In this document: positions 1-64,000 of the stretch, piece by piece | How positions within the stretch are numbered: the first letter of the stretch is position 1 | Layout of the letters: every line of letters begins with the position of its first letter | Virus record (IMG/VR): IMGVR_UViG_3300025140_000080 | Coordinates: 7,378 to 71,377 of that record | DNA length: 64,000 nt | Direction: 5' to 3' (one strand) | Source of the DNA: a virus | The notes under the pieces: model-generated | The model's input: the letters and a program-made list of their open reading frames with translations, nothing else | Databases searched by the model: none | Told to the model about the DNA's origin: nothing | Translations under genes and position numbers: made by a program

Positions 1-3000
1 TGGTAAATATGGACAAGTAAACCTTGTGGGCAAATCATTTGGAGTTCTGAAATTCAAACCAACTGGTAGTACAGAGGATATTGATGTTGCTATACCACGA
101 ACCGACACAGCAACAGGTGCTGGTGGTCATAAGGGCATTGAGACAAAATCAGATCATGCATTACCAATTGAGGATGATTTACGTAGACGTGACCTAACAA
201 TCAATGCGATAGCTAACGATATTGAGGGTAATGTTATTGACCCTTTTGGCGGTGTTGATGATATTCGTAATAAAATTATTCGAATGGTCGATCCTTCGGC
301 TTTTACCGAAGACCCTTTGCGTATGCTTCGTGCTGTTCAGATGGCTTCAAGATTTGGTTTTACAATCGAACCTGAAACCATGAAAGCTATTCAGGGTAGC
401 GTTTCGAAGATAAGAGAAATACCATCAGAGAGAATATTAACTGAATTCGATAAAATAGTCCAAAAGGGCGATCATTTAATCGGTGCAAATCTTTTGGTTG
501 AGACAGGTATATACAAACAATTATTCGGAGTTAACCCAATGGTTGATTTCAATTCTAAGGCTGAGTTATTTAGGAATGCTAAAACAATGGGCGAATTTAT
601 TTACCTGTTAATTGGCGACACTATAGATGCTCCCGATGAATTCTATAAAACTAAATTGCGTGGTGAGATAAACACCTATAAGGAAATAAAAGCATTGAAG
701 TTTGCATTCGATTCAGAGGGCAATACTGTAAACATATATAAAGCCAGATCAATTGCTTATAATATGTACGCAACATATCCAGAGTCTTTAAAGTCAAACA
801 TAATACCTAAGTCTATAAAAATGGCTTGCGACGAATTATTGTCAGGTAAGTATCCAAAGTCAAATGCAGATTTACCTGTAAACGGTAATGATCTTATGAA
901 TCTTGGTTTTAGGGGTGAACAAATAAAGAATAAATTTAAGGAAATTTTATTGAAGATATACACTGATAAGCTGAAAAATAATCGTGAGGATATTTTAAAA
1001 TACATTAGTTCTGATAATAAACCCACACCAGATGGTACTGATGAACCTTTAAATGAAACTATAAAAGGTGGCGAATATGTTATGTATCATGGTAGTAAGC
1101 ATAAATTTGATAAGTTTACTGATGAATTTGTCGGTAAGGAAAATGCAACCGATCAAGAAGGCCCTGGAATTTACTTCACCGAATCCGAAGAAGAGGCTCA
1201 TATGTATGGTGAATATATTTATTCTGTTGTATTAAGACCTCGTAAGATGACGAACGCAGCAAATAAGAAGGTTGTATCGGTCTCTATGATGTCATCTTTA
1301 ATTAAAATGTCTCCTCAATGGAAGGAAGATGCTCAGAATTATGATATAAACCCAAACAGAGGACTTGCTAAAGCGATTTCAATGATGTCAGAGTACGCTG
1401 ATAACGAGAAGGATTTATACCAACAAATATGGGTTGATTTTTTTAGACATCAGCCCAGATTATTTATTCAAGGCATGTCAAAGCTGGGTTTTGATGGACA
1501 ACTAATTAATAAGGAATATGGTGGCGTTAGACATATTATAGCGTATAATCCAGCTATAATTACTATTACAAATATGGTTAGTAAAGTTCCTGACGCTACA
1601 AGCGAAAACTTTAACTTACAGGAATCTCTTGAACAAGAGGGCGTCGGAGATAAATACGCTGAAAAGAAATTTGGTATCCCAGACCCTGATGACGAGTTTG
1701 AAAAGGATTATAAGCTTCATAACCTACTAATGTCTGAAAAACCTGTAGCATATGTTAAAAATTATGATAATGTAAATAATATACGTGAAAATGTGGGGAT
1801 ATATAAAAATCCGCAATCTTTAAGTAATTTTGATCAATCTACACGTGCCATTGCTGATGTTTATGGTAATATTTATGTTGCTCAGAAGAATGGTAATTTC
1901 ATTCATGGCGAAATGGCGGTAGCTTTAAAATTTGCTGTTACCGATGATAGTTTTTATGATAATCTTGATCGATTTTTACTTCTTAATCGTGTTGGTAATA
2001 CTAATACATTCGGACTTAGCGATACAACCAGTAGTTATGTAAATGCTGACGAAAGTGATCGTAGAATAGTTATGTTGAAGATATTTAAAAAACTGATTCA
2101 AAAAAACTCACAGTTTAGGTATTATGATAGATATTTTTTAGATATTAAGAGCGATAATAAACCAATTAACGATACCAAGATTACCCAAGAAGGCGTTGGC
2201 GATAAATATGCTGCAAATAAATTCGGAATTCCTGATCAGGATGATGAATTTGAAAAAGAGTATAAAACACATTTGCAGACACAGGAAGAAAAGCCTATGG
2301 CATATGTTTTAGACACTAAAAGTGATCGTATTGCGATATATAAGAATCCACGATCATTGGCTAATTTTGATGCTGACGTTCGAGCAATTGGTGACCCAAG
2401 CGGTAACATTTACGTTGCTCTACAGGATAAATATTTTACGCATTCAAGAATGGCTGAGAATATTGGATTGTTTACAAGCGGTAACGAGATTTACTCAACA
2501 GAGAACTTAAAAAAATACACGTTGATGCATAGGATCGGTCTAACCAATGGATTTGGCTTAGGTGATGCTCAATATGAGATAATGAATGATGAGTATGAGA
2601 ATGATGGCTCGTTAATAGCTAATTTAAGAAATTTTAAAAAAAGAAATCCTCAATATAATTATTATCCAGATTTTTATAAATTTGTAAAACCCAACGATAA
2701 ATTTGTTGAGGAGTCTGTTAATGAACTAAGTTCCGTAAACCCAATGAGTAAGAAAAAGCTTGTAAAATATTCAGCCGTTGTTCTTGATGATAAATCAATC
2801 AATAAATTACGCAACGCTTTCGCTGATTTGATTCCAGATGATTATAATCAATATAGAACAAATGCCTCTGGTGGCACTGAACTTATATGTGATCATATGA
2901 CAATTAATTTCGGAGAGATTGACAGTTTTTATGAGAAATATTTAGGATATACACTTAGATTAAAGGTCGAGAGTTATGCCATTGATGAAAATGTTATGGC

Positions 3001-3166
3001 TGTTGGCGTCTCTGGATTCGGGTCTATTAATGATAATAGACATATAACTCTTGCTGTAAACGATAATAATGGGGCAACTGCGAAAATGTCAAATGATCTG
3101 AAAAAATGGATACCTTATCGTAAACCTCTATTTCTAATAGGACGTGTTACGGAAGTACCAGTTTAA
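1..3166 (+). CDS. cca: 5'-truncated polyprotein: class II CCA-adding/poly(A)-polymerase-family nucleotidyltransferase + ADP-ribosyltransferase-like domain + two ~184-aa repeats + C-terminal 2H phosphoesterase
   Basis: Frame open to left edge (position 2). DIDVA, DDLRRRDLTINAIA, EDPLRMLRA, ERILTEF, LPVNGNDL (CCA family); YHGS..GPGIYFT..A..Y..GFDG (ART-like); HMT and HIT motifs (2H). Confidence 0.85.
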   Translation, partial: GKYGQVNLVGKSFGVLKFKPTGSTEDIDVAIPRTDTATGAGGHKGIETKSDHALPIEDDLRRRDLTINAIANDIEGNVIDPFGGVDDIRNKIIRMVDPSAFTEDPLRMLRAVQMASRFGFTIEPETMKAIQGSVSKIREIPSERILTEFDKIVQKGDHLIGANLLVETGIYKQLFGVNPMVDFNSKAELFRNAKTMGEFIYLLIGDTIDAPDEFYKTKLRGEINTYKEIKALKFAFDSEGNTVNIYKARSIAYNMYATYPESLKSNIIPKSIKMACDELLSGKYPKSNADLPVNGNDLMNLGFRGEQIKNKFKEILLKIYTDKLKNNREDILKYISSDNKPTPDGTDEPLNETIKGGEYVMYHGSKHKFDKFTDEFVGKENATDQEGPGIYFTESEEEAHMYGEYIYSVVLRPRKMTNAANKKVVSVSMMSSLIKMSPQWKEDAQNYDINPNRGLAKAISMMSEYADNEKDLYQQIWVDFFRHQPRLFIQGMSKLGFDGQLINKEYGGVRHIIAYNPAIITITNMVSKVPDATSENFNLQESLEQEGVGDKYAEKKFGIPDPDDEFEKDYKLHNLLMSEKPVAYVKNYDNVNNIRENVGIYKNPQSLSNFDQSTRAIADVYGNIYVAQKNGNFIHGEMAVALKFAVTDDSFYDNLDRFLLLNRVGNTNTFGLSDTTSSYVNADESDRRIVMLKIFKKLIQKNSQFRYYDRYFLDIKSDNKPINDTKITQEGVGDKYAANKFGIPDQDDEFEKEYKTHLQTQEEKPMAYVLDTKSDRIAIYKNPRSLANFDADVRAIGDPSGNIYVALQDKYFTHSRMAENIGLFTSGNEIYSTENLKKYTLMHRIGLTNGFGLGDAQYEIMNDEYENDGSLIANLRNFKKRNPQYNYYPDFYKFVKPNDKFVEESVNELSSVNPMSKKKLVKYSAVVLDDKSINKLRNAFADLIPDDYNQYRTNASGGTELICDHMTINFGEIDSFYEKYLGYTLRLKVESYAIDENVMAVGVSGFGSINDNRHITLAVNDNNGATAKMSNDLKKWIPYRKPLFLIGRVTEVPV

Positions 3167-3191
3167 ATTTAAAAAGTAACTATTTATAATC

Positions 3192-3986
3192 ATGAGTACA
3201 ATAGACATGCAACATAGACCATCGTATTTACCTCAAGTAAATGCTCCATTTGATATCGTTATCGATAAACTTGGTGCTGAAGGGGTGAACGGTAGAATTA
3301 TTGACATCAATCCTTCAATATTAAAAGCTTTACAGGGTATTACTTTTTCACATGAGGTTGATGATGCAAATATCGATGACGATGAAAATCCTATTTGGAT
3401 TAATAATGAATTATTCGTTCTCGATGGTCATCATAGACTTGTTAAGTCGCTATATGCTGGTAAGAAAACTATTAAAGCCGTACTTGTAGACCTTGATCAT
3501 AAAAATGCTTGTAGACTTTTAAATAAAATACAGGATATATATGATTACGATCAACAAAAGGAAGCTGAGAATAGCAATGTTCCGAATAGTTTTTTAGATT
3601 CTATTGAGGGTACTATTGAGGAGGCTGATATTGACGGCGATTCGATGAACGTTGTTAAACTTATAGGTTATCGTAAAGATAATTTTAAGGATAATTCAAC
3701 TAACGGCAATTTTTTCACATTATCACCTAAAGAGGGTATGAAAAAATATGAAATTGAGTTCGACAATATTTTAGATACTGATAAATTGGGTGTCTCTTAT
3801 AAAAGCAGTCAGAATCCTGTGGATGTATTAGCGAGGATATGGTTTCCTCATGTAAACTTTAATGCTATTTCACAAGAGAATAATATTAGTGAGTTTAATT
3901 TGAAATGTAAAGCAATCGCTGAAAAGGCTAAAAAATATGGATTTGATGGAATCAAATACGGTGAAATATTAATACAAGGATTTTAA
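3192..3986 (+). CDS. ParB/Srx-like N-terminal domain fused to degenerate ART-like domain
   Basis: VLDGHHR motif; C-terminal GYR..GNFFT..GFDGIKY resembles the ART-like domain of the upstream gene. Confidence 0.55.
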   Translation: MSTIDMQHRPSYLPQVNAPFDIVIDKLGAEGVNGRIIDINPSILKALQGITFSHEVDDANIDDDENPIWINNELFVLDGHHRLVKSLYAGKKTIKAVLVDLDHKNACRLLNKIQDIYDYDQQKEAENSNVPNSFLDSIEGTIEEADIDGDSMNVVKLIGYRKDNFKDNSTNGNFFTLSPKEGMKKYEIEFDNILDTDKLGVSYKSSQNPVDVLARIWFPHVNFNAISQENNISEFNLKCKAIAEKAKKYGFDGIKYGEILIQGF

Positions 3987-3997
3987 AAAAAAAAGCT

Positions 3998-4312
3998 ATG
4001 GGAATATATAAAATTACAAATACAACGAATAAAATTGATAAGAGACAGCAAGGATTTAATAGTCTTGTATTAATTGATTATGTGAATAACATGGAGAAAC
4101 AGAGTAAACCATTAAATGCTGGCGAAACATTATTTATTGAAATAAGCGCATTACCCATATCAATTCATAAGCTAAGAGCTAAGAATATGATATCTGTATC
4201 CGAAGCCAGTAGGTCTGAAATGTTATCAAATGTTAGTACTGTTTATAAACAGTTAGTACCTGTGGAGCCTGTGGTTGTTGAAAAACCATCAATAACTAAA
4301 AAAATACGATAA
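3998..4312 (+). CDS. hypothetical protein
   Basis: 104-aa ORF colinear with neighbours. Confidence 0.6.
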   Translation: MGIYKITNTTNKIDKRQQGFNSLVLIDYVNNMEKQSKPLNAGETLFIEISALPISIHKLRAKNMISVSEASRSEMLSNVSTVYKQLVPVEPVVVEKPSITKKIR

Positions 4313-4337
4313 TTATTATATTTCTTTAGAAAACGCT

Positions 4338-4367
4338 TTGTTATGTCAAAATAATATTGTTACTTTG
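4338..4367 (+). promoter_or_regulatory. Bacteroidota-type promoter (variant)
   Basis: TTG-N19-TTACTTTG. Confidence 0.45.
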
Positions 4368-4393
4368 CAATAAAGATACAATATTATTTAATT

Positions 4394-5764
4394 ATGGAAA
4401 AAAAGCTAAAAATACTGTTTTATAATACCGATGTCGCAGGCATTAATTATTATAGAACCCTGACCCCAGCAATGGAGGTTGATAGAAATCATAGTGATGA
4501 GTTTATAGTAGAAATTAATCCTAATATTAATTTTGAAGAACCAAACATTATAGATTATCTTACGTCGTTTGATATAATTCATTATCATAAAGAATTATAT
4601 AACCCAAGAAAATACCCAAGTTTCCGTAAGGCTTTAAAAGAAGCTGGTACTGTACTTATATTAGACGTTGATGACTTCTGGCAATTACCCGAATCACATC
4701 CTTTGCATGACTTTTATATACATAACAGACTTCAACAGTATATCGAACTTGCTGTAAAGAATGCTGATTATGTCACAACGACAACTGAATTATTCGCTGT
4801 CGAATTGCGAAAATTAAGTGGAAAGGATAATGTATTTGTGATTCCTAATTCAGTTGACCCAACATCTATGGATCAATTTGTTAATAACAGGACACCCGAC
4901 CCTGATGGTAAAATCAGAATAACTTATATGGGTGGCTCTTCACATCATGGCGATTTAACTCAATTAAATGGCGTGGTAAACATTTTAAATGCTGATTCCT
5001 TGACAAAGGATAAGTTTAAGATCATTTTGGCTGGCTGGGACATTAATGGCAATCAAACCGATATTAAATTCAATCAGGAATTCGGTAAAGAACTTCAAGA
5101 ACGTAAATTATATAATAATAAGATTATTAAGCTTATTAATGCTAATAAGGGTGATATTTCTGATATTAATGAGTTACCACAAGAATTAAGGGATAAGTAT
5201 CCTGAAAATGTTTTTGTGAAAACAGAAAGACCTATCACACCTCAAGAATCATCGTATTATCTTTATGAGGAAATATTGACAGATAATAATAGAATTATTA
5301 AGGATAAGGAATATCTATCATTTTTGAAAAAATATGATAGGAATCACACCTATCCTAATGAGGGTAATTATGCAAGAAGATGGACTCAAAAGGTTAATGT
5401 TTATGCAAATGTGTTAAATGAGACAGATATTGTTATAGCACCATTAGCCGATAACCTGTTTAACAGAATGAAATCGAATCTTAAACAGGTTGAGTGTTGG
5501 ACAAGGGGTTTACCAATTGTATGTAGTGATATTCCAACATATAATGTTGATGGCAGACATATGGAGAATTGTATTTTGATTCCATCGCAAAAGAACTCAA
5601 ATAAATTTTGGGCTAAGTATTTAAAGAGACTTATTCTCGATAAAGACCTTAGAGAGAAGTTAGGAACTCAACTGCATAACGACTTTAAAACTGCTTTCAA
5701 TTTGATTGACGTTACAAATAAACGAGTCGAGATTTATAAAAAAATCGCAACAAAAAATGATTAA
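4394..5764 (+). CDS. GT-B fold (GT4-like) glycosyltransferase with internal insertion
   Basis: YYRTLTPA, LDVDDFW, VIPNSVD, ITYMGGSSH, IAPLADNLFNRMKSNLK..E..PIVCSD. Confidence 0.8.
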   Translation: MEKKLKILFYNTDVAGINYYRTLTPAMEVDRNHSDEFIVEINPNINFEEPNIIDYLTSFDIIHYHKELYNPRKYPSFRKALKEAGTVLILDVDDFWQLPESHPLHDFYIHNRLQQYIELAVKNADYVTTTTELFAVELRKLSGKDNVFVIPNSVDPTSMDQFVNNRTPDPDGKIRITYMGGSSHHGDLTQLNGVVNILNADSLTKDKFKIILAGWDINGNQTDIKFNQEFGKELQERKLYNNKIIKLINANKGDISDINELPQELRDKYPENVFVKTERPITPQESSYYLYEEILTDNNRIIKDKEYLSFLKKYDRNHTYPNEGNYARRWTQKVNVYANVLNETDIVIAPLADNLFNRMKSNLKQVECWTRGLPIVCSDIPTYNVDGRHMENCILIPSQKNSNKFWAKYLKRLILDKDLREKLGTQLHNDFKTAFNLIDVTNKRVEIYKKIATKND

Positions 5765-6644
5765 TTGGATTAGAAATATATTTTACAGTATAGCAATTAG
5801 AATCGGCATGGCATTAAGCTATGCCGATGAGCTAATTTTTAAACCAATCGATCACGCTGTATCTGAGGGTTATAAAAAGATACAAAGACATCGTCATAGA
5901 AATAACACACTTGAATCGTTCTATAATGGTACTGAGGACGAGAAATACACTAAAGAGTACTACGAGATTCTAAAGAAAAGCGATGAATTTAGAAAGAAAT
6001 CCACACCTTTTCAGGTTGCAGCGGCAACTGACCGTCATGGTATGAATTTCGGTAAAAAGGATAAATGGGGTCGTAGATATGAACATTTTGGTTTTTTCGA
6101 TGAAAAAAACAAGAATTCAGGCAAAACCCTTGAAGAGGTTATAAACGGCGAGTATAATGATAGACGAACAGATGACGATGAATATCAGATTGAGTATATT
6201 TATAATAATACTCCGTTTGAAATCGGATTCTCAAAATCTGTGGATATTATGACAGAAGTTGAAGCTGATAAATTCATCCTAAATGACGCCCCAACATTAT
6301 CCAAACAACTTGAATTCCCTATAAAATGTCTCAGGGAAACCGAAACATTGAATAAGATTGAACAGCTGACAGAGATTATGCATGTGAAAACAATTGGGAG
6401 CGAATTGCTTAGGCTTGAATTTTTCATACCAGCTAAATACGGCTCGATTAAACTTGCTGATGACTCTAAAATAGTTAAAGACCTTATAAATATTGATCAA
6501 GTGTTTGTAAAGGATACTTATGGTAAACTTATAGGCTATAAAATCCATAGCTTTGTAAAGAGAATCACAACTAAAGATAAGAATGACGATAACATTTATG
6601 ATGTGTTTAAGTTCATGGTAAAAGAAATAAAAGAGGTAAGATAA
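5757..6644 (+). CDS. hypothetical protein (start revised to ATG 5757)
   Basis: Long ORF; ATG 5757 gives a short overlap with the upstream stop. Confidence 0.65.
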   Translation: MINWIRNIFYSIAIRIGMALSYADELIFKPIDHAVSEGYKKIQRHRHRNNTLESFYNGTEDEKYTKEYYEILKKSDEFRKKSTPFQVAAATDRHGMNFGKKDKWGRRYEHFGFFDEKNKNSGKTLEEVINGEYNDRRTDDDEYQIEYIYNNTPFEIGFSKSVDIMTEVEADKFILNDAPTLSKQLEFPIKCLRETETLNKIEQLTEIMHVKTIGSELLRLEFFIPAKYGSIKLADDSKIVKDLINIDQVFVKDTYGKLIGYKIHSFVKRITTKDKNDDNIYDVFKFMVKEIKEVR

Positions 6645-6645
6645 T

Positions 6646-7086
6646 ATGAAATATAATGATGTGAAAACGCTTAGCGATGATTTTAGTAAATTAATCGCTT
6701 ATGGTAGGGTGAATAAAATTTCAAACACCTATTACAGTAAAAAATTGAATGAAATAGAAGAGATTATATCAAAGGAGATTGCGTCTATCGAGAAAAGTAT
6801 ATCGCCAGAATTGAAAAACCTTGAAAAGGCAATTTTTAAGTTTGCTGATGAAAATATCGGAAAAGAATTAGATACGATTGATAAATCAATTGAGGCACGA
6901 TTCCGTTTAGGTTTTGAAAATTTGTCCGAAGAGGATAAGAAAAAGCATACGGATTTATATGCGGACTATACAACATTTATGGAACTTGAGTGTGATATGA
7001 ATGTTAAATTAATAGATTTGAATCAATGCCCTAATGTTGATTTCGATTATGACGCATATAAATTAGTAAAAAACTTTTTAAAATAA
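6646..7086 (+). CDS. hypothetical helical protein
   Basis: 146-aa ORF, tightly packed. Confidence 0.65.
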   Translation: MKYNDVKTLSDDFSKLIAYGRVNKISNTYYSKKLNEIEEIISKEIASIEKSISPELKNLEKAIFKFADENIGKELDTIDKSIEARFRLGFENLSEEDKKKHTDLYADYTTFMELECDMNVKLIDLNQCPNVDFDYDAYKLVKNFLK

Positions 7087-7536
7087 ATGAGTTATTTTTT
7101 AGATAATTTGAAAGAGTCCTTAGAAAAGGGTGATTTCAATTCGAAATCAGCAGCGAATATAAATAAAATAGCTGAGTTGTCGGAGAGTAAATTAGGCAAT
7201 CTTGAGCAGATTAAAGAGAAGCTTGAAACTATTCAGAAAAATCTACCAGCAGTGGATGCTGCTACGGCTAATGCCGCAAGCGTATCATATGAGGCAGAGA
7301 TTAAGAAATTACAGGATGCTGATGCTGCGTTGTCAAGACTTGCTCAGGCATTTCAAATGGACGATGATCTTACACAGGAAATCGCTGCGATTGACTTAGC
7401 CAAAGCCAATGTCATTGAAATGGTAAAAAATATATTAGCTTATATTGAGTCGTTAACACCTGATTTAGAGAATGGTGGCAAAGAGTTTCAAACATCTTTA
7501 CTTGAAATTAAAGATAAATATGAAAAAATGCTTTGA
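7087..7536 (+). CDS. hypothetical coiled-coil protein
   Basis: 149-aa ORF, heptad-like composition. Confidence 0.65.
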   Translation: MSYFLDNLKESLEKGDFNSKSAANINKIAELSESKLGNLEQIKEKLETIQKNLPAVDAATANAASVSYEAEIKKLQDADAALSRLAQAFQMDDDLTQEIAAIDLAKANVIEMVKNILAYIESLTPDLENGGKEFQTSLLEIKDKYEKML

Positions 7537-7562
7537 TTTGAGATAAATTTATTATACTTTTG
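7533..7562 (+). promoter_or_regulatory. Bacteroidota-type promoter
   Basis: TTG-N19-TACTTTTG. Confidence 0.65.
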
Positions 7563-7595
7563 TATCGTTAAATTTTAATAATTATATATATTTGT

Positions 7596-8060
7596 ATGGC
7601 AACACATTTTGAAAAAGCAAGTGATGAATTAGAACAATTGTTCGATTCGGTGGTTGAGGAAACTTCTTTACCAAGTTGGTTAGTGTTTAAGTTACTTTGT
7701 AATGTAACTCAGAAAGAACTTACCAAAATCGTTAGAAATAATGATTTAGTAGTATTGTTATCAGAGGGCGTCGATTTTGCTATCGTTATTAACGAAAAAG
7801 CATTTGATATGTTAACTCCTGAATTTCAGAAAATCGCATTGCATGAATGCTTGGCAGGTGTATCAGTATCCGACACTGACGCTGTTTCGCTTAACAAACC
7901 AGACTTTACCACATTTACAGGTGTCTTAAAGAAATTTGGTGACGACAAGGTTATCACATTCAAAGAGTCTGTAAAAAGCGTTTATGATAAAATTCGTGAC
8001 GAAGAAACACAGTTAAAAGCCGAAAAGGGCATTAAACGTGGTCGTAAACCAAAAGCTTGA
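7596..8060 (+). CDS. putative phage metallopeptidase-like protein with basic tail
   Basis: IVIN..FDML....KIALHECL; C-terminal KRGRKPK. Confidence 0.45.
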   Translation: MATHFEKASDELEQLFDSVVEETSLPSWLVFKLLCNVTQKELTKIVRNNDLVVLLSEGVDFAIVINEKAFDMLTPEFQKIALHECLAGVSVSDTDAVSLNKPDFTTFTGVLKKFGDDKVITFKESVKSVYDKIRDEETQLKAEKGIKRGRKPKA

Positions 8061-8083
8061 TCGTAAATAGTTTAAAAATATCG

Positions 8084-8118
8084 AAAAATCCTAATTCAAT
8101 GAATTAGGATTTTTTTTT
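8084..8118 (+). terminator. intrinsic terminator
   Basis: AAAAATCCTAATTC-aat-GAATTAGGATTTTT then T run. Confidence 0.8.
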
Positions 8119-8122
8119 GTTT

Positions 8123-8130
8123 GTATTTAT
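8123..8130 (+). promoter_or_regulatory. putative late promoter GTATTTAT (representative site)
   Basis: TATTTAT also starts at 3181, 11068, 12025, 17253, 21032, 23871, 30379, 31721, 44671, 63840 (+) and as ATAAATA at 36135, 59125 (-), mostly 4-28 nt before a start codon. Confidence 0.5.
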
Positions 8131-8144
8131 ATAAAAACTATTGA

Positions 8145-8537
8145 ATGGGTGCATATAACATAAAATTTCCAATTATTGATAATAATATTACTAATACCTT
8201 TTTTGAATTAAACAGAGTGACAAAGGATGCGTATACTTCCGATTTAATGTTATTACTGTTAACCCAAAAAGGCGAGAGATATTATGATTCAGACTATGGC
8301 ACAAACTTAGAAAAATATTTGTTTGAGCCTAATGACGACACAACAGCGACAGATATTCTGGAGGAAATAAAAAGGACTGTATCCAAATACATGCCGAATA
8401 TAACAATTAAGAGTGTGACATTTTCAAGATCAGACACAGATAATTCTCTCAGCGATGACCAGATAGTTGTTAATATCAGCTTCGTGTATATGGACGATAC
8501 ATTTTCAGAACCCGATACCCTAACATTAAAATTTTAA
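8145..8537 (+). CDS. baseplate protein, T4 gp25/GPW-like
   Basis: LLLTQKGERYYDSDYGTNL..YLFEP; YMPNITI. Confidence 0.85.
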   Translation: MGAYNIKFPIIDNNITNTFFELNRVTKDAYTSDLMLLLLTQKGERYYDSDYGTNLEKYLFEPNDDTTATDILEEIKRTVSKYMPNITIKSVTFSRSDTDNSLSDDQIVVNISFVYMDDTFSEPDTLTLKF

Positions 8538-8551
8538 TATAAAAATATACA

Positions 8552-10387
8552 ATGACAAATATTATAAGATATTCAAGTAAAACATTTGGCGATATCAAAA
8601 CCGATTTAATAGCATACATAAAACAACAATATCCCGAAGTGCTTAGTGATTTTATGGATTCGAGTGTTGGCGCAATGCTTATAGATATTAATGCTGGTGT
8701 TAATAATAACCTATCGATGAACATTGATAGGGCATATCAGGAAACTACTCTTGAGAATGCACAGTTGAGAAAATCTATGATTGATATCGCTAAAAATATG
8801 GGATTTAATATTCCAAATAAAAGACCATCAGTCACCATTGTCGATTTTTCGGTTGATGTCCCTGTATTGGGTGATAAACCCGATGCATCGTATTACCCAA
8901 CTCTGGCTATAGGTGCTCAAATTATGGGTGGCGGTAAGATATTCGAAACACAGGATGTTATTGATTGGAGTTCGCCAATTAGCAATTTAGGTGACCCTAA
9001 TAGATCGATCATACCTAATTACGACACAAATGGCAATATAATTAGCTACAACATTACAAAAAGGGAGATAGTCATCAACGGATCAACAACAGTGTTTAAA
9101 AGGGTTATAAATAGCTCTGACGTTGTGCCATTTTTCAGTGTAACATTACCTGATAGAGACATTATCGAAATTGAGAGCATAATATTAAAGGAAGGAACGT
9201 CAAACCCAAGCAACCCAACAAATGACGAGTTTAATAGCGGCGATGCAATTGGCTTATTTAGATATTATGAAGTTGAGTATTTAGCCCAGCCAAAAATATT
9301 TGTTGAGAATAGTAGTATATCTACTGGCGATATAAAGAATGGAATGTGGATTGACATTAATAAGAAATTTATTAAGGAATTTACATCTGACGGCTATTGC
9401 AGAATTATTTTCGGTTCTGGTGATAGCGACGTCGATACATTTAAAAATGGATTCATAAAAAATGGCGTTACTAATAAGAGTTTTCTCGATAATTTCCTCA
9501 ACAACACAGCTCTTGGCGATAAACTAAAAGAAAACTACACATTATATGTTAAGTTTAGATCAGGCGGTGGTTCAGATACGAATATTGGTGCAAGTGCTTT
9601 AAATCAGCTTGGCTCATACAATTTAAAATCAAATGGATCACGTCAAGACTTTAATACAGCTGTTTCAAAGAGCTTAAAGGTTAATAACCCAATAGCAGCC
9701 ATAGGCGGTAATGACGGATTATCGATAGAACAGATAAGGGAACTTGTAAGATATAATTATTCAGGTCAGAATAGATGTGTCGGATTATCCGATTATGCTG
9801 TTCAATTATATAAGATGTCTGGAAAATTCGGTTCACCATTTAGGGTAAATGTTTATGAATTAAATAATAAGGTTGTTGCAAGTATGATCGGAATTGGTTC
9901 TGACGGTAAATTATCTAACACCAGTAACACCATCTTAAAGGAGAATATTGCTGAGTATTTAAGTGGGTTTAGAATGGTTAACGATTATGTTGAGATAAAG
10001 GATGGCAGAATATACAATTTAGCTATTGATATTGATGTTTACGTTAATACGTTATCAGATAATCAGATCGCTAACAATATTATTAACGCAGTTACAACAT
10101 ATTTTAATATAAATGATCATGAAATGAATGAGGATATATTCTTAGGTAAACTAAACAACACTATAAATAATATTAGCGGCGTTAACAATGTTATAAGTAT
10201 GAAAATTTATAATAAGGTTGGCGGAGTTTATTCTGTAAATCCAGTTTCACAAGCAATTACTAACACCTCTACAGGCGAAATAACGATCATTAACAATGCT
10301 ATTTATTCTGACCCTGACTCAATGTTCGAAATAAAATACCCTGAAAAGGATATTAGAGTGTATTTAAGAAAAAGAACTGATATTTAA
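8552..10387 (+). CDS. baseplate wedge subunit, T4 gp6/baseplate-J-like
   Basis: DFMDSSVGAMLIDINA, ETTLENAQLRKS, Y/FRSGGG, GGNDG, QNRCV..DY; follows gp25-like gene. Confidence 0.8.
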   Translation: MTNIIRYSSKTFGDIKTDLIAYIKQQYPEVLSDFMDSSVGAMLIDINAGVNNNLSMNIDRAYQETTLENAQLRKSMIDIAKNMGFNIPNKRPSVTIVDFSVDVPVLGDKPDASYYPTLAIGAQIMGGGKIFETQDVIDWSSPISNLGDPNRSIIPNYDTNGNIISYNITKREIVINGSTTVFKRVINSSDVVPFFSVTLPDRDIIEIESIILKEGTSNPSNPTNDEFNSGDAIGLFRYYEVEYLAQPKIFVENSSISTGDIKNGMWIDINKKFIKEFTSDGYCRIIFGSGDSDVDTFKNGFIKNGVTNKSFLDNFLNNTALGDKLKENYTLYVKFRSGGGSDTNIGASALNQLGSYNLKSNGSRQDFNTAVSKSLKVNNPIAAIGGNDGLSIEQIRELVRYNYSGQNRCVGLSDYAVQLYKMSGKFGSPFRVNVYELNNKVVASMIGIGSDGKLSNTSNTILKENIAEYLSGFRMVNDYVEIKDGRIYNLAIDIDVYVNTLSDNQIANNIINAVTTYFNINDHEMNEDIFLGKLNNTINNISGVNNVISMKIYNKVGGVYSVNPVSQAITNTSTGEITIINNAIYSDPDSMFEIKYPEKDIRVYLRKRTDI

Positions 10388-11058
10388 TGGAATTGATTAA
10401 GAAGAAAATATTGTGGAAAGTAAAACAGGAGTTTAATAACGACGGTACTTTTAAATTTGTTGATGATTTAGATGCTGTTTATAGCTTTAATATATGCTTA
10501 ACAACAGATTTGGTTTATAATGAGCCGCCCTTATCAGCCACAACATCATTTTCTGGTACAACATGCTTTATATCGGGAGCTACTGTTCAGTCAAGACTTT
10601 CAGAATTAACTAAATATGCTCCAGCAACAGCGGCTACATTAAGTGACTATTACATTATCAGACCGATAACAGGTGGTACTGGCGTGGTATCAGATGACGG
10701 CACTCATATCGTTTATTATATTGATAATATCCAATATATCGATAACAAACTTAATAATGTTACGGTGGCTAATTTTCAGGGTATGGGATATACATCGCCT
10801 GATTTCGCTGAGTCTCTTAGTAATGCTATGAATCAGCGATTAACGATGGGAATAATGGTTGTTAACGATGAGATTATTTATACCGATGATTTAATTGTTG
10901 GTTTGGCTACAGAACCCAATATTATTAGTGATGTGTTTATTGATCGTCAAAATATTAGCGTTTTCGACTCTGTCTATAGACTTGAGCATATTGATAGCAT
11001 ATTACAGCTTGAGACATATGTGGGTGGTGGATTTTTTAATATCATTAATAATATATAA
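10387..11058 (+). CDS. putative virion structural protein
   Basis: Coupled to wedge gene; beta-rich. Confidence 0.5.
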   Translation: MELIKKKILWKVKQEFNNDGTFKFVDDLDAVYSFNICLTTDLVYNEPPLSATTSFSGTTCFISGATVQSRLSELTKYAPATAATLSDYYIIRPITGGTGVVSDDGTHIVYYIDNIQYIDNKLNNVTVANFQGMGYTSPDFAESLSNAMNQRLTMGIMVVNDEIIYTDDLIVGLATEPNIISDVFIDRQNISVFDSVYRLEHIDSILQLETYVGGGFFNIINNI

Positions 11059-11090
11059 TAATTGTCGTATTTATTAACAAATAATAGTTT

Positions 11091-11993
11091 ATGAGTATAG
11101 GTGTAACTGGCGCAATAAGATCATCCGATGTTAGTATTGATGATATTAGCGTTTATTATAATTTCGTATCAAATAGAGAAACAAGCAATACTTTAATGGT
11201 ATCCGTTCCCTCAGCATCTGTTTTAGAGTACTGTACGATCTCAACCACTGATAGCGAATATGTATCTGGTATGGAAAATCTTATAGAGGGAATGTATAAT
11301 CTAAAATTACCAGCATCTATTTTTAATCAAAAGGGGATATATACAATATATTTAAAGCCTAAATCTTACATTATACCTATATTGGATTGCGGTGTATTAT
11401 CAGCAATGCCAACAACTAAAGGTATTATAATTGATTCAACATTATTAACATCATCGGCTTTAAAATCGAATAATGCTTTACAGGGTTATAGAATTGAGTA
11501 TATCAATCAAGACCTCACAAAACTTAGAAACGTCACAAGAACTGTTGTAACCTCAAATAAGGTTGTGCCTGTTCAGGAGAATGTAGGCTCAACATCACAA
11601 AAAGCTATCAGATATCGATTAGACGACTCTGGTACACTTATATTTCTTCAGTTGACGCCAAGTAGTCCTTCAGAGATCAAGCCTAATGTATTACCATTTA
11701 TAGGCATACCATCGCAATATATAATCCTATCTAATACAAATTTTACGCCAGTGTCAATTGAGGTTGAATTTGTTGAAAATACAGTCCAGACCTTATCGGA
11801 TGTGTTACTTGGAAATCAACTAAAGGATGTTGATAATGGTATATTAACGTTATACGATGGTGAGGGTATTATTAGGACTCAGTATGACTTATTAACCTAT
11901 GAGGATGATATTACAAAATCTGTATCGTTAGAAGCAAAAAGAAAACGAGTTGATAACATTGATGCCACCCAGATAATACCTGAAGGTATATAA
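11091..11993 (+). CDS. putative virion structural protein
   Basis: 300-aa beta-rich ORF in baseplate cluster, late-type motif upstream. Confidence 0.5.
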   Translation: MSIGVTGAIRSSDVSIDDISVYYNFVSNRETSNTLMVSVPSASVLEYCTISTTDSEYVSGMENLIEGMYNLKLPASIFNQKGIYTIYLKPKSYIIPILDCGVLSAMPTTKGIIIDSTLLTSSALKSNNALQGYRIEYINQDLTKLRNVTRTVVTSNKVVPVQENVGSTSQKAIRYRLDDSGTLIFLQLTPSSPSEIKPNVLPFIGIPSQYIILSNTNFTPVSIEVEFVENTVQTLSDVLLGNQLKDVDNGILTLYDGEGIIRTQYDLLTYEDDITKSVSLEAKRKRVDNIDATQIIPEGI

Positions 11994-12046
11994 TTTTCAC
12001 GCCATTAAGTTTTGCTTTTTTATGTATTTATTAAAAAAGCAAAACT

Positions 12047-15000
12047 GTGGCTATAAAAAGAGTTTTAACATATAATCAGGATCAGAATGTCAATGGTGGA
12101 AACTTTAATAACATTACATCTGAAACCATTTTTTCATTCGGTAAGTTTAGAGTTACTTCAAATTTCGATAACAAAAGAACTGTCAATCATAGTAATAAGC
12201 TGAGCGGATTCGTAAAGCCTATCACATTGGAGACCCTCGGCGTTACCAAAACACAATCCGATTTAATTTTCTCTAACACCAATGAGATAAAATTAAATTT
12301 AGAAAAATCTGACATAAATAAATATATTAGATTTGGCTCTGCTTATGAGTATTTTAGATTTGCTGTGCAAAACATAATCAGTAATTTCCCAGGTAGCTTG
12401 TTCTCTAATTCACAGAAGGATAGGAGTCAAATCGTAACATATTATGATTATTTATTCGACCCAATAAGCAATACCTCAACCTTCAAAGTGCCTGTATCTG
12501 TTATAGATAGTAAATTTAATTTAACATATAACAGTGACTTTAGCACACACTATACAGGTACTGAATTAAGTAATGTTTGCATATCATTTGAGAAATACGC
12601 AATATGGTCTACATTCAATTCCGAAAATTCATATAAGATAACAAGTTTTACAGGATACGATTCTGTAAACGATTTTATAATTATCACAGCAGAAGGCAAT
12701 CCTTTTGAGTTTACAAATAATTCAGCTTATGGTAAGTTTGACTTCCATATAAAGCCAAATGTTAATGTATTCGATGAATATAGACTTGGCTTGAAGGATT
12801 ATGAGAGATATATGTTATCAGAGAGGGTTGATAAAGGTTTTTCATTCACTGTAAATAATCCATCAATAAATGATGATGGCGAGATTGAATATATTAACAG
12901 TAACTTGATATGGCCTACCATTGATGGCTATAATATAGACATAAATAATATGCCTTATAAGCAATTTTTAGAGGCATTATTAAATATTGGCGGTAAATTT
13001 GATGCTATAAAAACTGACTTAATTGCCAGATTTTTGACAACATCATCACTAAAAGCTTATGATTTAACTGATAATAATAAAATCACTAAATTATTAAGGA
13101 CTTATGGCTATGAGTTTGATCAACTCAGAATATTTGTGGATTCGTTACAGTATGTTAATCGTGTGTCATATGATAAGAAGGACAATGTTCCTGATGCATT
13201 CGTTTCAAATTTAGCTCAAACATTTGGCTGGGATTATTTCCCAATTACCAATGAGGTTGATTTAATGAATAGCTTATTATCTGTTGATGATAAGGAAAGA
13301 AATTTAAATTCCGATTTATTGCCTCTTGAAATAGATATCGAGGTTTGGAGACGAATTTTAATTAACACCAACTATTATTGGAAATCAAAAGGCACAAGGG
13401 ATGCTATCAAGTCTATATTTTTACTTATAGGTATTCCTGAGCCATTTATTAATATAACTGAATATGTTTATACTGTTGATGGTAAAATTAACCCCGCAGA
13501 AAATTCACCATTAAGAATAAAACAGAATTATCCTACGAATTCATTACCATTTGATGTTAACGGATATCCTGTTGCGCCTTTGGAAACTAATGACTTCTAT
13601 TTTCAGGTGTCTGGTAATACGGATAGTGGACAGGATTATATGAATGTTTTTAGAAAAGCTGGCTTTGATCTTTATCAGACAATTGATAATAAAAAATCAT
13701 GGGTACAGTCTGGCGAGACAATTCGTTCACATCAGTCAACTCCTCAATATTATCAGGAAGATAGTAGACTTGTTTTAAATACCAAAGAAGTCGATGTCGG
13801 ATTAGACGTTGCCAGAGGTATTGAGTATGATATGTTTTCATATGCTAAAACAAATGCTATTCCAGATTCTAATTTTTTTATAAATTTATCATTAGATCAT
13901 AGTAATAGCGACACTGTATTTACGTTGCCTTATATGCCAGAGGGTGATGTTGAGGTTAGATTTAACGGTATTCTATTAAGTACCAATAGAAGTGGAAATA
14001 CTGGCACTACATCATATGACATTGACTATTCATTATCTGGAAATGTCGTTACTTTAAACAATCCTGTATCTGGAAGTGATGATGTTGTTGAGATAACATA
14101 CATCTATAAAAATAGTTTGGTAGCCAATGATACACTTGTTAGATATATTTCAACAAGAGTATCTGCAAATGCTGTGGGAACAATTCTACAACTACCATCA
14201 GAACCTAATGGAAAGGTTCAGCTAACAATTAACGGTATTGAATTGATAAATGCTGGAACTGGAACAGGAATTGATGGTGATTATAAGATTAATCCGAGTG
14301 ACCCTACGCAGATACTGATACTGAATTCATTCTTTACTGATTACCTTATTATAGACCCTATTGTTCAGGTTACATTTGTGATAGTTTCAAATAATACAGT
14401 CAATATGGATAATGAAATACTTTACTATAACTCAAGTGATAATAGTAAAGTATTCTTCGATACCACCATTGGTAAGTATGTTTTAATGATTAATTACAGG
14501 GTAAATAAGCCAAGTGATATAAAAATATTGATGAACGGTATTGGTCTTGCCGTTAATAGTGATTATTATATGGATATATCTAATCCTTATAAGATTGTGT
14601 TAACACAACCAATCGCACATTATACCGTTTTTAGTGTTTATTATTTAAATACCTATAAGGTATACGGTATTGATAATATAACACAATTATCATTCATGGA
14701 TTTTATTGATCAGACTCAGAAAAATTTAATTAATGCTAAGAATCGTAAAACAATTACAGACGGCAAAGGCGGATGGTATCCATCTTTGCTGAAAGTTTAT
14801 TTGGATTATTTAAAAAATGGACTATCGCAGGTTGATGATCTGAATCACTCCAATGGCTATACTTTTTCAAATCTATATGCATTCCTTAACAAATATAATG
14901 CTTTCTTTCATAAATTCGTTGACAAATTATTATCACCGACAATTATATTAAGAAAAAGTGGCATGATTGTTCGAAACAGTATGTTTACGAAACAGAAATT

Positions 15001-16045
15001 CGCTTATCGTAGAGGTGCTTATATGGGCATGATCGCATTATCTGGCGATACTGAAAATGCTACGGTTTTTAATACTGATTACAATTTCAAATATCTTGGC
15101 GATGATGGCAGTATTATAAAAAAATTACAGCCTATGCCGTTATACGAATGGCTTGACGATGTTGTAACCACCACAACCACCACAACCACCACAACAGTAT
15201 CGCCATGTGTGAGTAATCCTATGACTATATCGTTCACATCAACAAACCCAACCACTGTTGGTGCTTCTGACGGAACGGCAACCGTAGCAGTTGTTGGAGG
15301 ATCATCTCCATATGATTATGTTTGGAGTGTTGGTCAGTATACTTTAAATAGTTCATCGGCAACTAACACATCTACAGGCTTATCAGGTGGATCAGAAATT
15401 ATGATTATGGTTACTGATAGTATGGGATGCTCAGTAACAGGTTCAACAATAGTTGGCGCATTTGTATTTGATGCTGATTATATGGTATTAACCTATCAAT
15501 TTACCGATGGTAGTGATTTAGATACAAGGACTCGAATTGTTAGTCCTAATATTGGACAATCAACTCAGCAAGATTATCTTGGATGGGGCGTTCCATCTGG
15601 GTCATCTGGGTCAGGAAGGACTATTTATCCCTCAACAGGAATTCCAATTCTAACATGGGGTGGCGATAATATGGGTATTGGTTTTGAGGCTGTAAAAATC
15701 GATTTAATAAATTTTAAAACATTGTATCCGTTAGAAGATACAATTGTAGTCGATGCGAGAGCATTTTGGTATGGCGTGAGTGGCACTACAGCCGTAAATG
15801 TCGCAGCATCCTTATATAAAGGCGGTACAATGATTAGACAGGCTGATACGGGTACTGGATATAATTTTATAAATACTGGATATACAAGTACGTATAATAT
15901 CGATTCAACCTCAACAGTTGTGCTTTCTACAGGTTATCCTGTTAAAGCACTTAGTAGTGGTGATCGTGTTGCAACATTAACATACACGATTTCAACAGGT
16001 TTAGGATACATAAACGGCAATGACACATTAACACCATCAGTATAA
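12047..16045 (+). CDS. large baseplate/tail protein with repeated NG..L...DY modules, poly-Thr linker and SprB-like repeat
   Basis: WRRILINT..KSKGTRDAI; ~3 repeats of V..NG..L....DY; T10 linker then STNPT..GASDGTATV..GGSSPY.Y.W..TGLS..VTDS.GC. Confidence 0.6.
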   Translation: MAIKRVLTYNQDQNVNGGNFNNITSETIFSFGKFRVTSNFDNKRTVNHSNKLSGFVKPITLETLGVTKTQSDLIFSNTNEIKLNLEKSDINKYIRFGSAYEYFRFAVQNIISNFPGSLFSNSQKDRSQIVTYYDYLFDPISNTSTFKVPVSVIDSKFNLTYNSDFSTHYTGTELSNVCISFEKYAIWSTFNSENSYKITSFTGYDSVNDFIIITAEGNPFEFTNNSAYGKFDFHIKPNVNVFDEYRLGLKDYERYMLSERVDKGFSFTVNNPSINDDGEIEYINSNLIWPTIDGYNIDINNMPYKQFLEALLNIGGKFDAIKTDLIARFLTTSSLKAYDLTDNNKITKLLRTYGYEFDQLRIFVDSLQYVNRVSYDKKDNVPDAFVSNLAQTFGWDYFPITNEVDLMNSLLSVDDKERNLNSDLLPLEIDIEVWRRILINTNYYWKSKGTRDAIKSIFLLIGIPEPFINITEYVYTVDGKINPAENSPLRIKQNYPTNSLPFDVNGYPVAPLETNDFYFQVSGNTDSGQDYMNVFRKAGFDLYQTIDNKKSWVQSGETIRSHQSTPQYYQEDSRLVLNTKEVDVGLDVARGIEYDMFSYAKTNAIPDSNFFINLSLDHSNSDTVFTLPYMPEGDVEVRFNGILLSTNRSGNTGTTSYDIDYSLSGNVVTLNNPVSGSDDVVEITYIYKNSLVANDTLVRYISTRVSANAVGTILQLPSEPNGKVQLTINGIELINAGTGTGIDGDYKINPSDPTQILILNSFFTDYLIIDPIVQVTFVIVSNNTVNMDNEILYYNSSDNSKVFFDTTIGKYVLMINYRVNKPSDIKILMNGIGLAVNSDYYMDISNPYKIVLTQPIAHYTVFSVYYLNTYKVYGIDNITQLSFMDFIDQTQKNLINAKNRKTITDGKGGWYPSLLKVYLDYLKNGLSQVDDLNHSNGYTFSNLYAFLNKYNAFFHKFVDKLLSPTIILRKSGMIVRNSMFTKQKFAYRRGAYMGMIALSGDTENATVFNTDYNFKYLGDDGSIIKKLQPMPLYEWLDDVVTTTTTTTTTTVSPCVSNPMTISFTSTNPTTVGASDGTATVAVVGGSSPYDYVWSVGQYTLNSSSATNTSTGLSGGSEIMIMVTDSMGCSVTGSTIVGAFVFDADYMVLTYQFTDGSDLDTRTRIVSPNIGQSTQQDYLGWGVPSGSSGSGRTIYPSTGIPILTWGGDNMGIGFEAVKIDLINFKTLYPLEDTIVVDARAFWYGVSGTTAVNVAASLYKGGTMIRQADTGTGYNFINTGYTSTYNIDSTSTVVLSTGYPVKALSSGDRVATLTYTISTGLGYINGNDTLTPSV
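15167..15196 (+). repeat. in-frame (ACCACCACA)x3 poly-Thr linker
   Basis: Direct inspection. Confidence 0.9.
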
Positions 16046-16055
16046 AAATTAATTT

Positions 16056-16976
16056 ATGAAGATATTAATAGCATTACCAGATAATAATTACTATGTATGG
16101 CAGATTTTGGTTCAGATAAATAATTTTAGAAAATTAGGGATTGAGCAAGATGTTATATACGTTGTAGGAAAGCACAAGGGAGCTAAGTATAACAACAATA
16201 TGTTGAAAATAGCTGCTGATAGTTCAATCAAATGTAACTTTCATTTCTATGAAGATCAGCGTAAAAATACTAAATACGGTGTATCATTTAGGCATAATAT
16301 ATTAGCTCAATTCTTTGAAATGTTTCCATTTTTAAATAAAGAGACATTTTTCTTTACAGACCCTGATGTTATATTTACTGAGAAAATGGACTTAAGTAAG
16401 TATGATCATGATAATATATGGTATCTTAGTGATACACGTTCATACATTGATAGTAATTATATAAAAAGTAAAAGCGTTGAGTTATTTAAGGGTATGTGTG
16501 ATATTGTTGGCGTATCGCCATCTGTTATTGAGAGTAATGATAAAAATGCTGGCGGTGCACAATATATGATAAAAAATGTTGATGCTGAATTTTGGAGAAA
16601 ATGTGAAAGAGATTCCGAGACATTGTACGAATATATGGTGTCAACGTCTAAAATATATTCACCAAATTATCCTATACAGGCTTGGACTGCTGATATGTGG
16701 GCTGTTTTATGGAATGCAATATATTTTAATCACGAGGTTAAAATTGATAAAGGTCTTGATTTTGCATGGGCTACTGACGGTATTCATAGATGGTATGAAT
16801 GCCAGATATTTCATAATGCTGGCGTTACCGAGAATAATGGTGTGCTATTTATGAAAACAGCTCACCAATTATCTCCTTTTAATAAGAGTATTAGCTGTAG
16901 CGAGAAACACTGTTCATACAATTACGTGAAAGAGATTAAAGAAACTGAGATAAACTTTAAAAATTTAATATTTTAA
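16056..16976 (+). CDS. putative GT-A glycosyltransferase (peptidyl-Ser/Hyp O-glycosyltransferase-like)
   Basis: FFTDPDVIF (DxD), GGAQY, WTADMWAVLW, IFHNAG. Confidence 0.5.
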   Translation: MKILIALPDNNYYVWQILVQINNFRKLGIEQDVIYVVGKHKGAKYNNNMLKIAADSSIKCNFHFYEDQRKNTKYGVSFRHNILAQFFEMFPFLNKETFFFTDPDVIFTEKMDLSKYDHDNIWYLSDTRSYIDSNYIKSKSVELFKGMCDIVGVSPSVIESNDKNAGGAQYMIKNVDAEFWRKCERDSETLYEYMVSTSKIYSPNYPIQAWTADMWAVLWNAIYFNHEVKIDKGLDFAWATDGIHRWYECQIFHNAGVTENNGVLFMKTAHQLSPFNKSISCSEKHCSYNYVKEIKETEINFKNLIF

Positions 16977-16981
16977 ACTAT

Positions 16982-17236
16982 ATGGGTAATCGAAAATATT
17001 TATTAACGTTAACAGATTTGAGAAGTCATTGTATTGGCGGAAAGTATACTTCCAGCTCGTATGATTTAATGGGTGCTTTTGTATTTGATAATGTAACGTT
17101 TATAGCATTAACAATGGATAGTGCGGCTGCTCTTTCAGATGCAGACTATGAATTTCGTGTACTTAATTTTTTAAATTACGTTGGAGTTGAATCAAAAAAG
17201 GATATTGATAGTCTTTTGGCAGATTCAATCACATAA
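16982..17236 (+). CDS. hypothetical protein
   Basis: 84-aa colinear ORF. Confidence 0.55.
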   Translation: MGNRKYLLTLTDLRSHCIGGKYTSSSYDLMGAFVFDNVTFIALTMDSAAALSDADYEFRVLNFLNYVGVESKKDIDSLLADSIT

Positions 17237-17274
17237 CTATTAAAGTTTATAGTATTTATTAAAAAATAGAATAT

Positions 17275-19698
17275 ATGGCATTTATTGAAAAAAATGATCC
17301 CACAGTATTAAGTATAAAATTAACAACAAAAGGGAGAGAATTACTATCAAAAGGTAAGTTAACTTTTGATTATTTTGCTGTTGGCGATAGTGAGATTGAT
17401 TATAATCTAATTAAAGCTTCGACGGTATTTGACCCGACATATTCGCCTTCTATTTTAAGACCAGCCGATAAGAATCCTGATTTAATATCATTTATCACAA
17501 ATACAAGTGGAAGCACTGAATTCAATGCTATAACAAGTGTACCGTCATATCCGATGATCGTTGAGAATACTATTGATTCAGTGGGATTTTTTAATATTGA
17601 TAGCGGTGGGACAGTAACCATTAAAACGAGCACTGAATATGTTAAACAGCCTAATGCTAAAGTATTATTAAGCGAATTAATAGGTAGTAATACATTAAAG
17701 CTATATAAATCTGTAAACTATGTAGTGGGTTCTCCTGAACCATCCATTGGTGATATGGTTATGATAAAAATGAATAACCATAATGGTGACACTTTAAATA
17801 ATACTGTCGAAATAACAAATCCTAAGCCGTATCTATTCTATAAAATTGAAGATGTAATAAGTGGTACATTGAGTGGTGATGATTTGGAGGTTACTGTCGA
17901 TAGATCGTTACCGAGTTATATTAATGATGGCGTTGGCAGCTATGCAGGTGTAATAGTATTCTATAATTCATATAGCGGCTCAACGATTTACGACTCTGTT
18001 GATTACCTATCAGATGCTGTTTTGTCTTTTTATAGTAATGCTCAGTGCGATATGCCTGCATTTCCTTATTGGAAAATGTCTATCTTATACACTGAAAATA
18101 TTGCTGGTGCTATAACTGGAACTACTAAATATCCAGAATTTAAAACCTCTGAATATGCTGGTTTTGTCTCATATATTCAGAATCAGAGTGCTATTATAAG
18201 AAAAATGGGTGTTATTCATTATACAAATTCTTCGCCGTCAAATCAATATGGTGAGGGTTTTTACAGAAACACACCTGAATTATATATTCCAACAATAATG
18301 TGGCATAAAGCCAGTGGTACAACCCTTGGTGTTAATTTAAAAGCATTTGGAGCGTCAAAAAAACTTGATGGCTTAAATACAGCATATTATGACTTAGCCG
18401 ATGATAATAATAATATCGTTGGCAAAATATTGAATAATTTAAAACTATTCGTAATTGAAGATCAGGAATTATTATTTGCAATGTCTTACAAGGCAAATAG
18501 ATCATGGACTCTACCTGATTATCGTGTTGGACTTAACAGCGTTATAAGTAACTGTCCATCATGTCAAGCATCTTTCGAGGTTAGCGGCAATACACCAACT
18601 ATATACGGTGACGGTACGTTAAGTGTATATAATATACAGAATGTATCGGATTCAACCTTATTACTTGAAGTTTATGAGGGTTCTAATAGAATTTACTTCC
18701 AGCCTATTTTAGCTTCTGGTATTACTTTAACAAATTTGACAGGTGGTGTATATTCGTCATATTTATATGATCTTGGCGTACATGATTGTAAAGTAACTGG
18801 TAACACTGTTACAATAATTCAACCAGTTACCACAACGACAACATTGCCGCCAACCACAACAACCACAACGACAACATTGCCACCTGCAACCACAACATTG
18901 TCACCTGCAACCACAACTGTAGCACCTACAACCACGTTAGCACCTACAACGGTAGCACCAGTAAGTCGAATACATTTCTTTAATTCTGGCGGTGTTATCG
19001 AAGAGTTAAATTCGCTTGGTCAAACATTTACAGTGACGTTGGATTACGTGATTGATGCATCGTGTGATAATGTGGGCACAAGCGGTGCTGACGCTAATCA
19101 GGCGACCACAAGAATGTTATATAGCATCGATAATGGCGTTAATTGGATTGAACGAGACACTGTTACAGCAACTGTAAGCGGCGGTAATTTTCCTACTGAA
19201 CAGTCTGATGTGCAAACATCATCTGGAAGTATTGTTATCACAGGTATTACGAACATCAGCATGATTAAAGTTGATGCTCAGATTGATTGTGTTGGCGGTT
19301 TAAATGCAAAATCAGGCTCAGCAATTGTAACAATAGTCTCAGCCATAGTTGATTTTGGTGCAACATCTATTATATGTAGTGATATCTGGGGTAAAAATTG
19401 TATTGATGGTGCTTATGTTGATTGTACAACAACGCCGATAACTACAACAACATTAGCACCCACAACTACGGCTGCGCCTCGGCAATATTGGCATGCGTTA
19501 TCAAAATGTATTCCAAACGGTACTACCTATTACACAGGGCCTCGACCAACGAATGATCTAAGCGATGGTATGAGGGTTGAGGGAGCGACAGGCGTATTTT
19601 ACGTTGTAACAAGCGGATATCTCTTCGACCCAATGTTGGGTACAAACATAAGCGTTACAAGAGTTTCTGGCGATCCATTTAGTTGCCCACCAGCATAA
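17275..19698 (+). CDS. tail/baseplate structural protein with Thr/Pro-rich stalks and distal putative adhesin domains
   Basis: N-terminal KLTTKGRELL....F.YFAVGDSEIDY; two Thr/Pro-rich linkers; Cys-containing C-terminal domains. Confidence 0.6.
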   Translation: MAFIEKNDPTVLSIKLTTKGRELLSKGKLTFDYFAVGDSEIDYNLIKASTVFDPTYSPSILRPADKNPDLISFITNTSGSTEFNAITSVPSYPMIVENTIDSVGFFNIDSGGTVTIKTSTEYVKQPNAKVLLSELIGSNTLKLYKSVNYVVGSPEPSIGDMVMIKMNNHNGDTLNNTVEITNPKPYLFYKIEDVISGTLSGDDLEVTVDRSLPSYINDGVGSYAGVIVFYNSYSGSTIYDSVDYLSDAVLSFYSNAQCDMPAFPYWKMSILYTENIAGAITGTTKYPEFKTSEYAGFVSYIQNQSAIIRKMGVIHYTNSSPSNQYGEGFYRNTPELYIPTIMWHKASGTTLGVNLKAFGASKKLDGLNTAYYDLADDNNNIVGKILNNLKLFVIEDQELLFAMSYKANRSWTLPDYRVGLNSVISNCPSCQASFEVSGNTPTIYGDGTLSVYNIQNVSDSTLLLEVYEGSNRIYFQPILASGITLTNLTGGVYSSYLYDLGVHDCKVTGNTVTIIQPVTTTTTLPPTTTTTTTTLPPATTTLSPATTTVAPTTTLAPTTVAPVSRIHFFNSGGVIEELNSLGQTFTVTLDYVIDASCDNVGTSGADANQATTRMLYSIDNGVNWIERDTVTATVSGGNFPTEQSDVQTSSGSIVITGITNISMIKVDAQIDCVGGLNAKSGSAIVTIVSAIVDFGATSIICSDIWGKNCIDGAYVDCTTTPITTTTLAPTTTAAPRQYWHALSKCIPNGTTYYTGPRPTNDLSDGMRVEGATGVFYVVTSGYLFDPMLGTNISVTRVSGDPFSCPPA
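18827..18960 (+). repeat. mucin-like Thr/Pro low-complexity coding repeat
   Basis: TTTTTLPPTTTTTTTTLPPATTTLSPATTTVAPTTTLAPTTVAP. Confidence 0.85.
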
Positions 19699-19714
19699 AT
19701 AAAACAAATATAAA

Positions 19715-20437
19715 ATGACAGGACATACAGTATTTTTTTCTTATAGATTCTTAACAGACGTTAAATATGGTTACGGTGATGCGATTCACTGTAACTATAT
19801 AAATAAAATGCAGATTGACACTCCTTTTAATAAGGATGTTAGTTTGTATTTCGAGGATATTAATGACTTTAAATTTCTAACCGATAGTAGTGGCGTTATA
19901 GGCTATAGAGCTAAACAAATGGAGATTCTTATTCAGGTTGTTGATAATTCATCATTCAATAGCTTGAATGATGTTATCGCCGACTCAAAAGAGTGGAGAA
20001 TATATCCTGTTACAGATCAGATTAAATTTTATACCGCTGGGGACGATATTTTAGCTGTTAATTTAATTCAAACCATTTTTAAAATATCTTTAAATAGATA
20101 CACTGAGGCTGACTACTATGATTTAGGCTATATTGACTATTCAACACCTTTTATTAATGGTAGCACTTTGAATTTTGGCGACGAGGAAATTTTCTTTGGT
20201 AATGTTAAGACGCATATTGAAGCGATTGCACATTGCACTGAGATAGATATACATTTGCCTTTGAATGAATTTAATATAACAACTAATAAAACATGGGATG
20301 GATTATCTACGTTAATGATATCCGAAGTGGGCATATATAATTCTGACAAAGAGCTTGTAGCAATAGCTAAGTTAAATTATCCAGTTTCTAAAGATTCATC
20401 AATAGCAAGAACACTTGTATTTGGAATAGACTTTTAA
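19715..20437 (+). CDS. tail/baseplate protein (tail-collar-like C-terminus)
   Basis: ISEVGIYNSDKELVAIAKLNYPVSK motif typical of tail-fibre/collar proteins. Confidence 0.55.
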   Translation: MTGHTVFFSYRFLTDVKYGYGDAIHCNYINKMQIDTPFNKDVSLYFEDINDFKFLTDSSGVIGYRAKQMEILIQVVDNSSFNSLNDVIADSKEWRIYPVTDQIKFYTAGDDILAVNLIQTIFKISLNRYTEADYYDLGYIDYSTPFINGSTLNFGDEEIFFGNVKTHIEAIAHCTEIDIHLPLNEFNITTNKTWDGLSTLMISEVGIYNSDKELVAIAKLNYPVSKDSSIARTLVFGIDF

Positions 20438-20448
20438 TTAAATTACAT

Positions 20449-20997
20449 ATGAAAAAAATTTGGTACTTAATAATAGCGATAATCTTAATAATAATCGCTA
20501 TTATAATCTTCACAAGCAAGCCTAAAAAGAGAGCAGTTCTTCAATTCCCAACGGCAATCGTTATAAATAATTATACTGATGCTAAGTTAGCCGATACTAT
20601 TATCATGACCATCGTTAATAAGATATTGAAGTATGATACAGCTACTTTTAATGTATTTTACATGCCAAAGGTATTTAACGGTGACAATATTCAAATATAT
20701 GGCTTCATCACCAAAGTTGAGTATGTTAACCATACTTACAACATATACATATCATCAAAATATAAAGAATATAATATATACTCGTTACTATCACATGAGT
20801 TGGTTCATTTTGACCAGATGGAAAAAGGCTTTTTAATAGTGCCATCGCCATCAGTATCAGATAAGTATAACATATGGATGAACGATACTATACATTTATT
20901 CGAAGTTCCTTATGAAAACCGTGAATATGAAATGGATGCGTTTAAAAGAGCGAATAGCATTGAGAGTGAATTAAAAAACATACTATTTCATAAATAA
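20449..20997 (+). CDS. membrane-anchored zinc metalloprotease-like protein
   Basis: N-terminal hydrophobic helix; HELVH plus downstream E (PYENREYE). Confidence 0.6.
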   Translation: MKKIWYLIIAIILIIIAIIIFTSKPKKRAVLQFPTAIVINNYTDAKLADTIIMTIVNKILKYDTATFNVFYMPKVFNGDNIQIYGFITKVEYVNHTYNIYISSKYKEYNIYSLLSHELVHFDQMEKGFLIVPSPSVSDKYNIWMNDTIHLFEVPYENREYEMDAFKRANSIESELKNILFHK

Positions 20998-21053
20998 GTG
21001 TAAATTTTTATATTTTTTTATAAATTACAAGTATTTATTTTTAAATATATATA

Positions 21054-21254
21054 ATGAATACTATAAAAGATGATAAAAATAAACAAAAATCAATTATAAT
21101 TGATGGAAAACTTCATGGTAAATTGAAGCTTTATTGTATGGGTAGGGGTTTGAAAATCGGATCGGTAGTGAGTGATTTAATCGCTTTATACCTTTATAAT
21201 CCTAAGCAATGTAATGAATTAACTGAAGAACTTGATAAATCTAAAAAAATCTAA
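21054..21254 (+). CDS. small putative DNA-binding (RHH-like) protein
   Basis: KSIIID..LHGKLKLYC..G.KI..VV..LI pattern. Confidence 0.4.
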   Translation: MNTIKDDKNKQKSIIIDGKLHGKLKLYCMGRGLKIGSVVSDLIALYLYNPKQCNELTEELDKSKKI

Positions 21255-21256
21255 AA

Positions 21257-21865
21257 ATGGAAAAATATATATGGTCGTTAGATTTATCAACAACTAATGT
21301 TGGGTCTGCATTATGGAATTCGGAAGGTAAGCTGATCGAAATGAAGCATTTAATATTGAATGTCGAAAAGTCCGTCCCGAAAGAAACCAGAGATATTCAC
21401 AAGGCTAATAATTTCAAAAATTATTGTATAGCCTATAAAAAAAGGATTGAGACTGAATTAAATGGAACTATTGTCAATATTGTGATCGAAGAACCTATCG
21501 GCGGAAGTAATAACGCTTTTACAGTTGCTTTGCTACACAGTTTCAATGGTATGTGTCGTTATATTCTACATGAAGTATTTGATGTGTATGCCATGAAGAT
21601 ATCCGTTGCTGATAGTAGGAAACTTTTCTTATCTGAATTCGTACACTCTGAGAAGAAAAAAGGTATTATTGTCGAAGTATTATCGTTCCCAGCTGCTTGG
21701 AAGGATCAGAAAAAAGAATATATTCGTCAAAAAGTTGCGAGATTAGAGCCTCATATCGAGTGGATACTTGATAAGAACGGTAAAATAAAGGATATTAATT
21801 ATGATATGAGTGACTCATATTGTGTTGGATATGCTGGATTGAAAATAATTGGAATAATAAAATAA
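21257..21865 (+). CDS. ruvC: RuvC-like Holliday junction resolvase
   Basis: SLDLSTTNVG, IVIEEP, DMSDSYCVG. Confidence 0.7.
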   Translation: MEKYIWSLDLSTTNVGSALWNSEGKLIEMKHLILNVEKSVPKETRDIHKANNFKNYCIAYKKRIETELNGTIVNIVIEEPIGGSNNAFTVALLHSFNGMCRYILHEVFDVYAMKISVADSRKLFLSEFVHSEKKKGIIVEVLSFPAAWKDQKKEYIRQKVARLEPHIEWILDKNGKIKDINYDMSDSYCVGYAGLKIIGIIK

Positions 21866-22171
21866 ATGAAAAAAGTATATTTGATTAGGTCTAATGACGG
21901 AAAGTATAAGATAGGAATATCTATTAACCCTAATAAAAGAATTGATCAACTAAACACTGGCAACCCAGAGAAACTAAGGATGATTGAATCATATGAGTCA
22001 TCAAACGCATCATTAATAGAAGCTGGGTTGCATAATAAATATATGCATGCTCGGCAAAATGGCGAGTGGTTTGATTTATCTATATCTGAGGAAGTTGACT
22101 TCATAAAGAACTGTAAAATTATCGATGAATCTATAAAAAATTTACGCTTAATGGGTAATACATTCATATAG
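21866..22171 (+). CDS. GIY-YIG (T5orf172/MUG113-like) nuclease
   Basis: VYLI..YKIGIS.NP.KRI.QL.TGNP, E..LH..GEWF. Confidence 0.8.
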   Translation: MKKVYLIRSNDGKYKIGISINPNKRIDQLNTGNPEKLRMIESYESSNASLIEAGLHNKYMHARQNGEWFDLSISEEVDFIKNCKIIDESIKNLRLMGNTFI

Positions 22172-22185
22172 ATTTATAATTTTAC

Positions 22186-22216
22186 TTGTTTTATACGAAT
22201 AAATAAATTATTTTTG
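22186..22216 (+). promoter_or_regulatory. Bacteroidota-type promoter
   Basis: TTG-N20-TATTTTTG. Confidence 0.6.
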
Positions 22217-22233
22217 CACAAAATTAATAAATA

Positions 22234-23772
22234 ATGATTAGAGATAGAATATTAAAAGGAATTGAGGTTATTGATTCCGCAATCAATAATAACATATCAC
22301 TTACCACAGCATCGATCAAATCAGGATACGCTGATACATATGTTAAAAATGTGAAACGTAAGGTTATCGATAAATTCAATAAAAAAACAATAGCACTGCA
22401 AGATTATAAACTATTCATGGATAAGTATGATGAATATTTAGAAAAGGTCTGTAAAATCGAAGCCACTATTACTACGAATAATATGCCTGTATATGGAGAT
22501 AATTCATATTGTCCTAATGGCGTTCCATCTGGACAATATAGTCCAGTAATTACGCTTAACAAGGATGTGAAGCAATCTAAACCAACAGATTTACCTGTCG
22601 CCACTAATGAACAGCTTAAATTCGAAGTACAGGGGAATGTCGCTGATATTGACTGGAAAAATGGCAGTAACTATCCCAATGGACATATTAAAACACTTGA
22701 CGAACTATTGAAAGCCGCAGAGGTTGATATGGAAATGTGGGCTGTTAAAGATTATACTGTTAATAAATGGGATGTAACATCATTTAAAACAATGACGCCA
22801 GTTACTGCTCAGAATTTTCAAGTTAAAGCAAGACTTGAAAGAAACATGCCTCTTTTCAAAGCCATTAATGTCGGTGAAATAATTGAAGGCGTAATTAGCA
22901 AATACACCGTACCCCAAGTAGACGTAAAAACAATATCAAACGACCCTAATGAGGATCACAACTTGTTGGAAATATCTTTATTCGACCTTCACATTGGAAA
23001 ATTAGGTTGGAACGGCGAAACAGGTGAAAATTACGATACAAAGATAGCACGTGAACGTTTTATGTATGCTATTAATAAGTTGCTTAAACACGCCTCTACA
23101 TTCAAATACGAACGTATTCTATTTCCTATCGGCAATGACTTTTTCAATAGTGATAACATGAACAATACAACAACTCATGGTACACAACAGGACGAAGATT
23201 TACGCTGGCAGAAAACATTTGAGGTTGGAGTTACCTTATTAGCTGACGCAATTTATTTGTTGAAAGAACAAGGAGTTCCGATTGATGTCCTTGTAATCCC
23301 TGGAAATCACGACTTTGAAAGAAGTTTTTATCTTGGCTCGGTTCTAAAAGCATGGTTTAATAACGACACACAGGTGACAATTGATAACGGTGCATCGCCA
23401 CGTAAATATTATAAATATCATGAAGTATTACTTGGTTTTACTCATGGTAGCGAAGAAAAAGAAGCATCATTACCATTAATTATGGCAAATGATATTGAAT
23501 CTAAGAAAATGTGGAGTGAGACAAGATTTCATGAATGGCATTTAGGTCACCAACATAGAAAGAAAACTTACAGACATGGCGTTGATTTCAACAGAGACAC
23601 TGTTATTAATGAGGAACAAGGCGTTATTATACGTTACTTATCATCATTAACAGGTACTGAGGAATGGCATCATAAGAAAGGTTTCATTGGAGCAGTTAAA
23701 GCCGCCGATGCTTTCATATGGAATGATAAACTCGGATTAGTTGCGCATTTAAATTCAAATATACCTGAATAA
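22234..23772 (+). CDS. calcineurin-like metallophosphoesterase with N-terminal extension
   Basis: DLHIGK, GNDFF, GNHD, THG, GHQH. Confidence 0.8.
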   Translation: MIRDRILKGIEVIDSAINNNISLTTASIKSGYADTYVKNVKRKVIDKFNKKTIALQDYKLFMDKYDEYLEKVCKIEATITTNNMPVYGDNSYCPNGVPSGQYSPVITLNKDVKQSKPTDLPVATNEQLKFEVQGNVADIDWKNGSNYPNGHIKTLDELLKAAEVDMEMWAVKDYTVNKWDVTSFKTMTPVTAQNFQVKARLERNMPLFKAINVGEIIEGVISKYTVPQVDVKTISNDPNEDHNLLEISLFDLHIGKLGWNGETGENYDTKIARERFMYAINKLLKHASTFKYERILFPIGNDFFNSDNMNNTTTHGTQQDEDLRWQKTFEVGVTLLADAIYLLKEQGVPIDVLVIPGNHDFERSFYLGSVLKAWFNNDTQVTIDNGASPRKYYKYHEVLLGFTHGSEEKEASLPLIMANDIESKKMWSETRFHEWHLGHQHRKKTYRHGVDFNRDTVINEEQGVIIRYLSSLTGTEEWHHKKGFIGAVKAADAFIWNDKLGLVAHLNSNIPE

Positions 23773-23800
23773 ATTCTTAACATAGAGTTGTTTATGATCT

Positions 23801-23838
23801 AAAACCCATTAAGTAGAAATATTTAATGGGTTTTTTTT
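23801..23838 (+). terminator. intrinsic terminator
   Basis: AAAACCCATTAA...TTAATGGGTTTT plus T run. Confidence 0.8.
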
Positions 23839-23895
23839 ATTACTTAGTATACTTATTTATACTTTTATAGTATTTATTATAAAATTATATAAAAA

Positions 23896-24495
23896 ATGAA
23901 AGATATTACTTCTAATAAAGGCTTACTTAAATTAGCAAAAGGAACAAGTAAACCCAAAGCTGAGAGCAAGCCAACACCAAAACCAGTTCAAAAAGCAGTT
24001 AAAAACCCCGAAGTTAAACCAGCTGAAATTGTAAAACCAGTTGATGCTGAGGCTGAACGTGCAAGAAAAGCTAAAGAATTGGTTAATAGCTTATGTTTGG
24101 ATGTTGATCTGAGCACAAAAAAGGTTGAACCTGTCACAATACAAACAGATGCTACAAAATATATTAATAAGAATGATGATAATAGATTGTGGCTTGAGGA
24201 ACAGGTTGAAAGGCTTACCGAAGAGTCTGAACAGCTTAGAATTCAATTAGCAAAGGCAACTAACGGCGTTTATGTTCAGCCAACAGATGACGGAGTTACT
24301 TATAATAATTATGATTCGTTGGGTGATGAGGATATTTTGAAACAGAAAACTGTTGATCTATTTACCGAATTACAGGATATGCATCATAAATGGGGTACGA
24401 ATTTTATCATTAATCCCAGAGGCTTTATGAATAGGTTGATCGAAATGTTTCCATACCTTAAAGACTATAAGACTTTTACTGACGAACAATATTAG
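23896..24495 (+). CDS. hypothetical protein (basic/Pro-rich N-terminus, coiled coil)
   Basis: 199-aa ORF with late-type motif upstream. Confidence 0.6.
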   Translation: MKDITSNKGLLKLAKGTSKPKAESKPTPKPVQKAVKNPEVKPAEIVKPVDAEAERARKAKELVNSLCLDVDLSTKKVEPVTIQTDATKYINKNDDNRLWLEEQVERLTEESEQLRIQLAKATNGVYVQPTDDGVTYNNYDSLGDEDILKQKTVDLFTELQDMHHKWGTNFIINPRGFMNRLIEMFPYLKDYKTFTDEQY

Positions 24496-24500
24496 TGTAA

Positions 24501-24539
24501 AAAAAATACCTGAAATGATTTTGATTTCAGGTATTTTTT
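24501..24539 (+). terminator. intrinsic terminator
   Basis: AAAAAATACCTGAAAT/ATTTCAGGTATTTTTT. Confidence 0.75.
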
Positions 24540-24550
24540 ACTTATTTTTG
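24521..24550 (+). promoter_or_regulatory. Bacteroidota-type promoter (primase)
   Basis: TTG-N19-TATTTTTG, overlapping upstream terminator hairpin. Confidence 0.6.
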
Positions 24551-24554
24551 TTGC

Positions 24555-25598
24555 ATGATTAGAGGGCAAGAATTTCATAGTATAATACAAGGCATGTTTC
24601 CAGACGCCAAGGGCTTAAATGTATCTGAACAGGTTCAGGTCAATTGCCCAAGATGTCAGGAGAATGAAGGCTTAGCATTTTCCGATGGTAAAACAAATCT
24701 CGAAATAAACACCGCAAGGCGAATGTTTAGATGCTGGAAGTGTGACGACCCTAAGTTCAGCGGTAGCTTAGGAAAACTTGTTCATTTATATGGCTCTAAA
24801 ATCGATTATGACCTATATAAAATATATAATGCTTCATATGCTGGGTATGATGATTATGAGGAAGAAGAAGTTGAATATGTTCCTGTGGAACTTCCAGAGG
24901 AAATGATTCCATTTTCAAAAATGGATGCCTCGAATGTTGCTCATTTTGAAGCGTATAATTATATGATTAATGAGCGTAAAATCGATAGAAGTCTTTTAAT
25001 TAAATTTGGCATCGGATTTTGTATTGAGGGTAAATATAAAAAACGAATCATAATTCCATCTTATGATAAAAATGGTATCGTCAACTATTTTGTAGCCAGA
25101 AATTACGATAAAGGTAATGGCAAATTCAAGATCAAACCGTATGATAATCCCAAGTCCGACAAATCAAGAATCATATTCAATGAGGGTATGATAAATTGGG
25201 ATATGACATTATATGTTGTTGAAGGTGCTTTTGAAATGCTTACACTCCCAATTAATACAACACCAATGCTCGGTAAAACCATATCCGATGCATTATTTAT
25301 GAAAATTAAAGAACTGAAACCCAATATTGTAATATTATTAGACCCTGATGCTTATAAAAACAGTGTTGAATTATTTTACAAACTTCATACAATATATATT
25401 GATTGTGAGGATAAAGTAAAATTAATCGCATTGCCAAATAATGACGACTTAGATGAAATGAGACGTTTTCAGGGCGACGAGAGGGTTGCCGAAGCTTTGT
25501 ATAGTTTGAGGTCGCTGACAATAAATGATTATTTTATAACAAAAATGCATGAATCAGAAAGATACGATCCATATACAAAATATTTTAAAAGGGAATAA
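24555..25598 (+). CDS. dnaG: DNA primase (Zn finger + Toprim)
   Basis: CPRC...CWKC; RIIIP; VVEGAFE; LLDPDA. Confidence 0.85.
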   Translation: MIRGQEFHSIIQGMFPDAKGLNVSEQVQVNCPRCQENEGLAFSDGKTNLEINTARRMFRCWKCDDPKFSGSLGKLVHLYGSKIDYDLYKIYNASYAGYDDYEEEEVEYVPVELPEEMIPFSKMDASNVAHFEAYNYMINERKIDRSLLIKFGIGFCIEGKYKKRIIIPSYDKNGIVNYFVARNYDKGNGKFKIKPYDNPKSDKSRIIFNEGMINWDMTLYVVEGAFEMLTLPINTTPMLGKTISDALFMKIKELKPNIVILLDPDAYKNSVELFYKLHTIYIDCEDKVKLIALPNNDDLDEMRRFQGDERVAEALYSLRSLTINDYFITKMHESERYDPYTKYFKRE

Positions 25599-26100
25599 AA
25601 ATTCCGAACAACTCATTTACTTCAAATATAAAAAACAGATAAAACAGTTTATTCACGCTAAATATGATAAGTACAATCAAATGGAAGATTGTATCGATGA
25701 TTATGTTGCGGATATTATGATTAAAATTTTCTCAAATTTAGCTAAATACGACGAGAAGAAATCTGATTTTAGAACATGGGTTTTTACTATAACTAATAAT
25801 CATATGAGAAATATCGTTAGAGATAATAATGTTCGAAGAGCAATTTGTAGGAATTTAAGAACAACAACAAGTACTAATGATTATATTGAATATGAGACAA
25901 ATAATAGCTTAGATTTCATTTCGAAGCAAATCTCAAATGATGATTACACTATGTTAAGTATGAAATATCTTGACGGATATAATTACCATGAGATAGGCAA
26001 AGAATTTAACACAACAAGCACGTGTATAGCTAATAAAATTAACTATATTAAGACCGTGTTGAAAAATCATAAGGCTAATAAGCATTTGATTCTCGATTAA
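25549..26100 (+). CDS. ECF-like RNA polymerase sigma factor
   Basis: Region 2 FRTWVFTITNN; region 4 YHEIGKEFNTTSTCIANKI. Confidence 0.7.
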   Translation: MNQKDTIHIQNILKGNKNSEQLIYFKYKKQIKQFIHAKYDKYNQMEDCIDDYVADIMIKIFSNLAKYDEKKSDFRTWVFTITNNHMRNIVRDNNVRRAICRNLRTTTSTNDYIEYETNNSLDFISKQISNDDYTMLSMKYLDGYNYHEIGKEFNTTSTCIANKINYIKTVLKNHKANKHLILD

Positions 26101-26112
26101 CACGAAATATTG

Positions 26113-26143
26113 TTGTGGGTATCATAAATAATACATACATTTG
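26113..26143 (+). promoter_or_regulatory. Bacteroidota-type promoter (SbcCD)
   Basis: TTG-N20-TACATTTG. Confidence 0.65.
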
Positions 26144-26161
26144 CAAAATATATAATTAATA

Positions 26162-29100
26162 ATGGGACAAATAATAACGGTAGCGCAAATAGCTGATATA
26201 CATCTTAGGAACATACCAACGAGAAACGTAGAGTATGCATCTGTTTTTGCAAATTTATATAAATCATTAAGAAAGGATAAACCTTCTCGTATCATGATAA
26301 ACGGTGACCTTGTTCACGATTATCTACATCTTGAGGGCGAACAGCTTATACTTGCATCTGATCTTTTAGATCAGTTAGCATTAATTGCACCAGTTCGAAT
26401 TGTGCGTGGTAATCACGACTTTAAAAGAATTAATCCTCAAAGAGTGGATTCTGTTAAAGCCATCGTAGACACATTACATAATAAGAACATTATTTATTAC
26501 GATACAACAGGCTTTATTGACGATGAAAATATTACATGGTGCGTATGGCATCATGGTTCATCTTCAAACTCACCTTGGACTACTAAAACTGGTATAGAAC
26601 TTGTCGCCAATAAAGACCCTAATAGAGTGTATATTGACTTATTTCATGACCCTATAAACGGCTGTCAAACAGTAACAGGTTTTGAAATGACAAAAAAGAC
26701 ATTAAGGAACTTGGGCGATTTTAATGGTGACCTATTATTTCTTGGTGATATTCACAAAAAGCAATATTTTTATAAAAATAACGCATTATTCGGGTCATAT
26801 CCGTCATCGCTTATTGCACAGGATTTTGGTGAGGGTGACGATAATTTTCATGGCTATTTATTATGGAATGTAGAAAAATCTACCGTAATTGAAAAGCCTA
26901 TAGCTAACGATTATTCATTTAAAAACATTATCATATCATCATATGTTGATTTTGATGATATTGACATTGAAATTGACGAGCCTACAACCTTTATGAAGGT
27001 CAGATTTATATGGAAAACATTACCATATGTTAGAACTTCGATCAATGAGAATAAGCTGGTGGCTTATATTAAAGGCAAATACCCCAATATTACGTCTGTA
27101 TCTAATAAAAGCGACTTCATTATTGATAATAAAATTGTTGTAAGCGAAGACGTTACGCTTGTAAGTATTAACGAAACCACAGTCCAACAAGCGATATTCA
27201 CAGAGCATTTAGATGCTATGGGTATTGAGGCTGCAACAATTAAAGATGTTATTGATCTTGATGATATTATTTCAGGCGAAATCGATCATACTGATGATGT
27301 GGGCGGAAATTTCAATATCATTAAATTCGGTGGCAGAAACTTTGCCTCTTATGAGACTATTGATATTGATTGGAGAGAACTTAACGGCTTATTTCAGATT
27401 GTCGGTAAGAATACAGCTGGGAAGACAACTCTTATTAAATTAATCTCATACATTCTATATAACAAATCACTCGAAACTGAGGGTCGTGTTAAATTCGGCG
27501 ATTCACGATATGTTAACAATAGAAACGGTGCTACTTTTTGCGATGCTTACATGGTATTTGATTATAATTCTGAATATTATGGAATAAAAAAGAGGACAAC
27601 CATTACAAGGTCTAAGGACGGTGCTATAAACGGTGCTCCAACAACATTGAATTATTATCTGATGGCGTCACCTGATGACGAAATGAATGATCAGAACTCA
27701 TTGGATAATATGAGCGGTGACCAGAGAATAAAGACTCAGAAAATTATAGAGTCTTTGATTGGTAGTTATGATAATTTTATGCGTATTGTTGTTACAACTG
27801 CCGATACTCTTAATAAGATATTGTCGAACGATATGTCAACATTCATCGATTCGCTATTATTCGATAGTGGACTTGACATATTTGATAAAAAACTCGATGC
27901 ATGTAAAAAGAATCAGAAAAGATTAGCCGAAAAGGGGCGTATAAACTGCAATGTTGAGAACTCTGATAACGAAATTCTAAGACTTAAAAATTCTATATCC
28001 GAATTGGAGTTACAATTAACGGAGTTAGAATCGGTTACAGTTGTCGAAATTGAGAACTCAATGAGTAACGGTAGGAAATATGTCGATACCTTACATAAAG
28101 ATATGCATAAAATAGATGATGAAATCTATAATATGGATATTGAACAGGCTAATAGAAGTGCTGAGAAATACAAGATAACTATTAGCGATTATTATAAGCG
28201 TATTGAAATTATCGAAAAAAGCATGTCCGAGTTGAAAAATACTTATGATGAGGCACGATACAATGAATTAGTTGCTCAAAAAGATACACATAGAAATTCA
28301 GAATATGCCCTTAAATTAAAGATTAAGGATTTTGAAAGTACTATAAGTAGAAAAGATCATGAAATTGAGATAATCAACGGCAAAATTGTAAATCTTAAGA
28401 GAGACGGTTTAAAGATTAAAAATGAACTTATTGGCTTTAAACAGGGAACAACGGAGCACACATGTCCAACATGTCATCAGAGTGTTGCTCAGGATAATGA
28501 ACATATAAAACAAAAAATAAGTGATCTAAAAACAGAAATGTTCTCAATTGCCGACACGATTAAAAACTATGAGAGTGTAGACATTATAGCTCTTAAAGAT
28601 AGTATAGTCGGACTAAATGCTGAAATCAATATTGTTAAAGAACAAATCGAAGTTATTAGTCTTACAATGGTTGGAGTTCTTGCTGAGATAGGTGTTTTAA
28701 ATAACGACAAGAATGATTATATGCTTCGTTTGAAATTGGCTGACGAGCTTGAAAGGATACCGCTGTATATCAGAACTAATGAACTTGAGCTTGACATTAT
28801 CGGTCAGAAAATCATAAGATATGGTGAGAATATTATTCAGATTGATGAAAATAAGAAACTAAGCGAACGTATTAAACAGGCTGACGCAAAAATACAGAAA
28901 TATGCTGACGATTTAAAGGTTGTACAGTCTAATATATATAATAAACGTTTAGCTATTAACGATTCGAATAGTAAGATAGTTCAAACAGAGTCTCTTGTAA
29001 AATTATTCAAAGCACAAGAACATGTTGATAATGTTTATGCTTTATACATTAAATGTGTTCATAGAGACGGAATCCCAAGACAGATGCTTGTTAATTATAT

Positions 29101-29512
29101 TATACCTAAAATTAACAACACACTTGCAAGTATTTTATCTGTGTCGGCGTTCAAAGTATGGCTGGACTTAGATGATCTTAGACCTAAATTGGCTTATAAT
29201 AGCCGTCCGTTAGCTGTGATTGACTGCATTAGCGCATCAGGTAAGGAACGTACATTTTCTGCTATTGTTTTAAAATTCGCTTTAAATCAAATTAATGCTA
29301 AGGTAAAGCCAACTATATTCATGCTTGATGAGGTTATGGGTAAACTGAGTGCCGATAGTATCGAGGAATTTAACGAAATCCTTCAATTAATTAAGGATAA
29401 CATGCAAAAAGTATTGGTTATTGAGCATAATCACGAGATTAACCCTGATTATGTAATCAATGTTCAATTAGATGAGAATGAAATATCAACATTAACAATA
29501 AACACATTATAA
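26162..29512 (+). CDS. sbcCD: fused SbcD(Mre11/gp47)-SbcC(Rad50/gp46) nuclease-ATPase
   Basis: DIH, NGD, GNHD, GDIH; Walker A GKNTAGKT; hook CPTC; signature SASGKE; Walker B MLDE; H-loop IEH. Confidence 0.9.
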   Translation: MGQIITVAQIADIHLRNIPTRNVEYASVFANLYKSLRKDKPSRIMINGDLVHDYLHLEGEQLILASDLLDQLALIAPVRIVRGNHDFKRINPQRVDSVKAIVDTLHNKNIIYYDTTGFIDDENITWCVWHHGSSSNSPWTTKTGIELVANKDPNRVYIDLFHDPINGCQTVTGFEMTKKTLRNLGDFNGDLLFLGDIHKKQYFYKNNALFGSYPSSLIAQDFGEGDDNFHGYLLWNVEKSTVIEKPIANDYSFKNIIISSYVDFDDIDIEIDEPTTFMKVRFIWKTLPYVRTSINENKLVAYIKGKYPNITSVSNKSDFIIDNKIVVSEDVTLVSINETTVQQAIFTEHLDAMGIEAATIKDVIDLDDIISGEIDHTDDVGGNFNIIKFGGRNFASYETIDIDWRELNGLFQIVGKNTAGKTTLIKLISYILYNKSLETEGRVKFGDSRYVNNRNGATFCDAYMVFDYNSEYYGIKKRTTITRSKDGAINGAPTTLNYYLMASPDDEMNDQNSLDNMSGDQRIKTQKIIESLIGSYDNFMRIVVTTADTLNKILSNDMSTFIDSLLFDSGLDIFDKKLDACKKNQKRLAEKGRINCNVENSDNEILRLKNSISELELQLTELESVTVVEIENSMSNGRKYVDTLHKDMHKIDDEIYNMDIEQANRSAEKYKITISDYYKRIEIIEKSMSELKNTYDEARYNELVAQKDTHRNSEYALKLKIKDFESTISRKDHEIEIINGKIVNLKRDGLKIKNELIGFKQGTTEHTCPTCHQSVAQDNEHIKQKISDLKTEMFSIADTIKNYESVDIIALKDSIVGLNAEINIVKEQIEVISLTMVGVLAEIGVLNNDKNDYMLRLKLADELERIPLYIRTNELELDIIGQKIIRYGENIIQIDENKKLSERIKQADAKIQKYADDLKVVQSNIYNKRLAINDSNSKIVQTESLVKLFKAQEHVDNVYALYIKCVHRDGIPRQMLVNYIIPKINNTLASILSVSAFKVWLDLDDLRPKLAYNSRPLAVIDCISASGKERTFSAIVLKFALNQINAKVKPTIFMLDEVMGKLSADSIEEFNEILQLIKDNMQKVLVIEHNHEINPDYVINVQLDENEISTLTINTL

Positions 29513-29781
29513 TGGTAAAAAATAAGCCGAGGTTGGGTGTTATAGATGGTATAGAAATCTTACATGATAAACATATTCAGAGTATAGATGATGATACGTA
29601 TGTAATAGGCAGAAAAAGACCCAGCTATTTAATGTCAGGAAGCGCAAGAATGCTTTTAGATGTTAAAGAGAGACCAGATCATACAAAATACTCGGTTAAA
29701 TATGAGGATATTGTATGGATTGCTGGTGGCTGGGATACTCTTGAAATGTATGAAAAAATTTTACAAAAATATAAAATATGA
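29512..29781 (+). CDS. hypothetical protein
   Basis: Coupled 89-aa ORF. Confidence 0.6.
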   Translation: MVKNKPRLGVIDGIEILHDKHIQSIDDDTYVIGRKRPSYLMSGSARMLLDVKERPDHTKYSVKYEDIVWIAGGWDTLEMYEKILQKYKI

Positions 29782-30377
29782 TTAACATTAATATTGAAGA
29801 TTTTCCAGCTACTTGTAAAAATTATATCAGTAGCGAAACGGCTAAGGATCAGATTATATTAGACATATCTAATAGAAATGATCATAATCAATTGGTTAGA
29901 TTAGCTAATAAAGATAATGGTGTATGTAAAGAATGGAACACCTATACTGTAGGTCGAGACGGTACGATTTACGAGCATTATAATCCTAAGTATTATAGCA
30001 AGTTCTTGGGTATTGAATCCAGTAATAAGAATAATATTAGTATTGTTATGGAAAACATGGGTGCTCTTATAAAGGATGAATTTGGGTTGCATAATCATCT
30101 GAATGAGATTTGTGGTGGTAATATTGTTGAAATGAAGTATTATGGATATTATTATTGGGAAGAGATCACCATAGAGCAAATGGAGTCAACAGCCGAATTA
30201 TCATTATACTTATGCGATAAGTTTAACATCGAGCCTGTGTGTATTTCTTTTGACTTTTATCATAAGGATATTAATAAGTCTAAAGGTATTGTTTTTAAAA
30301 GTAATTATTTTGATATTGATGCATATTGCATTCCGCATTTTGATATTCCTAAATTTACTAAACTATTAAGAAAATAA
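29778..30377 (+). CDS. Amidase_2/PGRP-fold protein, catalytic residues degenerate
   Basis: YTVGRDGTIYE, NNISIVMEN, HKD; first Zn His and Cys not seen. Confidence 0.55.
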   Translation: MININIEDFPATCKNYISSETAKDQIILDISNRNDHNQLVRLANKDNGVCKEWNTYTVGRDGTIYEHYNPKYYSKFLGIESSNKNNISIVMENMGALIKDEFGLHNHLNEICGGNIVEMKYYGYYYWEEITIEQMESTAELSLYLCDKFNIEPVCISFDFYHKDINKSKGIVFKSNYFDIDAYCIPHFDIPKFTKLLRK

Positions 30378-30400
30378 GTATTTATAATAAATTATTAACT

Positions 30401-30865
30401 ATGAATATCAATAGAATTTCCAAGATAATGGAGCACTTCAATAAAGGCGAAAAGATTGACATGACAATGCGTGACATGTTAAAGATCACCAGAAAACTTA
30501 ATGAGGATGTCACCATTGATAATGCTGACGCTGAAAGAGTGAATAAAGCTACTCAGGGCGATCAGGAGAGAGAGCAGAATATTATCGACGGATTATTCCA
30601 AGATATTAACGTTTCAATTGATTATTATGAGCTTGAAGTTTATGACGATTTCGTATTCTGGGGTGGCGTAATCAATAATGAGATCGAATTTACGTACACT
30701 GTTCCGCCTGTGGAAAATACCACTGGCGTCGAATTTAAATATTCCGATGCCTTTAACAAGGACAATGAGGCTAATACCGATATAACCAGTAGACTTGAAT
30801 CGAATTACGATAAGTTTAATAAATACTGGATTGAAAATTTAGGAGACACAAATAATAATCAATAA
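30401..30865 (+). CDS. putative head-associated protein
   Basis: MRDMLKITRKLNE; late-type motif upstream. Confidence 0.45.
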   Translation: MNINRISKIMEHFNKGEKIDMTMRDMLKITRKLNEDVTIDNADAERVNKATQGDQEREQNIIDGLFQDINVSIDYYELEVYDDFVFWGGVINNEIEFTYTVPPVENTTGVEFKYSDAFNKDNEANTDITSRLESNYDKFNKYWIENLGDTNNNQ

Positions 30866-30876
30866 AACGTAATATT

Positions 30877-31668
30877 ATGGCAGTATCAACAACAGAGACA
30901 ACTCGTGTAGTCACGATTAACGTAGGGCAGATAATTATAATTGTCATAGCTCTTATAGTATTAATAGGCGGCGGATGGATGCTCTATTCAAATAGAGTTG
31001 GTAATTTAAAGGAAAAGCTTGATACAGAGACAAAATTAAAGAATGCTTTGGTCGATACGATTCAATTTCATGTAAACTCTTATAAAGAGATTGTTGCCGA
31101 AAAATTAACGCTACAAGGTACAATTAAGGGGCTTACAGATAAAAACAATAATCTCACATCAAATGAAAAGAATTTGCTTGCGAGAGTGAAGAAAGCCGAG
31201 AAAGATTACACCGTAATAGCAGCAGCGTTGATCGAGACACATGTGATAATTGATTCTCTTAGCAATCCAGTGGTAACAGTGGATTCATTGAATAATAGAG
31301 TGGGTTTTAAGGATAGTACAAGCTATATCAAGTACAACATTGATGTTATGAACGTAAAGGCTTTAAACGCCTCGAATAAGCCAGCAATTAGGTTTAATCA
31401 GTTCGATTTGATCAATACTCAATACATTGACTTCCTATGGAAAGATAATGTGAGGGAAGGTAATCCTGTGGCATTTAGCGTATCGAACAGTAATAAGTAT
31501 TTTAAGACATTTGATATTGTTAGTTATGCGATACCTCAATTAGATAAGAAAACCGTTAAACCGAACTTCATACAGCGAGCAGGTATATCGATTGGTAAGA
31601 ATAAGATGCTAATTATAACCCCAACAGCACTTGTAGGTGGATATTTTATAGGCAGAGCATTAAAGTAA
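30877..31668 (+). CDS. membrane-anchored coiled-coil protein (spanin-like candidate)
   Basis: N-terminal TM, coiled coil, C-terminal hydrophobic GGYFIG. Confidence 0.35.
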   Translation: MAVSTTETTRVVTINVGQIIIIVIALIVLIGGGWMLYSNRVGNLKEKLDTETKLKNALVDTIQFHVNSYKEIVAEKLTLQGTIKGLTDKNNNLTSNEKNLLARVKKAEKDYTVIAAALIETHVIIDSLSNPVVTVDSLNNRVGFKDSTSYIKYNIDVMNVKALNASNKPAIRFNQFDLINTQYIDFLWKDNVREGNPVAFSVSNSNKYFKTFDIVSYAIPQLDKKTVKPNFIQRAGISIGKNKMLIITPTALVGGYFIGRALK

Positions 31669-31747
31669 AGGCATTAAGCATTTAAATGCGATATATAAAT
31701 ACGTTTATTCAAAGTTAATGTATTTATATATTGAATACGTACAAATT

Positions 31748-31960
31748 ATGGCAATTACTGAGGAAGACATAAAAAGAATTATAAAAGATGAATTGCGTAA
31801 ATTCTCTGATGAATCTCTGAATAAAGAGGTTGGTAAAGCACTTAATAAGAAAAATAACCCAGCCAGAGACGAAATGATTAGAACTATAAAAAATTCTATG
31901 GAATCCATATTCAAAGTATTATGGCAGAAAAAAGATTTTTGGAAGACAGACATTAAATAA
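31748..31960 (+). CDS. hypothetical late protein (start revised to ATG 31748)
   Basis: MAITEEDIKRIIKDE; late-type motif 20 nt upstream. Confidence 0.55.
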   Translation: MAITEEDIKRIIKDELRKFSDESLNKEVGKALNKKNNPARDEMIRTIKNSMESIFKVLWQKKDFWKTDIK

Positions 31961-31975
31961 TTATATTAAACTAAT

Positions 31976-33793
31976 ATGAACAAAATGAACATAAATGAGA
32001 TTGACAACTTATTAAACGAAAAGGAACAATCGTTAAAAAAGAAGATATTTTCGCTTGGAAAAATGGAGACACTTGTGTTCTCTGATCCTAAGTTGACTTC
32101 CATATATGACGATATGTCTGTAAACGGTGAAGAAAAGTACGGATATCATTATAACGAAACTATTATGAATATTATATTCAATGATTATATTCTAAATAGT
32201 CCTAAATTTCTTCAGAAATATAAGATGGCTATTCCAAAAGAAAAGAAAAGACGTGATAAATCAGGAATTAATAAACTAAAAAACGATGCGATTGAAAAGA
32301 TAGCTGATAAAGCTGGTAAAACAGCGACAGAGATCGATGAAACAGACTCAAGTAGTTCTGGCGCATACTCAAGCCCTTCGGCTTGGTCACCAAATGGCGA
32401 CTTATTAGGTAATTCGTCATTATCACCAGTTCGTAAACCCATTTTTCCTAATGGTACTGTTATACAGGAGAATTATCTAATAAATGCGTCTGTATTTGCT
32501 GATTATATCAATATTTTAGATGAGCAATTCAACAGAGAAAGTACATTGGCGAGCATTGGTAACAATTCTGATGCTTACGGTAATGAGACAAAAAATATGA
32601 GCAATTCAGACCTTAATGTGATTAACAAACAAATGAAAACACATAAATGGGATACTGCTAATATTGGTGGTAATGTTGACGAGAAAGAAAAAGTTAGTGA
32701 GGTTTCCATGCTCGACACCAATCCTGATAGTATGGCAACTAAACAGCCTATCGGAACAGAGGGTGGCGGTATTGAGAGAGGTATGAATGGCGGCGGAGCT
32801 TCTGCACCAATGAGTGAAAATAAAAAAACAAAACAAGATATGAGCGAAAACGATATTTTAAATGAATTAGACGCAGAGCTAACTCAGTTAAGCGAACAAC
32901 AAACAGGTTTAAAAAATATATCAGAAGATAAGAGAACACCATCGCTGGTGAATGTTGATAGAATGGGTACTGACAACGCTAAAAACTTTAAACAGGATAT
33001 GCAGCATAGTGGTACTAAAGAAATCATCAATGTGGAGAAAGAATTACAGTGGAAAGATCAACAAACTGATATTAAAGACCCTAAAAAACTTAGTTCCGAT
33101 ATTGAAAAGGATGTTATTAAGAAAACTAAGGGAAATGCTCTTGAAAATGTTGGTAATTCGGCTAACGAAAAGGGTAACGAAATTCCAAAACGAAATCTTA
33201 GCACTGATGAACAAGAAGAGGTTGATAGCTATAGATTAGGTCTTGGCGATTTGGACTATTCGATTAAACCTGATAAGAAGTTCGAAGACCGTATGAAAAC
33301 GGATATGGGCGATAAAAATTATGAAATGAGATTGAAGAAATTGGACATGCGTCATAATCAGCCTATGTATAACAAAGATTCACAGCCTACGAATACGGCT
33401 AAAGTAAATGAGTCTTTTATGAGCGGTAAATATTTTGATGACTTTGGTAAGTCACACATCATTGACTTCACGTTAAATGAAGCCAATGAAGCAAAAAAGG
33501 CTGAATCTAATTGGTTTGCATTAAATCTTAATGGATTAGGCAATACGTATACAAATAAATTGGATTCAACTACTCGTAAAATTGGCGTTAATGAAGGCGT
33601 TGCTGATCTAATCGTATCATATGATTATTATGTTGATGCTACCAAAAACATTTTCGTTGTTGAGAAAAGTAAAATGTTGAGCGAGAATACCACCGAAAAA
33701 GCAGTTGTTAACGAATCTTTAGATAAGATGAAACACTTATTTGAGTATCAATCATCTGATTTTGTGGACATGAGAAATAACACAAGAATCTGA
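31976..33793 (+). CDS. putative prohead core/scaffold or internal head protein
   Basis: Low-complexity charged protein with many (I/L/V/M)-x-E motifs; ends VNESLDKMKHLFEY. Confidence 0.45.
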   Translation: MNKMNINEIDNLLNEKEQSLKKKIFSLGKMETLVFSDPKLTSIYDDMSVNGEEKYGYHYNETIMNIIFNDYILNSPKFLQKYKMAIPKEKKRRDKSGINKLKNDAIEKIADKAGKTATEIDETDSSSSGAYSSPSAWSPNGDLLGNSSLSPVRKPIFPNGTVIQENYLINASVFADYINILDEQFNRESTLASIGNNSDAYGNETKNMSNSDLNVINKQMKTHKWDTANIGGNVDEKEKVSEVSMLDTNPDSMATKQPIGTEGGGIERGMNGGGASAPMSENKKTKQDMSENDILNELDAELTQLSEQQTGLKNISEDKRTPSLVNVDRMGTDNAKNFKQDMQHSGTKEIINVEKELQWKDQQTDIKDPKKLSSDIEKDVIKKTKGNALENVGNSANEKGNEIPKRNLSTDEQEEVDSYRLGLGDLDYSIKPDKKFEDRMKTDMGDKNYEMRLKKLDMRHNQPMYNKDSQPTNTAKVNESFMSGKYFDDFGKSHIIDFTLNEANEAKKAESNWFALNLNGLGNTYTNKLDSTTRKIGVNEGVADLIVSYDYYVDATKNIFVVEKSKMLSENTTEKAVVNESLDKMKHLFEYQSSDFVDMRNNTRI

Positions 33794-33830
33794 TAACAGA
33801 ATACAGACTATAATTCTAACAAATTATCAG

Positions 33831-33874
33831 GGATATTTAATTATAACTATTTATAATTAAATATCCTTTTTTTT
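33831..33874 (+). terminator. intrinsic terminator
   Basis: 16-bp IR GGATATTTAATTATAA/TTATAATTAAATATCC then T8. Confidence 0.75.
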
Positions 33875-33901
33875 GTTTATAAATATTTTAACTCGTAATG
33901 G

Positions 33902-33931
33902 TTGTATTTCGGATATTTTGTATTATATTTG
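33902..33931 (+). promoter_or_regulatory. Bacteroidota-type promoter
   Basis: TTG-N19-TATATTTG. Confidence 0.65.
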
Positions 33932-33965
33932 CCACGAATAAAAGACAAAAGTAAAAAAATATATA

Positions 33966-34397
33966 ATGGCTGAACAGAAAGTAAAAATTGTTATCATGAG
34001 AGTAGAACTTTATCGTGATTTTACGATAAATTTATTGCATAAGATTTATGATTATTATTTAGACTCTAAAACGTTAAATGATAAGAATGATAAATACAAT
34101 CATTATAATTGGTGTTATAATGAGGTGTGTAAGTCATTCGCTAAGGAAAATATGATGTTTGCCGATAACGATGATCTTAGAACTTATTTCTATTCGTTTT
34201 ATGAGTTACATATCTATAATTCTAATACCTGTACAGATAAGTCTTCAATAGATATTAATAAGCTTGATAAGTTTTGGAGAAGTATTTTCAACTATAAGTT
34301 TAATAAAGTGGGTTATGATATGAATTTACTTGTCGAAGTATATGTTAAGTTTGATAAGTCATTGGTTTTGAAAAAAAAATTACTCGAAAAAGTGTGA
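33966..34397 (+). CDS. hypothetical protein
   Basis: 143-aa ORF behind host-type promoter. Confidence 0.6.
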   Translation: MAEQKVKIVIMRVELYRDFTINLLHKIYDYYLDSKTLNDKNDKYNHYNWCYNEVCKSFAKENMMFADNDDLRTYFYSFYELHIYNSNTCTDKSSIDINKLDKFWRSIFNYKFNKVGYDMNLLVEVYVKFDKSLVLKKKLLEKV

Positions 34398-34442
34398 AAG
34401 TACTTGTATAATTGATAAATATTATATACTTTTACAAAAAAA

Positions 34443-34661
34443 ATGATTAATATTAAGTATGATATATTGAGTAAGCTATCAACAGATAAATATCTGGCTG
34501 AGGTTGAACTGCATGATTATATAAATTCATCGGCTCATGGCTATCGTGCTAAAATCGATAAAATTAGTGAAATTCTTGGTGAAATTATACTAATAAATTC
34601 AAAAATAGATATGGTTGATCATTATTTTAAGGATGTTGTATCTAATGATTTAGAAAAATAA
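34443..34661 (+). CDS. hypothetical protein
   Basis: 72-aa ORF. Confidence 0.55.
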   Translation: MINIKYDILSKLSTDKYLAEVELHDYINSSAHGYRAKIDKISEILGEIILINSKIDMVDHYFKDVVSNDLEK

Positions 34662-34673
34662 AAACAAATAAAA

Positions 34674-34874
34674 ATGATTATAGGAATTCTCGCAGAAATT
34701 TACCAGTTTATGTTTATAATGTCGATAATATATATTATACATATTATTATCGACATCTTAATTAAAGCTTACAGTAAAATATATTTCGGAAACGATACCA
34801 AGTTTGTTATGACTGGTGTTGAAAAAATGATTTTATGGATATCAATCGGCGTATTTATTAGCTTTATATTATAA
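34674..34874 (+). CDS. small two-TM membrane protein
   Basis: Two hydrophobic segments. Confidence 0.55.
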   Translation: MIIGILAEIYQFMFIMSIIYIIHIIIDILIKAYSKIYFGNDTKFVMTGVEKMILWISIGVFISFIL

Positions 34875-34876
34875 TT

Positions 34877-35302
34877 ATGGACAGAATAGAAAAAATGTTA
34901 GAGCCATTAGATGGCTATTTAATCTCGATAACACGTAATACTGAAGTCGGATGGTATGAGTTAGAAGTTGGTATACCAGCTAAATGGGCTATTGCTGGTA
35001 ATCAGTTTGTGGCGTGTGAAATTGTTAGCGACGATGAAAACGGTAAGATTGTGATCTTAGCACCAGCGAAATCAGATGTTGGTCTTGGAACTTTGGTTGA
35101 TTTTATGAAGTTATTAATAAACACTAATAAAAAAATAGCTGAAAAGGAAGCCTTATTCGCAAAGAAAATGGAAAACTTTAAAAGCACCTTCGAGAATAAA
35201 GCTAATCAGTTTTATAAGGAACTCGATGACATGCGTGAAACATCATTTAAACCTATTGTAGATGACACAAAATCAGAACCCAAATCAAATACCAAAGCCT
35301 AA
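34877..35302 (+). CDS. hypothetical protein
   Basis: 141-aa ORF. Confidence 0.6.
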   Translation: MDRIEKMLEPLDGYLISITRNTEVGWYELEVGIPAKWAIAGNQFVACEIVSDDENGKIVILAPAKSDVGLGTLVDFMKLLINTNKKIAEKEALFAKKMENFKSTFENKANQFYKELDDMRETSFKPIVDDTKSEPKSNTKA

Positions 35303-35675
35303 ATCAAATTTAAGCGATGAAGATCGTGAATTATTAGAAGAAGTTATTGAGATTGGTGCTGATAAGCCAGTCTCAAAGAGCATGTATGCCGCCGAAATTA
35401 AGCAGATTAAGGGCGAGAATCAACGCTCGATGAAAATGTTTGCTAATGATATTGAAGGCTTTGGCGACACATATGTGAAAAATATGGAAATAAAGAGAAA
35501 ATTATCAGAGGATAAAAGACTTGAATGTATTCAATATATATTAAAGCATTCGAAGGATTATCAGGAGTATAGTCTATTAAACTATGATCTTGCTGAAATT
35601 AGTGAGATATATGTGAGTGTGAAAGAGAAAAACAAATCATTTATCCTCAAACTAATCAAATTTATTATTGGTTAG
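35262..35675 (+). CDS. hypothetical protein
   Basis: 137-aa ORF; start uncertain. Confidence 0.5.
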   Translation: MTQNQNPNQIPKPKSNLSDEDRELLEEVIEIGADKPVSKSMYAAEIKQIKGENQRSMKMFANDIEGFGDTYVKNMEIKRKLSEDKRLECIQYILKHSKDYQEYSLLNYDLAEISEIYVSVKEKNKSFILKLIKFIIG

Positions 35676-36129
35676 TTTGAGATTCCTCTATTTTTGAGCC
35701 ATCTGGTGGCATATCACTCATAACAATCGGAATATTTGCCATTGCTGTCACATTTGGCATTGATGGCATTTTAGGCATAGCATTATTAACACCTGCGACG
35801 CCATTATTATTGTTATTTATGGCGTTTATGGAGTTAATAGTCTCAGCATCCATACTCCCAATCTTGTTACTAACATTAAAGCCGAAACCATTTTTATACC
35901 CAATGGCTGTTAAGGTGAAACCGATTATTTCTACGATTAACACATGGTCTATTTCCTTTTTATCAACCATAATAACTGTGGAAGCCATGATTACGATAAA
36001 CATCATAAGCAGACCAATAAGAGAGCCGACTTTAGTCATACTAAATCTGTATGAGTTATTATCAGTTAAAATATCACTCCAAAAACCTTTGGAAATATTT
36101 GTAGATGTGGGTGTAATTTTCTTGTCCAT
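35665..36129 (-). CDS. two-TM holin-like membrane protein
   Basis: FWSDILTD..FSMTKVGSL, two TM helices, polar tail; late-type motif upstream. Confidence 0.45.
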   Translation of the reverse strand: MDKKITPTSTNISKGFWSDILTDNNSYRFSMTKVGSLIGLLMMFIVIMASTVIMVDKKEIDHVLIVEIIGFTLTAIGYKNGFGFNVSNKIGSMDAETINSINAINNNNNGVAGVNNAMPKMPSMPNVTAMANIPIVMSDMPPDGSKIEESQTNQ

Positions 36130-36152
36130 TTCATATAAATACCTTATCTTTG
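36122..36152 (+). promoter_or_regulatory. Bacteroidota-type promoter overlapping opposite-strand late motif
   Basis: TTG-N20-TATCTTTG; ATAAATAC at 36135-36142. Confidence 0.6.
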
Positions 36153-36177
36153 TAAAAATAAAAAATTAATTATAAAT

Positions 36178-36927
36178 ATGGACTTATTTAAGACAGTTTT
36201 TAATCGTGCAAGCATTTATAATATGCTATTTGTATCGATAGATAGTGTATTGGAATACCCGACATTAGATGCACTTGAGAAGGGTAATAAAGGCTTGTAT
36301 GACCAGTGGATGGAGATCAGGACTAATTATAGGGATGATTATAATCTGCCTTATGAGAGAGCCGCTGTTAGATGCCCTGAGTTGTGTAAAATAGTGTCGA
36401 TTTCGTATGGCACTATGACGATGGTGAACGGTGAGGTAAAAAGAAATTTTAAAAAGGTTGCAAGTCCTAATGAGGATATCGTTATCGAAGCATTTTTTGA
36501 CTACTTAAATTCATGTGGTGAAGCTGGCACAAAGTTTCCAGCAATTTGCGGCTTTAATTTATCAAAGATGAGAATACCATTTTTAATTAAAAGGTATATG
36601 GTTAACCGAAGTAAATTTAGTAAGCCTGTTGAGTTGCCAGCAATCTTGAAGGAGTCTTTATCATCAAAACCTTGGGAGGGTGATAATATTGTTGATGTTG
36701 AGGAAGTGTGGAAATTTGGGGGTGCTGTATCCGCTAATTTAATGATAATATCCGAATTCTTAGGATTAAAGAAGACTGTTGAAATTTTTAATGAGGTTGA
36801 CGCTTCTATGTTTTATTGGGCAAATATTGAGGCTGATAATGATAAGGTTATTAGTTGGGCTTCTATGCAGTCTATGACAAAGGTTAATCTTGCTATGCAA
36901 TTAATGAATGATCTCAGGATGATATAA
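36178..36927 (+). CDS. PolB-type 3'-5' exonuclease-fold protein, apparently catalytically dead
   Basis: KIVSISYG, E..I...FF, CGFN....IPFL, SKPWE, DVEEVWKFG; DEDD acidic residues replaced. Confidence 0.6.
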   Translation: MDLFKTVFNRASIYNMLFVSIDSVLEYPTLDALEKGNKGLYDQWMEIRTNYRDDYNLPYERAAVRCPELCKIVSISYGTMTMVNGEVKRNFKKVASPNEDIVIEAFFDYLNSCGEAGTKFPAICGFNLSKMRIPFLIKRYMVNRSKFSKPVELPAILKESLSSKPWEGDNIVDVEEVWKFGGAVSANLMIISEFLGLKKTVEIFNEVDASMFYWANIEADNDKVISWASMQSMTKVNLAMQLMNDLRMI

Positions 36928-36943
36928 TGAAAGGACATTGTAC

Positions 36944-36979
36944 AAAAAAAGGGAGCAAATTAATTTGCTCCCTTTTTTT
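36944..36979. terminator. bidirectional terminator at strand switch
   Basis: Perfect palindrome AAAAAAAGGGAGCAAATT/AATTTGCTCCCTTTTTTT between convergent genes. Confidence 0.9.
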
Positions 36980-37283
36980 ATTCCATCCATTCGAGTTTAT
37001 CTTTAAATAATCCATCTATGAATTCCGCATCGAAATATGCGTCAAATTCAGCTTCTGGTAGATATGCACGTTTAAGATAAACATTACCGTTTAAGTAGTA
37101 ATCGAACATTGTTAACAATGTTTCAAAAAAGATATAATTACCGTTTTTGAAAATATACGGTAACGTCGATTCGAATCTGATTGATTTTCCGTCGATATTA
37201 TAATTCATCATTATTCCAAGTTCTTTGCTTGGTTCGTCAGGTGAGTAATGCTCAACATGACCTGTTATTAATCTTGTTCTCAT
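36978..37283 (-). CDS. hypothetical protein
   Basis: Colinear - strand ORF. Confidence 0.6.
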   Translation of the reverse strand: MRTRLITGHVEHYSPDEPSKELGIMMNYNIDGKSIRFESTLPYIFKNGNYIFFETLLTMFDYYLNGNVYLKRAYLPEAEFDAYFDAEFIDGLFKDKLEWME

Positions 37284-37287
37284 ATAT

Positions 37288-37602
37288 TTAAATTTCTATT
37301 TTTTCAAATTCGCAATCTGAGTTGCAGCAGAACAATGTGCAAAAATCGCCATCCTCATTATCCATACATACCATGAAGAATGGGTCACCAGTCATGTTGA
37401 TGTAACAAACAACATCATATTTATTTATGGCATTTTTCGTCCCATATTCATAACCGCCACCAAAATATATCTTATAGTCTTTGGATATTATACATTCTTT
37501 GACCAACTCTGTTAAAGCATACTTTTGAGGAATTTTACCTCCGTCCTTAGTGTGCTCTGACATAAAGGACTTAAATCTACACCGATTTAGCTTATTTATC
37601 AT
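37288..37602 (-). CDS. hypothetical protein
   Basis: Colinear - strand ORF. Confidence 0.55.
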   Translation of the reverse strand: MINKLNRCRFKSFMSEHTKDGGKIPQKYALTELVKECIISKDYKIYFGGGYEYGTKNAINKYDVVCYINMTGDPFFMVCMDNEDGDFCTLFCCNSDCEFEKIEI

Positions 37603-37603
37603 C

Positions 37604-37819
37604 TTAGTTGAGCGTTAATTCGATTGCCGCTAAAATTATTATTTTTTTAGGAAATTTACCATCCTTAATTTCGTTTTCCATGATTGAACTGGCATAGAAA
37701 TCTGAAAATAGCTCACCGATATTCGTATGATTCCTATTAGGAATTTCGAATATCGTATCCTCTGTATTTGCGTCAATATATTTGACGGTGATTCTTGAAC
37801 TGTCTTTACTGTATCTCAT
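37604..37819 (-). CDS. hypothetical protein
   Basis: Colinear - strand ORF. Confidence 0.55.
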   Translation of the reverse strand: MRYSKDSSRITVKYIDANTEDTIFEIPNRNHTNIGELFSDFYASSIMENEIKDGKFPKKIIILAAIELTLN

Positions 37820-37821
37820 AA

Positions 37822-38040
37822 TTATTCTTGTTTTTCTTGTGCATCTATCGCACTCATTAAAGCGATAAAATTTGTTGACATTATTTTAAATCCAAACGTT
37901 AAATATACAAAGTTAATATATTTAACGTGAATAGCAAATTCATTTTGTAATGGATAGTAAGATATAACAAAAATAATTGCGGCTATAACTATCGACTCAA
38001 TGAATAGTAGAAACAAATATGTTAATAATGATTTAATCAT
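37822..38040 (-). CDS. small membrane protein
   Basis: Two hydrophobic segments. Confidence 0.55.
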   Translation of the reverse strand: MIKSLLTYLFLLFIESIVIAAIIFVISYYPLQNEFAIHVKYINFVYLTFGFKIMSTNFIALMSAIDAQEKQE

Positions 38041-38118
38041 GGCTTATTTATGTATTATGAGAAACGCTAACAACCTTTATAGCTATTAGCGTTTCGTTAT
38101 TTTTAATTATGGACAATT

Positions 38119-38373
38119 TTATTTTGTATTACAGGTATTGGCAAGTTTGATCAAATTGCCCTTGAATGCATCACGATAAAATACATATAGAACTAATTCG
38201 TATAAAACATGCATCACAACATGAAAATAATGCCCTACAGTGAATAATAATGATACAATCGTACCAGCTATCATTTTGGAGAGAATATTGTCAAATTTAC
38301 CATATATCTCAATAACCCTATTCCAATGTAGTCTCTCTTTGCAGAGAACAACTTTTAGTAAACTTGTTTTCAT
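38119..38373 (-). CDS. hypothetical protein
   Basis: 84-aa ORF. Confidence 0.45.
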   Translation of the reverse strand: MKTSLLKVVLCKERLHWNRVIEIYGKFDNILSKMIAGTIVSLLFTVGHYFHVVMHVLYELVLYVFYRDAFKGNLIKLANTCNTK

Positions 38374-38375
38374 AT

Positions 38376-38954
38376 TTAAAATTTTTCTGGTTTAATAAGA
38401 CTTTTTGGAATCATATCGAATTCATTTGATGGTAATACCAGTACGATCTCTGATAAGTATGCGTTCAATGTGAATGGATTATACCAGTTATTCAACTCAC
38501 GATCATATAACGCTGTTTTTATCATGTGATATGCTTTATTCGTGGTGTCTTTTCTAAAATAAATATCCTTCAGATATTTAGATGTGATCTTACCATCGTT
38601 TTTCATGTAATAGACCATTGTATCGCTACCTATCTGTGCAAAAACAATGTGTGTGTTTACAGCCGTTTTATATATAATCGAATCCGAATTTAAATTGGTA
38701 TATAAAACAAAATTCTTAACAGTGTCTATACTATCTGTTTTGCATTTAATACTAAATAACTCGTGAATAGAATTGTAAGAAATTACAGTTTTCTTTTTAT
38801 CCCTTGTGGATAAATCTGTCACAACGAATGATACCATAGTTACGAAGGCAATTATACCTATGATTAGAAATTTTTTGTCCCATGACATACTTCCTTTGAA
38901 GAAGCATGCCGAGACTATGATTGTTACTAATGATACTAATAGAAATGTATACAT
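38376..38954 (-). CDS. membrane protein (two N-terminal TM helices)
   Basis: Hydrophobic N-terminus. Confidence 0.6.
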   Translation of the reverse strand: MYTFLLVSLVTIIVSACFFKGSMSWDKKFLIIGIIAFVTMVSFVVTDLSTRDKKKTVISYNSIHELFSIKCKTDSIDTVKNFVLYTNLNSDSIIYKTAVNTHIVFAQIGSDTMVYYMKNDGKITSKYLKDIYFRKDTTNKAYHMIKTALYDRELNNWYNPFTLNAYLSEIVLVLPSNEFDMIPKSLIKPEKF

Positions 38955-38958
38955 GTTT

Positions 38959-40326
38959 TTATTTTTTATTATTTTTTACTTCGTCTTCCGTGTCAATCCA
39001 CTCAATTCCAGGGCAGTAATCACTATAACTTGCTTTAAAGTAATCTGAGAAGATACCTCCAGAGTTTAATATCAGATTGAATATTCCCACTGCTGAGCCA
39101 GCTATGATCGCTACACATACTATTTTCCAGAGAAAATCATATACAACGAATTTCAAAGGTAGTATTATAATATAGTATATAACTCTTAATATGAATATCC
39201 CAGCAATTGCGATAGGACTAAAGATAGCTGAACGTAGGAATTTAGAATACCATGTATTTTTATTTTTCATACAGTCTTTAGCGAAAGCATCGAGAACAAA
39301 ATAAATGAATAGTAACACGAGAACTAAAGCTATAAAAACACCTGAATAACCTAATACCATTAAAATAGTGCCGATATTATTTGCTGCACCCTCAAAGAGC
39401 ATGACTAATAGATATGATATAATCGATGCGACTATAAATGAAGTTGCTAATAGGAAAACAGTTACAAGAAATCCTACAATCTTTTTGGTATTTTTTATGA
39501 TATTAGCATTGACAGTGAAAGCATCGTGAATTTTGTTAAAGAAATTTGACATGCTATTTGAGGCATTTGCAAATGCGTTGTTTATAGGTTTCATTCTTGC
39601 TTCCCATTTGGCATCCTTAATCTTCTTTTTAGCAAGATTTTTCTGATATTCGGCTCTATTTTTTTCAGCATATTCATTCTCCTCTTTACGCCATGCTTTC
39701 CATTTTTCAAATAACTCATTATTCTTTTGCATGTATAAGGCTGAATCCGTATTTTTATCTATACCATATTTAAGTAACACAAATTTATCAAAAACATTAT
39801 ATTTATTACCTGAAATGGCTTTCGTAAAATAATTTGGCTTGTAATAATCGCCATCATTCTGTGCATAATCATACATTTCACTTTCACCCACATTTAAAAG
39901 CCAATGGTCGATCAATACGTCGAAAAATTTCTGTATTCCGCTATCAAATAACATTGCGACCTTTTTGATCATGCTACCGATGAAAACAAATGTGCATACA
40001 AATAGTGAAAATATAAACAGCCAGAAATATGGACAGCCATTACGCATTGTTTCTGGCGTTGGTGCTCCGCTACCCAGAACATATTTTACCAGATGATAAT
40101 GCCATGACCTCATGCTTACAGCCATCAGTTTAGGGTATTCGGACTGGTTCAGATAATCCAGTTCATTACTATTAAGCTTATATGTGCTATCAACCTTAAT
40201 CTTGCCTTTTGTTGACTCGATCACCTTAATACTATACAAGCCATCGGTTTTTATTAGAAACCCTTTAAACTCTTTTGTGGCTGACTGATATACCACGAGT
40301 TTGTTTACACTTAAATCAACATTCAT
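38959..40326 (-). CDS. multi-pass membrane protein
   Basis: 455 aa with several TM segments and a central coiled coil. Confidence 0.7.
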   Translation of the reverse strand: MNVDLSVNKLVVYQSATKEFKGFLIKTDGLYSIKVIESTKGKIKVDSTYKLNSNELDYLNQSEYPKLMAVSMRSWHYHLVKYVLGSGAPTPETMRNGCPYFWLFIFSLFVCTFVFIGSMIKKVAMLFDSGIQKFFDVLIDHWLLNVGESEMYDYAQNDGDYYKPNYFTKAISGNKYNVFDKFVLLKYGIDKNTDSALYMQKNNELFEKWKAWRKEENEYAEKNRAEYQKNLAKKKIKDAKWEARMKPINNAFANASNSMSNFFNKIHDAFTVNANIIKNTKKIVGFLVTVFLLATSFIVASIISYLLVMLFEGAANNIGTILMVLGYSGVFIALVLVLLFIYFVLDAFAKDCMKNKNTWYSKFLRSAIFSPIAIAGIFILRVIYYIIILPLKFVVYDFLWKIVCVAIIAGSAVGIFNLILNSGGIFSDYFKASYSDYCPGIEWIDTEDEVKNNKK

Positions 40327-40374
40327 TTTTTTTATTTTTAATTTACACTTAAAACTTTATTTTGGACATTATAC

Positions 40375-40809
40375 TTAAATCCATGTCATTGGGACAGACC
40401 ATCTAACCAATAGTTTCTTTCTTGTCTTTTTACGATATATTCTAAAAGTGATGTACTTTTTGTCTGGCCATACCTCACTATCGATTGATTTTAATCTGTT
40501 GTGATTCTCGTCTTCAACTGTATAGTTCACCTCAACCACTGAATCAATATACGCTATAGAAACGCCTGATTTGGTTTTAAACGTGTTTGATTTGAATTGG
40601 TCGTTTAGTAATTTTAAAAATAGTGATTCCAAATCGTTGGCACAAAAATCAGTGTATCCTCCGAGAAAATTACTTATTGATAAAAATTCAGAATCAGGAT
40701 ATTTTTTATCAACAAATAAAATCTTATTGATTATTTGTGTGCATGCTTTTTTCCCGAATTGTTTAAGCATTCTTTCGAAATGCTTAATAGAACAAATTTG
40801 TTTTTTCAT
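40375..40809 (-). CDS. hypothetical protein (start revised to 40809)
   Basis: Colinear ORF. Confidence 0.5.
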   Translation of the reverse strand: MKKQICSIKHFERMLKQFGKKACTQIINKILFVDKKYPDSEFLSISNFLGGYTDFCANDLESLFLKLLNDQFKSNTFKTKSGVSIAYIDSVVEVNYTVEDENHNRLKSIDSEVWPDKKYITFRIYRKKTRKKLLVRWSVPMTWI

Positions 40810-41551
40810 TTTTATTTCTTTTTTTATATTCATTAACTAAATTTAAGAACCATGCGAAACATTCATGAGTTTTATCACCAGTTTCATTATCACATTGGTA
40901 GAATTTAACATACAGATCAAGCACATCGAGTGCGTCAAGCTTTTTAATTAACGCCACTGCTCTTTTTGTTGCTTGTTCCCAGCCGCCTTTAGAGCCACTA
41001 CGCCACACATTGTACGCTACATCATGTTCTTCAATTACGAACAAAGTCCTTAAGCCAGTGATATACTTAAGAGCGAAGTTTTTTGCGATAGCACCATGAT
41101 GGTTTTCATCGACTCTCGGTTTGCTTCGATCTACTTTATACTTGAAACTATCATGAATTAGTGCGATCAGTCTCAATAATCTTCTTTCATCATTTCCGAC
41201 TGAGTACAGGTTAATATTATCAAAAACTTCAACAATATGATTAATAATAGCTCCCTCTGGGTGTCCACGCCTTGCTTCACCATCAAATATATGTGAATAA
41301 AAATCGTAATCAGCTATAATTCGGTCTTCTGCGATGTTTTCAGGTTTTAAGATTAAACGTGCTTTAATCTTATATATCTCACTCATTAAACATTCTCCGA
41401 GAGAACTTATGTTCTGAATTGAGACATATGAATGCGTGAAACAGTCTGTTTTGTTTTGATGTTCATAACACCTAATATCAGCCTCTTCTTTACACAAATC
41501 AATCTCAATAGGATATCTGTCGCAAATCACGCAATATTTTAGTGAATCCAT
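40784..41551 (-). CDS. HD-domain phosphohydrolase resembling the HD domain of CCA-adding enzymes, with Cys-rich N-terminus
   Basis: GHPEG....H, ALIHDSFK, NHHG, EEHD. Confidence 0.7.
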   Translation of the reverse strand: MDSLKYCVICDRYPIEIDLCKEEADIRCYEHQNKTDCFTHSYVSIQNISSLGECLMSEIYKIKARLILKPENIAEDRIIADYDFYSHIFDGEARRGHPEGAIINHIVEVFDNINLYSVGNDERRLLRLIALIHDSFKYKVDRSKPRVDENHHGAIAKNFALKYITGLRTLFVIEEHDVAYNVWRSGSKGGWEQATKRAVALIKKLDALDVLDLYVKFYQCDNETGDKTHECFAWFLNLVNEYKKRNKNEKTNLFY

Positions 41552-41575
41552 GTTTAAATTTTTATATTTTCTATG

Positions 41576-41605
41576 TTATACGTAATTTAATACAAAAGGT
41601 TACAA
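41576..41605 (-). promoter_or_regulatory. early-type motif TTGTAAC-N14-TACGTATAA
   Basis: Exact match, upstream of HD gene. Confidence 0.75.
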
Positions 41606-41625
41606 AAATATTGAAGTATTTCATA

Positions 41626-43041
41626 TTAATCCATCGCATTTGATGTTAAAATGGTTGCAGACTTCGATGGTCGTGTCATAGCAACGTATTTTATCTGATT
41701 TCGTTCTTTAATAGACCAGTTTTCGTCAATATCATCCTCAAGAATGAAAACATTCTTATAGGTACTACCTTGTGATTTATGACCTGTGATAGCAAATCCA
41801 TAATCCAAATCTTTTACAATAATATCCTTACGTCCACGTAAAGTACCATTTCTGAATTCAGTGATGTTGCGTAGAATCATATTATTACGTCTAAAATCGT
41901 AATATTTAGTCCATAGTTTTTTATTTTTACTTGCCATATCTCTGAAAAAGTCATGATATTCAGCATATAAATGCATGTTACTCACGTCATTGGTATCTAC
42001 AATGAAAACGTCTCGGAATGTGTAACTTCCAAAGCCTGTATTTTCACGTAGCTTGACATAATAGCCGAATATATCCAATTCGCTTTGTTCCAGATCAGAT
42101 TTGGTTACAATTCTGTAATCCGCCGAATTCTCAATAATATTATATAACCGACTTTTATCGCCAATACTTCGATAGCCCATTAAAAGGTCGTTAATCTCAA
42201 CTATATCGCTATTAGCACCAAATAAACTGTCACGTATCATTTTATTAGAATACATCACAGTCTCGTTCTTCCAAGCTATTAATTTAACGTGATCAGTATC
42301 TCTTTTAAACTCTTCTGATGAAAATTCCTTTAGTAAGCGATCTCTAAAAAATCTTTTACTCTTTGTAAAGATAACGCCTTCACCATCGCTGTTAATATCT
42401 GTGATTCTGTTGAATCCGCCGTCCGATCTGTTTAGGTTGTTTCTTAATGCATCGTAAATAACACACAATGCATTGCCGTCAGTTTGACGTTCTATCTTTG
42501 TAAGCCAATGCATTAAGATTGACGAATCGTTGAAAACAACACTTTCTTTCTCATTTATGGGCGGTATCTGTGCAGGGTCACCCATGAATAATATCTGAGT
42601 AGCTGCTTTTTCGGATAACCTTTTAATTAAAGCGAATAAATCAGCGTTGATCATAGATGCTTCATCAATAGCTAAAATATCAAAATTGCTGATCTTAGGT
42701 ATTGCGATTACTCCGAATTCGGGACTATTTGGATTGAAATTATCAAGGTCTACATCTGGTCTTAATCCACATATAGCTTGTAATGTTAAAGCTTCTTGTG
42801 ATGTTGATCGTGCAACAACTTTCTTAGCTTTATGTGTAGGTGCTGATACGGCTATTTTTCTGCTGGATTCATCAAGTATTTTCTTTACTATGGTAGTTTT
42901 ACCTGTTCCAGCATAGCCAGCTAAAGTGAAGAACTTATTATCGGTTTTAAGCCATTGACGCATTAAATTAATGCCATCATATTGCTGATCATTAAATGTG
43001 ATCAACTTATTATTTGGTAATATTAGTTCTTTGTCGTTCAT
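41626..43041 (-). CDS. dda: Dda/RecD-like SF1B DNA helicase
   Basis: GYAGTGKT, IDEASM, GDPAQIPP, AITGHKSQGSTY, YVAMTR. Confidence 0.9.
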   Translation of the reverse strand: MNDKELILPNNKLITFNDQQYDGINLMRQWLKTDNKFFTLAGYAGTGKTTIVKKILDESSRKIAVSAPTHKAKKVVARSTSQEALTLQAICGLRPDVDLDNFNPNSPEFGVIAIPKISNFDILAIDEASMINADLFALIKRLSEKAATQILFMGDPAQIPPINEKESVVFNDSSILMHWLTKIERQTDGNALCVIYDALRNNLNRSDGGFNRITDINSDGEGVIFTKSKRFFRDRLLKEFSSEEFKRDTDHVKLIAWKNETVMYSNKMIRDSLFGANSDIVEINDLLMGYRSIGDKSRLYNIIENSADYRIVTKSDLEQSELDIFGYYVKLRENTGFGSYTFRDVFIVDTNDVSNMHLYAEYHDFFRDMASKNKKLWTKYYDFRRNNMILRNITEFRNGTLRGRKDIIVKDLDYGFAITGHKSQGSTYKNVFILEDDIDENWSIKERNQIKYVAMTRPSKSATILTSNAMD

Positions 43042-43116
43042 ATGTATATATTAAAAATAATGTGCATGGTTTGACTCATACACATTATTCATACTAAGTT
43101 ATTTTTTTTTGTTACA

Positions 43117-43644
43117 TCATTTGCGAGTATATCGACGAAATGAATATATTATATTTGATTTGCTTCTATTGTATACGAAATCATCATCATCTAATTCAAA
43201 CATTTTTAGAAATAGTTCCGATGGAAAGCCTTTATTAGCATCGGGGAAACATTCTTCAACAAGAGTTAATAAAGCCTTATCGCAGAATGGTATCATTGAA
43301 TTGTAAACCATTGCACCACCAGCAACATAAATGCTTTTTATATCCTGATATTGATCAAATTTTAATTCTTCGAATAATTCAGTTATTGAAGCACATTGAA
43401 ATAAGATAGACTCATGTTTTAAATCTTCTTCGCTACCATTAAGAATGATAAACTTACGGTTCTTTTTTGCAACCTCTGGCAAAAACTTAAAGGTATTTAA
43501 GCCCATAAGTAATACCTGATTTATGGTGTTTTCTTTGAAATGCTTAAGGTCTTCGGGTATATGCCATAATAGATCATTATCATGTCCAATTTTTCCGTCA
43601 AGGCTAACAGCCGCTATAATTATGAATGTTGGCTCTGTTGTCAT
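43117..43644 (-). CDS. folA: dihydrofolate reductase
   Basis: IAAVS.DG.IG....LLWHIPEDLKHFK..T, LMG..TF, VAGGAMVY. Confidence 0.9.
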   Translation of the reverse strand: MTTEPTFIIIAAVSLDGKIGHDNDLLWHIPEDLKHFKENTINQVLLMGLNTFKFLPEVAKKNRKFIILNGSEEDLKHESILFQCASITELFEELKFDQYQDIKSIYVAGGAMVYNSMIPFCDKALLTLVEECFPDANKGFPSELFLKMFELDDDDFVYNRSKSNIIYSFRRYTRK

Positions 43645-44111
43645 GACGCTAATTTTTTTCCGTCGAGAATTTCTCGTAGGATGAAGTTCTTAGTTCCGCC
43701 AATATCTGAAAGCCATTGCTCATAGGACGTGAAATTATCTGAATCATAGTCAGGATAAATAAACTTATTATAAACTCTTTCATCAGCAAGAAAACATACA
43801 GCTGTTAAGGCATTGTTAATATCTGGCTCATAAAACATGGCAAAGTTGATATTATTTGAATTTAATTCATCAGCAATCATATTCAAAGAACCTAAGAATT
43901 TACCATCTTCATCGAAGCCATTATTAGACGTTCCGCCATTCAGCATAATGAATGTTTTATCATTCTCGAAAAAGTCTCGGTAATCGTCATTACTGCCATA
44001 TTCGTCCACATACTCTAATGCGGCATGCCCACACTGAATTCCTTTATTAATACCTTGTAGTGAGCCTAACACAAGAAAATACATTCTATATTCTAAATTT
44101 GTTCTATTCAT
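43641..44111 (-). CDS. peptidyl-tRNA hydrolase 2 (PTH2)-like protein
   Basis: MYFLV......KGIQCGHAA and FYEPD....LTAVC resemble PTH2-fold motifs. Confidence 0.5.
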   Translation of the reverse strand: MNRTNLEYRMYFLVLGSLQGINKGIQCGHAALEYVDEYGSNDDYRDFFENDKTFIMLNGGTSNNGFDEDGKFLGSLNMIADELNSNNINFAMFYEPDINNALTAVCFLADERVYNKFIYPDYDSDNFTSYEQWLSDIGGTKNFILREILDGKKLAS

Positions 44112-44361
44112 TTTCGTTTATATTTTCGTCATTTATATCATTCATGCTATTAAGTTGCTGTTGTTGAGCGTCTACAACATATTTACTGATAATTTTATTT
44201 TTTAGTTTTAAAATTTCTCTAATAGTAGCTTCGCCTCTTTTTTGATTTAAGAGATCGAACACCCCTACTATAAATTCGATACCAACGTCATCAACAGGCA
44301 TTTCTGCGATATTCATGGCTACTTTAAAATTGGCACATCTGTCATTTAGTTTTATTGACAT
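44104..44361 (-). CDS. hypothetical protein
   Basis: Coupled ORF. Confidence 0.55.
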   Translation of the reverse strand: MSIKLNDRCANFKVAMNIAEMPVDDVGIEFIVGVFDLLNQKRGEATIREILKLKNKIISKYVVDAQQQQLNSMNDINDENINENE

Positions 44362-44597
44362 GAGTCCTCCAATTCTATAATAATTTCACACCAATGCGTC
44401 GGCTTAAATGGATTCAAATTCGAACCGAATATGCCGAATATGTCACCCATATTTGACGTTGAGAAATTAAAGCCTTTTGCATCTATAGACGTTAAATGCC
44501 CTGTTGATACTGTATTTACTTTATTTCTACTTTCAAGTAAAAGTATTGGCTGATTAAACGGTGGTTTACATGTATCTGTAATTTTTTTAAAAATCAT
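44352..44597 (-). CDS. hypothetical protein (DUF551-like PTHW tail)
   Basis: KPTHWCEI; directly behind early motif. Confidence 0.5.
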   Translation of the reverse strand: MIFKKITDTCKPPFNQPILLLESRNKVNTVSTGHLTSIDAKGFNFSTSNMGDIFGIFGSNLNPFKPTHWCEIIIELEDSCQ

Positions 44598-44612
44598 AGT
44601 TCTTTTTTCTTT

Positions 44613-44642
44613 TTATACGTAATTAAATTGTTTTTGTTACAG
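44613..44642 (-). promoter_or_regulatory. early-type motif
   Basis: CTGTAAC-N14-TACGTATAA. Confidence 0.7.
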
Positions 44643-44690
44643 AAATTAGTAACTATTATCCATATTTTCGTATTTATATGTAAATACTTT

Positions 44691-44873
44691 ATGATAAAAT
44701 TAACGGTTGGGGTTGAGACTAAAGAGAGAAATGGTCGTTCTAATCCAAAGAACCCCAGAAATATTATAGCATCTACACCGATTACGCCAAATACAAATGT
44801 TACGGATAATCGTCAATGGCCTACAGGATGGATGTATATGCCTGTTTATCTTTTTAATAAAAAGACTTGGTAA
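44691..44873 (+). CDS. small + strand late-type ORF inside the - strand block (start revised to 44691)
   Basis: GTATTTAT at 44670-44677, ATG 13 nt later. Confidence 0.45.
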   Translation: MIKLTVGVETKERNGRSNPKNPRNIIASTPITPNTNVTDNRQWPTGWMYMPVYLFNKKTW

Positions 44874-45116
44874 TTATGGAGCATCATTTGGATATTCATT
44901 CAGATGATGTTTCTCCAATGCTCGGTATAAATTAGCAATAGCCAATTTAACATCAGTAGGAGCATTTCCTCCGCTCATACAAACCCTTATACCAGCCGTA
45001 TTCAGATTACCATTTTCGTCCTCAGAAATGATCTGCGGATAGTAATCACCATCGTTTCCAGTTATAATTCGGAAATAGACGGTACTAAAATCAGAGTTAT
45101 CAGTTAATAATGCCAT
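44874..45116 (-). CDS. hypothetical protein
   Basis: Colinear ORF. Confidence 0.55.
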   Translation of the reverse strand: MALLTDNSDFSTVYFRIITGNDGDYYPQIISEDENGNLNTAGIRVCMSGGNAPTDVKLAIANLYRALEKHHLNEYPNDAP

Positions 45117-45117
45117 T

Positions 45118-45498
45118 TTAAATAAGAGTTTGCCCTAATGATTTCTTGTTAATTGGAATCTCTATGAATAATTCGGCTTCTTTATTAATTTCGAAGCATG
45201 TTTCTGGATTATTAGCCTCTTCATCGTAAAGTCCGAACAAATTACCTATAGCGAACAAATAATTAGCTGTGTCTGCAATATATTCACGTATAGCACCTTC
45301 ATTTTTTACTCGTATAGCTAAAAATAGTTTGGCTTTATGATACTCCATTTCAGCTATTATGGCGTTAAAGTCTGTCATGTCTAAAATAGTGCCTTTATTC
45401 CTATTTTTCTTTAATTCTGAGATCATATCATCCTTAAATTTATTAATAAGATGGCTTTCTATTTTCTCATAGAGACTTATTTTCTCATTATTTAACAT
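45118..45498 (-). CDS. hypothetical protein (possible MazG-like helical pyrophosphatase fold)
   Basis: IAEMEYHKAKL......IREYIADTANY: spaced E/D in helices. Confidence 0.3.
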   Translation of the reverse strand: MLNNEKISLYEKIESHLINKFKDDMISELKKNRNKGTILDMTDFNAIIAEMEYHKAKLFLAIRVKNEGAIREYIADTANYLFAIGNLFGLYDEEANNPETCFEINKEAELFIEIPINKKSLGQTLI

Positions 45499-45679
45499 CT
45501 TTTTCTGTTTTTGGAGTTAATCTACCTGTCATAGTTTCCCAGCAAGTAGTGCCTGATCGCACCATAGCATATAGTTTGAGTGGCGTGAATGACTCAATAG
45601 TAACAAGACCATGATTAGCAAAGTCGGCGTCTAAAACGACTTCGTCGCCAACTTCAAGATTGTAAGGGTTGTGATTCAT
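45488..45679 (-). CDS. hypothetical small SH3-like protein
   Basis: LEVGDEVVL. Confidence 0.45.
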   Translation of the reverse strand: MNHNPYNLEVGDEVVLDADFANHGLVTIESFTPLKLYAMVRSGTTCWETMTGRLTPKTEKDVK

Positions 45680-45845
45680 AATTATTTGAATTAATTATTT
45701 CGCCTTTAAGTATCATTAATCTGTATGCATTGTTTATCATAACAATCATATTTAAGAAATACTCATATTTATCTTGCGGTAGATCAGTGATATCAACTAT
45801 ATCGCCATTTTCTAATTCCACCTTAACACTTTTAAATATCGGCAT
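45654..45845 (-). CDS. hypothetical protein
   Basis: Colinear ORF. Confidence 0.45.
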   Translation of the reverse strand: MPIFKSVKVELENGDIVDITDLPQDKYEYFLNMIVMINNAYRLMILKGEIINSNNYESQPLQS

Positions 45846-46114
45846 TACTGTAGGGAGCTGTTAAAAACATTTATAGATCGTTGGCATTCAGCCGCAGAGA
45901 CCATAGCATCGCTCAGATTTCTGTTTGAGTGTAGCTTGTAAATTTCGGCTAATTGATCAGTAAGCTCGTTGACGGTTTTATACGCCAGATTCAACTTTTC
46001 GATGAAATTTCTTTTTTCATCTTCGGTCATATCCCTTTTCTGGGTTGTAATTGCTTTCATCATTGGCTTACCATCGTAAAGCACTGAGAAGTTACTATTC
46101 ATTTTCAATTCCAT
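45845..46114 (-). CDS. hypothetical protein
   Basis: Coupled ORF. Confidence 0.55.
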   Translation of the reverse strand: MELKMNSNFSVLYDGKPMMKAITTQKRDMTEDEKRNFIEKLNLAYKTVNELTDQLAEIYKLHSNRNLSDAMVSAAECQRSINVFNSSLQ

Positions 46115-46115
46115 A

Positions 46116-46484
46116 TTATACTATTTGTTTTAAAGTGTTTTTTATTGATTTTTTATCGACAATTTTTAAAGGATAGAATATACCAAAACTACCAGTAGGC
46201 ACTTTTTTTGTTGTGACGGCAGCGTTATCGACACAAAGCTTGATTGTCTGCTCACAGGCTTCTTTCATTGCGGTTAATACAACTGTCTGTAATAACTGTT
46301 CATCTTTCAAACCGAGTGATAAAAACGATTCAGAATTAGCCGCAATGGCAAATACTTGTGCCAGTATTTTTTTTAAATTAACTTCTTTAGCTTTTTTCAT
46401 TTTCTTATTATATTTGTATCTGTTTCGGTGATCTTTAACATATCCATTTTCTCTTTTTGACGCTTTCGTTCCGCAACCAGCCAT
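46116..46484 (-). CDS. hypothetical protein (start uncertain)
   Basis: Colinear ORF. Confidence 0.5.
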   Translation of the reverse strand: MAGCGTKASKRENGYVKDHRNRYKYNKKMKKAKEVNLKKILAQVFAIAANSESFLSLGLKDEQLLQTVVLTAMKEACEQTIKLCVDNAAVTTKKVPTGSFGIFYPLKIVDKKSIKNTLKQIV

Positions 46485-46526
46485 GCGATTAATTTTGGCG
46501 ATGGAAACTCTATTTTAACCTCGGAA

Positions 46527-47084
46527 CTACTCATTTTTAGAGTCTTTAACGTCAGGGTATTCAATGTTAAAATGATCGCACATTGTATTTAAAATTTTTC
46601 TTATATTTTGTATGTCGTCCCTGTACAATCTACGGTCTTTTTTTAAATATTGCACAGTGCTCAACGTATCACTTTTCTTAAAATACTCATTAGATGGCGT
46701 TATCGTTTTTTCAACGATGCTAAATTTCTCTCTGTCATAAACTTTACCATTTGACGATATGTGTAAGGATGGCGAAGACTCTTTATATATTGGGAGATTT
46801 CTCATTGATTTTAATTCACGTTTATCATCATTTGGCAAAATTAGTTTGTAAAGCACTGGTTTTTTATCGATACCCTCAAACTCTTGAGCGATTGGTAATA
46901 CATTATCCTTATTGATTGTCACACTCTGACAGCCAATATTAACGAGAAATGTTTTACCTTTTAATTCAATTATAACGTTCTCGTATTGAACCTTATAATT
47001 AGGCTGAATAACGTATTCATTTTCGTTTTCTTTGTTTAACGACGTTCTAAAGTCGATGATCTTAATTTCAGTATTTTTTAACAT
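46527..47084 (-). CDS. hypothetical protein
   Basis: Directly behind early motif 47111-47140. Confidence 0.65.
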   Translation of the reverse strand: MLKNTEIKIIDFRTSLNKENENEYVIQPNYKVQYENVIIELKGKTFLVNIGCQSVTINKDNVLPIAQEFEGIDKKPVLYKLILPNDDKRELKSMRNLPIYKESSPSLHISSNGKVYDREKFSIVEKTITPSNEYFKKSDTLSTVQYLKKDRRLYRDDIQNIRKILNTMCDHFNIEYPDVKDSKNE

Positions 47085-47110
47085 TTCAATAAATTTAAAT
47101 TGTTTCTATA

Positions 47111-47140
47111 TTATACGTAACTCGATAAAAAAGGTTACAA
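47111..47140 (-). promoter_or_regulatory. early-type motif
   Basis: Exact match. Confidence 0.75.
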
Positions 47141-47175
47141 AAAAGGTCAACATATTTTGAGTATGTTGACCTTTT
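47139..47175 (-). terminator. terminator closing the RNA array
   Basis: AAAAGGTCAACATA/TATGTTGACCTTTT with U tract on - strand. Confidence 0.85.
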
Positions 47176-47184
47176 ATATTCAAA

Positions 47185-47268
47185 AAAAACAAAGAACAGT
47201 TAAGACAGAGTTTTTTGTATAAAAATTTCGATTTTTTTGATGAAACTGTCTCGAACACTATTGTTTTT
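47185..47268 (-). ncRNA. Y-RNA-like hairpin unit 5
   Basis: Outer stem AAAAACAA/UUGUUUUU, bulged U, AG/CU pairs, UGUUC loop, inner stem AGACAG/CUGUCU. Confidence 0.65.
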
Positions 47269-47270
47269 CG

Positions 47271-47394
47271 TAGGGCATGATGGACTCGAACCACCGACCT
47301 CGTCATTAAGAATGAAGTAACTTTTACGAACGCCACAATAAAGGGAAAAGGTGTAAAAGAGAATTTCGCGCTCTACCAACTGAGCTAACGCCCT
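47271..47394 (-). tRNA. tRNA-Lys(CUU) interrupted by a 51-nt Y-like insertion at position 28/29 (insert 47316-47366); no encoded CCA
   Basis: Acceptor AGGGCGU/AUGCCCU; D arm GCUC-AGUUGGUA-GAGC; T arm GGUGG-UUCGAGU-CCAUC; deleting the insert gives CGUCA-UUCUUAA-UGACG and a 73-nt cloverleaf. Confidence 0.85.
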
Positions 47395-47401
47395 ATAATA
47401 T

Positions 47402-47517
47402 AGATGAATAAGGAAAATGAGAGACAGAGTTTTGTATTTACTTAATTATTGAGATTGAGTTGATCTTAATTATTGAGATTGAGTTGATGAAACTGTTTCT
47501 AACGCCATTATTCATTT
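47402..47517 (-). ncRNA. Y-RNA-like hairpin unit 4 (loop expanded by 24-nt duplication)
   Basis: Outer AUGAAUAA/UUAUUCAU, bulged U, GG/CC, inner AGAAACAG/CUGUCUCU. Confidence 0.6.
47441..47488. repeat. perfect 24-nt tandem duplication CTTAATTATTGAGATTGAGTTGAT x2
   Basis: Direct inspection. Confidence 0.95.
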
Positions 47518-47518
47518 G

Positions 47519-47584
47519 TCGGTGTGCGAGGGGACGATCCTCATATAATACCGTATACTGCATTACAAGCCAAGACACACTCCG
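47519..47584 (-). ncRNA. degenerate D-arm-less tRNA-like element
   Basis: Acceptor CGGAGUG/CACACCG (6/7), T-like arm UGAGG-AUCGUCC-CCUCG, central hairpin UAAUGC/GUAUUA. Confidence 0.4.
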
Positions 47585-47591
47585 ATATAAA

Positions 47592-47661
47592 TAGATAAGG
47601 AAAAAGATAATACGGTGAATATTTCGTAAAAGGAAGTAACCGTATCGAACGCCATTATCTA
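47592..47661 (-). ncRNA. Y-RNA-like hairpin unit 2
   Basis: Outer UAGAUAA/UUAUCUA, bulged U, GG/CC, CGUUC loop, inner AUACGGU/ACCGUAU, UACUUC...GAAAU. Confidence 0.7.
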
Positions 47662-47670
47662 AATTTTTGT

Positions 47671-47740
47671 AAGCAAAGAACTGATGGTAGGGTGTGATTT
47701 CATTTATGGAGGAAGTAACCCTTACCGAACGCTATTACTT
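47671..47740 (-). ncRNA. Y-RNA-like hairpin unit 1
   Basis: Outer AAGUAA/UUGCUU, bulged U, AG/CU, CGUUC loop, inner GGUA(A)GGGU/ACCCUACC, UACUUC...GAAAU. Confidence 0.7.
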
Positions 47741-47750
47741 AATATTTTTA

Positions 47751-47798
47751 CAAAGGTACTATTTAATATTTAATTTGCAAGTATAAATAGTACCTTTG
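47751..47798 (-). promoter_or_regulatory. Bacteroidota-type promoter for the RNA array inside a perfect 15-bp inverted repeat
   Basis: - strand TTG(47780-78)-N19-TACCTTTG(47758-51); IR CAAAGGTACTATTTA-N18-TAAATAGTACCTTTG. Confidence 0.7.
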
Positions 47799-47802
47799 TT
47801 GA

Positions 47803-49236
47803 TTAATTTTCACTCTGGTCGTCAAATTTATTTGTTAGACCTTCGTTTGCAGCGATATATGTTAGGAAGTTTTCAGACATACCTGTAATTTCGGCATCCC
47901 ATACATTCCTAAAGTTAACGCCTCTCTCATTTGACGATACGTCGCAAATATAGTTATATTTGCCGTAAGGTGCTGGAATTCTCGCATTCATAAGATCGCA
48001 ATCCTGTGAGTCAGAGAATATGATAATTCTGTCGAATGTATCAGATACGTTGGCTTTACACCATTCGATACACTGTCTGGTGAAAATACCACCACAGCCG
48101 ATTTCACTTCCAGCACTTTGAATTTGCTTGAACACATCGAATCCCTTTTTTGGATTTAGAATATGCTTATGAGCACCTTTATGCGAACCATCATTCCCAG
48201 CAGTTGCTACGATTTCATAGTTTTCACATTGATTAATCGCAAGCATAGCCATTGCACAAGCAGCATCCATTCTGGACATTCCCGACTTGTCAGATAATTT
48301 AGCACCCATTGAGCCTGAAATATCGACAATGAATAATGTCTTTCCAGATAATTTAGGAAGATTCTTATAAGACTCAACCATAGCATCCTCAATATCTCTC
48401 GAATACTCAGGTGCAAACCTTGAGGCTGTTAAGAAATTGAAAGGCAATAACATCGAACTATTTAGATTTTTCAATCCCTTTCTAATGCTATTCGAGTTAA
48501 CACCCGACTGAACCATATTACGTACATTGCGCAACATTGCCAAACCACCGATTTTCTTTTCATCGATCAATCTCTCCCATGTGGCTTTCTTATCTTTACC
48601 TGTCGATAAAGCAACTTCCCATGTATCAGGAGTTTTCAAAGTACGATCAGCAACTTTCTTGTAAAGTTCAATCTTTTCCTGTGAAGATGGTTTTGGGTGA
48701 GCTAAAAACATAGCATCCCTTAACTTGATCTCGGCATCCCTGTCATATTTAGCGAATTGGTATTCGTTAAAGTTATCGAATGCTTTCGCCAAACCTTTCT
48801 TAGCAGCAGCAGCCAAAGGCTTTAGCTTACCGCCATTCTGTTTCTTGTAGATAGCAAGAAAGTCTGTAATCATGTCTGCTCTTGTGATAATCTTTGGTAA
48901 GATATCGGCAACCAACGCAGAATATCCAACGTGTTTCAGCATTTCAACACAAATAAACAAAGGAGTATGACGCAATTTCTGCTCAAGTCTCGCCTCAACA
49001 GCAAGATCAGCAACATCTTGAGGATTACATTGCGGAATCAACTGGCTGATCTGTGTTGAAACATCTTCACCGTTAGCATACGCAATGTTTTCCCATAATA
49101 GGTTCGCTAAAACAACTCTACGTAATAGAGCTAATTCGTCTTGTTTAGCTGCTCTGGTTCCAAATCCACCAGCAAGTCTTTCATCTGATTTTAAATCAGA
49201 AACGCCACTTTTTAAAATAGGGTTCAATTTACTCAT
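47803..49236 (-). CDS. rsr: Ro60/TROVE-vWA RNA-binding protein
   Basis: EARLEQKLRHTP, RADMITDFL, YQFAKYDRD, LKTPDTWE, MLRNVRN, vWA IVDISGSM...FSD. Confidence 0.92.
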   Translation of the reverse strand: MSKLNPILKSGVSDLKSDERLAGGFGTRAAKQDELALLRRVVLANLLWENIAYANGEDVSTQISQLIPQCNPQDVADLAVEARLEQKLRHTPLFICVEMLKHVGYSALVADILPKIITRADMITDFLAIYKKQNGGKLKPLAAAAKKGLAKAFDNFNEYQFAKYDRDAEIKLRDAMFLAHPKPSSQEKIELYKKVADRTLKTPDTWEVALSTGKDKKATWERLIDEKKIGGLAMLRNVRNMVQSGVNSNSIRKGLKNLNSSMLLPFNFLTASRFAPEYSRDIEDAMVESYKNLPKLSGKTLFIVDISGSMGAKLSDKSGMSRMDAACAMAMLAINQCENYEIVATAGNDGSHKGAHKHILNPKKGFDVFKQIQSAGSEIGCGGIFTRQCIEWCKANVSDTFDRIIIFSDSQDCDLMNARIPAPYGKYNYICDVSSNERGVNFRNVWDAEITGMSENFLTYIAANEGLTNKFDDQSEN

Positions 49237-49266
49237 ATTTTTATTGTTTTAATTATTGTTTCTTCG

Positions 49267-49296
49267 TTATACGTAAGAACTTTTCAAATGTTACAA
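49267..49296 (-). promoter_or_regulatory. early-type motif upstream of Ro60
   Basis: Exact match. Confidence 0.75.
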
Positions 49297-49340
49297 AAAT
49301 CTTTAATTATTTTCGAAATATTTTTCGGGGTGATTGTAGA

Positions 49341-49646
49341 TTATTTTTCATCACGAAAGGATTCAAATTGATCTTCACACCAGATTGGCGTTTTCACACC
49401 CATATATGCTCCGCTTACATTGAAGTTGAAATGCTCAACAGCTTCTTCCCATAACAGTCCATCACGTTTGATTAATATATCCAAACATTTGGATACTGAA
49501 TAGATTAGTCTCATAGTGGCTTCATCAACGCCTATAATTGCTTCGTCGAAGCCATCGGCTTTTAAAAATGTTTCGTCATCATATGATTCGATGATATCTT
49601 GAAGTATGCTCACAATTCCTCTGGTTTTAAGGGTTTTGGCATCCAA
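49341..49646 (-). CDS. conserved phage hypothetical protein
   Basis: ADGFDEAIIG..RLIYS..EEA.EHFNFNV.GAYMG..TP. Confidence 0.6.
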   Translation of the reverse strand: MDAKTLKTRGIVSILQDIIESYDDETFLKADGFDEAIIGVDEATMRLIYSVSKCLDILIKRDGLLWEEAVEHFNFNVSGAYMGVKTPIWCEDQFESFRDEK

Positions 49647-49828
49647 TGAGTTACATTATTCCAGTATAATACTGATATTCTATCACCAATTGTCGCATAG
49701 CGTTGAGCCTGAAAGCCACCTCCGATACCATCGAAATAGATAGCCATTACAGCAGATGTGCCATTCCAGCAAATAACCTCTCGACCATTTGCTGGAAATT
49801 GTGCTTCTAATTTAATCCAATTATTCAT
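49610..49828 (-). CDS. DUF551-like protein
   Basis: WIK....P....V.C...VTHWMP.P. Confidence 0.6.
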   Translation of the reverse strand: MNNWIKLEAQFPANGREVICWNGTSAVMAIYFDGIGGGFQAQRYATIGDRISVLYWNNVTHWMPKPLKPEEL

Positions 49829-50189
49829 TTACTACAGGATAAGGTAATTCAACGTAAACATCTGAGCCTTCTTTAATGGATTCGGCATCTTCTTCTGAGC
49901 CAAATACAAAACTCAAATTTCTACAATTGCTAAGATCGCCGATAATAGCTGAACCGCAATACCATGCGTCACTATCTGGGAATACATTACGCATTAATGA
50001 TAATTGCGATAGCAATAATGACTTAACTGTTAACAGATAATATTCAGCAGGACTAAATCCTTTGAATGAACCATTATTATTTGATAATTCCTTTGTCGGA
50101 ATTATTTCGCCGTTACATTGTTCAGCTGTTGCAATTACCTCGCCGTCAAATTCTAAGACAGTTCCTTCTACTTCGTTCTCTTTATACAT
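49821..50189 (-). CDS. hypothetical protein
   Basis: Colinear ORF. Confidence 0.55.
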   Translation of the reverse strand: MYKENEVEGTVLEFDGEVIATAEQCNGEIIPTKELSNNNGSFKGFSPAEYYLLTVKSLLLSQLSLMRNVFPDSDAWYCGSAIIGDLSNCRNLSFVFGSEEDAESIKEGSDVYVELPYPVVNE

Positions 50190-50196
50190 GTTTTTA

Positions 50197-50349
50197 TTAT
50201 TTATGATTGTTATTATCCTGTGCGAATATTTTTCGTAGAAATTTCTTTCTTAGATACTTTTTGAAAAACCCTTTCTTATACCAAGGGTATGGATTTTTCT
50301 GTCCCTCTTCCCAATAAGCAATTTCTGTTTTTGGGTTGGGTATTTTCAC
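50197..50349 (-). CDS. 50-aa basic microprotein (not in ORF track)
   Basis: GTG start overlapping upstream TGA; MKIPNPKTEIAYWEEG...KKYLRKKFLRKIF. Confidence 0.4.
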   Translation of the reverse strand: MKIPNPKTEIAYWEEGQKNPYPWYKKGFFKKYLRKKFLRKIFAQDNNNHK

Positions 50350-50627
50350 AATTCCTTAAATTCTTTGGCTAATTTAAATCTCTCATGTCTAATGAAATCT
50401 TTAATCATTTCGATTAAGACAGGATTTAATACGAAAGGGACTTTCATGGTTTCCCGATCATCGTCATTACCGTCAAATTCGATGATTAGCCTTGGGTTTC
50501 TACTTCCGCAGTTTGTTACGTTACCATTTTCATCTTCGGCAATCCAATCAAAGCAATCCAAAAGGTCATCAGATTTTTTGATTTTTTCGTGAAGATCATT
50601 TCCTAATTTCAGTTCATCTATTTCCAT
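50346..50627 (-). CDS. hypothetical protein
   Basis: Directly behind early motif. Confidence 0.6.
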   Translation of the reverse strand: MEIDELKLGNDLHEKIKKSDDLLDCFDWIAEDENGNVTNCGSRNPRLIIEFDGNDDDRETMKVPFVLNPVLIEMIKDFIRHERFKLAKEFKEL

Positions 50628-50645
50628 TATCGTGAATTTTATTTA

Positions 50646-50675
50646 TTATACGTGAAAAATATGTATTTGTTACAA
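50646..50675 (-). promoter_or_regulatory. early-type motif
   Basis: TTGTAAC-N14-CACGTATAA. Confidence 0.7.
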
Positions 50676-50687
50676 ATTTGGTGAATT

Positions 50688-50792
50688 TTATTTATCGATA
50701 ACATCAGCACAAACCACAGAATTACAATTTGGACAAATAACGCTATAATGTATAATACCACAACTTAGGCATTTAACTCTTTTATCTTCCAT
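50688..50792 (-). CDS. 34-aa zinc-ribbon microprotein (not in ORF track)
   Basis: MEDKRVKCLSCGIIHYSVICPNCNSVVCADVIDK. Confidence 0.5.
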   Translation of the reverse strand: MEDKRVKCLSCGIIHYSVICPNCNSVVCADVIDK

Positions 50793-51549
50793 TTGTAAAA
50801 AAATATTTAAACGTTTTATATGATTCGAATAAATCGGCTGTTGTATAAATGCTTGATTTTATTTGCGATGCATATTTAGACATCCAGCCACCGCCACATT
50901 TAATATAGCCTTCTCCACAATATTCAGCAAATTCAAATGCCATCGTTTTAGGGATAAGCTTACATAGAATTTTGTCTTTTTCACGCTGTTCTTCAACCCA
51001 AGCTGTTAGGGTTTCCTCGCTTTCATCTTCAAGAGCTTTATCAAGTTTTGTTTCCATTTCAGCTAAAACCTCTGTAGTTATATTGGTGGAAATATCATTT
51101 CTCTTATGTAATTCGATTATTTCTTCGGCATTAAATAACGGTTCGATTATTTTACAATGAACCAAATCATTGAATACGAACAGTTTAGCTTTATGATAAT
51201 CTTGTCCCATTTCTTCCAAATATGCCACATCAACACCAGTTGGTCGTGTTATAAGCCATTCAGCTATAAATTCATCCGTAAATGTTGGCAGTTCATACAT
51301 TTTTGGAAATATAGCGACTATCATCACGTTAGGTTCATTTGTTTTTGATTGATGTATCTCACCATCATAATATATGGGCGAGTTCCTTGGTACGAAACTT
51401 TCATCCGATAGTAATGCTAACTGGAAGTAATGTCGAGGCACTGTAAACAGAGAGGTTGTCACGCACCAGTCGCCGTCACCCAAATCGCATGATAAGCATG
51501 GAAAGGATATGATATCCTTAAATTCTATTGTTGTAATATTTTTATGCAT
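50782..51549 (-). CDS. hypothetical protein
   Basis: 255-aa ORF. Confidence 0.6.
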   Translation of the reverse strand: MHKNITTIEFKDIISFPCLSCDLGDGDWCVTTSLFTVPRHYFQLALLSDESFVPRNSPIYYDGEIHQSKTNEPNVMIVAIFPKMYELPTFTDEFIAEWLITRPTGVDVAYLEEMGQDYHKAKLFVFNDLVHCKIIEPLFNAEEIIELHKRNDISTNITTEVLAEMETKLDKALEDESEETLTAWVEEQREKDKILCKLIPKTMAFEFAEYCGEGYIKCGGGWMSKYASQIKSSIYTTADLFESYKTFKYFFTNGR

Positions 51550-51697
51550 GATTTTTTCTTATATATGTTAATTCGAATGTTGGGTGAATTCCGCTGCTTT
51601 GGTTTTCCTTTAGTACTTGCACTAATTCGTCGAGACGTACAGTTGCGTGTGATGTAATCTTTTCTGAAATTTCTTTATCATATAATACAAAGTCCAT
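51542..51697 (-). CDS. 51-aa hypothetical protein (not in ORF track)
   Basis: Fills gap, overlaps next start; MDFVLYDKEISEK... Confidence 0.4.
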   Translation of the reverse strand: MDFVLYDKEISEKITSHATVRLDELVQVLKENQSSGIHPTFELTYIRKNHA

Positions 51698-51702
51698 AAT
51701 AT

Positions 51703-52218
51703 TTATTTTTTACGTTCTACGGTGCAAATTGTGTCGTTATGTATTCCGCCATGTGCAACCATCAATATTTCAAGCTGTTCAAAATTTAATGTTTTACCGA
51801 TGCCGTTTGAGTTCCAACCGAATGAGATCACTAATCCATTAGGCTTAACTATTCGAGCAATTTCTTTTTTTAAATTACCCCAGAAGCTTGCTTGGGTTGT
51901 CTGCATATTCACAGTCCTACCAAATTTCTTATAGCATTCAGATACCTGACGTGTTGAATATGGTGGGTCGTATAAGACAAAATCGACGCTATTATCCTTA
52001 AATAATTTCAAAAAGTCCATAGCATCTAAATTATACGTAGTTCCCATGTCAGGGTCTAAGTCATTGGTAATGCTTGCAATTTTATTCAAATTAGCGAAAG
52101 GGTCAATACTTACAACACCGTCAGCATGATACTTACCGATCAGTTTCTTAATGCATCTAATGTCGAATGTTCGACTATTAGGCATTTCCCACACACGATT
52201 AAATATTAGTTCTGCCAT
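51703..52218 (-). CDS. N6-adenine methyltransferase-like protein (start revised)
   Basis: SIDPFAN (motif I-like), VLYDPPYS.RQ..E.Y. Confidence 0.7.
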   Translation of the reverse strand: MAELIFNRVWEMPNSRTFDIRCIKKLIGKYHADGVVSIDPFANLNKIASITNDLDPDMGTTYNLDAMDFLKLFKDNSVDFVLYDPPYSTRQVSECYKKFGRTVNMQTTQASFWGNLKKEIARIVKPNGLVISFGWNSNGIGKTLNFEQLEILMVAHGGIHNDTICTVERKK

Positions 52219-52222
52219 TATA

Positions 52223-53281
52223 TTAGTTAAACATACCGTCACCACCTTTCGGTGCTAAGGCTTGTTGATATTCCTTTTCAGTGTATACTGGCTTATGGTC
52301 GTAAATATATTTATCAGCAGCTTTTTTTGATGTGAATAGAGTGTTTAGATACCTGCTGTAATCATAATCCATAGGAAAACAAATAAGTGAGATACCGTAA
52401 TTTTCACCCACATAAAAGTAGTCGTAATTATTAAAATTTTTCTCAGTAATTATAACGCCATCGGCTGTTGTGAATAGCATATCGACCAATACAGCTTTTT
52501 CAAGAGATATATATGTTAATACAGAGTCTTTTGAGTATATTTTTATGTCGGAAAAATTAGCAGATATCATAAATCTCTCAATAGCACAAACACTGTTATT
52601 ACTGCTAACTATTTTATCCCCAAGAGTAAAATTAACACCATCAGATTCTCTGCGAACAGTTTTTATATGGAGATTTTTATTAACGAAATGAGCTAAATCG
52701 GCATAGCTGTATTCGTCTTTACCGTTAACGGTATACATACCATTCTTTTTTAAATAATATTCGCTGAAACCGTCAGCATATCGTAAAACCTTGAAAGATT
52801 TCTCAATCTCTTTCCAATTGTCTGTAAACATTATAAAATCTTCAAGTTTTAAACCTTTATATCCGACATATCCAACTACACCTAATTCAGGACTATTTGG
52901 GTATCTCTTTATTAATTCAAATCTACGCATATTTTTAATATTCGCTTTTTTTGCGAATAGCACGTTACCGCCATATGCTATTTTATCACGAGCCGAATTT
53001 TTCAATAGAATTGACCCACCCTCATAACTGATTTTATCTATCGTTAAAATTTTCTCTTCACACCAGATAAAGCTGTCGCCTATATGGAATTCAACGTTAT
53101 CAGTGAGTCTTTTTACACTAAAAATTTCGTAATTGTCAGTGTCAAATAAAAAGGATTCAGCCTTATACCAATTATTATTCGCTGCGCATATATCGCCTGT
53201 GTGATATAATCCGTCTTTTTGAAGCGGAATAATACCTTTAGCCTGAATATCCCTGAATGCTGTTATTAATAAATCTTTCAT
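52223..53281 (-). CDS. hypothetical protein with internal domain duplication
   Basis: SVKRLTDNVEFHIGD vs TVRRESDGVNFTLGD. Confidence 0.65.
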   Translation of the reverse strand: MKDLLITAFRDIQAKGIIPLQKDGLYHTGDICAANNNWYKAESFLFDTDNYEIFSVKRLTDNVEFHIGDSFIWCEEKILTIDKISYEGGSILLKNSARDKIAYGGNVLFAKKANIKNMRRFELIKRYPNSPELGVVGYVGYKGLKLEDFIMFTDNWKEIEKSFKVLRYADGFSEYYLKKNGMYTVNGKDEYSYADLAHFVNKNLHIKTVRRESDGVNFTLGDKIVSSNNSVCAIERFMISANFSDIKIYSKDSVLTYISLEKAVLVDMLFTTADGVIITEKNFNNYDYFYVGENYGISLICFPMDYDYSRYLNTLFTSKKAADKYIYDHKPVYTEKEYQQALAPKGGDGMFN

Positions 53282-53290
53282 ATTGTATTT

Positions 53291-53491
53291 TTATTTAAAA
53301 CTAATGAATGCGAATAGCCAATTATGATAATCCCATTTTCCAGAGTCCATCCCAACTGATTGCCAGACATAGCCCCCATCAGTAGAATATAAAACTGTTC
53401 CGCAATGATAAGCATGTTGAGCATAAACTTTTTGTATTTCTGTGACGTCGTATATTTTGAATTTTGCGCCTGTATTTCTTATTTCCGCCAT
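53291..53491 (-). CDS. hypothetical protein
   Basis: Coupled ORF. Confidence 0.5.
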   Translation of the reverse strand: MAEIRNTGAKFKIYDVTEIQKVYAQHAYHCGTVLYSTDGGYVWQSVGMDSGKWDYHNWLFAFISFK

Positions 53492-54180
53492 TAGTAAGCT
53501 AAATTACGTATATATTCGCCATACCATCTTGAAAACATGAATGGTAGTATTTTGTGATCAGCAAATCCGTATAATCCACAGCTAAAAAAGTCATGAACCT
53601 CAATTACCGAAGTCCATCCGCCTTTTGTAATTGCAACATCTAATGTGTATGCTATGGGTGCTGACTTATAAGCATTAATCATACATTGAATTGAGTACAC
53701 GTTGGGAAACTCGGTAAAACTTCCAGAATAATTTTGAAGCCCAACTAACTTACCATTGTATACAAATGCTCTCCATTCGCTCTCAATCTCGATAATATCA
53801 GATATTTGGTAGTTACCCATTGGTGCATGATCGCAAATCTCTGCGAATGACTTGATGTGGTCACTCGATTTTACAAATGACTTCTGAACAATGTCCAGTT
53901 CAGTACCGTTCTTCACATGCCTATGGGTAAATTCATGTGACATTAATTCAGCTGGTATATTTATAGGCTTAGGTCTACTACCTGAATATTTCTCAATGTA
54001 GTCGCTAACAAACTCAACAGTACCTATCGGCACAAAACCAGCTGGCATTGAGTTTTCAGTGAGCCTGTACGTCACTATTTTTTCGTCTGAAATCCAGTTT
54101 AGATACTCAATACTCTCAAGCAATGTGAAGGCAAAATCATGTATTACTCTGCCTTTATCTATTTGAATTAAAAATTTCAT
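53491..54180 (-). CDS. ATP-grasp domain protein, R2K/DUF4343-like (start revised)
   Basis: PIGTVEFV, FVKS....K, EWRAFV..G, YTLDV, VIEVHD..SCGLYG. Confidence 0.7.
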   Translation of the reverse strand: MKFLIQIDKGRVIHDFAFTLLESIEYLNWISDEKIVTYRLTENSMPAGFVPIGTVEFVSDYIEKYSGSRPKPINIPAELMSHEFTHRHVKNGTELDIVQKSFVKSSDHIKSFAEICDHAPMGNYQISDIIEIESEWRAFVYNGKLVGLQNYSGSFTEFPNVYSIQCMINAYKSAPIAYTLDVAITKGGWTSVIEVHDFFSCGLYGFADHKILPFMFSRWYGEYIRNLAY

Positions 54181-54509
54181 TATTTTCTGTATTTGATATC
54201 GCCAGACATAGTAGATACGCCACCGCCGATATTTTCGCATTTAACATCGCCAGACATAGTTTTAACACTGCCAGTAACATTACCAGTTATATCAACGTCG
54301 CCAGACATAGTAGACACTGTGTCCACATCACCAGTTATTTGTAGTGTATCGCAAGTATCCACATTCAATTTATCGATGTTACCGTCAACAACAATGTTGA
54401 TTTTTTTTGAATCAGGTGTTACGTCAACGCCATCAATTATAACCTTTCCTTTGGAAATAACTATGTTGTTGCCACTATAACTCATATTATTTATTCTCAT
54501 CATACTCAT
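54180..54509 (-). CDS. small beta-solenoid repeat protein (DUF4097-like)
   Basis: Repeated (V)xTMSGD(V/I) x3. Confidence 0.65.
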   Translation of the reverse strand: MSMMRINNMSYSGNNIVISKGKVIIDGVDVTPDSKKINIVVDGNIDKLNVDTCDTLQITGDVDTVSTMSGDVDITGNVTGSVKTMSGDVKCENIGGGVSTMSGDIKYRK

Positions 54510-54519
54510 ATTTTCTTAG

Positions 54520-54549
54520 TTATACGTAAATAATTATATAAGGTTACAA
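54520..54549 (-). promoter_or_regulatory. early-type motif
   Basis: Exact match. Confidence 0.75.
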
Positions 54550-54942
54550 TTAAAATGTGTTTATTAGCATATAAGTCAATATTAATTGTGCGTAATGTAT
54601 AAACTGATCTAAGCCAATTACGCTAAAAAATGCTGGAAAGCCATAAAATTTTTCTTTCTTATGAAGCTTCGAAGTCCATCTACTTGTAATATAATCCACC
54701 ATGAAATGCGTTTGAAATGTGATGCAGACAAATACCATTACTTGCTCAAGTCTAAAAAAGAATATACCTGCGAACAGCCACACAAGCGAATATATGCAAA
54801 CATGTGTAAAAAGATGAAAATTGCTTGTACTTTTCTTCGTAGCCATTTCGAAAGTCTGACAAAGGAAATCCCCAACCCAATGTATGAAGATAATGATGAT
54901 TATAATATATTCTACTCTCATGTTCTTAATATATATCCCCAT
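54550..54942 (-). CDS. DUF3307-family membrane protein
   Basis: HWVGDF..Q...MA..K, HV..Y, HF..D, GLDQ.IH. Confidence 0.75.
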   Translation of the reverse strand: MGIYIKNMRVEYIIIIIIFIHWVGDFLCQTFEMATKKSTSNFHLFTHVCIYSLVWLFAGIFFFRLEQVMVFVCITFQTHFMVDYITSRWTSKLHKKEKFYGFPAFFSVIGLDQFIHYAQLILTYMLINTF

Positions 54943-55171
54943 TCCATTTGATTGATATGATCGGCAGTATGGTAAGATTTTTGTATTTTAATTTATCCTT
55001 ATTCTCGATGATTTCTCGCATCGCAAGATCGTATGTATCGTGATTCGACGAAATCATCGGTTCATCGAGTTCTTCAAGTACATTGCGCACCAATTCTTTA
55101 ACATAATAGCCATCTGGAACCATTTTTTGTAAAATGTTTGGCTGGGTAAGTTCGTAGATGATGTATTTCAT
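54926..55171 (-). CDS. hypothetical protein
   Basis: Colinear ORF. Confidence 0.55.
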   Translation of the reverse strand: MKYIIYELTQPNILQKMVPDGYYVKELVRNVLEELDEPMISSNHDTYDLAMREIIENKDKLKYKNLTILPIISIKWNGDIY

Positions 55172-55617
55172 AATTTAATTTGTTTTAATGCTGTTAATAA
55201 ACCTGCTTCCATTGCTTCTTCATATGAATTGAAAAACGGCGTAGATTCAGATACCATATATGTTACACCGACTGGTATTTTTTGCACCTCGAAATACCAG
55301 TTTTCTTCGAATACATTTAAAGAAATATCAACTCGAACGTGTAAATTATATTTCTCTCTCAACCATCGTTGTAATAAACTTTGATTTGGTGCTGAACATA
55401 TACGCCAGTTATTATTATCGGTATTCTGACTATTATAATTGCGCATAGCAGCATCTATAACTTCGCCCTTTTCAAATTGAATTTTTGTTGAATCATACTC
55501 AATGATATCTTTCTTAGCTATTTCATACCACTGATCACAATATTCGTCAAACCCAAGGTCTTTAGCGATTATAGCTGTTTCAGGCTTAATCCTCTCATTA
55601 ATAATAGGCGTTCTCAT
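55168..55617 (-). CDS. conserved phage hypothetical protein
   Basis: SAPNQSLLQRWLRE..., YEEAMEAGL. Confidence 0.6.
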   Translation of the reverse strand: MRTPIINERIKPETAIIAKDLGFDEYCDQWYEIAKKDIIEYDSTKIQFEKGEVIDAAMRNYNSQNTDNNNWRICSAPNQSLLQRWLREKYNLHVRVDISLNVFEENWYFEVQKIPVGVTYMVSESTPFFNSYEEAMEAGLLTALKQIKL

Positions 55618-56081
55618 GATTTTATTAAGTCATTAAAGTCTATTGAATTATCAGCCCTTGTTACAAGATTCCTTTGAATCAATTCGTTCAAGTCTTTACA
55701 ATTCTTTTGCGTATTAAAGAACATAAATGATTTGAATTTCTCAATCCATATATCATGAATATTTGAGAGTTTAAACGTTCTTTCGTTGTGTGACATTGAG
55801 GTGTAATGACATTCAGGGTCTATAATTGCATGAATTTCACATCCTCTGTATCTAAGACCAAAACAAACCGTACTATATGGATTGTTAAATCTTTCAATCT
55901 TACCAAATGATGATAAGTCAATATAATACGGAAGAATAATGTCAAGATCACCTGCGTCTCTTTCTATAAGCTGATTATGCATTATTAATGCGAGTGAGCC
56001 TGTTAAAATCGCCATATCTTTTGTGAAATCGCTTATTTCGCTAAAAATGCTTAATTTCTGATTATTCAATGCGTTCTCCAT
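55614..56081 (-). CDS. Pol-beta superfamily minimal nucleotidyltransferase
   Basis: LTGSLAL......RDAGDLDII. Confidence 0.6.
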   Translation of the reverse strand: MENALNNQKLSIFSEISDFTKDMAILTGSLALIMHNQLIERDAGDLDIILPYYIDLSSFGKIERFNNPYSTVCFGLRYRGCEIHAIIDPECHYTSMSHNERTFKLSNIHDIWIEKFKSFMFFNTQKNCKDLNELIQRNLVTRADNSIDFNDLIKS

Positions 56082-56098
56082 TTATTTAATTTTCTTAG

Positions 56099-56128
56099 TT
56101 ATACGTAAAGCCACGTAAAAGGTTACAA
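56099..56128 (-). promoter_or_regulatory. early-type motif overlapping 13-bp inverted repeat (56106-56141)
   Basis: Exact match; IR TAAAGCCACGTAA/TTACGTGGCTTTA. Confidence 0.75.
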
Positions 56129-56144
56129 TTACGTGGCTTTATTT

Positions 56145-57470
56145 TTACTGATTTTTCTTCGAACGTCTTGGAGCGGCTGTTGAATCCTTAATATTCAAAA
56201 TAGGTTTTACCCTATGAAGAATTGTTGCGGTATCTTGAATCGCTTCTTCGATCATTTTAGAATCTTTGTAGGCAAAAACCGATTCATCAATAGTCGAATT
56301 ACATACTGATGTTGAATAGATTCCTTTCATTGATTCTTCAACCATTTCAAGAGTGATCAATTCCTTAGCTTTCGATCTTGAATAGAGTCTACCTGCTCCG
56401 TGTGGCGCAGAGTTATTCCAGTCAGGATTTGATTTACCTTCGCAGATAAGCATACCATCCTTTTGATTAAAAGGAATAATCATTTTTTGACCCACATATG
56501 ATGAAATAGAGCCTTTTCTGATGATGAAGTCATGAAAGTCGACATAGTTATGCACTGATGAAATAACTTCGTCAAAAGCCTTCACTTTCAAAATCTTTTG
56601 GATTATATCAAGTATAGTCTGACGATTCCATTCAGCATATTTTTGAGCAAAGATCATATCAAACAAATATCCTACGGACAATTCATCTGAAAGGTAATCA
56701 CGATCAATACCCTTTTTATATTTCTCTCTTAATTCCTTCATCAACTGAGGTATTGTTGATCTATCCACAGTATTCTTAACCAAAGCATCGAATTCCGCAA
56801 GATATTCAGGTGAGGTATCATTTGACTGTGTTTTAGCTTGGTTCAGCCAGTACTCACATACCTTAACACCTAAGTTTCTTGAACCACAGTGAACTGTAAT
56901 CCAGTTATCCTTTGACTCTTCGTCATACCCAAGTTCAATGAAGTGATTACCACCACCTAAAGTTCCGATTGACTTGAATAACTTCTCAGCATCCATACCA
57001 ATAGTCTTTAGCTTAGTTTTCAGCCATTTCTCATTGTAAGAAGGCGCAACATAAGAAGTACCAAACTTTTCATTATACTTTTCAGCAAATTTGTTCGCTA
57101 ATTCCTGTACTTCGGCATATGGAATCTTTTTCGACTTAGCACCCTCATGAACATTAAATCCCATAGGAACTAATTTCTTGATCTTTTCATCGATCATGGC
57201 TAAGTCTAATACGCCATTTGCTTTAAATCTGCCTGACAGCATTCCGCAGCCAATATCAACGCCACACCAGTTCGGATTCAAATACTGACCCAATTCCATA
57301 GTGAAACCGATACAGATACCTTTACCAATATGGGCATCTGGCATAATACGAACCTTTAAGCCTTTGGATACATATGAGTTAATGATTGGGTAGATTTGCT
57401 CGAATAAACCGTCCTCATAATTATCTAAATATAAAATAGCATCTGTGTGCTTTCCTTTTAAATCAAACAT
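56145..57470 (-). CDS. rtcB: RNA 2',3'-cyclic-phosphate/3'-phosphate:5'-OH ligase RtcB
   Basis: MPDAH.G, GVDIGCGM, GTLGGGNHFIE, HCGSRN.G, HNY, RKG, HGAGR..SR, AYKD. Confidence 0.95.
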   Translation of the reverse strand: MFDLKGKHTDAILYLDNYEDGLFEQIYPIINSYVSKGLKVRIMPDAHIGKGICIGFTMELGQYLNPNWCGVDIGCGMLSGRFKANGVLDLAMIDEKIKKLVPMGFNVHEGAKSKKIPYAEVQELANKFAEKYNEKFGTSYVAPSYNEKWLKTKLKTIGMDAEKLFKSIGTLGGGNHFIELGYDEESKDNWITVHCGSRNLGVKVCEYWLNQAKTQSNDTSPEYLAEFDALVKNTVDRSTIPQLMKELREKYKKGIDRDYLSDELSVGYLFDMIFAQKYAEWNRQTILDIIQKILKVKAFDEVISSVHNYVDFHDFIIRKGSISSYVGQKMIIPFNQKDGMLICEGKSNPDWNNSAPHGAGRLYSRSKAKELITLEMVEESMKGIYSTSVCNSTIDESVFAYKDSKMIEEAIQDTATILHRVKPILNIKDSTAAPRRSKKNQ

Positions 57471-57495
57471 CTTGTAATTTTTAATTGTTTCTTAA

Positions 57496-57525
57496 TTATA
57501 CGTAAAGAAGATTAAAAGGTTACAA
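57496..57525 (-). promoter_or_regulatory. early-type motif upstream of rtcB
   Basis: Exact match. Confidence 0.75.
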
Positions 57526-57537
57526 AATAAAATGACT

Positions 57538-57852
57538 TTATTGCTTTAATTTTGCAGGTGCTTTTATATCTTTCCAATATTTAATGACTGACTCATTATA
57601 AGCCCATCCATTACCGTTCCATGTTTCCCAATGTGTTTTACCATCTTTGCGGCAGATGAAATATTTGCCAGAAACTTTTGGTCGTGATTCTTTTATAAAA
57701 AAATCATATGGAATCCAGTTTGCATCATCTTGGTTAGCTTTAACAAGCTTTTCGATAGCCGCTTCTTTCATGAAGTCTAATACTTCGTCTGGTATTGTCT
57801 GATCAATCTCCCTGATCCTACAGTACGCATTGATTATATCCTTTTCTGTCAT
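57538..57852 (-). CDS. hypothetical protein
   Basis: Colinear ORF. Confidence 0.55.
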   Translation of the reverse strand: MTEKDIINAYCRIREIDQTIPDEVLDFMKEAAIEKLVKANQDDANWIPYDFFIKESRPKVSGKYFICRKDGKTHWETWNGNGWAYNESVIKYWKDIKAPAKLKQ

Positions 57853-57922
57853 GGTTTTTAAATAAAATGAGTGCTACATGCAAATTGATCAAATTCGTAT
57901 TTTTTCTTTTTTGTCTTTGTCA

Positions 57923-58135
57923 TTATGAGTATTTTTTTATGAATTCAGCCTTTATTTCTAAGTCATCAGAATTTTGAGCGAAGTATGCTGCATTACACTC
58001 GATTTCAGATTTGAAAGCCGACCACCAGTTAAGCATTTCACAATTGTCACATCCGTCTGGATACTCTTCACTATAAACACCACCTACTTTACATGCTCTG
58101 ATTGTCACAACAGGACACATTAATTTATCTGCCAT
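57923..58135 (-). CDS. hypothetical Cys-containing protein
   Basis: CP....C......CDNC. Confidence 0.5.
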   Translation of the reverse strand: MADKLMCPVVTIRACKVGGVYSEEYPDGCDNCEMLNWWSAFKSEIECNAAYFAQNSDDLEIKAEFIKKYS

Positions 58136-58136
58136 T

Positions 58137-58370
58137 TTAATTTCGTGTATTTACGATTCTAAAATCATTATAATCAATAGATTCGAGTGCCTCTATTTGC
58201 CTCTTTAGTCTGAGTATTTCTATAAGCACTTCGGCTTTAAGACTTTGGATTGCCTCATTAATATCAGAACCGTACCCAGCTGTGGGTATATCTTCTCTAA
58301 CAATATCGATAGTAGCTTCGAATGATTGCCACTTTTCTTTCTTATCATCATAGATTTTAATCGGCATCAC
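58137..58370 (-). CDS. hypothetical protein
   Basis: Colinear ORF. Confidence 0.5.
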   Translation of the reverse strand: MMPIKIYDDKKEKWQSFEATIDIVREDIPTAGYGSDINEAIQSLKAEVLIEILRLKRQIEALESIDYNDFRIVNTRN

Positions 58371-58722
58371 GTTCTATTTTTAGTTTTTTTAGCATTTTTA
58401 CTTGTCTCTCCATTTCTTTAAGCATTTCATCGAAGAATTTAGGTGATGAATACATTTGATTTCGTGTTCTTTCAGAGTATGCATTCATTTCGCACACAGT
58501 ATTACCCATATGAACATATATAGTGCTATCATCCATATGTCTCGGTGCTTGAACCGTAACAAGATTTGCATGATACCCTAAGCCAAATGAACCCTCATTC
58601 CAGTCTTGTCTGGAATACACGCCAGAGCATGCATTATGTACTTTTTCTGCAAATTCTTTTGGAAATTTTGTGATCTGATCGCAGCCGTCATTATAAATTG
58701 TAATTGTGGTTAAATATCCCAT
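58357..58722 (-). CDS. hypothetical protein
   Basis: Directly behind early motif. Confidence 0.6.
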   Translation of the reverse strand: MGYLTTITIYNDGCDQITKFPKEFAEKVHNACSGVYSRQDWNEGSFGLGYHANLVTVQAPRHMDDSTIYVHMGNTVCEMNAYSERTRNQMYSSPKFFDEMLKEMERQVKMLKKLKIERDAD

Positions 58723-58741
58723 AGTGTTTATTTTTTATCTA

Positions 58742-58771
58742 TTATACGTAACACATTATTTTTTGTTACAA
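58742..58771 (-). promoter_or_regulatory. early-type motif
   Basis: Exact match. Confidence 0.75.
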
Positions 58772-58801
58772 AAAAAGCTGGATATTTTTTAGATATCCAG
58801 C
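58770..58801 (-). terminator. intrinsic terminator
   Basis: GCTGGATAT/ATATCCAGC then U7 on - strand. Confidence 0.75.
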
Positions 58802-58832
58802 CATACTATGAAAGGGAGAAAGGGTGTTCTAA

Positions 58833-59105
58833 TTAATTTCCGTTACCTGAGCCTCTGGCAATGTGATTATCTAACTTGGTCTCAATACGTTCCAATGTAT
58901 TGACAATGGTAAAGATCGTTTCTTTATCTGTTTTTGTTTGCTGTAGATATCTAATATCCACCGTGTTTAATTCAATTTGTGTTGCAACCTTGCTGAATTC
59001 TTTACTAAAACTATATGTAAATGAAAACAGTGCAATTAAAATTGTCATAATTATACCAATTGCCCAAATCGGTACTTGCACATTTCTGTTAAGTCTGTCT
59101 ACCAT
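58833..59105 (-). CDS. single-TM coiled-coil protein (holin/XhlA-like candidate)
   Basis: TM helix then LERIETKLDNHI; late-type motif upstream. Confidence 0.4.
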   Translation of the reverse strand: MVDRLNRNVQVPIWAIGIIMTILIALFSFTYSFSKEFSKVATQIELNTVDIRYLQQTKTDKETIFTIVNTLERIETKLDNHIARGSGNGN

Positions 59106-59247
59106 GATAATAATTCCGTTTACTATAAATACGGAAAATACCTGAAAACTTCCCTAAGCTATGTTATTTTTTGACAAACATTAAAGATATTAACATATAT
59201 GTATAAATAACTCTGATGAATGTCAAAAAAAATAGTATTTACAGTGA

Positions 59248-59598
59248 TTACAAATCGATGGATACTTCCGACCTAACGATAATTGTATCAGCAAGCATGA
59301 CACCCTTACGTGAATTTGGCTTTTTACGTGTATGAAAAACATCGCAAAAAATTATGGCTTTATTATCCTTTCTTTTAAAATATTTTAGATACTTTCGGCA
59401 CAATTCAAGAGTTTCAATCGCATGAATACCTGTCAGGTATAACTTTTTTGAGCCATCTTTGTTGTAATCCTCATAGCCTGATTTTTTATTGGCTACCAGC
59501 ATGTCGCCAGAACGGAAAGATTTTTTCCTATCGTGAAATAAAAATTTATACGAGCCGTCTGATTGCTTCTCAACTATTTTATATGCTACGTCTATCAT
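59248..59598 (-). CDS. hypothetical basic protein
   Basis: Coupled to PurA-like gene. Confidence 0.55.
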   Translation of the reverse strand: MIDVAYKIVEKQSDGSYKFLFHDRKKSFRSGDMLVANKKSGYEDYNKDGSKKLYLTGIHAIETLELCRKYLKYFKRKDNKAIIFCDVFHTRKKPNSRKGVMLADTIIVRSEVSIDL

Positions 59599-60758
59599 AA
59601 ATCCATTGCATTTTCAAAATCACCTTTATCCGATTTACTTATGAATATATTTAAGGGTCTTATATTCAGAATAGAACCTATTAGTGACGGATACATGTGA
59701 GCTAATTTATCGCCGTTCATAATAGGTATGCGTTCAGGAACTTGATCCATGCATGTTATAACAAGATTCGATATGCTATAGTCATTATATACTTTATCGC
59801 ATGATAAAGCATATTTAATTGTCTGTAAATCCAGAGGTGCTTTCCTAAAACTACCTTGAAATTCGCCTTGTACGTTGGTTTCAAGAGGATTCTCAGCAAT
59901 GTATTGCACATCCATTCCCTCATTAATCATTTCACCATTACCATGACGAGTTTGATATGCACGTGTCATATAGTAAACGTTTGTTTCGCCAGTATGAACA
60001 CCATATTTTTTCATGATCTCAAAAGCATTTTTCGACGTTGTATTGCATCTGGTTACATTTGGAAAGAAACCATAATCCTGATCAAGCATGATACCTTGGT
60101 TTCCTTCGAATATTAAATGTCCAAATTGCTTATCATATATAACATCATTAATGCGAGAAACAAACATATGCTCATTTACAACATATTTGCAATCAAGCTT
60201 AAAATTATTTATCAGTTTCTCAACATAACCATCAGGATATTCGACAAAAGTGCTTTTATGATATATCTCGGCAATATGTTTCAATTTAATATCAAGAATT
60301 TTAGGAAATTTCAAATCTCTGGCATATAGCTTGAAATGATCCTCATTACGCTGAATAGTCGAGCCAAACCCAACACCAACACTGCCATGACGATTCTTAG
60401 TCTCTGACATACGATTCTTTAATATGTCGTATGGTGTTGTAACCATCGCATTATCGTTAATATATAGTGTCGGAAATACACCCATCTTCTTTAATGCTTC
60501 GCCCTCTGACCGTATGGCTGATGGATTCATCGTGCAATACTCTGACCAGTATGTTGGCACATCACTAAGAGTCCCTGACCCAAAATTTGAAAAAACATGT
60601 CTAAGATCACCCTCGACAACGGTATGACCTACTTGGTGTCCAGAACTAAATCTAACCACCAATGGACGTTCATTTTTATGTACCTTACATAGAAAGTTTA
60701 CCATACTTCCCTTACCTTCATCCCCGAATCCTAATCCGAGTACGACACTTGTTCTCAT
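59595..60758 (-). CDS. divergent adenylosuccinate-synthetase-like ligase
   Basis: GLGFGDEGKG, GHQVGHT, FEGNQG..LD.DYG.FP.VT, TRHGNG; aspartate-binding TTGRxR loop replaced by FQGSFR. Confidence 0.8.
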   Translation of the reverse strand: MRTSVVLGLGFGDEGKGSMVNFLCKVHKNERPLVVRFSSGHQVGHTVVEGDLRHVFSNFGSGTLSDVPTYWSEYCTMNPSAIRSEGEALKKMGVFPTLYINDNAMVTTPYDILKNRMSETKNRHGSVGVGFGSTIQRNEDHFKLYARDLKFPKILDIKLKHIAEIYHKSTFVEYPDGYVEKLINNFKLDCKYVVNEHMFVSRINDVIYDKQFGHLIFEGNQGIMLDQDYGFFPNVTRCNTTSKNAFEIMKKYGVHTGETNVYYMTRAYQTRHGNGEMINEGMDVQYIAENPLETNVQGEFQGSFRKAPLDLQTIKYALSCDKVYNDYSISNLVITCMDQVPERIPIMNGDKLAHMYPSLIGSILNIRPLNIFISKSDKGDFENAMDL

Positions 60759-60779
60759 ATTATATTATTTTACAGTTAA

Positions 60780-61277
60780 TTAACAAGAATAGGATATTTT
60801 CCAGTATCTTCCATCATTTAATGGAAATAGTAGAAATCCTGAATAATCATCCTCACAGCAACCCACTGTTTGCCATACCATGTTGTGATATTCGCCGTCA
60901 TCATCCTGACGCATATACCTTAATGATTTGGGGTTGTCTTTTTCGAGATAGAATTTATAACTCGGATATCCAGTATTAACATTGCTGGTTTCCACAACCT
61001 CAACATAGCCTACATGTTGCCAATACAATTCATCAAGATTCATATTATCTATGGAATAGTTTATATGATCTTTAACATAGTTGAGTTCAATTTGATTTAT
61101 CTCATTCTGTTCTTTATCAAATTGAATGAGTGAATCGAAGCAAAGCATTTCATCAACGTATGCCTCAATATTATTATCGTCATCGTCATCGAGACGAATT
61201 TCGTTACCATAATTAATGTTGTAGCTAATGTGAAAATCAGTGCAGCCATCGGTGTCAACCCAAAAGATATTATCCAT
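60780..61277 (-). CDS. hypothetical acidic protein
   Basis: 165 aa, directly behind early motif. Confidence 0.6.
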   Translation of the reverse strand: MDNIFWVDTDGCTDFHISYNINYGNEIRLDDDDDNNIEAYVDEMLCFDSLIQFDKEQNEINQIELNYVKDHINYSIDNMNLDELYWQHVGYVEVVETSNVNTGYPSYKFYLEKDNPKSLRYMRQDDDGEYHNMVWQTVGCCEDDYSGFLLFPLNDGRYWKISYSC

Positions 61278-61294
61278 GTGAAATGTTTTCTTAT

Positions 61295-61324
61295 TTATAC
61301 GTAAAGAAATATAAAAGGTTACAA
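61295..61324 (-). promoter_or_regulatory. early-type motif (PurA-like unit)
   Basis: Exact match. Confidence 0.75.
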
Positions 61325-61359
61325 AAAAGGCGATAATAAATGAATATTATCGCCTTTTT
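61323..61359 (-). terminator. intrinsic terminator after vWA gene
   Basis: AAAAAGGCGATAATA/TATTATCGCCTTTTT. Confidence 0.8.
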
Positions 61360-61375
61360 ATTTATTACCTTTTAA

Positions 61376-62299
61376 TTAAAGTTCAATAACGCCTGTATCG
61401 GTCTTTGAAATAGAATCGCCTGATTTAGACAATACCATCAAAGCATTCGTTACACTTTTTGAAGTCGCTGCATCGAATTTACTTGTTACTTTTTCCATGT
61501 CAATACCATTCTGCATAGCAATGATGGTTGCAATAGTTTCGCAAATCGTGGTATAGTCTTCAAGAACGATAAAATTCTGTCCGATCATCTTTTTCCAGTA
61601 ATTGAATACGAGAGTATCGTCTTTGTAACTGGTTTCATTCACATGAATATGGTAAACGTTATACATACGCTGTGCTTCTGCAAGCAACTGCTCGTCTGTA
61701 ACATCGTCAGCTTGTGGATAACCCATGACCTTTTTCAAACCAGCGGTGTCAATCGAAGTGTGACTACGTTCGTCACCGATTGTGAATAAGAAACCTTTTA
61801 CGCTTCTTTTCTCAAAGCAATCGATTGATGTGTGCCTTCCAGCAGCAAGCCAAGCTAATAGGTAACTCTCATGATTACCACCTCCGCCTCTACCTTCAAG
61901 GTACATTTTTGTGAGCCAGCTATCAATTAAAACTGTATCGGACTCAAATTGACCTAATTGAAGCGGTGAATTGTCGCTGATATGATCGCCAATTGCTCCG
62001 AATAGAACTTGTGGGTCTTTAATACCGTTGTCGATAATGGTGTTCATTAATCCACCAAGATTGTTTTTCACGATATTTTCGGGAACCATTCCCATGCTAC
62101 CAGTAACGTCAAGAAAGACCATTACCGCTAAAGATTCGGGATGCTCGTCACTATCCCTTGATTCTCTGTTTTTGTCAATGAGAACCTTCGGAGTCATATC
62201 AACTGATTCTTTGCTTGAAAAAATCTCAGTTGCTGACTTATACTTTTTCGATGAACTAATGCTTCTGAAAGCATCATCTGACCAACTTCCGCCTCCCAT
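61376..62299 (-). CDS. vWA-domain protein
   Basis: FLDVTGSMG (MIDAS), AIGDH, GGGNHESY, FTIGDE; N-terminal MGGGSWS. Confidence 0.85.
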   Translation of the reverse strand: MGGGSWSDDAFRSISSSKKYKSATEIFSSKESVDMTPKVLIDKNRESRDSDEHPESLAVMVFLDVTGSMGMVPENIVKNNLGGLMNTIIDNGIKDPQVLFGAIGDHISDNSPLQLGQFESDTVLIDSWLTKMYLEGRGGGGNHESYLLAWLAAGRHTSIDCFEKRSVKGFLFTIGDERSHTSIDTAGLKKVMGYPQADDVTDEQLLAEAQRMYNVYHIHVNETSYKDDTLVFNYWKKMIGQNFIVLEDYTTICETIATIIAMQNGIDMEKVTSKFDAATSKSVTNALMVLSKSGDSISKTDTGVIEL

Positions 62300-62436
62300 T
62301 ATGCTACTGGTTCAGGAGTTACGTCTGAAACTTCGCCAGCTACTGCTTCGTCTAATGTTTTTTCTACGAGAACAGCTTCTGCTGCATCGGCTTCCTCTTC
62401 GAAAGACTTAAATGTTGAATGATTTGGATTTCCCAT
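62299..62436 (-). CDS. 45-aa acidic peptide coupled to vWA gene (not in ORF track)
   Basis: MGNPNHSTFKSFEEEADAAEAVLVEKTLDEAVAGEVSDVTPEPVA; TAA overlaps vWA ATG; first ORF after early motif. Confidence 0.6.
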   Translation of the reverse strand: MGNPNHSTFKSFEEEADAAEAVLVEKTLDEAVAGEVSDVTPEPVA

Positions 62437-62479
62437 GATAAAAATTATTAAATGTAAATATTAAAATGTTGTTTCTATG

Positions 62480-62509
62480 TTATACGTAAAAGAATGTAAA
62501 AGGTTACAA
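62480..62509 (-). promoter_or_regulatory. early-type motif (peptide-vWA unit)
   Basis: Exact match. Confidence 0.75.
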
Positions 62510-62519
62510 CTTTCAGTGA

Positions 62520-62786
62520 TTATTTTTCATTCTTTTTATAAATATCAGGATAAATATCGTCCAATGAATCGTGAGCATCTGTTTTATTAATCATATCCGC
62601 TTCTGACTCTGTTAATTCAAGTTCGAAGTTACAAACAATCAGCATATATAATCTACCTGAGTTAAATATTTCCGTAATATTATTAACGATGATCTTACCT
62701 CTGTTAATAATTAGTGTGCAACTGCCATCCTCACATAAATCACCAATGCTCACTATTTTTACTTTATCGTTTATTCTTGCAATCAT
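62520..62786 (-). CDS. hypothetical protein
   Basis: 88-aa ORF. Confidence 0.5.
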   Translation of the reverse strand: MIARINDKVKIVSIGDLCEDGSCTLIINRGKIIVNNITEIFNSGRLYMLIVCNFELELTESEADMINKTDAHDSLDDIYPDIYKKNEK

Positions 62787-62789
62787 AGC

Positions 62790-63677
62790 TTATAAATCTA
62801 AGTCAAAAAATTTGGGTGGAAAATGCTTCTTTAATAAGTCTCTATATTTCTGATAAAGATCAACGGAGCAATCATGTTTAATGATGAAGAAATTCAGGAT
62901 ATCTTTATTAACAGATTTGTCCGTTTTCAATTTCATGCCAGCAGCTGATTTATCGCCGAGCAAATATAAAGCAATCTTTTTAGCTAATTCGAGATCAATA
63001 TCGCCAGTTGCGATTTTGTTCGTGAATAATGACGCTGGATACCACATCTTATACTTTGCCGAAACTGTTTTTGCCTTATTATTCAGTTTAGCCATGTGAT
63101 AAAATGTTGTGCAAATTATACCATGATTTACAGGGACTACAAAGATCGAAGTGGGATTAAAGCCTAAATGAGCGTAACCCTGATCTTGAATATACATTGA
63201 AAGTTCGAACAAACGGCTGAATATCCAGTTAACATGTTCCTGTGGTAATTTTTGATTGGTAAGCGGAACAGCACGATTCAATAGATTTATCGTTAATTTA
63301 TCTGCTGTTATGTCCATGCTTAATGGCATGTATTTCTGAAAATTAATTGAAGCTGCATCAGTTTTTTGTTTAAGGATGCGATAATTGCTGAACGATGCGG
63401 TGATTAGAGATTTATTCGCCGCATTTATCGGGTAAACAATCTTATCATCAAACACACGAAACTTACCAGCCTCATCTTCATACTCAACGCCATTCTCAAT
63501 AATATCCTTATATATATTCATTATAGACATTGCCTCACCCGACTTAGGATGCTTACAAAAATCTGGATGAATCATTTTTGAATACGTGATGTATGCTTTC
63601 TTCCATTCACTACCTGTGAAAATATCTGACGATTTTTTCGATGCAAGAAGCTTATTAATAATTTCAATATCTGTCAT
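62790..63677 (-). CDS. J-domain-like N-terminus + degenerate protein-kinase-like domain
   Basis: KKAY...SKMIHPD; QGYAHLGFNPTSIFV (HxD loop lost), ICTTFYH (DFG lost). Confidence 0.6.
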   Translation of the reverse strand: MTDIEIINKLLASKKSSDIFTGSEWKKAYITYSKMIHPDFCKHPKSGEAMSIMNIYKDIIENGVEYEDEAGKFRVFDDKIVYPINAANKSLITASFSNYRILKQKTDAASINFQKYMPLSMDITADKLTINLLNRAVPLTNQKLPQEHVNWIFSRLFELSMYIQDQGYAHLGFNPTSIFVVPVNHGIICTTFYHMAKLNNKAKTVSAKYKMWYPASLFTNKIATGDIDLELAKKIALYLLGDKSAAGMKLKTDKSVNKDILNFFIIKHDCSVDLYQKYRDLLKKHFPPKFFDLDL

Positions 63678-63699
63678 TCGCTCGTATTATTTTTCTTAC

Positions 63700-63729
63700 T
63701 TATACGAACTACTTTCTATTTTGTTACAA
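63700..63729 (-). promoter_or_regulatory. early-type motif (J-pseudokinase unit)
   Basis: TTGTAAC-N14-TTCGTATAA. Confidence 0.7.
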
Positions 63730-63874
63730 AAGTGTGCGACTAATTTGATAAAAAACAAATCCGTAAACTATCAACATTTTAGAGTTAATATTATTTTCTA
63801 TTTAATGTGTAAAATAATATTTTTTTCTGATTAATATAGTATTTATTTTTAATACGTAATTAATTTAAAATGAT

Positions 63875-64000
63875 ATGCTGATACAATTAACTCAATCTTG
63901 GAACGATGTAGCTTCTGGAAAATCTGTAGATGTGGATGATACAACAGGTTTAATCCTGATTAATAGTGGCGTCGCAATTCTTTTGGACTTGAATAATGCT
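63875..64000 (+). CDS. 3'-truncated hypothetical protein
   Basis: Open to right edge; GTATTTAT 63839-63846 upstream. Confidence 0.45.
   Translation, partial: MLIQLTQSWNDVASGKSVDVDDTTGLILINSGVAILLDLNNA

Follow-up and report, generated by a model that had tools for sequence, protein, structure and literature searches.

A giant multi-module protein of an uncultured T4-like jumbo phage with candidate prohead-protease sites at its module edges

Polyvalent proteins, which combine several effectors including ART and 2H domains, have been known since 2017 and are predicted to be delivered in the virion (PMC5512222). Some packaged giants stay uncleaved, the N4 virion RNA polymerase being one example (PMC5512222). 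Alt and the internal proteins enter heads through capsid-targeting sequences, and proteases of the S77 family cleave after Glu (PMC5694885, PMC9026906), with control sites in the T4 genome at F-L-T-E65/A in gp23 and L-L-R-E10/S in gp24. In the T4 targeting peptide, changing the P1 Glu to Asp blocks cleavage. In jumbo phages, CCA-adding enzymes usually act in the cytoplasm as free repair enzymes (PMC7824862).

The protein considered here, P0002, is the 1407-residue product of a single full open reading frame (G000:C1, 6320-10543) in an uncultured T4-like jumbo phage with a genome of ~328 kb. The window, by which we mean the whole stretch of 64,000 nucleotides that was analysed, opens inside this gene: the frame runs on the + strand from position 2 to 3166, its 5' end is lost at the window start, and P0002 residues are numbered as the window-frame residue + 353. 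A sequence-only reading of the window had described positions 1-3166 as a polyprotein; the single open frame holds, but the gene is truncated by the window, with 353 further amino acids upstream that hold an N-terminal element and an additional module. The N-terminus is a 48-residue, Cys-containing 'CNQGD' element, followed by a module at residues ~49-165 and a unique stretch at 166-296, and searches of Pfam, PHROGs and the Atlas with the N-terminal 300 residues returned nothing usable. After residue 296 come, in order, a CCA-type nucleotidyltransferase, an ART-PolyVal module, two diverged ~180-residue copies of an unnamed domain and a 2H phosphoesterase (Table 1). The same modules, with NUDIX and GNAT added, recur in varying number and order in ~20 full-length relatives, a pattern which shows them to be shuffled as cassettes. 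Among cultured phages there was no near-identical DNA, and in a tblastn search against them the CCA module alone was matched.

Table 1. Features of the P0002 reading frame, in window coordinates (nt)
Feature	Position	Strand	Basis or remark
CCA-type module, C-terminal two thirds	2..1012	+	PF01743, PF12627, phrog_2244; whole module = P0002 residues 301-690
Candidate site P-L-N-E705/T706	1046..1057	+	immediately before first ART strand
ART-PolyVal module, residues 706-884	1058..1594	+	PF18760 E 3e-9, AF2 model
Linker N-L-Q-E894/S-L-E-Q-E899/G	1613..1639	+	two candidate cuts ahead of repeat 1
'EGVGDKYA' domain copy 1, residues 899-1082	1637..2188	+	alignment A1, AF2 pLDDT 91
'EGVGDKYA' domain copy 2, residues 1083-1262, after K-I-T-Q-E1083/G	2189..2728	+	40% identity to copy 1
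F-V-E-E1257/S-V-N-E1261/L	2705..2725	+	candidate cut sites ahead of 2H module
Compact 2H phosphoesterase, residues 1275-1407	2765..3163	+	HMT 1318-1320, HIT 1367-1369, PF08302
Stop codon	3164-3166	+	ends ORF of P0002

With at least two unrelated effector domains, both the hallmark ART-PolyVal domain (PF18760) and a 2H domain, and combinatorial variation among its relatives, P0002 is of the polyvalent type, sharing with the polyvalent proteins described the placing of several effectors on one tailed-phage polypeptide and the variable copy number and order of modules. Its general kind has been on record since 2017 (PMC5512222), which qualifies the earlier remark that no description of this exact architecture was known. 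P0002 differs from the proteins described there in several ways. Firstly, P0002 has a full CCA-adding-type enzyme, whereas 'CCA' occurs 0 times in PMC5512222, where the Pol-beta nucleotidyltransferases are of minimal, RelA/SpoT or GGDEF types. Secondly, it lacks the zincin-like metallopeptidase, MuF, portal, ParB and helicase modules of polyvalent proteins, and carries an unnamed 180-residue domain. Thirdly, at the edges of its modules stands the motif that prohead proteases of T4 type recognise, with no reliance on a built-in peptidase; prohead-protease sites are not mentioned in PMC5512222.

Comparison with T4 Alt and internal proteins IPI-III brings out a second set of likenesses: a T4-like phage, a protease of the gp21 family, an h-x-E cut motif (L-T-E/A in gp23, L-R-E/S in gp24), an ADP-ribosyltransferase in the proposed cargo, a giant gene that adjoins baseplate genes as Alt homologues do, and leaders of 5-28 residues in single-domain relatives that end in Glu. 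T4 cargo, however, is encoded by separate genes with one N-terminal cut each, whereas P0002 is a chain of enzymes with up to six candidate cuts, and its ART belongs to the H-Y clade rather than to the R-S-E clade of Alt. The CCA repair protein of E. coli type, a class II nucleotidyltransferase with an HD domain, likewise joins a GGxVRD, DxD, RRD and EDxxR head to an RNA-end phosphoesterase, but the partner in P0002 is 2H instead of HD, four further modules are present, and the protein is viral and possibly virion-borne. In the cyanophage A4 ejection protein (PDB 9k3a chain B, PMC12002296), finally, the best solved match to the ART model lies within a large capsid-internal protein (pre-ejectosome chain B, Z 10.4 over 151 residues, Foldseek E 2e-5); A4 is a podovirus whose head is built by another system, sequence identity to the P0002 ART is only 13-16%, and the matching domain is not called an ART in the A4 paper (PMC12002296).

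A CCA/poly(A) polymerase head and an RNA-binding body were recovered above cut-off by PF01743 and PF12627, with phrog_2244 at E 1e-48, and the module ends near nt 1012, as the earlier limit of ~1010 had it. All class II head motifs are present: GGAVRD (residues 322-327) and DLD (336-338), both upstream of the window, RRD (415-417, nt 185-193) and EDPLR (456-460, nt 308-322). By these motifs and profiles, residues 301-690 are assigned to the class II CCA-adding-type tRNA nucleotidyltransferases.

The two 184-residue repeats begin exactly at nt 1637 and 2189, where the sequence-only reading had placed them, and belong to an undescribed domain family with no clear likeness to any solved structure. 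Asp, Asn, Arg and His are among the residues conserved in this 'EGVGDKYA' family, with D5, N58, P59, G77 and H90 invariant across the 35 units of alignment A1, and it comprises 841 clusters in 1.84 billion representatives. Pfam searched with all 35 units gave no match, PHROGs one weak match (E 0.017) and a PDB sequence profile search none. Further searches were equally bare: the best Foldseek match in the PDB had E 0.5, the best Z in a wide VIA-align search was 3.7 (ADF/cofilin; NFACT-R rows were weak at Z 2.4-2.9), all that matched among the AFDB clusters were uncharacterised proteins and, weakly, 'toxin 43' rows, and the Atlas gave TM 0.35 by shape and less than 0.9 by features.

The four linkers quoted in the sequence-only reading are all where it put them, but as evidence for protease sites they are not beyond chance: [LIVMF]-x-E occurs 28 times in P0002 against 26 in shuffles, about as often as expected. 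The signal comes from comparison across ~190 relatives, where (L/I/M/V)-x-E is conserved directly ahead of the folded core in three unrelated module types. The motif precedes the ART core in 11/11 homologues (5.1 in shuffles), as (L/I)-(N/D/T/S)-E followed by T/V-I/V-K-G-G in 11/11 homologues and in 13/14 unique contexts of a larger set; it precedes the CCA core in 14/14 (7.3 in shuffles) and the repeat core in 20/33 (10.4). At the 2H edge the arrangement is looser, (I/L/V)-x-E lying 8-20 residues before the first strand in 11/13 homologues against 7.5 in shuffles. The repeat edge is ambiguous in its own way: Glu stands at P1, just before G-V-G-D-K-Y, in 166/173 unique contexts, an aliphatic residue occupies P3 in no more than roughly half of them, and Glu1 could be part of the fold's EGVGDKY motif instead of a cut site. 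Positions just before the first strand or helix in two models suggest that the h-x-E sites would be exposed.

A protease that could use such sites is encoded by the same genome. P0023 (226 residues, Peptidase_S77, PF03420) is of gp21 type and adjoins the scaffold and Gp23 genes, the link to the giant gene being made through an exact-protein match on a 328,453-bp contig, which carries the identical giant protein together with terminase, Portal_T4, Peptidase_S77, scaffold and Gp23. Among related genomes S77 was found in 5/10 records, including both records that are at least 90% complete. The phage's own scaffold (P0144) is enriched in h-x-E (23 against 14.2 in shuffles), and the N-terminus of its major capsid protein holds 5 against 2.1. 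Single-domain 'EGVGDKYA' proteins carry N-terminal leaders of 5-28 residues whose last residue is Glu, and a stand-alone ART-PolyVal protein carries the same leader; some of these leaders read M-x-I-x-x-I-I-x-E-E. Conservation across homologues, the S77 protease and the motif-rich scaffold strengthen the proposal of protease-like sites at domain edges in a way that the four linkers did not.

On this evidence P0002 would probably enter the capsid and there be split into its individual enzymes. The reading we prefer, that it is a polyvalent-type multi-effector which is packaged in the head, cut by the protease and injected, is given a probability of about 0.45. A conserved gene order is counted in its favour as well, DnaB, SNF2 and PolB being followed by the giant gene and this in turn by gp25 and baseplate wedge. 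The giant protein would be built into the prohead, where the prohead protease would cut after Glu48, Glu296, Glu705, Glu899, Glu1083 and Glu1261 to yield enzymes of ~16-46 kDa; these would be injected with the DNA, like T4 Alt and the internal proteins. In the infected cell, 2',3'-cyclic phosphate ends produced by defence RNases would be opened by the 2H enzyme, the CCA enzyme would restore tRNA 3' ends, and the ART and the unassigned domains may act on other host targets. Several observations weigh against this reading: the giant gene lies outside the head module, which is elsewhere on the contig; stand-alone relatives sit in arrays of small ORFs away from head genes; MuF and portal fusions are absent from P0002; and no T4-like capsid-targeting sequence was recognised in it. 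Nor do promoter motifs point to late expression of the giant gene: the T4 late promoter TATAAATA gave no informative pattern, GTATTTATW precedes portal, scaffold and gp25 and also the SNF2-PolB operon, and the promoter-like motif ahead of the giant gene's own operon stands before SNF2-PolB too.

An alternative, which we consider somewhat unlikely, is that P0002 is an uncleaved cytoplasmic multi-enzyme, made as a single chain during infection and tethering RNA-end repair to host modification. It agrees with the usual free cytoplasmic state of jumbo-phage CCA-adding enzymes (PMC7824862) and with the place of the giant gene, which stands behind DNA polymerase and NUDIX in a single closely spaced operon. 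On this view the h-x-E edges would be ordinary acidic residues, in linkers or capping helices, that came along with each cassette; the chance-level motif density of the whole protein and the place of the repeat Glu1 in a conserved motif would fit, but three unrelated folds have one edge motif in common, equally far from the first structural element in each, unrelated stand-alone domains have a common leader ending in Glu, and a matching protease and motif-rich scaffold are encoded alongside.

A different alternative concerns what the enzymes do, and turns on the ART and 2H modules. For the region that the earlier reading called ART-like (~1060-1570), PF18760 (ART-PolyVal) reached 38 bits against a cut-off of 31, and the AF2 model (pLDDT 85) is of ART fold; for 2H the support comes from profiles. 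Besides A4, the ART model matched diphtheria toxin (Z 9.7), tankyrase (8.7), PARPs (~8) and AcrIF11 (Foldseek E 5e-5). In the H-Y-[E/D] clade the catalytic residues are a His on strand 1, a Tyr on strand 2 and an acidic residue on strand 5. The conserved residues of the P0002 module are His716, Tyr744, Asp851 and His864, of which the two His and the Tyr are invariant and Asp851 nearly so among ART homologues. His864 starts the penultimate strand, the one that matches the PARP E-Y-I-V-Y pattern, and Asp851 begins the preceding strand; the suggestion that a His occupies the usual catalytic Glu position is plausible, His864 being the candidate, with Asp851 as a possible acidic alternative. A role as a Tpt1/KptA-like 2'-phosphotransferase acting after 2H was considered and set aside, Tpt1 entries scoring Z 4.9-6.0 against Z 8-10 for diphtheria toxin, PARPs and A4, and Pfam giving no KptA/Tpt1 match for the module; it is kept as a minor possibility.

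Both H-x-T motifs of the 2H module that had been proposed from the sequence are present (HMT, nt 2894-2902; HIT, nt 3041-3049) and invariant in 13 homologues. PF08302 (tRNA_lig_CPD) is borderline for P0002 itself, at 19-23 bits against a cut-off of 23, and is matched by 13/13 family members with a best E of 3e-7; a PDB profile search found no sequence relative. By profile comparison, its nearest relation is the cyclic phosphodiesterase found in fungal tRNA ligase. It may be, though we think it unlikely, that no tRNA repair takes place: immune signals made of cyclic or 2'-5'-linked nucleotides would be broken down by the 2H domain, aided in relatives by NUDIX, while the ART would act on host proteins or use up NAD, and the CCA-type enzyme would serve to mature tRNAs of the phage or to tail other RNAs. 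Iyer et al. argue that polyvalent 2H domains are unlinked to RNA ligases and that they may break down nucleotides used in signalling (PMC5512222), and the ART model is nearest to the protein-modifying or NAD-consuming AcrIF11, diphtheria toxin, PARPs and MbcT and far from Tpt1. This reading does not sit well with a 2H family whose sole Pfam relative is a tRNA-ligase cyclic phosphodiesterase, nor with the finding that 2H and a complete CCA-type enzyme share one polypeptide in most relatives; moreover, within the 95.8-kb record, which is part of the ~328-kb genome, there are no tRNA genes that the CCA enzyme could mature.

It is quite improbable that P0002 is packaged with processing near its N-terminus only or not at all, as in T4 Alt and the N4 virion RNA polymerase, with internal sites buried or unused: precedents exist (PMC5512222, PMC5694885) and the N-terminal CNQGD element closes with an invariant h-x-E48, but that element is internal in relatives, and the conservation of internal edges would be left without explanation. 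The CNQGD element occurs exactly once per genome and always within the giant protein, and the idea that it is a general capsid or packaging tag was rejected because it is confined to this protein family.

A broader proposal is more tentative than our preferred reading of packaging, cutting and injection, and we regard it as doubtful: that in this clade of T4-like jumbo phages the h-x-E code is a universal joint by which effector cassettes can be gained, duplicated or lost in a single capsid-loaded polyprotein, which would carry a 2H and CCA kit acting before phage gene expression, together with a new class of injected anti-defence effector represented by the widespread, enzyme-like 'EGVGDKYA' domain. 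A family of hundreds of clusters, so far without a name, is now defined around that domain. Should the cuts prove real, a tailed phage can bring in a whole enzyme set from a single gene, with the capsid protease as the releasing device, in a manner that resembles polyprotein processing in RNA viruses, and the free swapping of effector cassettes between phages would be explained. Carried in the virion, a CCA enzyme and a cyclic phosphodiesterase would pre-empt the tRNA-cutting defences of bacteria, before phage transcription.

The start of the window cuts a gene: frame +2 stays open from nucleotide 2 to a stop at 3164-3166. On the 95.8-kb IMG/VR virus record (of which the window is positions 7378-71377; completeness 29% by CheckV) the open reading frame begins 1059 nt before the window, giving a product, P0002, of 1407 residues and 159 kDa. 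An identical protein with a later methionine as its called start occurs on at least seven metagenomic contigs, the longest of 328,453 bp. Profile searches place the modules where a sequence-only reading had put them, and support its ADP-ribosyltransferase (ART) and 2H calls, the former through PF18760 and the latter through Pfam tRNA_lig_CPD (the fungal tRNA-ligase cyclic phosphodiesterase), matched by 13/13 homologous 2H copies. The first 353 residues, outside the view of that reading, comprise three parts, none of which yielded a known-family match; in the first, the CNQGD element, the invariant residues are V14, K17, C20, L22, C32-N-Q-G-D36, N39, L40 and E48. The gene directly after the giant gene (window 3192-3986, +) has weak PHROG matches to ParB-like proteins (E 7e-4) and no Pfam match; ParB-type domains are common in polyvalent proteins.

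Coordinates and content of the modules of P0002, the head genes and the promoter-like motif (G000:C1, contig of the giant gene; G001, G002 and L046-L049, genomes and loci of related phages; L052, locus on ENA contig k141_1156773)
Feature	Location	Strand	Evidence or content
N-terminal CNQGD element	P0002 residues 1-48; G000:C1 6320-6463, upstream of window		two Cys, invariant C-N-Q-G-D
Second N-terminal part			~120-residue module; recurs in 11 relatives
Third N-terminal part			~130-residue stretch; unique to P0002
Class II CCA/poly(A) polymerase head and RNA-binding body	residues 301-690		profile searches; GGAVRD, DLD, RRD, EDPLR
ART-PolyVal	residues 706-884		PF18760, score over cut-off
Two 184-residue repeats	starts nt 1637 and 2189
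2H module			133 residues; HMT and H(I/V)T invariant
T4-type head module	L052, k141_1156773 162064-182744		large terminase (Terminase_6N), Portal_T4, Peptidase_S77, 442-residue acidic scaffold, Gp23-family capsid protein
Split S77 frames	G001:C1 214260-215930; G002:C1 295747-297414		loci L046-L049
GTATTTATW	window 8123, 11067, 12024, 17252, 21031, 23870, 30378, 31720, 34851	+
GTATTTATW	L052 1957, 3977, 10726, 16145

About 20 proteins, 877-2403 residues long, were recovered by a word-indexed search with residues 690-1407 as query, and home-made HMMs find in them the same cassettes in varying order and number: a single CCA module in the majority; zero to five repeat units (42 in 17 proteins); ART, 2H and N-terminal modules; and NUDIX and GNAT in some. 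Such shuffling is the behaviour described for polyvalent proteins, whose commonest catalytic domain is ART-PolyVal and which also contain 2H domains (PMC5512222). That account makes no mention of a CCA-adding enzyme, the Pol-beta nucleotidyltransferases it describes being of minimal, RelA/SpoT or GGDEF types, and P0002 differs from it in possessing a CCA module. The position of the giant gene is constant in the closest phages, with DnaB, an SNF2 helicase, a family-B polymerase and a few small genes on its 5' side, and a glycosyltransferase, gp25 and baseplate wedge genes on its 3' side. The NUDIX hydrolase has a gene of its own upstream here (G000:C1 3810-4511) but is fused into the giant protein of the relative P0008 (L005 10001-15304), for which the listing shows no separate upstream NUDIX-matching gene. 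It appears from this that domains pass between the polyprotein and the genes beside it. No tRNA genes were found in the 95.8-kb record.

The giant-gene operon begins behind a GTATTTATA motif, which also stands ahead of the portal, scaffold and gp25 genes and of the SNF2-PolB operon. In the form GTATTTATW this motif is promoter-like and over-represented (16 copies against 5.9 expected), lying 15-30 nt upstream of many plus-strand genes. A second pattern, TTGTAAC-N14-TACGTATA, marks twelve units, all on the minus strand at window 41577-63729; allowing one mismatch gives 13 matches against 2.3 expected, the thirteenth, at 29101, being without the TTGTAAC box. None lies in the 12 kb around the giant gene, which from this absence belongs to another regulatory class than the twelve minus-strand units.

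Taken within P0002 alone, the protease-like sites that the sequence-only reading had noted at domain boundaries are not a real signal: [LIVMF]-x-E occurs 28 times against 26 in shuffles, and a hydrophobic residue two places ahead of Glu shows no excess over composition. Comparison across relatives reads otherwise, once each module is anchored on its first conserved core residues and the region just upstream is inspected. As the sequences are related, the edge counts measure conservation and are not independent trials: (L/I)-(N/D/T/S)-E precedes T/V-I/V-K-G-G of the ART module in 11/11 relatives and 13/14 unique contexts; (M/I/L/V)-N-E lies five residues ahead of the first conserved CCA block in 14/14, with Glu at P1, the residue before the candidate cut, in 27/34 of a larger set; Glu stands directly ahead of the repeat in 166/173 unique contexts, P3 being I/L/F/V in about half of them and P4 in many of the remainder; and (I/L/V)-x-E is found 8-20 residues upstream of the 2H module in 11/13. 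Composition-preserving shuffles of the edge windows give roughly half of the observed counts, and random windows far fewer. Three unrelated folds thus share one short motif immediately before the first structural element, the 2H fold doing so more loosely, and the CNQGD element itself terminates in an invariant h-x-E (hydrophobic-any-Glu).

The phage encodes the matching protease type for h-x-E sites. Peptidase_S77, the T4 gp21 family, is present in related jumbo-phage records with the repeat domain, including both records at least 90% complete. From the closest relative's protease a protein with 89% identity to it was reached, and exact-sequence look-up places this protein on the same contig as the identical giant protein (ENA ERZ27245488 k141_1156773). 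S77-family proteases cleave after Glu, and gp21 removes N-terminal peptides from T4 Alt, internal proteins, gp23 and gp24 (PMC5694885, PMC9026906); in the T4 genome sequence the known cuts read F-L-T-E65↓A (gp23) and L-L-R-E10↓S (gp24). The phage's own scaffold, an internal control, holds 23 h-x-E motifs against 14.2 when shuffled (15/2000 shuffles reach 23), among them K-L-N-E↓T and several h-I-N-E. Its capsid protein has 5 in the first 70 residues against 2.1 shuffled, and one of the five, V-K-E44, lies at the distance of the T4 cut from the conserved core. The giant gene sits outside the head module. The L052 head module bears on window 47139-47798, and the phage also has gp25/baseplate wedge genes; given this T4-type gene set, a 'crAss-like' label for the genome looks mistaken. 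Between the portal and prohead protease genes, on the opposite strand, lies a 1705-residue ORF (L052 4797-9914, -) that gave no family match and may encode a further head or cargo protein. The S77 protease of two related jumbo phages is split, its N and C halves lying about 400 residues apart in one open frame of 651-653 aa, which suggests an intein or large insertion.

When all 1.84 billion representatives were searched with HMMER, the repeat family came to 841 clusters at E <= 0.001 (571 at <= 1e-10), many of them single-domain proteins of 170-210 residues. In 35/52 short representatives an E-G-V-G-D-K-Y start can be recognised behind a leader 5-28 residues long, and the leaders fall into two recurring kinds: 'M-x-I-x-x-I-I-x-E-E-I...h-x-E' and 'M-K-x-I-K-x-F..F-x-E'. 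The first also opens a stand-alone ART-PolyVal protein and two ORFs of another phage, and recurs between modules in some giant relatives. These unrelated mature domains with one common Glu-ending N-terminal peptide reproduce the pattern of the T4 capsid-targeting sequence, by analogy and not homology. The stand-alone relatives are surrounded by small ORFs, not head genes. In one phage locus (L059 5771-6870) the repeat and ART-PolyVal genes are convergent neighbours with a common N-terminal leader, which suggests that the two domains work together. P0002 itself bears the CNQGD element in place of these leaders. That element, found exactly once per giant family protein (N-terminal in P0002, internal in others), was ruled out as a general tag because it occurs in one copy per genome, always within the giant protein.

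The repeat is predicted by AlphaFold as a confident alpha/beta domain (pLDDT 91), yet Foldseek (PDB, AFDB), VIA-align (48,161 chains), Atlas, Pfam on every unit and a PDB sequence profile put no name to the fold; Z peaks at 3.7, with weak rows for NFACT-R and ADF. Across 35 aligned units D5, N58, P59, G77 and H90 are invariant, and E1, G2, K6, Y7, E9, L62, R70, R118 and P158 nearly so; the conserved polar residues suggest a pocket more than a spacer. The ART module models as an ART fold (pLDDT 85), with His716 and Tyr744 invariant and either His864, the earlier choice, or Asp851 as the third catalytic position. Among solved structures the module comes closest to residues 1420-1609 of cyanophage A4 pre-ejectosome chain B (PDB 9k3a; Z 10.4, Foldseek E 2e-5), a large protein that was resolved within the capsid and, from residue numbering, is probably gp27. 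PMC12002296 describes no ART in that chain, leaving the ART-like domain at residues ~1420-1609 unmentioned. AcrIF11, diphtheria toxin, tankyrase and PARPs, and MbcT follow. A repair route that runs from 2H to KptA is known from jumbo phages (PMC9503650, PMC7824862); from the model, a KptA-like 2'-phosphotransferase role for the ART module is not favoured, because Tpt1 reaches a Z of just 4.9-6.0.

The proposal of a head-packaged polyprotein cut into tRNA-repair enzymes is partly supported, by a conserved module-edge motif and a matching S77 protease; head entry and cutting we infer. That the protein instead acts uncleaved, as a cytoplasmic multi-enzyme, is a serious rival. On the comparative and genomic evidence, protease-released, capsid-delivered cargo is the best single reading of the giant protein, at a probability somewhat short of even (about 0.45). 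Its kind is known from the polyvalent proteins and from the processing of T4 Alt and internal proteins; new here are a CCA module, an unnamed domain family and a prohead-protease motif used as the joint between modules.

What the first reader, a model, noticed from the sequence alone, without database searches (positions are those of the whole stretch)
47139..47798. Separately promoted array of five covarying Y-RNA-like hairpins punctuated by tRNA-like units, directly downstream of Ro60
Seen: order on the - strand is promoter, Y1 (47740-671), Y2 (47661-592), tRNA-like unit (47584-519), Y4 (47517-402), tRNA-Lys/Y3 chimera, Y5 (47268-185), terminator. The four free units share one architecture, and Y3 is a permuted version: outer stem, single bulged U, covarying pairs (AG/CU in Y1 and Y5; GG/CC in Y2, Y3, Y4), a YGUU(C) internal loop, and an inner stem whose sequence differs in every unit but stays paired. 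There are two loop subtypes (UACUUC..GAAAU and UUCAUC..AUACAAAA). Y4 and Y5 begin 1-2 nt after the discriminator of the preceding tRNA-like unit. Established: Ro60 binds a bulged helix in Y RNAs, which are usually encoded next to rsr, typically as one or two genes. Inference: a polycistronic Y-RNA cassette processed by tRNA punctuation (RNase P/Z), with a bulged-U/GUUC signature unlike the GGUCCGA bulged-C consensus, giving one Ro60 several interchangeable adaptor or decoy RNAs.
Basis: partly seen in the sequence, partly recalled or inferred. Interest (0 to 1): 0.85.

Follow-up and report, generated by a model that had tools for sequence, protein, structure and literature searches.

The report
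Phage Ro60 with five Y RNAs
Just after its Ro60 gene, this crAss-like phage encodes four small hairpin RNAs and one tRNA-shaped RNA that all carry the docking stem of bacterial Y RNAs; this is a known kind of protein-RNA system, found here in a very abundant phage group with an undescribed tRNA-shaped member.

Summary
A phage Ro60 gene (TROVE plus vWA, 49236-47803, minus strand) is followed on the same strand by:
- four free hairpin RNAs (47740-47671, 47660-47593, 47513-47406, 47266-47187);
- a minihelix that looks partly like a tRNA (47585-47518);
- a tRNA-shaped RNA (47394-47271) whose anticodon arm carries the same "handle", closed by a loop;
- a strong terminator.

A covariance model of the handle finds only these four units in the 95.8-kb genome. 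It finds 182 more beside Ro60 genes in 68 of 73 other viral contigs, all on the Ro60 strand, up to 8 per locus. In 150 aligned units, 95% of cells pair and all 15 pairs show compensatory changes. The handle is a variant of the bacterial Y-RNA motif GNCGAA, and it also closes weak Rfam YrlA matches.

These are therefore Y RNAs, a known kind. What is new is the crAss-like setting, the array, and the tRNA-order member. Cultured crAss001 has the same RNAs in an unannotated gap.

"Separately promoted" and "tRNA punctuation" are not established. Expression is untested for this phage. The scan noted the same array earlier on near-identical DNA.

The parts
49267..49296 (-). Phage-type promoter motif (TTGTAAC ... 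TTACGTATAA) upstream of the Ro60 start codon
   Evidence: One of about 25 copies of the motif, all on the minus strand and each shortly before an ATG (repeats first seen).
47803..49236 (-). Ro60 (TROVE + vWA) gene, 477 aa
   Evidence: Pfam TROVE 1.6e-16 and vWA_Ro60. PHROG 850 RNA-binding protein, 5.7e-32. PDB 9KOP/9L5Y phage phiLo Ro60, 5e-18. 60-61% identical to crAss001 Gp96.
47750..47799 (-). Perfect 16-bp hairpin with an 18-nt loop right after the Ro60 stop. It has no U tract. Its 3' arm and loop hold a Bacteroidota-type -33/-7 match (TTG-N19-TAccTTTG, 47780-47751).
   Evidence: z = -6.6. Inverted repeat I2, unlike the block's A-tract/U-tract terminators. The stem is identical in L010. 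The pattern occurs 6 times in the window against 2.05 expected.
47671..47740 (-). Y1: free Y-RNA unit (AG:CU handle, GUUACUUC loop start)
   Evidence: R1 54.4 bits, E 3e-11. Two compensatory inner-stem changes relative to L010.
47593..47660 (-). Y2: free Y-RNA unit (GG:CC handle, GUUACUUC)
   Evidence: R1 62.1 bits. The minimum-energy fold reproduces the handle.
47518..47585 (-). tRNA-like minihelix: an 8-bp acceptor-like stem with one mismatch, a 4-bp T-arm-like hairpin with a 7-nt loop, and a central hairpin
   Evidence: Consensus fold with L010 has 17 pairs, 2 of them compensatory. The tRNA model and ARAGORN do not detect it. z = -0.5.
47406..47513 (-). Y4: free Y-RNA unit (GG:CC handle, GUUUCAUC). 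Its loop holds a 2 x 24-nt tandem copy (47441-47488).
   Evidence: R1 59.5 bits. Tandem repeat with 100% match. The L010 ortholog lacks the duplication.
47271..47394 (-). Y3: tRNA-shaped Y RNA. It has acceptor, D and T arms in tRNA order. The handle (47359-47314) is closed by a loop and branches from the 5' side of an anticodon-arm look-alike (CGUCA / UUCUUAA / UGACG).
   Evidence: Rfam tRNA 42.6 bits against a gathering score of 29, with a 64-nt insert. ARAGORN finds nothing as encoded and calls Lys(CUU) after in-silico removal of 47366-47316. The same layout occurs in 15 RNAs in 11 other Ro60 loci, all on the Ro60 strand (first L018 copy) and in crAss001. Three T-stem and acceptor changes relative to L010 keep pairing.
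47187..47266 (-). Y5: free Y-RNA unit (AG:CU handle, GUUUCAUC)
   Evidence: R1 73.1 bits, E 5e-16.
47139..47175 (-). Intrinsic terminator: a 14-bp hairpin followed by a U run that ends the array
   Evidence: z = -6.9. Inverted repeat I7. Followed at once by the next phage promoter motif.
47111..47140 (-). Next phage-type promoter motif, serving ORF 47084-46527. It marks the end of the Ro60/array unit.

Best explanation
The interval encodes the RNA partners (Y RNAs) of the phage's own Ro60. The most likely layout is one transcription unit: phage-type promoter at 49296-49267, Ro60, stem-loop, Y1, Y2, tRNA-like minihelix, Y4, tRNA-shaped Y3, Y5, terminator at 47175-47139.

Each RNA has two parts. 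The first is a conserved 'handle': an outer stem, an invariant bulged U, an R-G:C-Y pair step, a Y-G/U-U internal loop, a 7-bp inner stem closed by G:C, then G-U-U-A/U-C-U/A-U-C. This handle docks on the Ro60 ring. The second is a variable module: A/U-rich loops in Y1, Y2, Y4 and Y5, and a whole tRNA body in Y3. The module would recruit or occlude other factors, as bacterial Y RNAs tether Ro60 to PNPase.

The precursor is cut into units. RNase P and RNase Z probably act at the two tRNA-like elements, which would free the 3' ends of Y2 and Y4 and the 5' ends of Y4 and Y5. Other nucleases, followed by trimming back to the protein-protected handle, would act at the Y1/Y2 junction.

By analogy with crAss001, where the TROVE gene is an early gene, the complex acts early in infection on host or phage RNA.

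Shown here: the anatomy, the covariation, and the exclusive same-strand linkage to Ro60 genes. Inferred: Ro60 binding, co-transcription, the processing route and the effector.
For: **Ro60 identity.**

**Handle structure.**
- 95% of cells paired, with compensatory changes at all 15 pairs in 150 units. Covariation score 0.975 against 0.10-0.24 in the controls. The hand-picked seed gives the same picture.
- Orthologous units in L010 keep pairing through two-sided changes.

**Linkage to Ro60.**
- R1 hits only the four units in the own genome.
- 182 hits lie beside Ro60 in 68 of 73 further viral loci. All are on the Ro60 strand and none on the opposite strand of 490 kb.
- From the RNA side, 45 of 79 IMG/VR loci found by a handle pattern alone hold Ro60 on the same strand, at a median distance of 249 nt.

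**Continuity with known Y RNAs.**
- The invariant core U-R-G-Y-G-W-A-G equals the published GNCGAA(N)G motif (PMC4201824).
- R1 also closes RNAs that Rfam scores as weak YrlA: L014 at 45 bits and L017 at 35 bits.
- Phage Ro60 binding phage-encoded Y-like RNAs and host PNPase is shown for Thermus phage phiLo (PMC12135203).

**One transcription unit.**
- Phage promoter motifs lie before Ro60 and after the terminator, with none between.
- The hairpin after Ro60 is unlike this block's terminators.
- In RNA-seq libraries holding a crAss001-like phage, single assembled contigs run from Ro60 into the array.
- The crAss001 TROVE gene is an early gene (PMC8375218).
Against: - There is no RNA evidence for this phage. 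Its DNA is held only in glacier metagenome DNA runs.
- The RNA-library evidence concerns a relative, consists of contigs only, and does not exclude DNA carry-over.
- No Rfam Y_RNA or YrlA match appears in the window, even at E <= 10.
- Single-unit folding energies are no better than shuffles.
- The pair counts were made on an alignment fitted to the structure. The outer stem of the seed set was a selection criterion.
- A host-type -33/-7 match in front of Y1 could give the array its own start.
- Two Ro60 relatives at 61-62% identity (L012, L015) have no unit within 3 kb.
- 34 of 79 pattern-found loci show no Ro60 by tblastn, some of them for lack of flanking DNA.
Confidence: 0.8

Rival explanations
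1. One reading: the array is its own transcription unit, started by host RNA polymerase at a promoter inside the post-Ro60 hairpin, independent of the Ro60 mRNA. The RNAs are still Y RNAs.
For: TTG-N19-TAccTTTG at 47780-47751 fits the Bacteroides -33/-7 promoter consensus as I recall it. It occurs only 6 times in the window against 2.05 expected. It is kept in L010 although the loop between the boxes changed at several positions. It would start transcription a few bases before Y1.
Against: - There is no sigma-70 match.
- There is no copy of the phage's own promoter motif, which precedes the neighbouring genes.
- In L011 the first unit starts about 12 nt after the Ro60 stop, leaving no room for a promoter.
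- RNA-library contigs of a crAss001-like phage join Ro60 to the array.
- The spacing N19 was chosen after seeing this site.
Confidence: 0.3
2. The hairpins are structured repeats that act in cis on the Ro60 message, or as decoys for host factors. Examples would be stabilisers, processing sites, attenuators or defence decoys. They would not bind Ro60.
For: Binding has not been tested. The units are AT-rich, and their individual folds are no more stable than shuffles. They lie in the 3' untranslated region of Ro60.
Against: - In most distant relatives the units lie upstream of Ro60, not in its 3' UTR, so a 3'-UTR role does not generalise.
- The invariant single-stranded bases (bulged U, G-Y-G, UUACUUC, UUC) point to a sequence-specific partner.
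- The core equals the published Ro60-associated motif.
- The same handle closes YrlA-type tRNA mimics.
Confidence: 0.07
3. Y3 is a working tRNA-Lys(CUU) gene interrupted by a 51-nt intervening element that is removed or tolerated. The free hairpins are copies of that mobile or intron-like element.
For: Removing 47366-47316 in silico gives a 74-nt RNA that ARAGORN calls tRNA-Lys(CUU), with a perfect 5-bp anticodon stem, U33 and A37.
Against: - 138 of 280 alternative deletions also give some tRNA call, so the restoration is not unique.
- The anticodon-like triplet differs between orthologs: CUU here, CCU in L010, UUG in L011, UGU in L026/L030.
- The insert is a circular permutation of the free units, not an inserted copy.
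- No bacterial enzyme is known that removes such an insert from an anticodon stem (established knowledge).
- No CCA is encoded.
Confidence: 0.04

Closest known systems
YrlA (Y RNA-like A; Rfam RF02553; S. Typhimurium, M. smegmatis, mycobacteriophages; Chen et al. 2014 PMC4201824; structure 6CU1, bioRxiv 10.1101/312249)
   Same: - It is encoded beside Ro60 on the same strand.
- It has a Ro60-side stem with the G-N-C-G core, followed by a conserved YUAY box (here UUAC).
- Y3 also has tRNA-like D and T arms.
- The handle model built here also matches weak Rfam YrlA hits in relatives.
   Different: - No unit of this window reaches the YrlA model, even at E <= 10.
- Four of the five have no tRNA-like domain.
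- Y3 has the opposite topology. Its ends are in the acceptor stem in natural tRNA order (D, handle, anticodon-like arm, T) and its handle is closed by a loop. YrlA has its ends in the handle and its acceptor stem closed.
- Y3 keeps an anticodon-arm look-alike, whereas the solved YrlA lacks an anticodon loop.
Short bacterial Y RNAs without a tRNA domain (S. Typhimurium YrlB) and Thermus phage phiLo Yrl1/Yrl2 (PMC12135203)
   Same: These are small stem / internal loop / stem RNAs with the CGAA-type motif, encoded next to Ro60. For phiLo, they are bound by a phage Ro60 and by host PNPase.
   Different: - Here there are four such units plus a tRNA-shaped one, downstream of Ro60.
- The motif reads GGCGUU / AGYGUU instead of CGAA.
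- An additional invariant box G-U-U-A/U-C-U/A-U-C follows the inner stem.
- Sequence homology to YrlB or Yrl1/2 was not tested here.
D. radiodurans Yrn1
   Same: It is a Y RNA whose tRNA-like elements are in natural order (D before T), as noted by Chen et al..
   Different: In Yrn1 the Ro60-binding helix is formed by the RNA ends, at the acceptor side. In Y3 it is a capped branch of the anticodon arm, and the ends form a true 7-bp acceptor stem.
Metazoan Y RNAs (Rfam RF00019)
   Same: A terminal stem with a single bulged pyrimidine and a conserved 5'-strand motif bound by Ro60, plus a variable loop as the effector module.
   Different: The bulge is U rather than C. The motif is U-R-G-Y-G rather than GGUCCGA. 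There is no Rfam match. The RNAs are encoded as a tandem array in a phage.
Ro60-like gp130 of Felix O1-type phage Bas63 (bioRxiv 10.1101/2024.10.10.617714)
   Same: A phage Ro60-type protein encoded next to tRNA-like genes. It is the only phage case I found with a phenotype: it counters the ppl defence system.
   Different: The protein is related only by structure. No RNA partners have been shown. Relevance to crAss-like phages is untested.

Membership tests
Y RNA (Ro60-associated non-coding RNA, functional class) | Physically bound by Ro60 | not testable with these tools
   This needs pull-down or gel shift. The tools offer no RNA-protein prediction.
Y RNA (Ro60-associated non-coding RNA, functional class) | Encoded next to the Ro60 gene, on the same strand | tested here: met
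   - The units start 63 nt after the Ro60 stop, on the same strand.
- Across the family, all 182 hits are on the Ro60 strand.
- 45 of 79 pattern-found loci hold Ro60, all 45 on the same strand at a median distance of 249 nt.
Y RNA (Ro60-associated non-coding RNA, functional class) | Terminal stem carrying the conserved Ro60-side motif (bacterial form GNCGAA(N)G, Chen et al. 2014) | tested here: met
   - The family consensus from 150 units is U-R-G-Y-G-W-A-G.
- This window reads GGCGUUCG, AGCGUUCG, GGCGUUAG and AGUGUUCG. The G-N-C/U-G core and the closing G are kept, but the two A positions read UU.
- The feature is met for the core and departs at 2 of 7 positions.
Y RNA (Ro60-associated non-coding RNA, functional class) | Accumulates as a discrete small RNA | not testable with these tools
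   No RNA run holds this phage. For a relative only assembled contigs are available, and these cannot show RNA ends.
YrlA (Rfam RF02553) | Reaches the Rfam model's gathering score (69 bits) | tested here: not met
   No YrlA match in 46900-48000 at E <= 10. Relatives L014 and L017 reach only 45 and 35 bits.
YrlA (Rfam RF02553) | Order: handle 5' strand, T arm, closed acceptor stem-loop, D arm, handle 3' strand (a circularly permuted tRNA) | tested here: not met
   Y3 runs acceptor 5' strand, D arm, handle (capped), anticodon-like arm, T arm, acceptor 3' strand. The four free units have no T or D arm.
YrlA (Rfam RF02553) | tRNA-like D and T arms with the conserved tRNA nucleotides | tested here: met
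   Met for Y3 only: tRNA model 42.6 bits over the D arm, T arm and acceptor.
tRNA (Rfam RF00005) | Matches the tRNA covariance model above the gathering score | tested here: met
   Y3 scores 42.6 bits against 29, but with 64 nt skipped at the anticodon arm.
tRNA (Rfam RF00005) | Continuous anticodon arm, so that a tRNA finder calls a gene with an anticodon | tested here: not met
   ARAGORN finds nothing in the window. It makes a call only after in-silico removal of 51 nt, and that call is not unique.
tRNA (Rfam RF00005) | Anticodon conserved among orthologs, as expected of a decoding tRNA | tested here: not met
   CUU here, CCU in L010 (Ro60 86% identical), and other triplets in further relatives.

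The most novel reading that the evidence does not exclude
The tRNA-shaped member (Y3 and its 15 relatives, plus two in crAss001) is a third, undescribed Y-RNA topology. It is a complete tRNA in natural order, with a real acceptor stem and an anticodon-arm look-alike, and the Ro60 handle is grafted onto the 5' side of the anticodon stem.

If it is processed by RNase P and RNase Z and receives CCA like a tRNA, Ro60 would be tethered to a molecule that tRNA-binding factors accept. Such factors include modification enzymes, EF-Tu, the ribosome and anticodon nucleases.

It would also be the missing non-permuted form linking tRNAs to YrlA. A tandem pair of such RNAs, cut in the acceptor loops, gives exactly the YrlA order. 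That would revise the published 'dimeric tRNA' origin model. Both topologies occur side by side in single arrays (L013, L025, L026).
Probability: 0.2. Interest if true: 0.8.

Novelty: new variant of a known kind. Interest (0 to 1): 0.58.

Why it matters
Ro60 with Y RNAs is a conserved but poorly understood RNA surveillance particle, and the function of phage copies is essentially unknown.

This finding places a five-member Y-RNA set in crAss-like phages, among the most abundant phages of the human gut. The same unannotated RNAs lie in the 900-nt gap after the early TROVE gene of the cultured model phage crAss001. Binding, processing and knockout experiments are therefore directly feasible.

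At family level, phage Ro60 genes usually come with 2-8 handle-bearing RNAs, most of them invisible to the Rfam YrlA model. The handle model also defines a precise set of invariant bases to mutate.

The tRNA-order member bears on how Y RNAs arose from tRNAs. I found no mention of Y RNAs in the crAss literature held here.

Tried and rejected
- **Rfam.** At gathering score and at E <= 10 there is no Y_RNA or YrlA match, only tRNA for Y3. The other low-scoring hits (rli40, PK-HAV, several miRNA models) sit on the terminator or the post-Ro60 hairpin and are far below their cut-offs.
- **BLASTN.** Searching the array against 50,697 phage records found no match.
- **Promoter and terminator scan.**
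  - No sigma-70 promoter lies before Y1.
  - The scan missed the obvious terminator, probably because the A/U pairs extend the stem into the U run. The hairpin was confirmed by folding and by the repeat finder.
- **Thermodynamic support for single units.** It is weak (z -0.5 to -1.8) and was not used as evidence.
- **RNA runs for this phage.** There are none; only glacier metagenome DNA holds it.
- **RNA libraries of a crAss001-like relative.**
  - Contigs bridge Ro60 and the array.
  - Contigs show neither ends nor strand, and DNA carry-over is not excluded. I treat this as a hint only.
- **'Exactly 51 nt restores tRNA-Lys'.** This is true for ARAGORN but not unique. It was rejected as evidence for a working tRNA gene.
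- **tRNA punctuation as a general processing rule.** Rejected at family level.
- **MAFFT alignment of the six tRNA-shaped RNAs.** It misaligned the capped handle, so I built no second covariance model. Instead I used a regular-expression scan with the opposite strand as control. One of its hits (L063) is a false join of two adjacent units.
- **CheckV completeness.** The 29% estimate had first suggested a jumbo phage. This was rejected after the crAss001 match: crAss-like genomes are 96-103 kb.
- **Papers not held.** Two reviews (PMC10870794, PMC6047535) are not in the library. My statement that arrays and the tRNA-order form are undescribed therefore rests on the papers I could read.
Full report
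**What is there.** All coordinates below are on the minus strand.
- ORF 49236-47803 encodes a 477-aa Ro60. It matches Pfam TROVE at 1.6e-16 plus the Ro60 vWA domain and PHROG 850 'RNA-binding protein'. It matches the solved Ro60 of Thermus phage phiLo at 5e-18.
- A perfect 16-bp hairpin follows the stop codon (47799-47750).
- Six RNA-like units follow, with no credible ORF: Y1 47740-47671, Y2 47660-47593, a minihelix 47585-47518, Y4 47513-47406, a tRNA-shaped unit 47394-47271, and Y5 47266-47187.
- The array ends at a strong hairpin plus U run (47175-47139; z = -6.9).
- Rfam at gathering score sees only the tRNA-shaped unit (tRNA, 42.6 bits, with 64 nt skipped at the anticodon arm). ARAGORN sees nothing. 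No Y_RNA or YrlA match appears even at E <= 10.

**Source.** The window is part of a 95.8-kb IMG/VR virus record. Its Ro60 is 60-61% identical to the 'TROVE domain protein' Gp96 of Bacteroides phage crAss001 and its relatives, so this is a crAss-like phage. Its DNA is held in glacier metagenome runs, with no RNA runs.

**Is the shared architecture real?**
- The free units align well at both ends. They share a 6-bp outer stem, one bulged U, two pairs that are AG:CU or GG:CC, a Y-G internal loop, a 7-bp inner stem of different sequence in every unit, then GUUACUUC or GUUUCAUC. On the 3' side they share U-U-C-Y.
- On 19 units from eight phages, 95.4% of cells pair, against 64% after shuffling and 47-52% with slid partners. 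Thirteen of 15 pairs change on both sides. The outer stem had been a selection criterion. The inner stem had not, and it is 90% paired, with 6 of 7 pairs changing on both sides.
- The ortholog array in L010 (Ro60 86% identical) keeps every helix. It shows two-sided changes in the Y1 inner stem, in the T-arm-like hairpin of the minihelix, and in the T stem of the tRNA-shaped unit.
- Folding energies of single units are not better than shuffles (z -0.5 to -1.8), so the support is comparative.

**Is it tied to Ro60?**
- A covariance model of the handle (R1) finds exactly the four free units in the window and in the whole 95.8-kb genome.
- In 73 further viral loci fetched through Ro60 relatives (38-64% identity) it finds 182 units at E <= 0.01. 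All are on the Ro60 strand and none on the other strand of the same 490 kb. They lie in 68 of 73 loci and mostly abut the gene. Two or three per locus is usual, and the maximum is eight.
- On 150 of them, 95.1% of cells pair and all 15 pairs change on both sides. The covariation score is 0.975 against 0.10-0.24 in the controls. That alignment is fitted to the model, which favours the structure.
- I also tested the link from the RNA side. A handle-only pattern scan of IMG/VR gave 93 stretches, of which I read 79. Of these, 45 hold a Ro60 homolog, always on the same strand, at a median distance of 249 nt. Several of the other 34 lack flanking DNA. The rest are unexplained.

**What kind of RNA is it?**
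- The invariant bases from 150 units are as follows. The bulged U is present in 150/150 and is followed by R-G-Y-G-W-A-G. Next comes the inner stem closed by G:C, then U-U-A-C-U-U-C (U, C, U and C invariant). On the 3' side the invariant bases are G-U-U-C-Y.
- The 5' core is the GNCGAA(N)G motif that Chen et al. reported near the 5' end of bacterial and mycobacteriophage YrlA and of YrlB, and proposed as the Ro60 contact (PMC4201824). UUAC corresponds to their conserved YUAY.
- R1 also closes longer RNAs that Rfam scores as weak YrlA: L014 2855-2978 at 45 bits and L017 2318-2440 at 35 bits. Of 28 units longer than 100 nt, 25 contain a T arm.
- The family is therefore continuous with known Y RNAs.
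Within the bacterial and phage motif, this phage departs at two positions (UU for WA), and 'GUUC' is not conserved in relatives.

**The tRNA-shaped unit.**
- Y3 has a 7-bp acceptor stem, D arm and T arm in natural order.
- Between D arm and T arm lie, in order: the 3' strand of an inner stem, UUCC, a 9-nt cap, GGCG, the 5' strand of the inner stem, UUACUUC, then a hairpin shaped like an anticodon arm.
- It is thus the free-unit handle circularly permuted, with the tRNA body taking the place of the variable loop.
- A pattern scan found this layout in L010, L011, L013, L018, L020 (two), L021, L024 (two), L025, L026, L030 and L086. It gave 14 true hits, including this window's, all on the Ro60 strand, and none on the other strand. 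All 14 have a T arm downstream, which was not part of the pattern. L018 carries a second copy that the strict pattern missed.
- crAss001 has two more.
- YrlA is described as resembling a circularly permuted tRNA, with a closed acceptor stem and no anticodon loop (bioRxiv 10.1101/312249). Y3 is the non-permuted counterpart. I did not find it described.
- Removing 47366-47316 in silico makes ARAGORN call tRNA-Lys(CUU). But 138 of 280 other deletions also give a call, and the triplet differs among orthologs (CCU in L010, UUG in L011, UGU in L026/L030). A decoding tRNA is therefore unlikely.
- Among 82 tRNA-domain members of the family, 33 show a 7-nt loop with U33 and a purine at position 37, directly after UUACUU(C). 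An anticodon-arm look-alike is therefore common.

**Transcription and processing.**
- The phage has its own two-box promoter motif, TTGTAAC-N14-TTACGTATAA. About 25 copies occur, all on the minus strand, each shortly before a start codon. One precedes Ro60 (49296-49267). The next lies just after the array terminator (47140-47111). None lies before Y1.
- The post-Ro60 hairpin has a long loop and no U run. This block's terminators have A and U tracts and 6-10-nt loops.
- One unit, Ro60 plus array, is therefore the simplest reading. It fits RNA-library contigs of a crAss001-like phage that run from Ro60 into the array. That evidence is weak: it concerns a relative, consists of contigs only, and does not exclude DNA.
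- Against this, TTG-N19-TAccTTTG at 47780-47751 fits the Bacteroides -33/-7 consensus as I recall it. It is rare in the window (6 found, 2.05 expected). A second, host-type start cannot be excluded.
- Y4 and Y5 begin 2 nt after the discriminator of the preceding tRNA-like element, so cuts by RNase Z and RNase P are plausible there.
- Y1 and Y2 are separated by 10 nt without any tRNA. Across the family the median spacer is 14 nt, and only 5 of 146 units lie within 11 nt of a standard tRNA. Punctuation by tRNAs is at best part of the processing.

**Function.**
- By homology, the RNAs dock on Ro60 through the handle and present variable modules.
- In bacteria, Y RNAs tether Ro60 to PNPase. Phage phiLo Ro60 binds its two Y-like RNAs and forms complexes with host PNPase (PMC12135203).
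- In crAss001 the TROVE gene is an early gene (PMC8375218).
- A Ro60-like protein of phage Bas63 counters the ppl defence system (bioRxiv 10.1101/2024.10.10.617714).
- An early-acting RNA-decay or anti-defence particle with several interchangeable adaptors is the most likely role. It is inference only.

**Novelty.**
- The kind is known: Ro60 with Y RNAs, including in phages.
- These aspects are new relative to the papers I could read: the crAss-like setting, the finding that phage Ro60 genes usually carry 2-8 handle RNAs that the Rfam model misses, the extra invariant box, and the tRNA-order member.
- RefSeq annotates nothing in the 900-nt gap after crAss001 Gp96. That gap holds two R1 units, two tRNA-order units and a fifth handle unit.
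- Earlier notes of this scan reported the same array on near-identical DNA, and related RNA sets beside Ro60-like genes in other phages.

Noticed in passing
window, minus strand, e.g. 49296-49267, 47140-47111, 44622, 50655, 54529, 56108, 57505, 58751, 61304, 62489: A phage-specific two-box promoter-like motif, TTGTAAC(C)TTTT-N9-10-TTACGTATAA, followed by (A/T)AGAAA. About 25 copies occur in the 95.8-kb genome, all on the minus strand in the right-hand gene block, each 20-40 nt before a start codon. It may be the promoter of a phage-encoded or virion RNA polymerase.
   Followed up: partly
L095 (NC_049977.1, crAss001) 4920-5824: The cultured model phage crAss001 has an unannotated 900-nt gap after its TROVE gene Gp96. 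The gap holds two free handle units (5017-5098, 5111-5186), two tRNA-order units (about 5192-5338 and 5447-5578) and a fifth handle unit (about 5584-5735), followed by a terminator.
   Followed up: partly
window 47441-47488: The loop of Y4 contains a perfect 2 x 24-nt tandem duplication. The ortholog in L010 lacks it. The variable module therefore changes quickly while the handle is kept.
   Followed up: partly
L011 1593-2117 and L013 5522-5829: Rfam tmRNA matches above the gathering score (52.5 and 52.9 bits against 47) lie within 1.5 kb of the Ro60 gene in two relatives. No tmRNA match occurs in this window.
   Followed up: no
82 tRNA-domain Y-like RNAs in loci L010-L095: In 55 of 82, a hairpin with a 7-nt loop follows the UUACUU(C) box directly. 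In 33 it has U33 and a purine at position 37, like a real anticodon loop, with many different triplets (GUU, AUU, GCU, UGU, CUU, ACG and others). The 'V arm' of phage YrlA-type RNAs may therefore be an anticodon-arm look-alike.
   Followed up: partly
L012, L015, L028, L042: Four Ro60 loci of crAss-like relatives (59-63% identity) have no handle unit within the DNA held. L012 and L015 instead share a conserved sequence after Ro60 (ATAATGTTTGTTTTGTTTTACA).
   Followed up: no
34 of 79 loci L096-L174: These loci hold handle-pattern matches in IMG/VR but show no Ro60 by tblastn with my queries. Some lack flanking DNA. Others may sit beside more distant Ro60-like proteins or lie far from the gene.
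   Followed up: no
G000 (whole record): CheckV rates the 95.8-kb record as 29% complete. Its closest cultured relatives (crAss001 and the PhiCrAssBcn phages) have genomes of 98-103 kb, so the record is probably near complete.
   Followed up: no

What the first reader, a model, noticed from the sequence alone, without database searches (positions are those of the whole stretch)
47271..47394. tRNA-Lys(CUU) carrying a circularly permuted Y-like hairpin inserted at position 28/29
Seen in sequence (- strand): acceptor, D and T arms are canonical. Deleting exactly 51 nt (47366-47316) restores a perfect anticodon arm, CGUCA-UU-CUU-AA-UGACG, and a 73-nt tRNA-Lys without CCA. The junction cannot slide. 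The insert is a permuted copy of the neighbouring free hairpins, with the same UG-GCGUUC, GG/CC pair, inner stem (GUAAAAG/CUUUUAC) and UUACU|UC and G|AAAU ends; here the open end is closed by a small loop and the tRNA occupies the distal loop. Established: bacterial YrlA Y RNAs join a Ro-binding stem to a tRNA-mimic domain, with ends in the Ro stem and no functional anticodon arm; RtcB joins 2',3'-cyclic phosphate to 5'-OH ends. Inference, two models: (a) a new five-armed Y RNA/tRNA chimera tethering Ro60 to a full tRNA body, or (b) a Ro-bound, non-BHB tRNA intron that keeps a reserve tRNA-Lys hidden from anticodon nucleases until it is excised and ligated by the phage RtcB, then CCA-tailed by the phage enzyme.
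Basis: partly seen in the sequence, partly recalled or inferred. Interest (0 to 1): 0.92.

Follow-up and report, generated by a model that had tools for sequence, protein, structure and literature searches.

The report
Phage Y RNA shaped like tRNA
This is a real small RNA of a crAss-like phage: a complete tRNA look-alike carrying the docking hairpin for the phage's Ro60 protein as a side branch on its anticodon stem, so it is a rearranged version of the known bacterial YrlA Y RNAs and probably not a tRNA with an intron.

Summary
At 47271-47394 (- strand) Rfam's tRNA model scores 42.6 bits across a gap in the anticodon arm. Removing exactly 47316-47366 gives a 73-nt tRNA-Lys(CUU) call.

The 51 nt are not peculiar to this genome. 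The same module (bulged U, GG/CC pairs, GGCG-type motif, 7-bp inner stem, UUACU) branches between tRNA positions 28 and 29 in RNAs beside Ro60 genes of many phages.

- 18 distinct RNAs have the window's layout: ends at the acceptor stem, module closed by a small loop.
- 43 have the reverse layout: ends in the module, acceptor closed by a loop. Several of these hit Rfam YrlA below threshold.

Both sets covary strongly (95-96% paired; 0 of 500 shuffles reach this).

So the element is a circularly permuted YrlA-type Y RNA. [quoted passage not shown] - the module is the terminal stem in the reverse-layout relatives;
- the 'anticodon' drifts (CUU versus CCU in the nearest relative; others unphysiological);
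- the genome has no splicing endonuclease;
- RNA-seq contigs of a crAss001-like phage carry the module unspliced.

Ro60 binding and the RNA's ends are inferred. This scan saw the same RNA before on other DNA (e1-3458873, e1-3488866).

The parts
47271..47394 (-). Whole tRNA-shaped Y RNA (124 nt): a cloverleaf with the Ro60-docking module branching from the anticodon stem
   Evidence: Rfam tRNA 42.6 bits. My model R1 scores 135.8 bits. Covariation in 18 same-layout relatives.
47388..47394 (-). Acceptor stem, 5' strand (AGGGCGU). It pairs with 47272-47278.
   Evidence: Sequence. Acceptor helix 97.6% paired, and all 7 pairs change on both sides among relatives.
47370..47385 (-). D arm GCUC-AGUUGGUA-GAGC, with G18 G19
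   Evidence: Helix 100% paired.
47367..47368 (-). tRNA positions 27-28 (CG). They pair with 42-43 (47301-47302) and form the outer two pairs of the split anticodon stem.
   Evidence: 94% paired with CG, AU, GC and UA types in the window's layout. 100% paired with five pair types in the reverse layout.
47316..47366 (-). The 51-nt Y (Ro60-docking) module. It comprises the junction strand AAAUUCU (47360-47366), inner stem 3' strand CUUUUAC (47353-47359), ACCUUUU-CC (47344-47352), closing C-G pair with 6-nt loop (47336-47343), bulged U (47335), GG (47333-47334), CGUUC (47328-47332), inner stem 5' strand GUAAAAG (47321-47327) and junction strand UUACU (47316-47320).
   Evidence: Inner stem 96% paired and GG/CC 97% paired, both with compensatory changes. 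Same module in the reverse-layout relatives and in the free hairpins.
47303..47315 (-). Anticodon-like hairpin UCA-UUCUUAA-UGA (positions 29-41; loop with U33, CUU, A37, A38)
   Evidence: The same 3-bp stem plus 7-nt loop is found in 26 of 43 reverse-layout and 7 of 18 same-layout relatives, with loop consensus C-U-NNN-R-A.
47279..47300 (-). Variable loop AGGUC and T arm GGUGG-UUCGAGU-CCAUC
   Evidence: T helix 100% paired.
47271..47278 (-). Acceptor stem 3' strand AUGCCCU plus discriminator A. No CCA is encoded (CGA follows).
47803..49236 (-). Ro60 (TROVE plus vWA) gene, the presumed protein partner. Its stop lies 409 nt upstream of the RNA on the same strand.
   Evidence: Pfam TROVE, E = 1.6e-16. 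Orthologues in crAss001 and relatives.
47185..47740 (-). The surrounding array of free Y hairpins with the same module: 47671-47740, 47592-47661, 47402-47517 and 47185-47268
   Evidence: Folds show outer stem, bulged U, GG/CC, internal loop and inner stem.
56187..57353 (-). RtcB RNA ligase gene (context only; no evidence that it acts on this RNA)
   Evidence: Pfam RtcB, 190 bits, at G000:C1:63564-64730.

Best explanation
The element is a non-coding Y RNA of the phage's Ro60 system, a circular permutation of the YrlA type. Its body is a full tRNA cloverleaf with all the nucleotides needed for the L-shape. The Ro60-docking hairpin (bulged U, GG/CC pairs, GGCG-type motif, internal loop, 7-bp stem) is a fifth arm. 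It leaves the 5' strand of the anticodon stem between positions 28 and 29 through conserved junction strands (AAAUNNN and UUACU). The remaining 3 bp and a 7-nt loop complete an anticodon-arm mimic.

Inferred mechanism: Ro60 binds the module as it binds YrlA and other Y RNAs. The tRNA-shaped part then presents Ro60 to, or competes for, tRNA-binding enzymes. Because its ends lie at the acceptor stem, the RNA is probably cut out of the Ro60/Y-RNA transcript by RNase P and a 3' tRNA-processing enzyme, and may be CCA-tailed by the phage enzyme. The module stays in the mature RNA and is not an intron.

Shown here: the structure, its conservation and covariation, its kinship to YrlA-like RNAs and its linkage to Ro60. 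Inferred: Ro60 binding, the RNA's ends, and its function.
For: 1. Position: 409 nt downstream of a TROVE/Ro60 gene on the same strand, inside an array of hairpins with the same module.

2. Same-layout relatives: 18 distinct full-length RNAs next to Ro60 genes of other phages, crAss001, cr112_1 and cr106_1 among them. 95.7% of pair cells are paired against 70.9% in shuffles, 25 of 30 pairs change on both sides, 0 of 500 shuffles reach this, and slid controls give 37-48%.

3. Reverse-layout relatives: 43 RNAs with the same parts in rotated order. The order is module 5' strand, UUACU, anticodon hairpin, 42-43, V, T, acceptor closed by a loop, D, 27-28, AAAAUNU, module 3' strand. 95.2% are paired against 64.5% in shuffles, and the 27-28/42-43 helix is 100% paired.

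4. Several reverse-layout RNAs match Rfam YrlA (RF02553) over the whole model below the gathering score of 69 bits: 41.2, 35.4 and 33.6 bits, E = 5e-6 to 8e-4. The best match, 49.8 bits with E = 1.6e-8, is a hairpin-less unit in the same arrays.

5. Many relatives carry the published YrlA Ro60 motif GNCGAA(N)G literally, for example GGCGAAG. The window has GGCGUUCG on the equivalent strand.

6. The 'anticodon' varies freely while the loop shape is kept: U33 in 24 of 26, purine at 37 in 26 of 26, A38 in 26 of 26. It includes triplets that do not fit bacterial tRNA identity, such as AUU and Ser-GCU with a 4-5-nt variable loop.

7. M. smegmatis YrlA is cleaved by RNase P and CCA-tailed in vivo (PMC4201824). 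[quoted passage not shown]
Against: - No Ro60-binding or transcript-end data exist for this phage; its sequence was found only in glacier metagenome DNA runs.
- The window RNA does not hit Rfam YrlA at all, and its candidate Ro motif has UU where YrlA has AA.
- The perfect restoration of a canonical tRNA-Lys, the conserved U33/A37 loop and the phage's RtcB and CCA enzyme would also fit a processed tRNA.
- The covariation counts were made on alignments fitted to my own models, which favours the modelled structure. The slid controls argue against a large bias.
Confidence: 0.78

Rival explanations
1. Intron model. The 51 nt are a protein-dependent intron. It is cut out at G28|A and U|U29, the exons are joined by the phage RtcB, and the product is CCA-tailed to give a working tRNA-Lys(CUU) held in reserve against anticodon nucleases.
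For: - Exact deletion gives a canonical 73-nt tRNA-Lys.
- The 2+3 bp split stem and 7-nt loop with U33/A37 are conserved.
- RtcB and a CCA-type enzyme are encoded.
- ARAGORN in its default mode finds no ordinary tRNA in the 95.8-kb record.
Against: - The same module at the same 28/29 position is the terminal stem of 43 relatives whose acceptor is closed by a loop. Excision there cannot yield a tRNA.
- The anticodon differs in the closest relative, CCU at 86% Ro60 identity, on the same tRNA body.
- Relatives include Ser-GCU with a short variable loop and AUU.
- Only 7 of 18 same-layout RNAs have a hairpin that exactly fits; the crAss001 group has none.
- The module is far too short for a group I intron and gave no intron match in Rfam. 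No BHB motif is visible, and no splicing endonuclease domain is in the genome.
- RNA-seq contigs of a crAss001-like phage carry the module in place.
Confidence: 0.06
2. A decoding tRNA with an extra arm. The unspliced 124-nt RNA is itself charged with lysine and used in translation.
For: Acceptor, D, T and anticodon loop are canonical, and the discriminator A73 and U35 fit lysine identity (established identity rules, recalled from memory and not tested here).
Against: - A 51-nt helix projecting from the anticodon stem is hard to fit into ribosomal sites (inference).
- The anticodon drifts among relatives without matching identity changes.
- The reverse-layout relatives have no free acceptor end.
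Confidence: 0.03
3. A dead tRNA gene. A repeated Y hairpin was copied into a tRNA-Lys gene, and the product has no function of its own.
For: The insert is a permuted copy of neighbouring hairpins.
Against: - The arrangement is kept across Ro60 lineages that share only 38-86% protein identity.
- Every helix shows compensatory changes, and the junction strands are conserved.
- The same layout is needed at least five times on the Ro60 tree.
Confidence: 0.04

Closest known systems
YrlA (Y RNA-like A; Rfam RF02553; Chen et al. 2014, PMC4201824; structure in Wang et al. 2018, bioRxiv 10.1101/312249)
   Same: - Encoded next to Ro60 on the same strand.
- A Ro60-docking stem with a GNCG-type motif on the strand that leads into the variable loop and T arm.
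- A tRNA-like domain with canonical D and T arms and elbow nucleotides.
- Phage members were already reported.
- Relatives of the window RNA in the reverse layout match RF02553 over its full length at 33.6-41.2 bits, and a hairpin-less unit in the same arrays at 49.8 bits.
   Different: - Gene order is that of a normal tRNA (D before T), with an open acceptor stem; the docking stem is closed by a 6-nt loop. YrlA is the other way round.
- It keeps a complete anticodon stem-loop, whereas published YrlA 'lacks the anticodon loop' and 'lacks a free CCA end'. This makes a three-way junction at 28/29.
- Its motif reads GGCGUUCG rather than GNCGAA(N)G.
- It has no RF02553 match.
[quoted passage not shown] 2014)
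   Same: In that organism the acceptor-like stem is opened by RNase P and CCA-tailed in vivo. This gives a tRNA-ended, Ro-bound RNA. The window RNA would reach a similar end state.
   Different: There the open acceptor results from cutting a closed loop and leaves two base-paired pieces. Here the gene itself is in tRNA order and the RNA stays in one piece.
D. radiodurans Yrn1
   Same: A Y RNA modelled with a tRNA-like part that includes an 'anticodon arm' with a 5-bp stem.
   Different: Yrn1's ends are in the Ro stem at the acceptor position, its loop has 6 nt, and it lacks a clear D arm. The authors judged that it arose independently.
Intron-containing tRNA genes (bacterial group I introns; archaeal BHB introns)
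   Same: An insertion whose precise removal restores a canonical tRNA.
   Different: - The module is only 51 nt long, far too short for a group I intron.
- It sits in the stem at 28/29.
- There is no BHB motif and no endonuclease gene.
- The 'intron' is a conserved protein-docking hairpin that is terminal in related RNAs.
Thermus phage phiLo Ro60 with Yrl1/Yrl2 (PMC12135203) and Bas63 gp130 (bioRxiv 10.1101/2024.10.10.617714)
   Same: - Phage Ro60 or Ro60-like proteins with adjacent candidate Y RNAs.
- phiLo Ro60 binds its Yrl RNAs and host PNPase in vitro.
- Bas63 gp130 counters the ppl defence system.
   Different: The text read here describes no tRNA-ordered, anticodon-bearing Y RNA for those systems.

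Membership tests
YrlA (RF02553) | Encoded within about 4 kb of a Ro60/TROVE gene on the same strand | tested here: met
   The Ro60 gene is at 47803-49236 (-) and the RNA at 47271-47394 (-).
YrlA (RF02553) | tRNA-like domain with conserved D and T arms and elbow nucleotides | tested here: met
   Rfam tRNA 42.6 bits. G18 G19, U54 U55 C56, U8, A14 and G15/C48 are present.
YrlA (RF02553) | GNCGAA(N0-1)G motif on the strand of the Ro stem that leads into V and T | tested here: inconclusive
   The window has GGCGUUCG on the equivalent strand, with UU in place of AA. Relatives have GGCGAAG, GGUGAAG or GGCGUAG.
YrlA (RF02553) | Permuted order (T arm before D arm), acceptor closed by a loop, RNA ends in the Ro stem | tested here: not met
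   The order is acceptor, D, module, anticodon hairpin, T, acceptor. The acceptor is open and the Ro module is closed by a 6-nt loop. My reverse-layout model R2 matches only partly, at 40.4 bits.
YrlA (RF02553) | No anticodon loop | tested here: not met
   A 3-bp hairpin with the 7-nt loop UUCUUAA completes a 5-bp anticodon stem.
YrlA (RF02553) | Score at or above Rfam's gathering cut-off (69 bits) | tested here: not met
   No match at E up to 10 in 46500-48500, and none in the whole 95.8-kb record.
YrlA (RF02553) | Bound by Ro60/Rsr | not testable with these tools
   Needs EMSA or RIP.
tRNA (RF00005) | Cloverleaf scoring above the gathering cut-off | tested here: met
   42.6 bits against 29.
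tRNA (RF00005) | Uninterrupted anticodon arm; recognised by a tRNA finder | tested here: not met
   ARAGORN finds nothing in the native sequence. It calls tRNA-Lys(CUU) only after the 51-nt deletion.
tRNA (RF00005) | Anticodon kept with matching identity elements among orthologues | tested here: not met
   CUU here and CCU in the closest relative on the same body. AUU, and GCU with a short variable loop, occur elsewhere.
tRNA intron (group I or BHB) | Group I ribozyme core, or a bulge-helix-bulge at the junctions together with a splicing endonuclease | tested here: not met
   The 51 nt give no intron match in Rfam. No tRNA_int_endo domain is in the genome. I saw no BHB in the sequence.

The most novel reading that the evidence does not exclude
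The tRNA-ended Y RNA is an active counter-defence device. Ro60 holds a full tRNA mimic whose exposed anticodon loop (kept as C-U-NNN-R-A, triplet free to vary) serves as bait or competitive inhibitor for host tRNA-cleaving defence nucleases. The phage RtcB and CCA-type enzyme would restore it or the real tRNAs. Hughes et al. 2020 proposed competitive inhibition of an anticodon nuclease for Salmonella YrlA, which has no anticodon loop. A mimic with a loop would be a stronger version.
Probability: 0.15. Interest if true: 0.85.

Novelty: new variant of a known kind. Interest (0 to 1): 0.62.

Why it matters
Ro60 and its Y RNAs are conserved from bacteria to humans, yet the function of the tRNA-like YrlA domain is still unknown. 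This RNA, and the family found around it, bear on that question in four ways.

- Phage YrlA relatives often keep a whole anticodon-arm mimic, not just the tRNA elbow.
- The family exists in two circular permutations, which changed into each other at least five times on the Ro60 tree. Tandem arrays make such a register shift easy. The window's layout is the tRNA-with-a-Ro-handle form that the published 'dimeric tRNA' model for the origin of YrlA would predict as a precursor.
- crAss-like phages are among the most abundant viruses of the human gut. They carry these unannotated RNAs next to an early-expressed Ro60 gene, and a cultured model (crAss001) is available.
- The link to RtcB and CCA-adding enzymes repeats the bacterial rsr-yrlBA-rtcBA repair operon in a phage. 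This gives a tractable system for asking what Ro60/Y RNPs do to tRNAs.

Tried and rejected
- ARAGORN in intron mode calls the native sequence tRNA-Ser(ACU) with a 42-nt intron at position 33. This is a forced fit that ignores the perfect CUU arm, so I rejected it.
- The minimum-free-energy fold of the 124 nt is no better than shuffles (z = -0.45). It mispairs the anticodon region and is not informative, as is usual for tRNAs.
- Rfam at permissive thresholds gave only chance-level microRNA and sRNA matches around the array, and no Y_RNA or YrlA match in the window.
- MAFFT alignments of the relatives mis-registered the inner stem and the hairpin. I therefore used model-guided alignments and a separate parse of the hairpin. 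The hairpin helix in alignment A8 scores low (58%) because of a one-column register fault inherited from the seed, not because the hairpin is absent.
- Sequencing runs: the window's own sequence is held only by glacier metagenome DNA runs, so splicing could not be tested on this phage. Laying RNA-seq contigs on a crAss001-like locus showed presence but no ends. Contigs cannot show ends or rare forms, and DNA carry-over cannot be excluded.
- The simple promoter/terminator scan found no terminator and one weak promoter-like site. The obvious hairpin plus U-run at about 47140-47176 is seen by eye only.
- Two Y RNA reviews (PMC6047535, PMC10870794) are not held, so I could not check whether the tRNA-ordered layout is mentioned there.
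- Codon counts (AAA 1049, AAG 524) say nothing either way.

Full report
**1. What is in the sequence**

Read on the - strand, 47394-47271 is a tRNA cloverleaf with an interrupted anticodon stem.

- Acceptor stem AGGGCGU/AUGCCCU.
- U8 A9, then D arm GCUC-AGUUGGUA-GAGC, then G26.
- C27 G28, then 51 nt (47366-47316).
- UCA-UUCUUAA-UGA-CG.
- Variable loop AGGUC, T arm GGUGG-UUCGAGU-CCAUC, discriminator A.
- No CCA is encoded.

Rfam's tRNA model matches these exact ends at 42.6 bits (gathering score 29). It leaves a 64-nt gap in the anticodon region, and this is the only Rfam match above threshold in the 64-kb window.

ARAGORN finds no tRNA in the window. After deletion of 47316-47366 it calls a 73-nt tRNA-Lys(CUU). 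The bases at the two junctions differ, so the deletion has one register only.

**2. Context**

The window comes from a crAss-like phage.

- The 477-aa protein encoded at 47803-49236 (- strand) has a TROVE domain (E = 1.6e-16) and a weaker Ro60-type vWA match (22.9 bits, just under Pfam's 27.7-bit cut-off).
- Its nearest DNA matches in the phage collection are the TROVE genes of Bacteroides phage crAss001 and its relatives.
- The 718-nt non-coding stretch downstream holds four hairpins and the tRNA-shaped element.
- All five share one module, in this order: outer stem, bulged U, GG paired to CC, a GGCG-type motif in an internal loop, a 7-bp inner stem, and the strand (G)UUACUUC.
- In the tRNA-shaped element the same parts occur in rotated order. 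The outer stem is reduced to one C-G pair around a 6-nt loop, and the tRNA occupies the place of the apical loop.
- The 95.8-kb genome record also encodes RtcB and a CCA-type nucleotidyltransferase. It has no tRNA-splicing endonuclease domain. ARAGORN in its default mode finds no ordinary tRNA in it.

**3. Relatives with the same layout**

Downstream of the Ro60 genes of crAss001 and cr112_1, Rfam's tRNA model again finds cloverleaves with 72-82-nt gaps in the anticodon region (46.6 and 50.2 bits). None is annotated in those records.

I fetched 91 further Ro60 loci from IMG/VR and built a covariance model, R1, from five such RNAs. R1 finds 18 distinct full-length members at 55-137 bits; the window scores 135.8 bits.

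On their alignment:

| Measure | Value |
|---|---|
| Pair cells forming standard pairs | 95.7% |
| Same, in shuffles | 70.9% |
| Pairs that change on both sides | 25 of 30 |
| Shuffles reaching the observed values | 0 of 500 |
| Pairing with partners slid by 1-3 columns | 37-48% |

Three helices bear directly on the finding. The two outer anticodon-stem pairs 27-28/42-43 are 94% paired, the inner stem 96% and the GG/CC pairs 97%, all three with compensatory changes. The alignment was fitted to the model, which leans towards it. The slid controls limit that concern.

**4. Relatives with the opposite layout, and the link to YrlA**

In many other Ro60 loci the same parts are arranged the other way round: outer stem 5' strand, U, GG, YG(U/A)AG, inner stem 5' strand, UUACU, hairpin, positions 42-43, variable loop, T arm, acceptor closed by a short loop, UA, D arm, 26, 27-28, AAAAUNU, inner stem 3' strand, CGCUUGUUCC, outer stem 3' strand.

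This is the gene order published for YrlA: Ro stem, V, T, acceptor stem-loop, D, Ro stem (PMC4201824).

- A second model, R2, finds 43 full-length members in 38 loci.
- 95.2% of pair cells are paired against 64.5% in shuffles.
- The 27-28/42-43 helix is 100% paired, with five pair types.
- Several of these RNAs match Rfam YrlA (RF02553) over the whole model, below its 69-bit cut-off: 41.2, 35.4 and 33.6 bits, E = 5e-6 to 8e-4.
- The best match (49.8 bits, E = 1.6e-8) is a hairpin-less unit in the same arrays.
- Many carry the published Ro60 motif GNCGAA(N)G literally, for example GGCGAAG. The window has GGCGUUCG on the equivalent strand.
- The anticodon-stem sequence CG+UCA/UGACG of the window recurs unchanged in several opposite-layout RNAs.

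The window RNA is therefore a circular permutation of phage YrlA-like RNAs. It does not itself hit RF02553.

**5. The anticodon arm**

Published YrlA 'lacks the anticodon loop', and its anticodon-like stem runs straight into the Ro module (bioRxiv 10.1101/312249; Rfam consensus).

In the phage family, the stretch between UUACU and position 42 is exactly a 3-4-bp stem plus a 7-nt loop in 26 of 43 opposite-layout RNAs and 7 of 18 same-layout RNAs. Loop composition in the 26 opposite-layout RNAs:

| Loop position | Base | Count |
|---|---|---|
| 32 | C | 20 of 26 |
| 33 | U | 24 of 26 |
| 37 | purine | 26 of 26 |
| 38 | A | 26 of 26 |

Together with 27-28/42-43 this is a standard 5-bp anticodon arm. 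Chen et al. mention a 'less-conserved fourth stem-loop upstream of T', which they called V. That may be this hairpin. I could not see their figures.

The triplet itself is free.

- It is CUU in the window and CCU in the closest relative (86% Ro60 identity, same tRNA body).
- Elsewhere it is GUU, GCU, UUU, UCU, AUU, UGG, GUG, CGU and others.
- GCU occurs with 4-5-nt variable loops, and AUU does not fit bacterial decoding (established tRNA identity rules, from knowledge).

The shape of the loop is under selection; a decoding function is not.

The rest of the family has no such hairpin. This includes the crAss001 group and a class with an 11-nt UCAUNGGAACU strand.

**6. Intron or handle?**

The intron/RtcB model predicts a module that exists in order to be removed. 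The evidence points the other way.

- The module is the terminal stem of the opposite-layout RNAs, so excision there cannot make a tRNA.
- It is the whole of the neighbouring free hairpins.
- It carries the motif known to mark Ro60 binding.
- It is far too short for a group I intron, has no BHB motif, and the genome has no endonuclease gene.

I could not test splicing on this phage. Its sequence is found only in glacier metagenome DNA runs.

For a crAss001-like locus, RNA-seq libraries most likely from crAss001 infections (run names are coded) yield contigs that carry the homologous element with its module in place (L018 4114-4241). The only joint seen is a replaced, divergent stretch outside the element. 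Contigs cannot show rare forms or ends, so this is weak evidence.

The crAss001 TROVE gene is reported as early-transcribed (PMC8375218).

**7. How it most likely works**

Shown here: the structure, its conservation, its kinship to YrlA-like RNAs, and its linkage to Ro60.

Inferred from established Ro60/Y RNA biology:

- Ro60 binds the module.
- The tRNA-shaped part engages tRNA-binding proteins.
- With its ends at a 7-bp acceptor stem, the RNA is probably released from the Ro60/Y transcript by RNase P and a 3' tRNA-processing enzyme, and may be CCA-tailed. This happens to M. smegmatis YrlA after RNase P opens its acceptor loop.
- Pairing of Ro60 and Y RNAs with RtcB repeats the Salmonella rsr-yrlBA-rtcBA operon. 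For that operon, competitive inhibition of an anticodon nuclease by the tRNA-like domain has been proposed (PMC7790460).
- A Ro60-like protein of phage Bas63 is reported to counter the ppl defence system (bioRxiv 10.1101/2024.10.10.617714).

A bait role for the anticodon mimic is attractive but untested.

**8. Evolution**

On a quick Ro60 tree (SH-aLRT support, midpoint root, careful search unfinished), the two layouts need at least five changes.

- The crAss-like clade mostly has the window's layout.
- That layout also appears in four other places on the tree.
- In tandem arrays the two layouts are register shifts of each other. R1 scores mid-range across adjacent opposite-layout units, and L063 shows inner stems that could pair either way.
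- This fits, and gives a concrete form to, the published idea that YrlA arose from dimeric tRNA transcripts.

**9. Novelty and verdict**

Y RNAs next to phage Ro60 genes are known: 22 phages in Chen et al. 2014, and Thermus phage phiLo (PMC12135203).

A tRNA-ordered Y RNA with an open acceptor and an anticodon arm is not described in the papers I could read, and full-text searches found no such description. Two reviews were not available.

Agents of this scan reached the same reading on other DNA that shares the same sequence words (e1-3458873, e1-3488866).

I rate it a new variant of a known kind and a solid structural finding.

Noticed in passing
outside the window: G000:C1:91299-91390 and 91462-91595 (- strand): Two more tRNA-like genes with canonical acceptor, D and T arms but expanded anticodon regions (92 and 134 nt). 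ARAGORN finds them only in intron mode. They lack the UGGCG...UUACU module, and one has a CGAUAAG/CUUAUCG stem.
   Followed up: partly
window 47519-47584 (-): A 66-nt mini tRNA-like unit, with an acceptor-like GUGUGU/GCACAC stem and a T-like hairpin GAGG-AUCGUCC-CCUC. It lies between free hairpins 2 and 4 and is conserved with changes in L004.
   Followed up: no
window about 47425-47480 (-): The apical loop of the fourth hairpin holds a 24-nt stretch (CAACUCAAUCUCAAUAAUUAAG plus 2 nt) repeated twice in tandem. The closest relative, L004, has an unrelated loop there.
   Followed up: no
L002 555-644 (cr112_1, NC_055881.1 67800-67890): An annotated tRNA-Ile carries a 23-nt insertion in the anticodon loop (Rfam tRNA 56.9 bits). 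This is another interrupted tRNA in a crAss-like phage, unrelated to the Y module.
   Followed up: no
L093, L059, L057, L053, L030, L072, L075 and others (junction after UUACU): A second class of family members has no anticodon hairpin. Instead it has an 11-12-nt strand, UCAUNGGAACU. Its GGAAC is complementary to the conserved GUUCC of the module's 3' strand, so a pseudoknot or an alternative pairing is possible.
   Followed up: no
L003 1-205; L006 2093-2617; L008 6022-6329; L063 1630-1702: tmRNA genes lie within a few kb of the Ro60 gene in several of these phages.
   Followed up: no
L001 4225-4363, L002 4819-4956, L018 4341-4479, L023 4335-4472: The crAss001 group has a second, more degenerate tRNA-ended Y RNA just downstream of the first. 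It has acceptor GGGGAUG/CAUCCCC, a T arm, the module with UAGUG and GAGUUACUUC, and a poor D arm; R1 scores 33-38 bits.
   Followed up: partly
window 47138-47178: A 10-bp hairpin GGUCAACAUA/UAUGUUGACC, flanked by A-runs and U-runs on both strands, ends the RNA array. It looks like a two-way terminator, but the simple terminator scan did not flag it.
   Followed up: no
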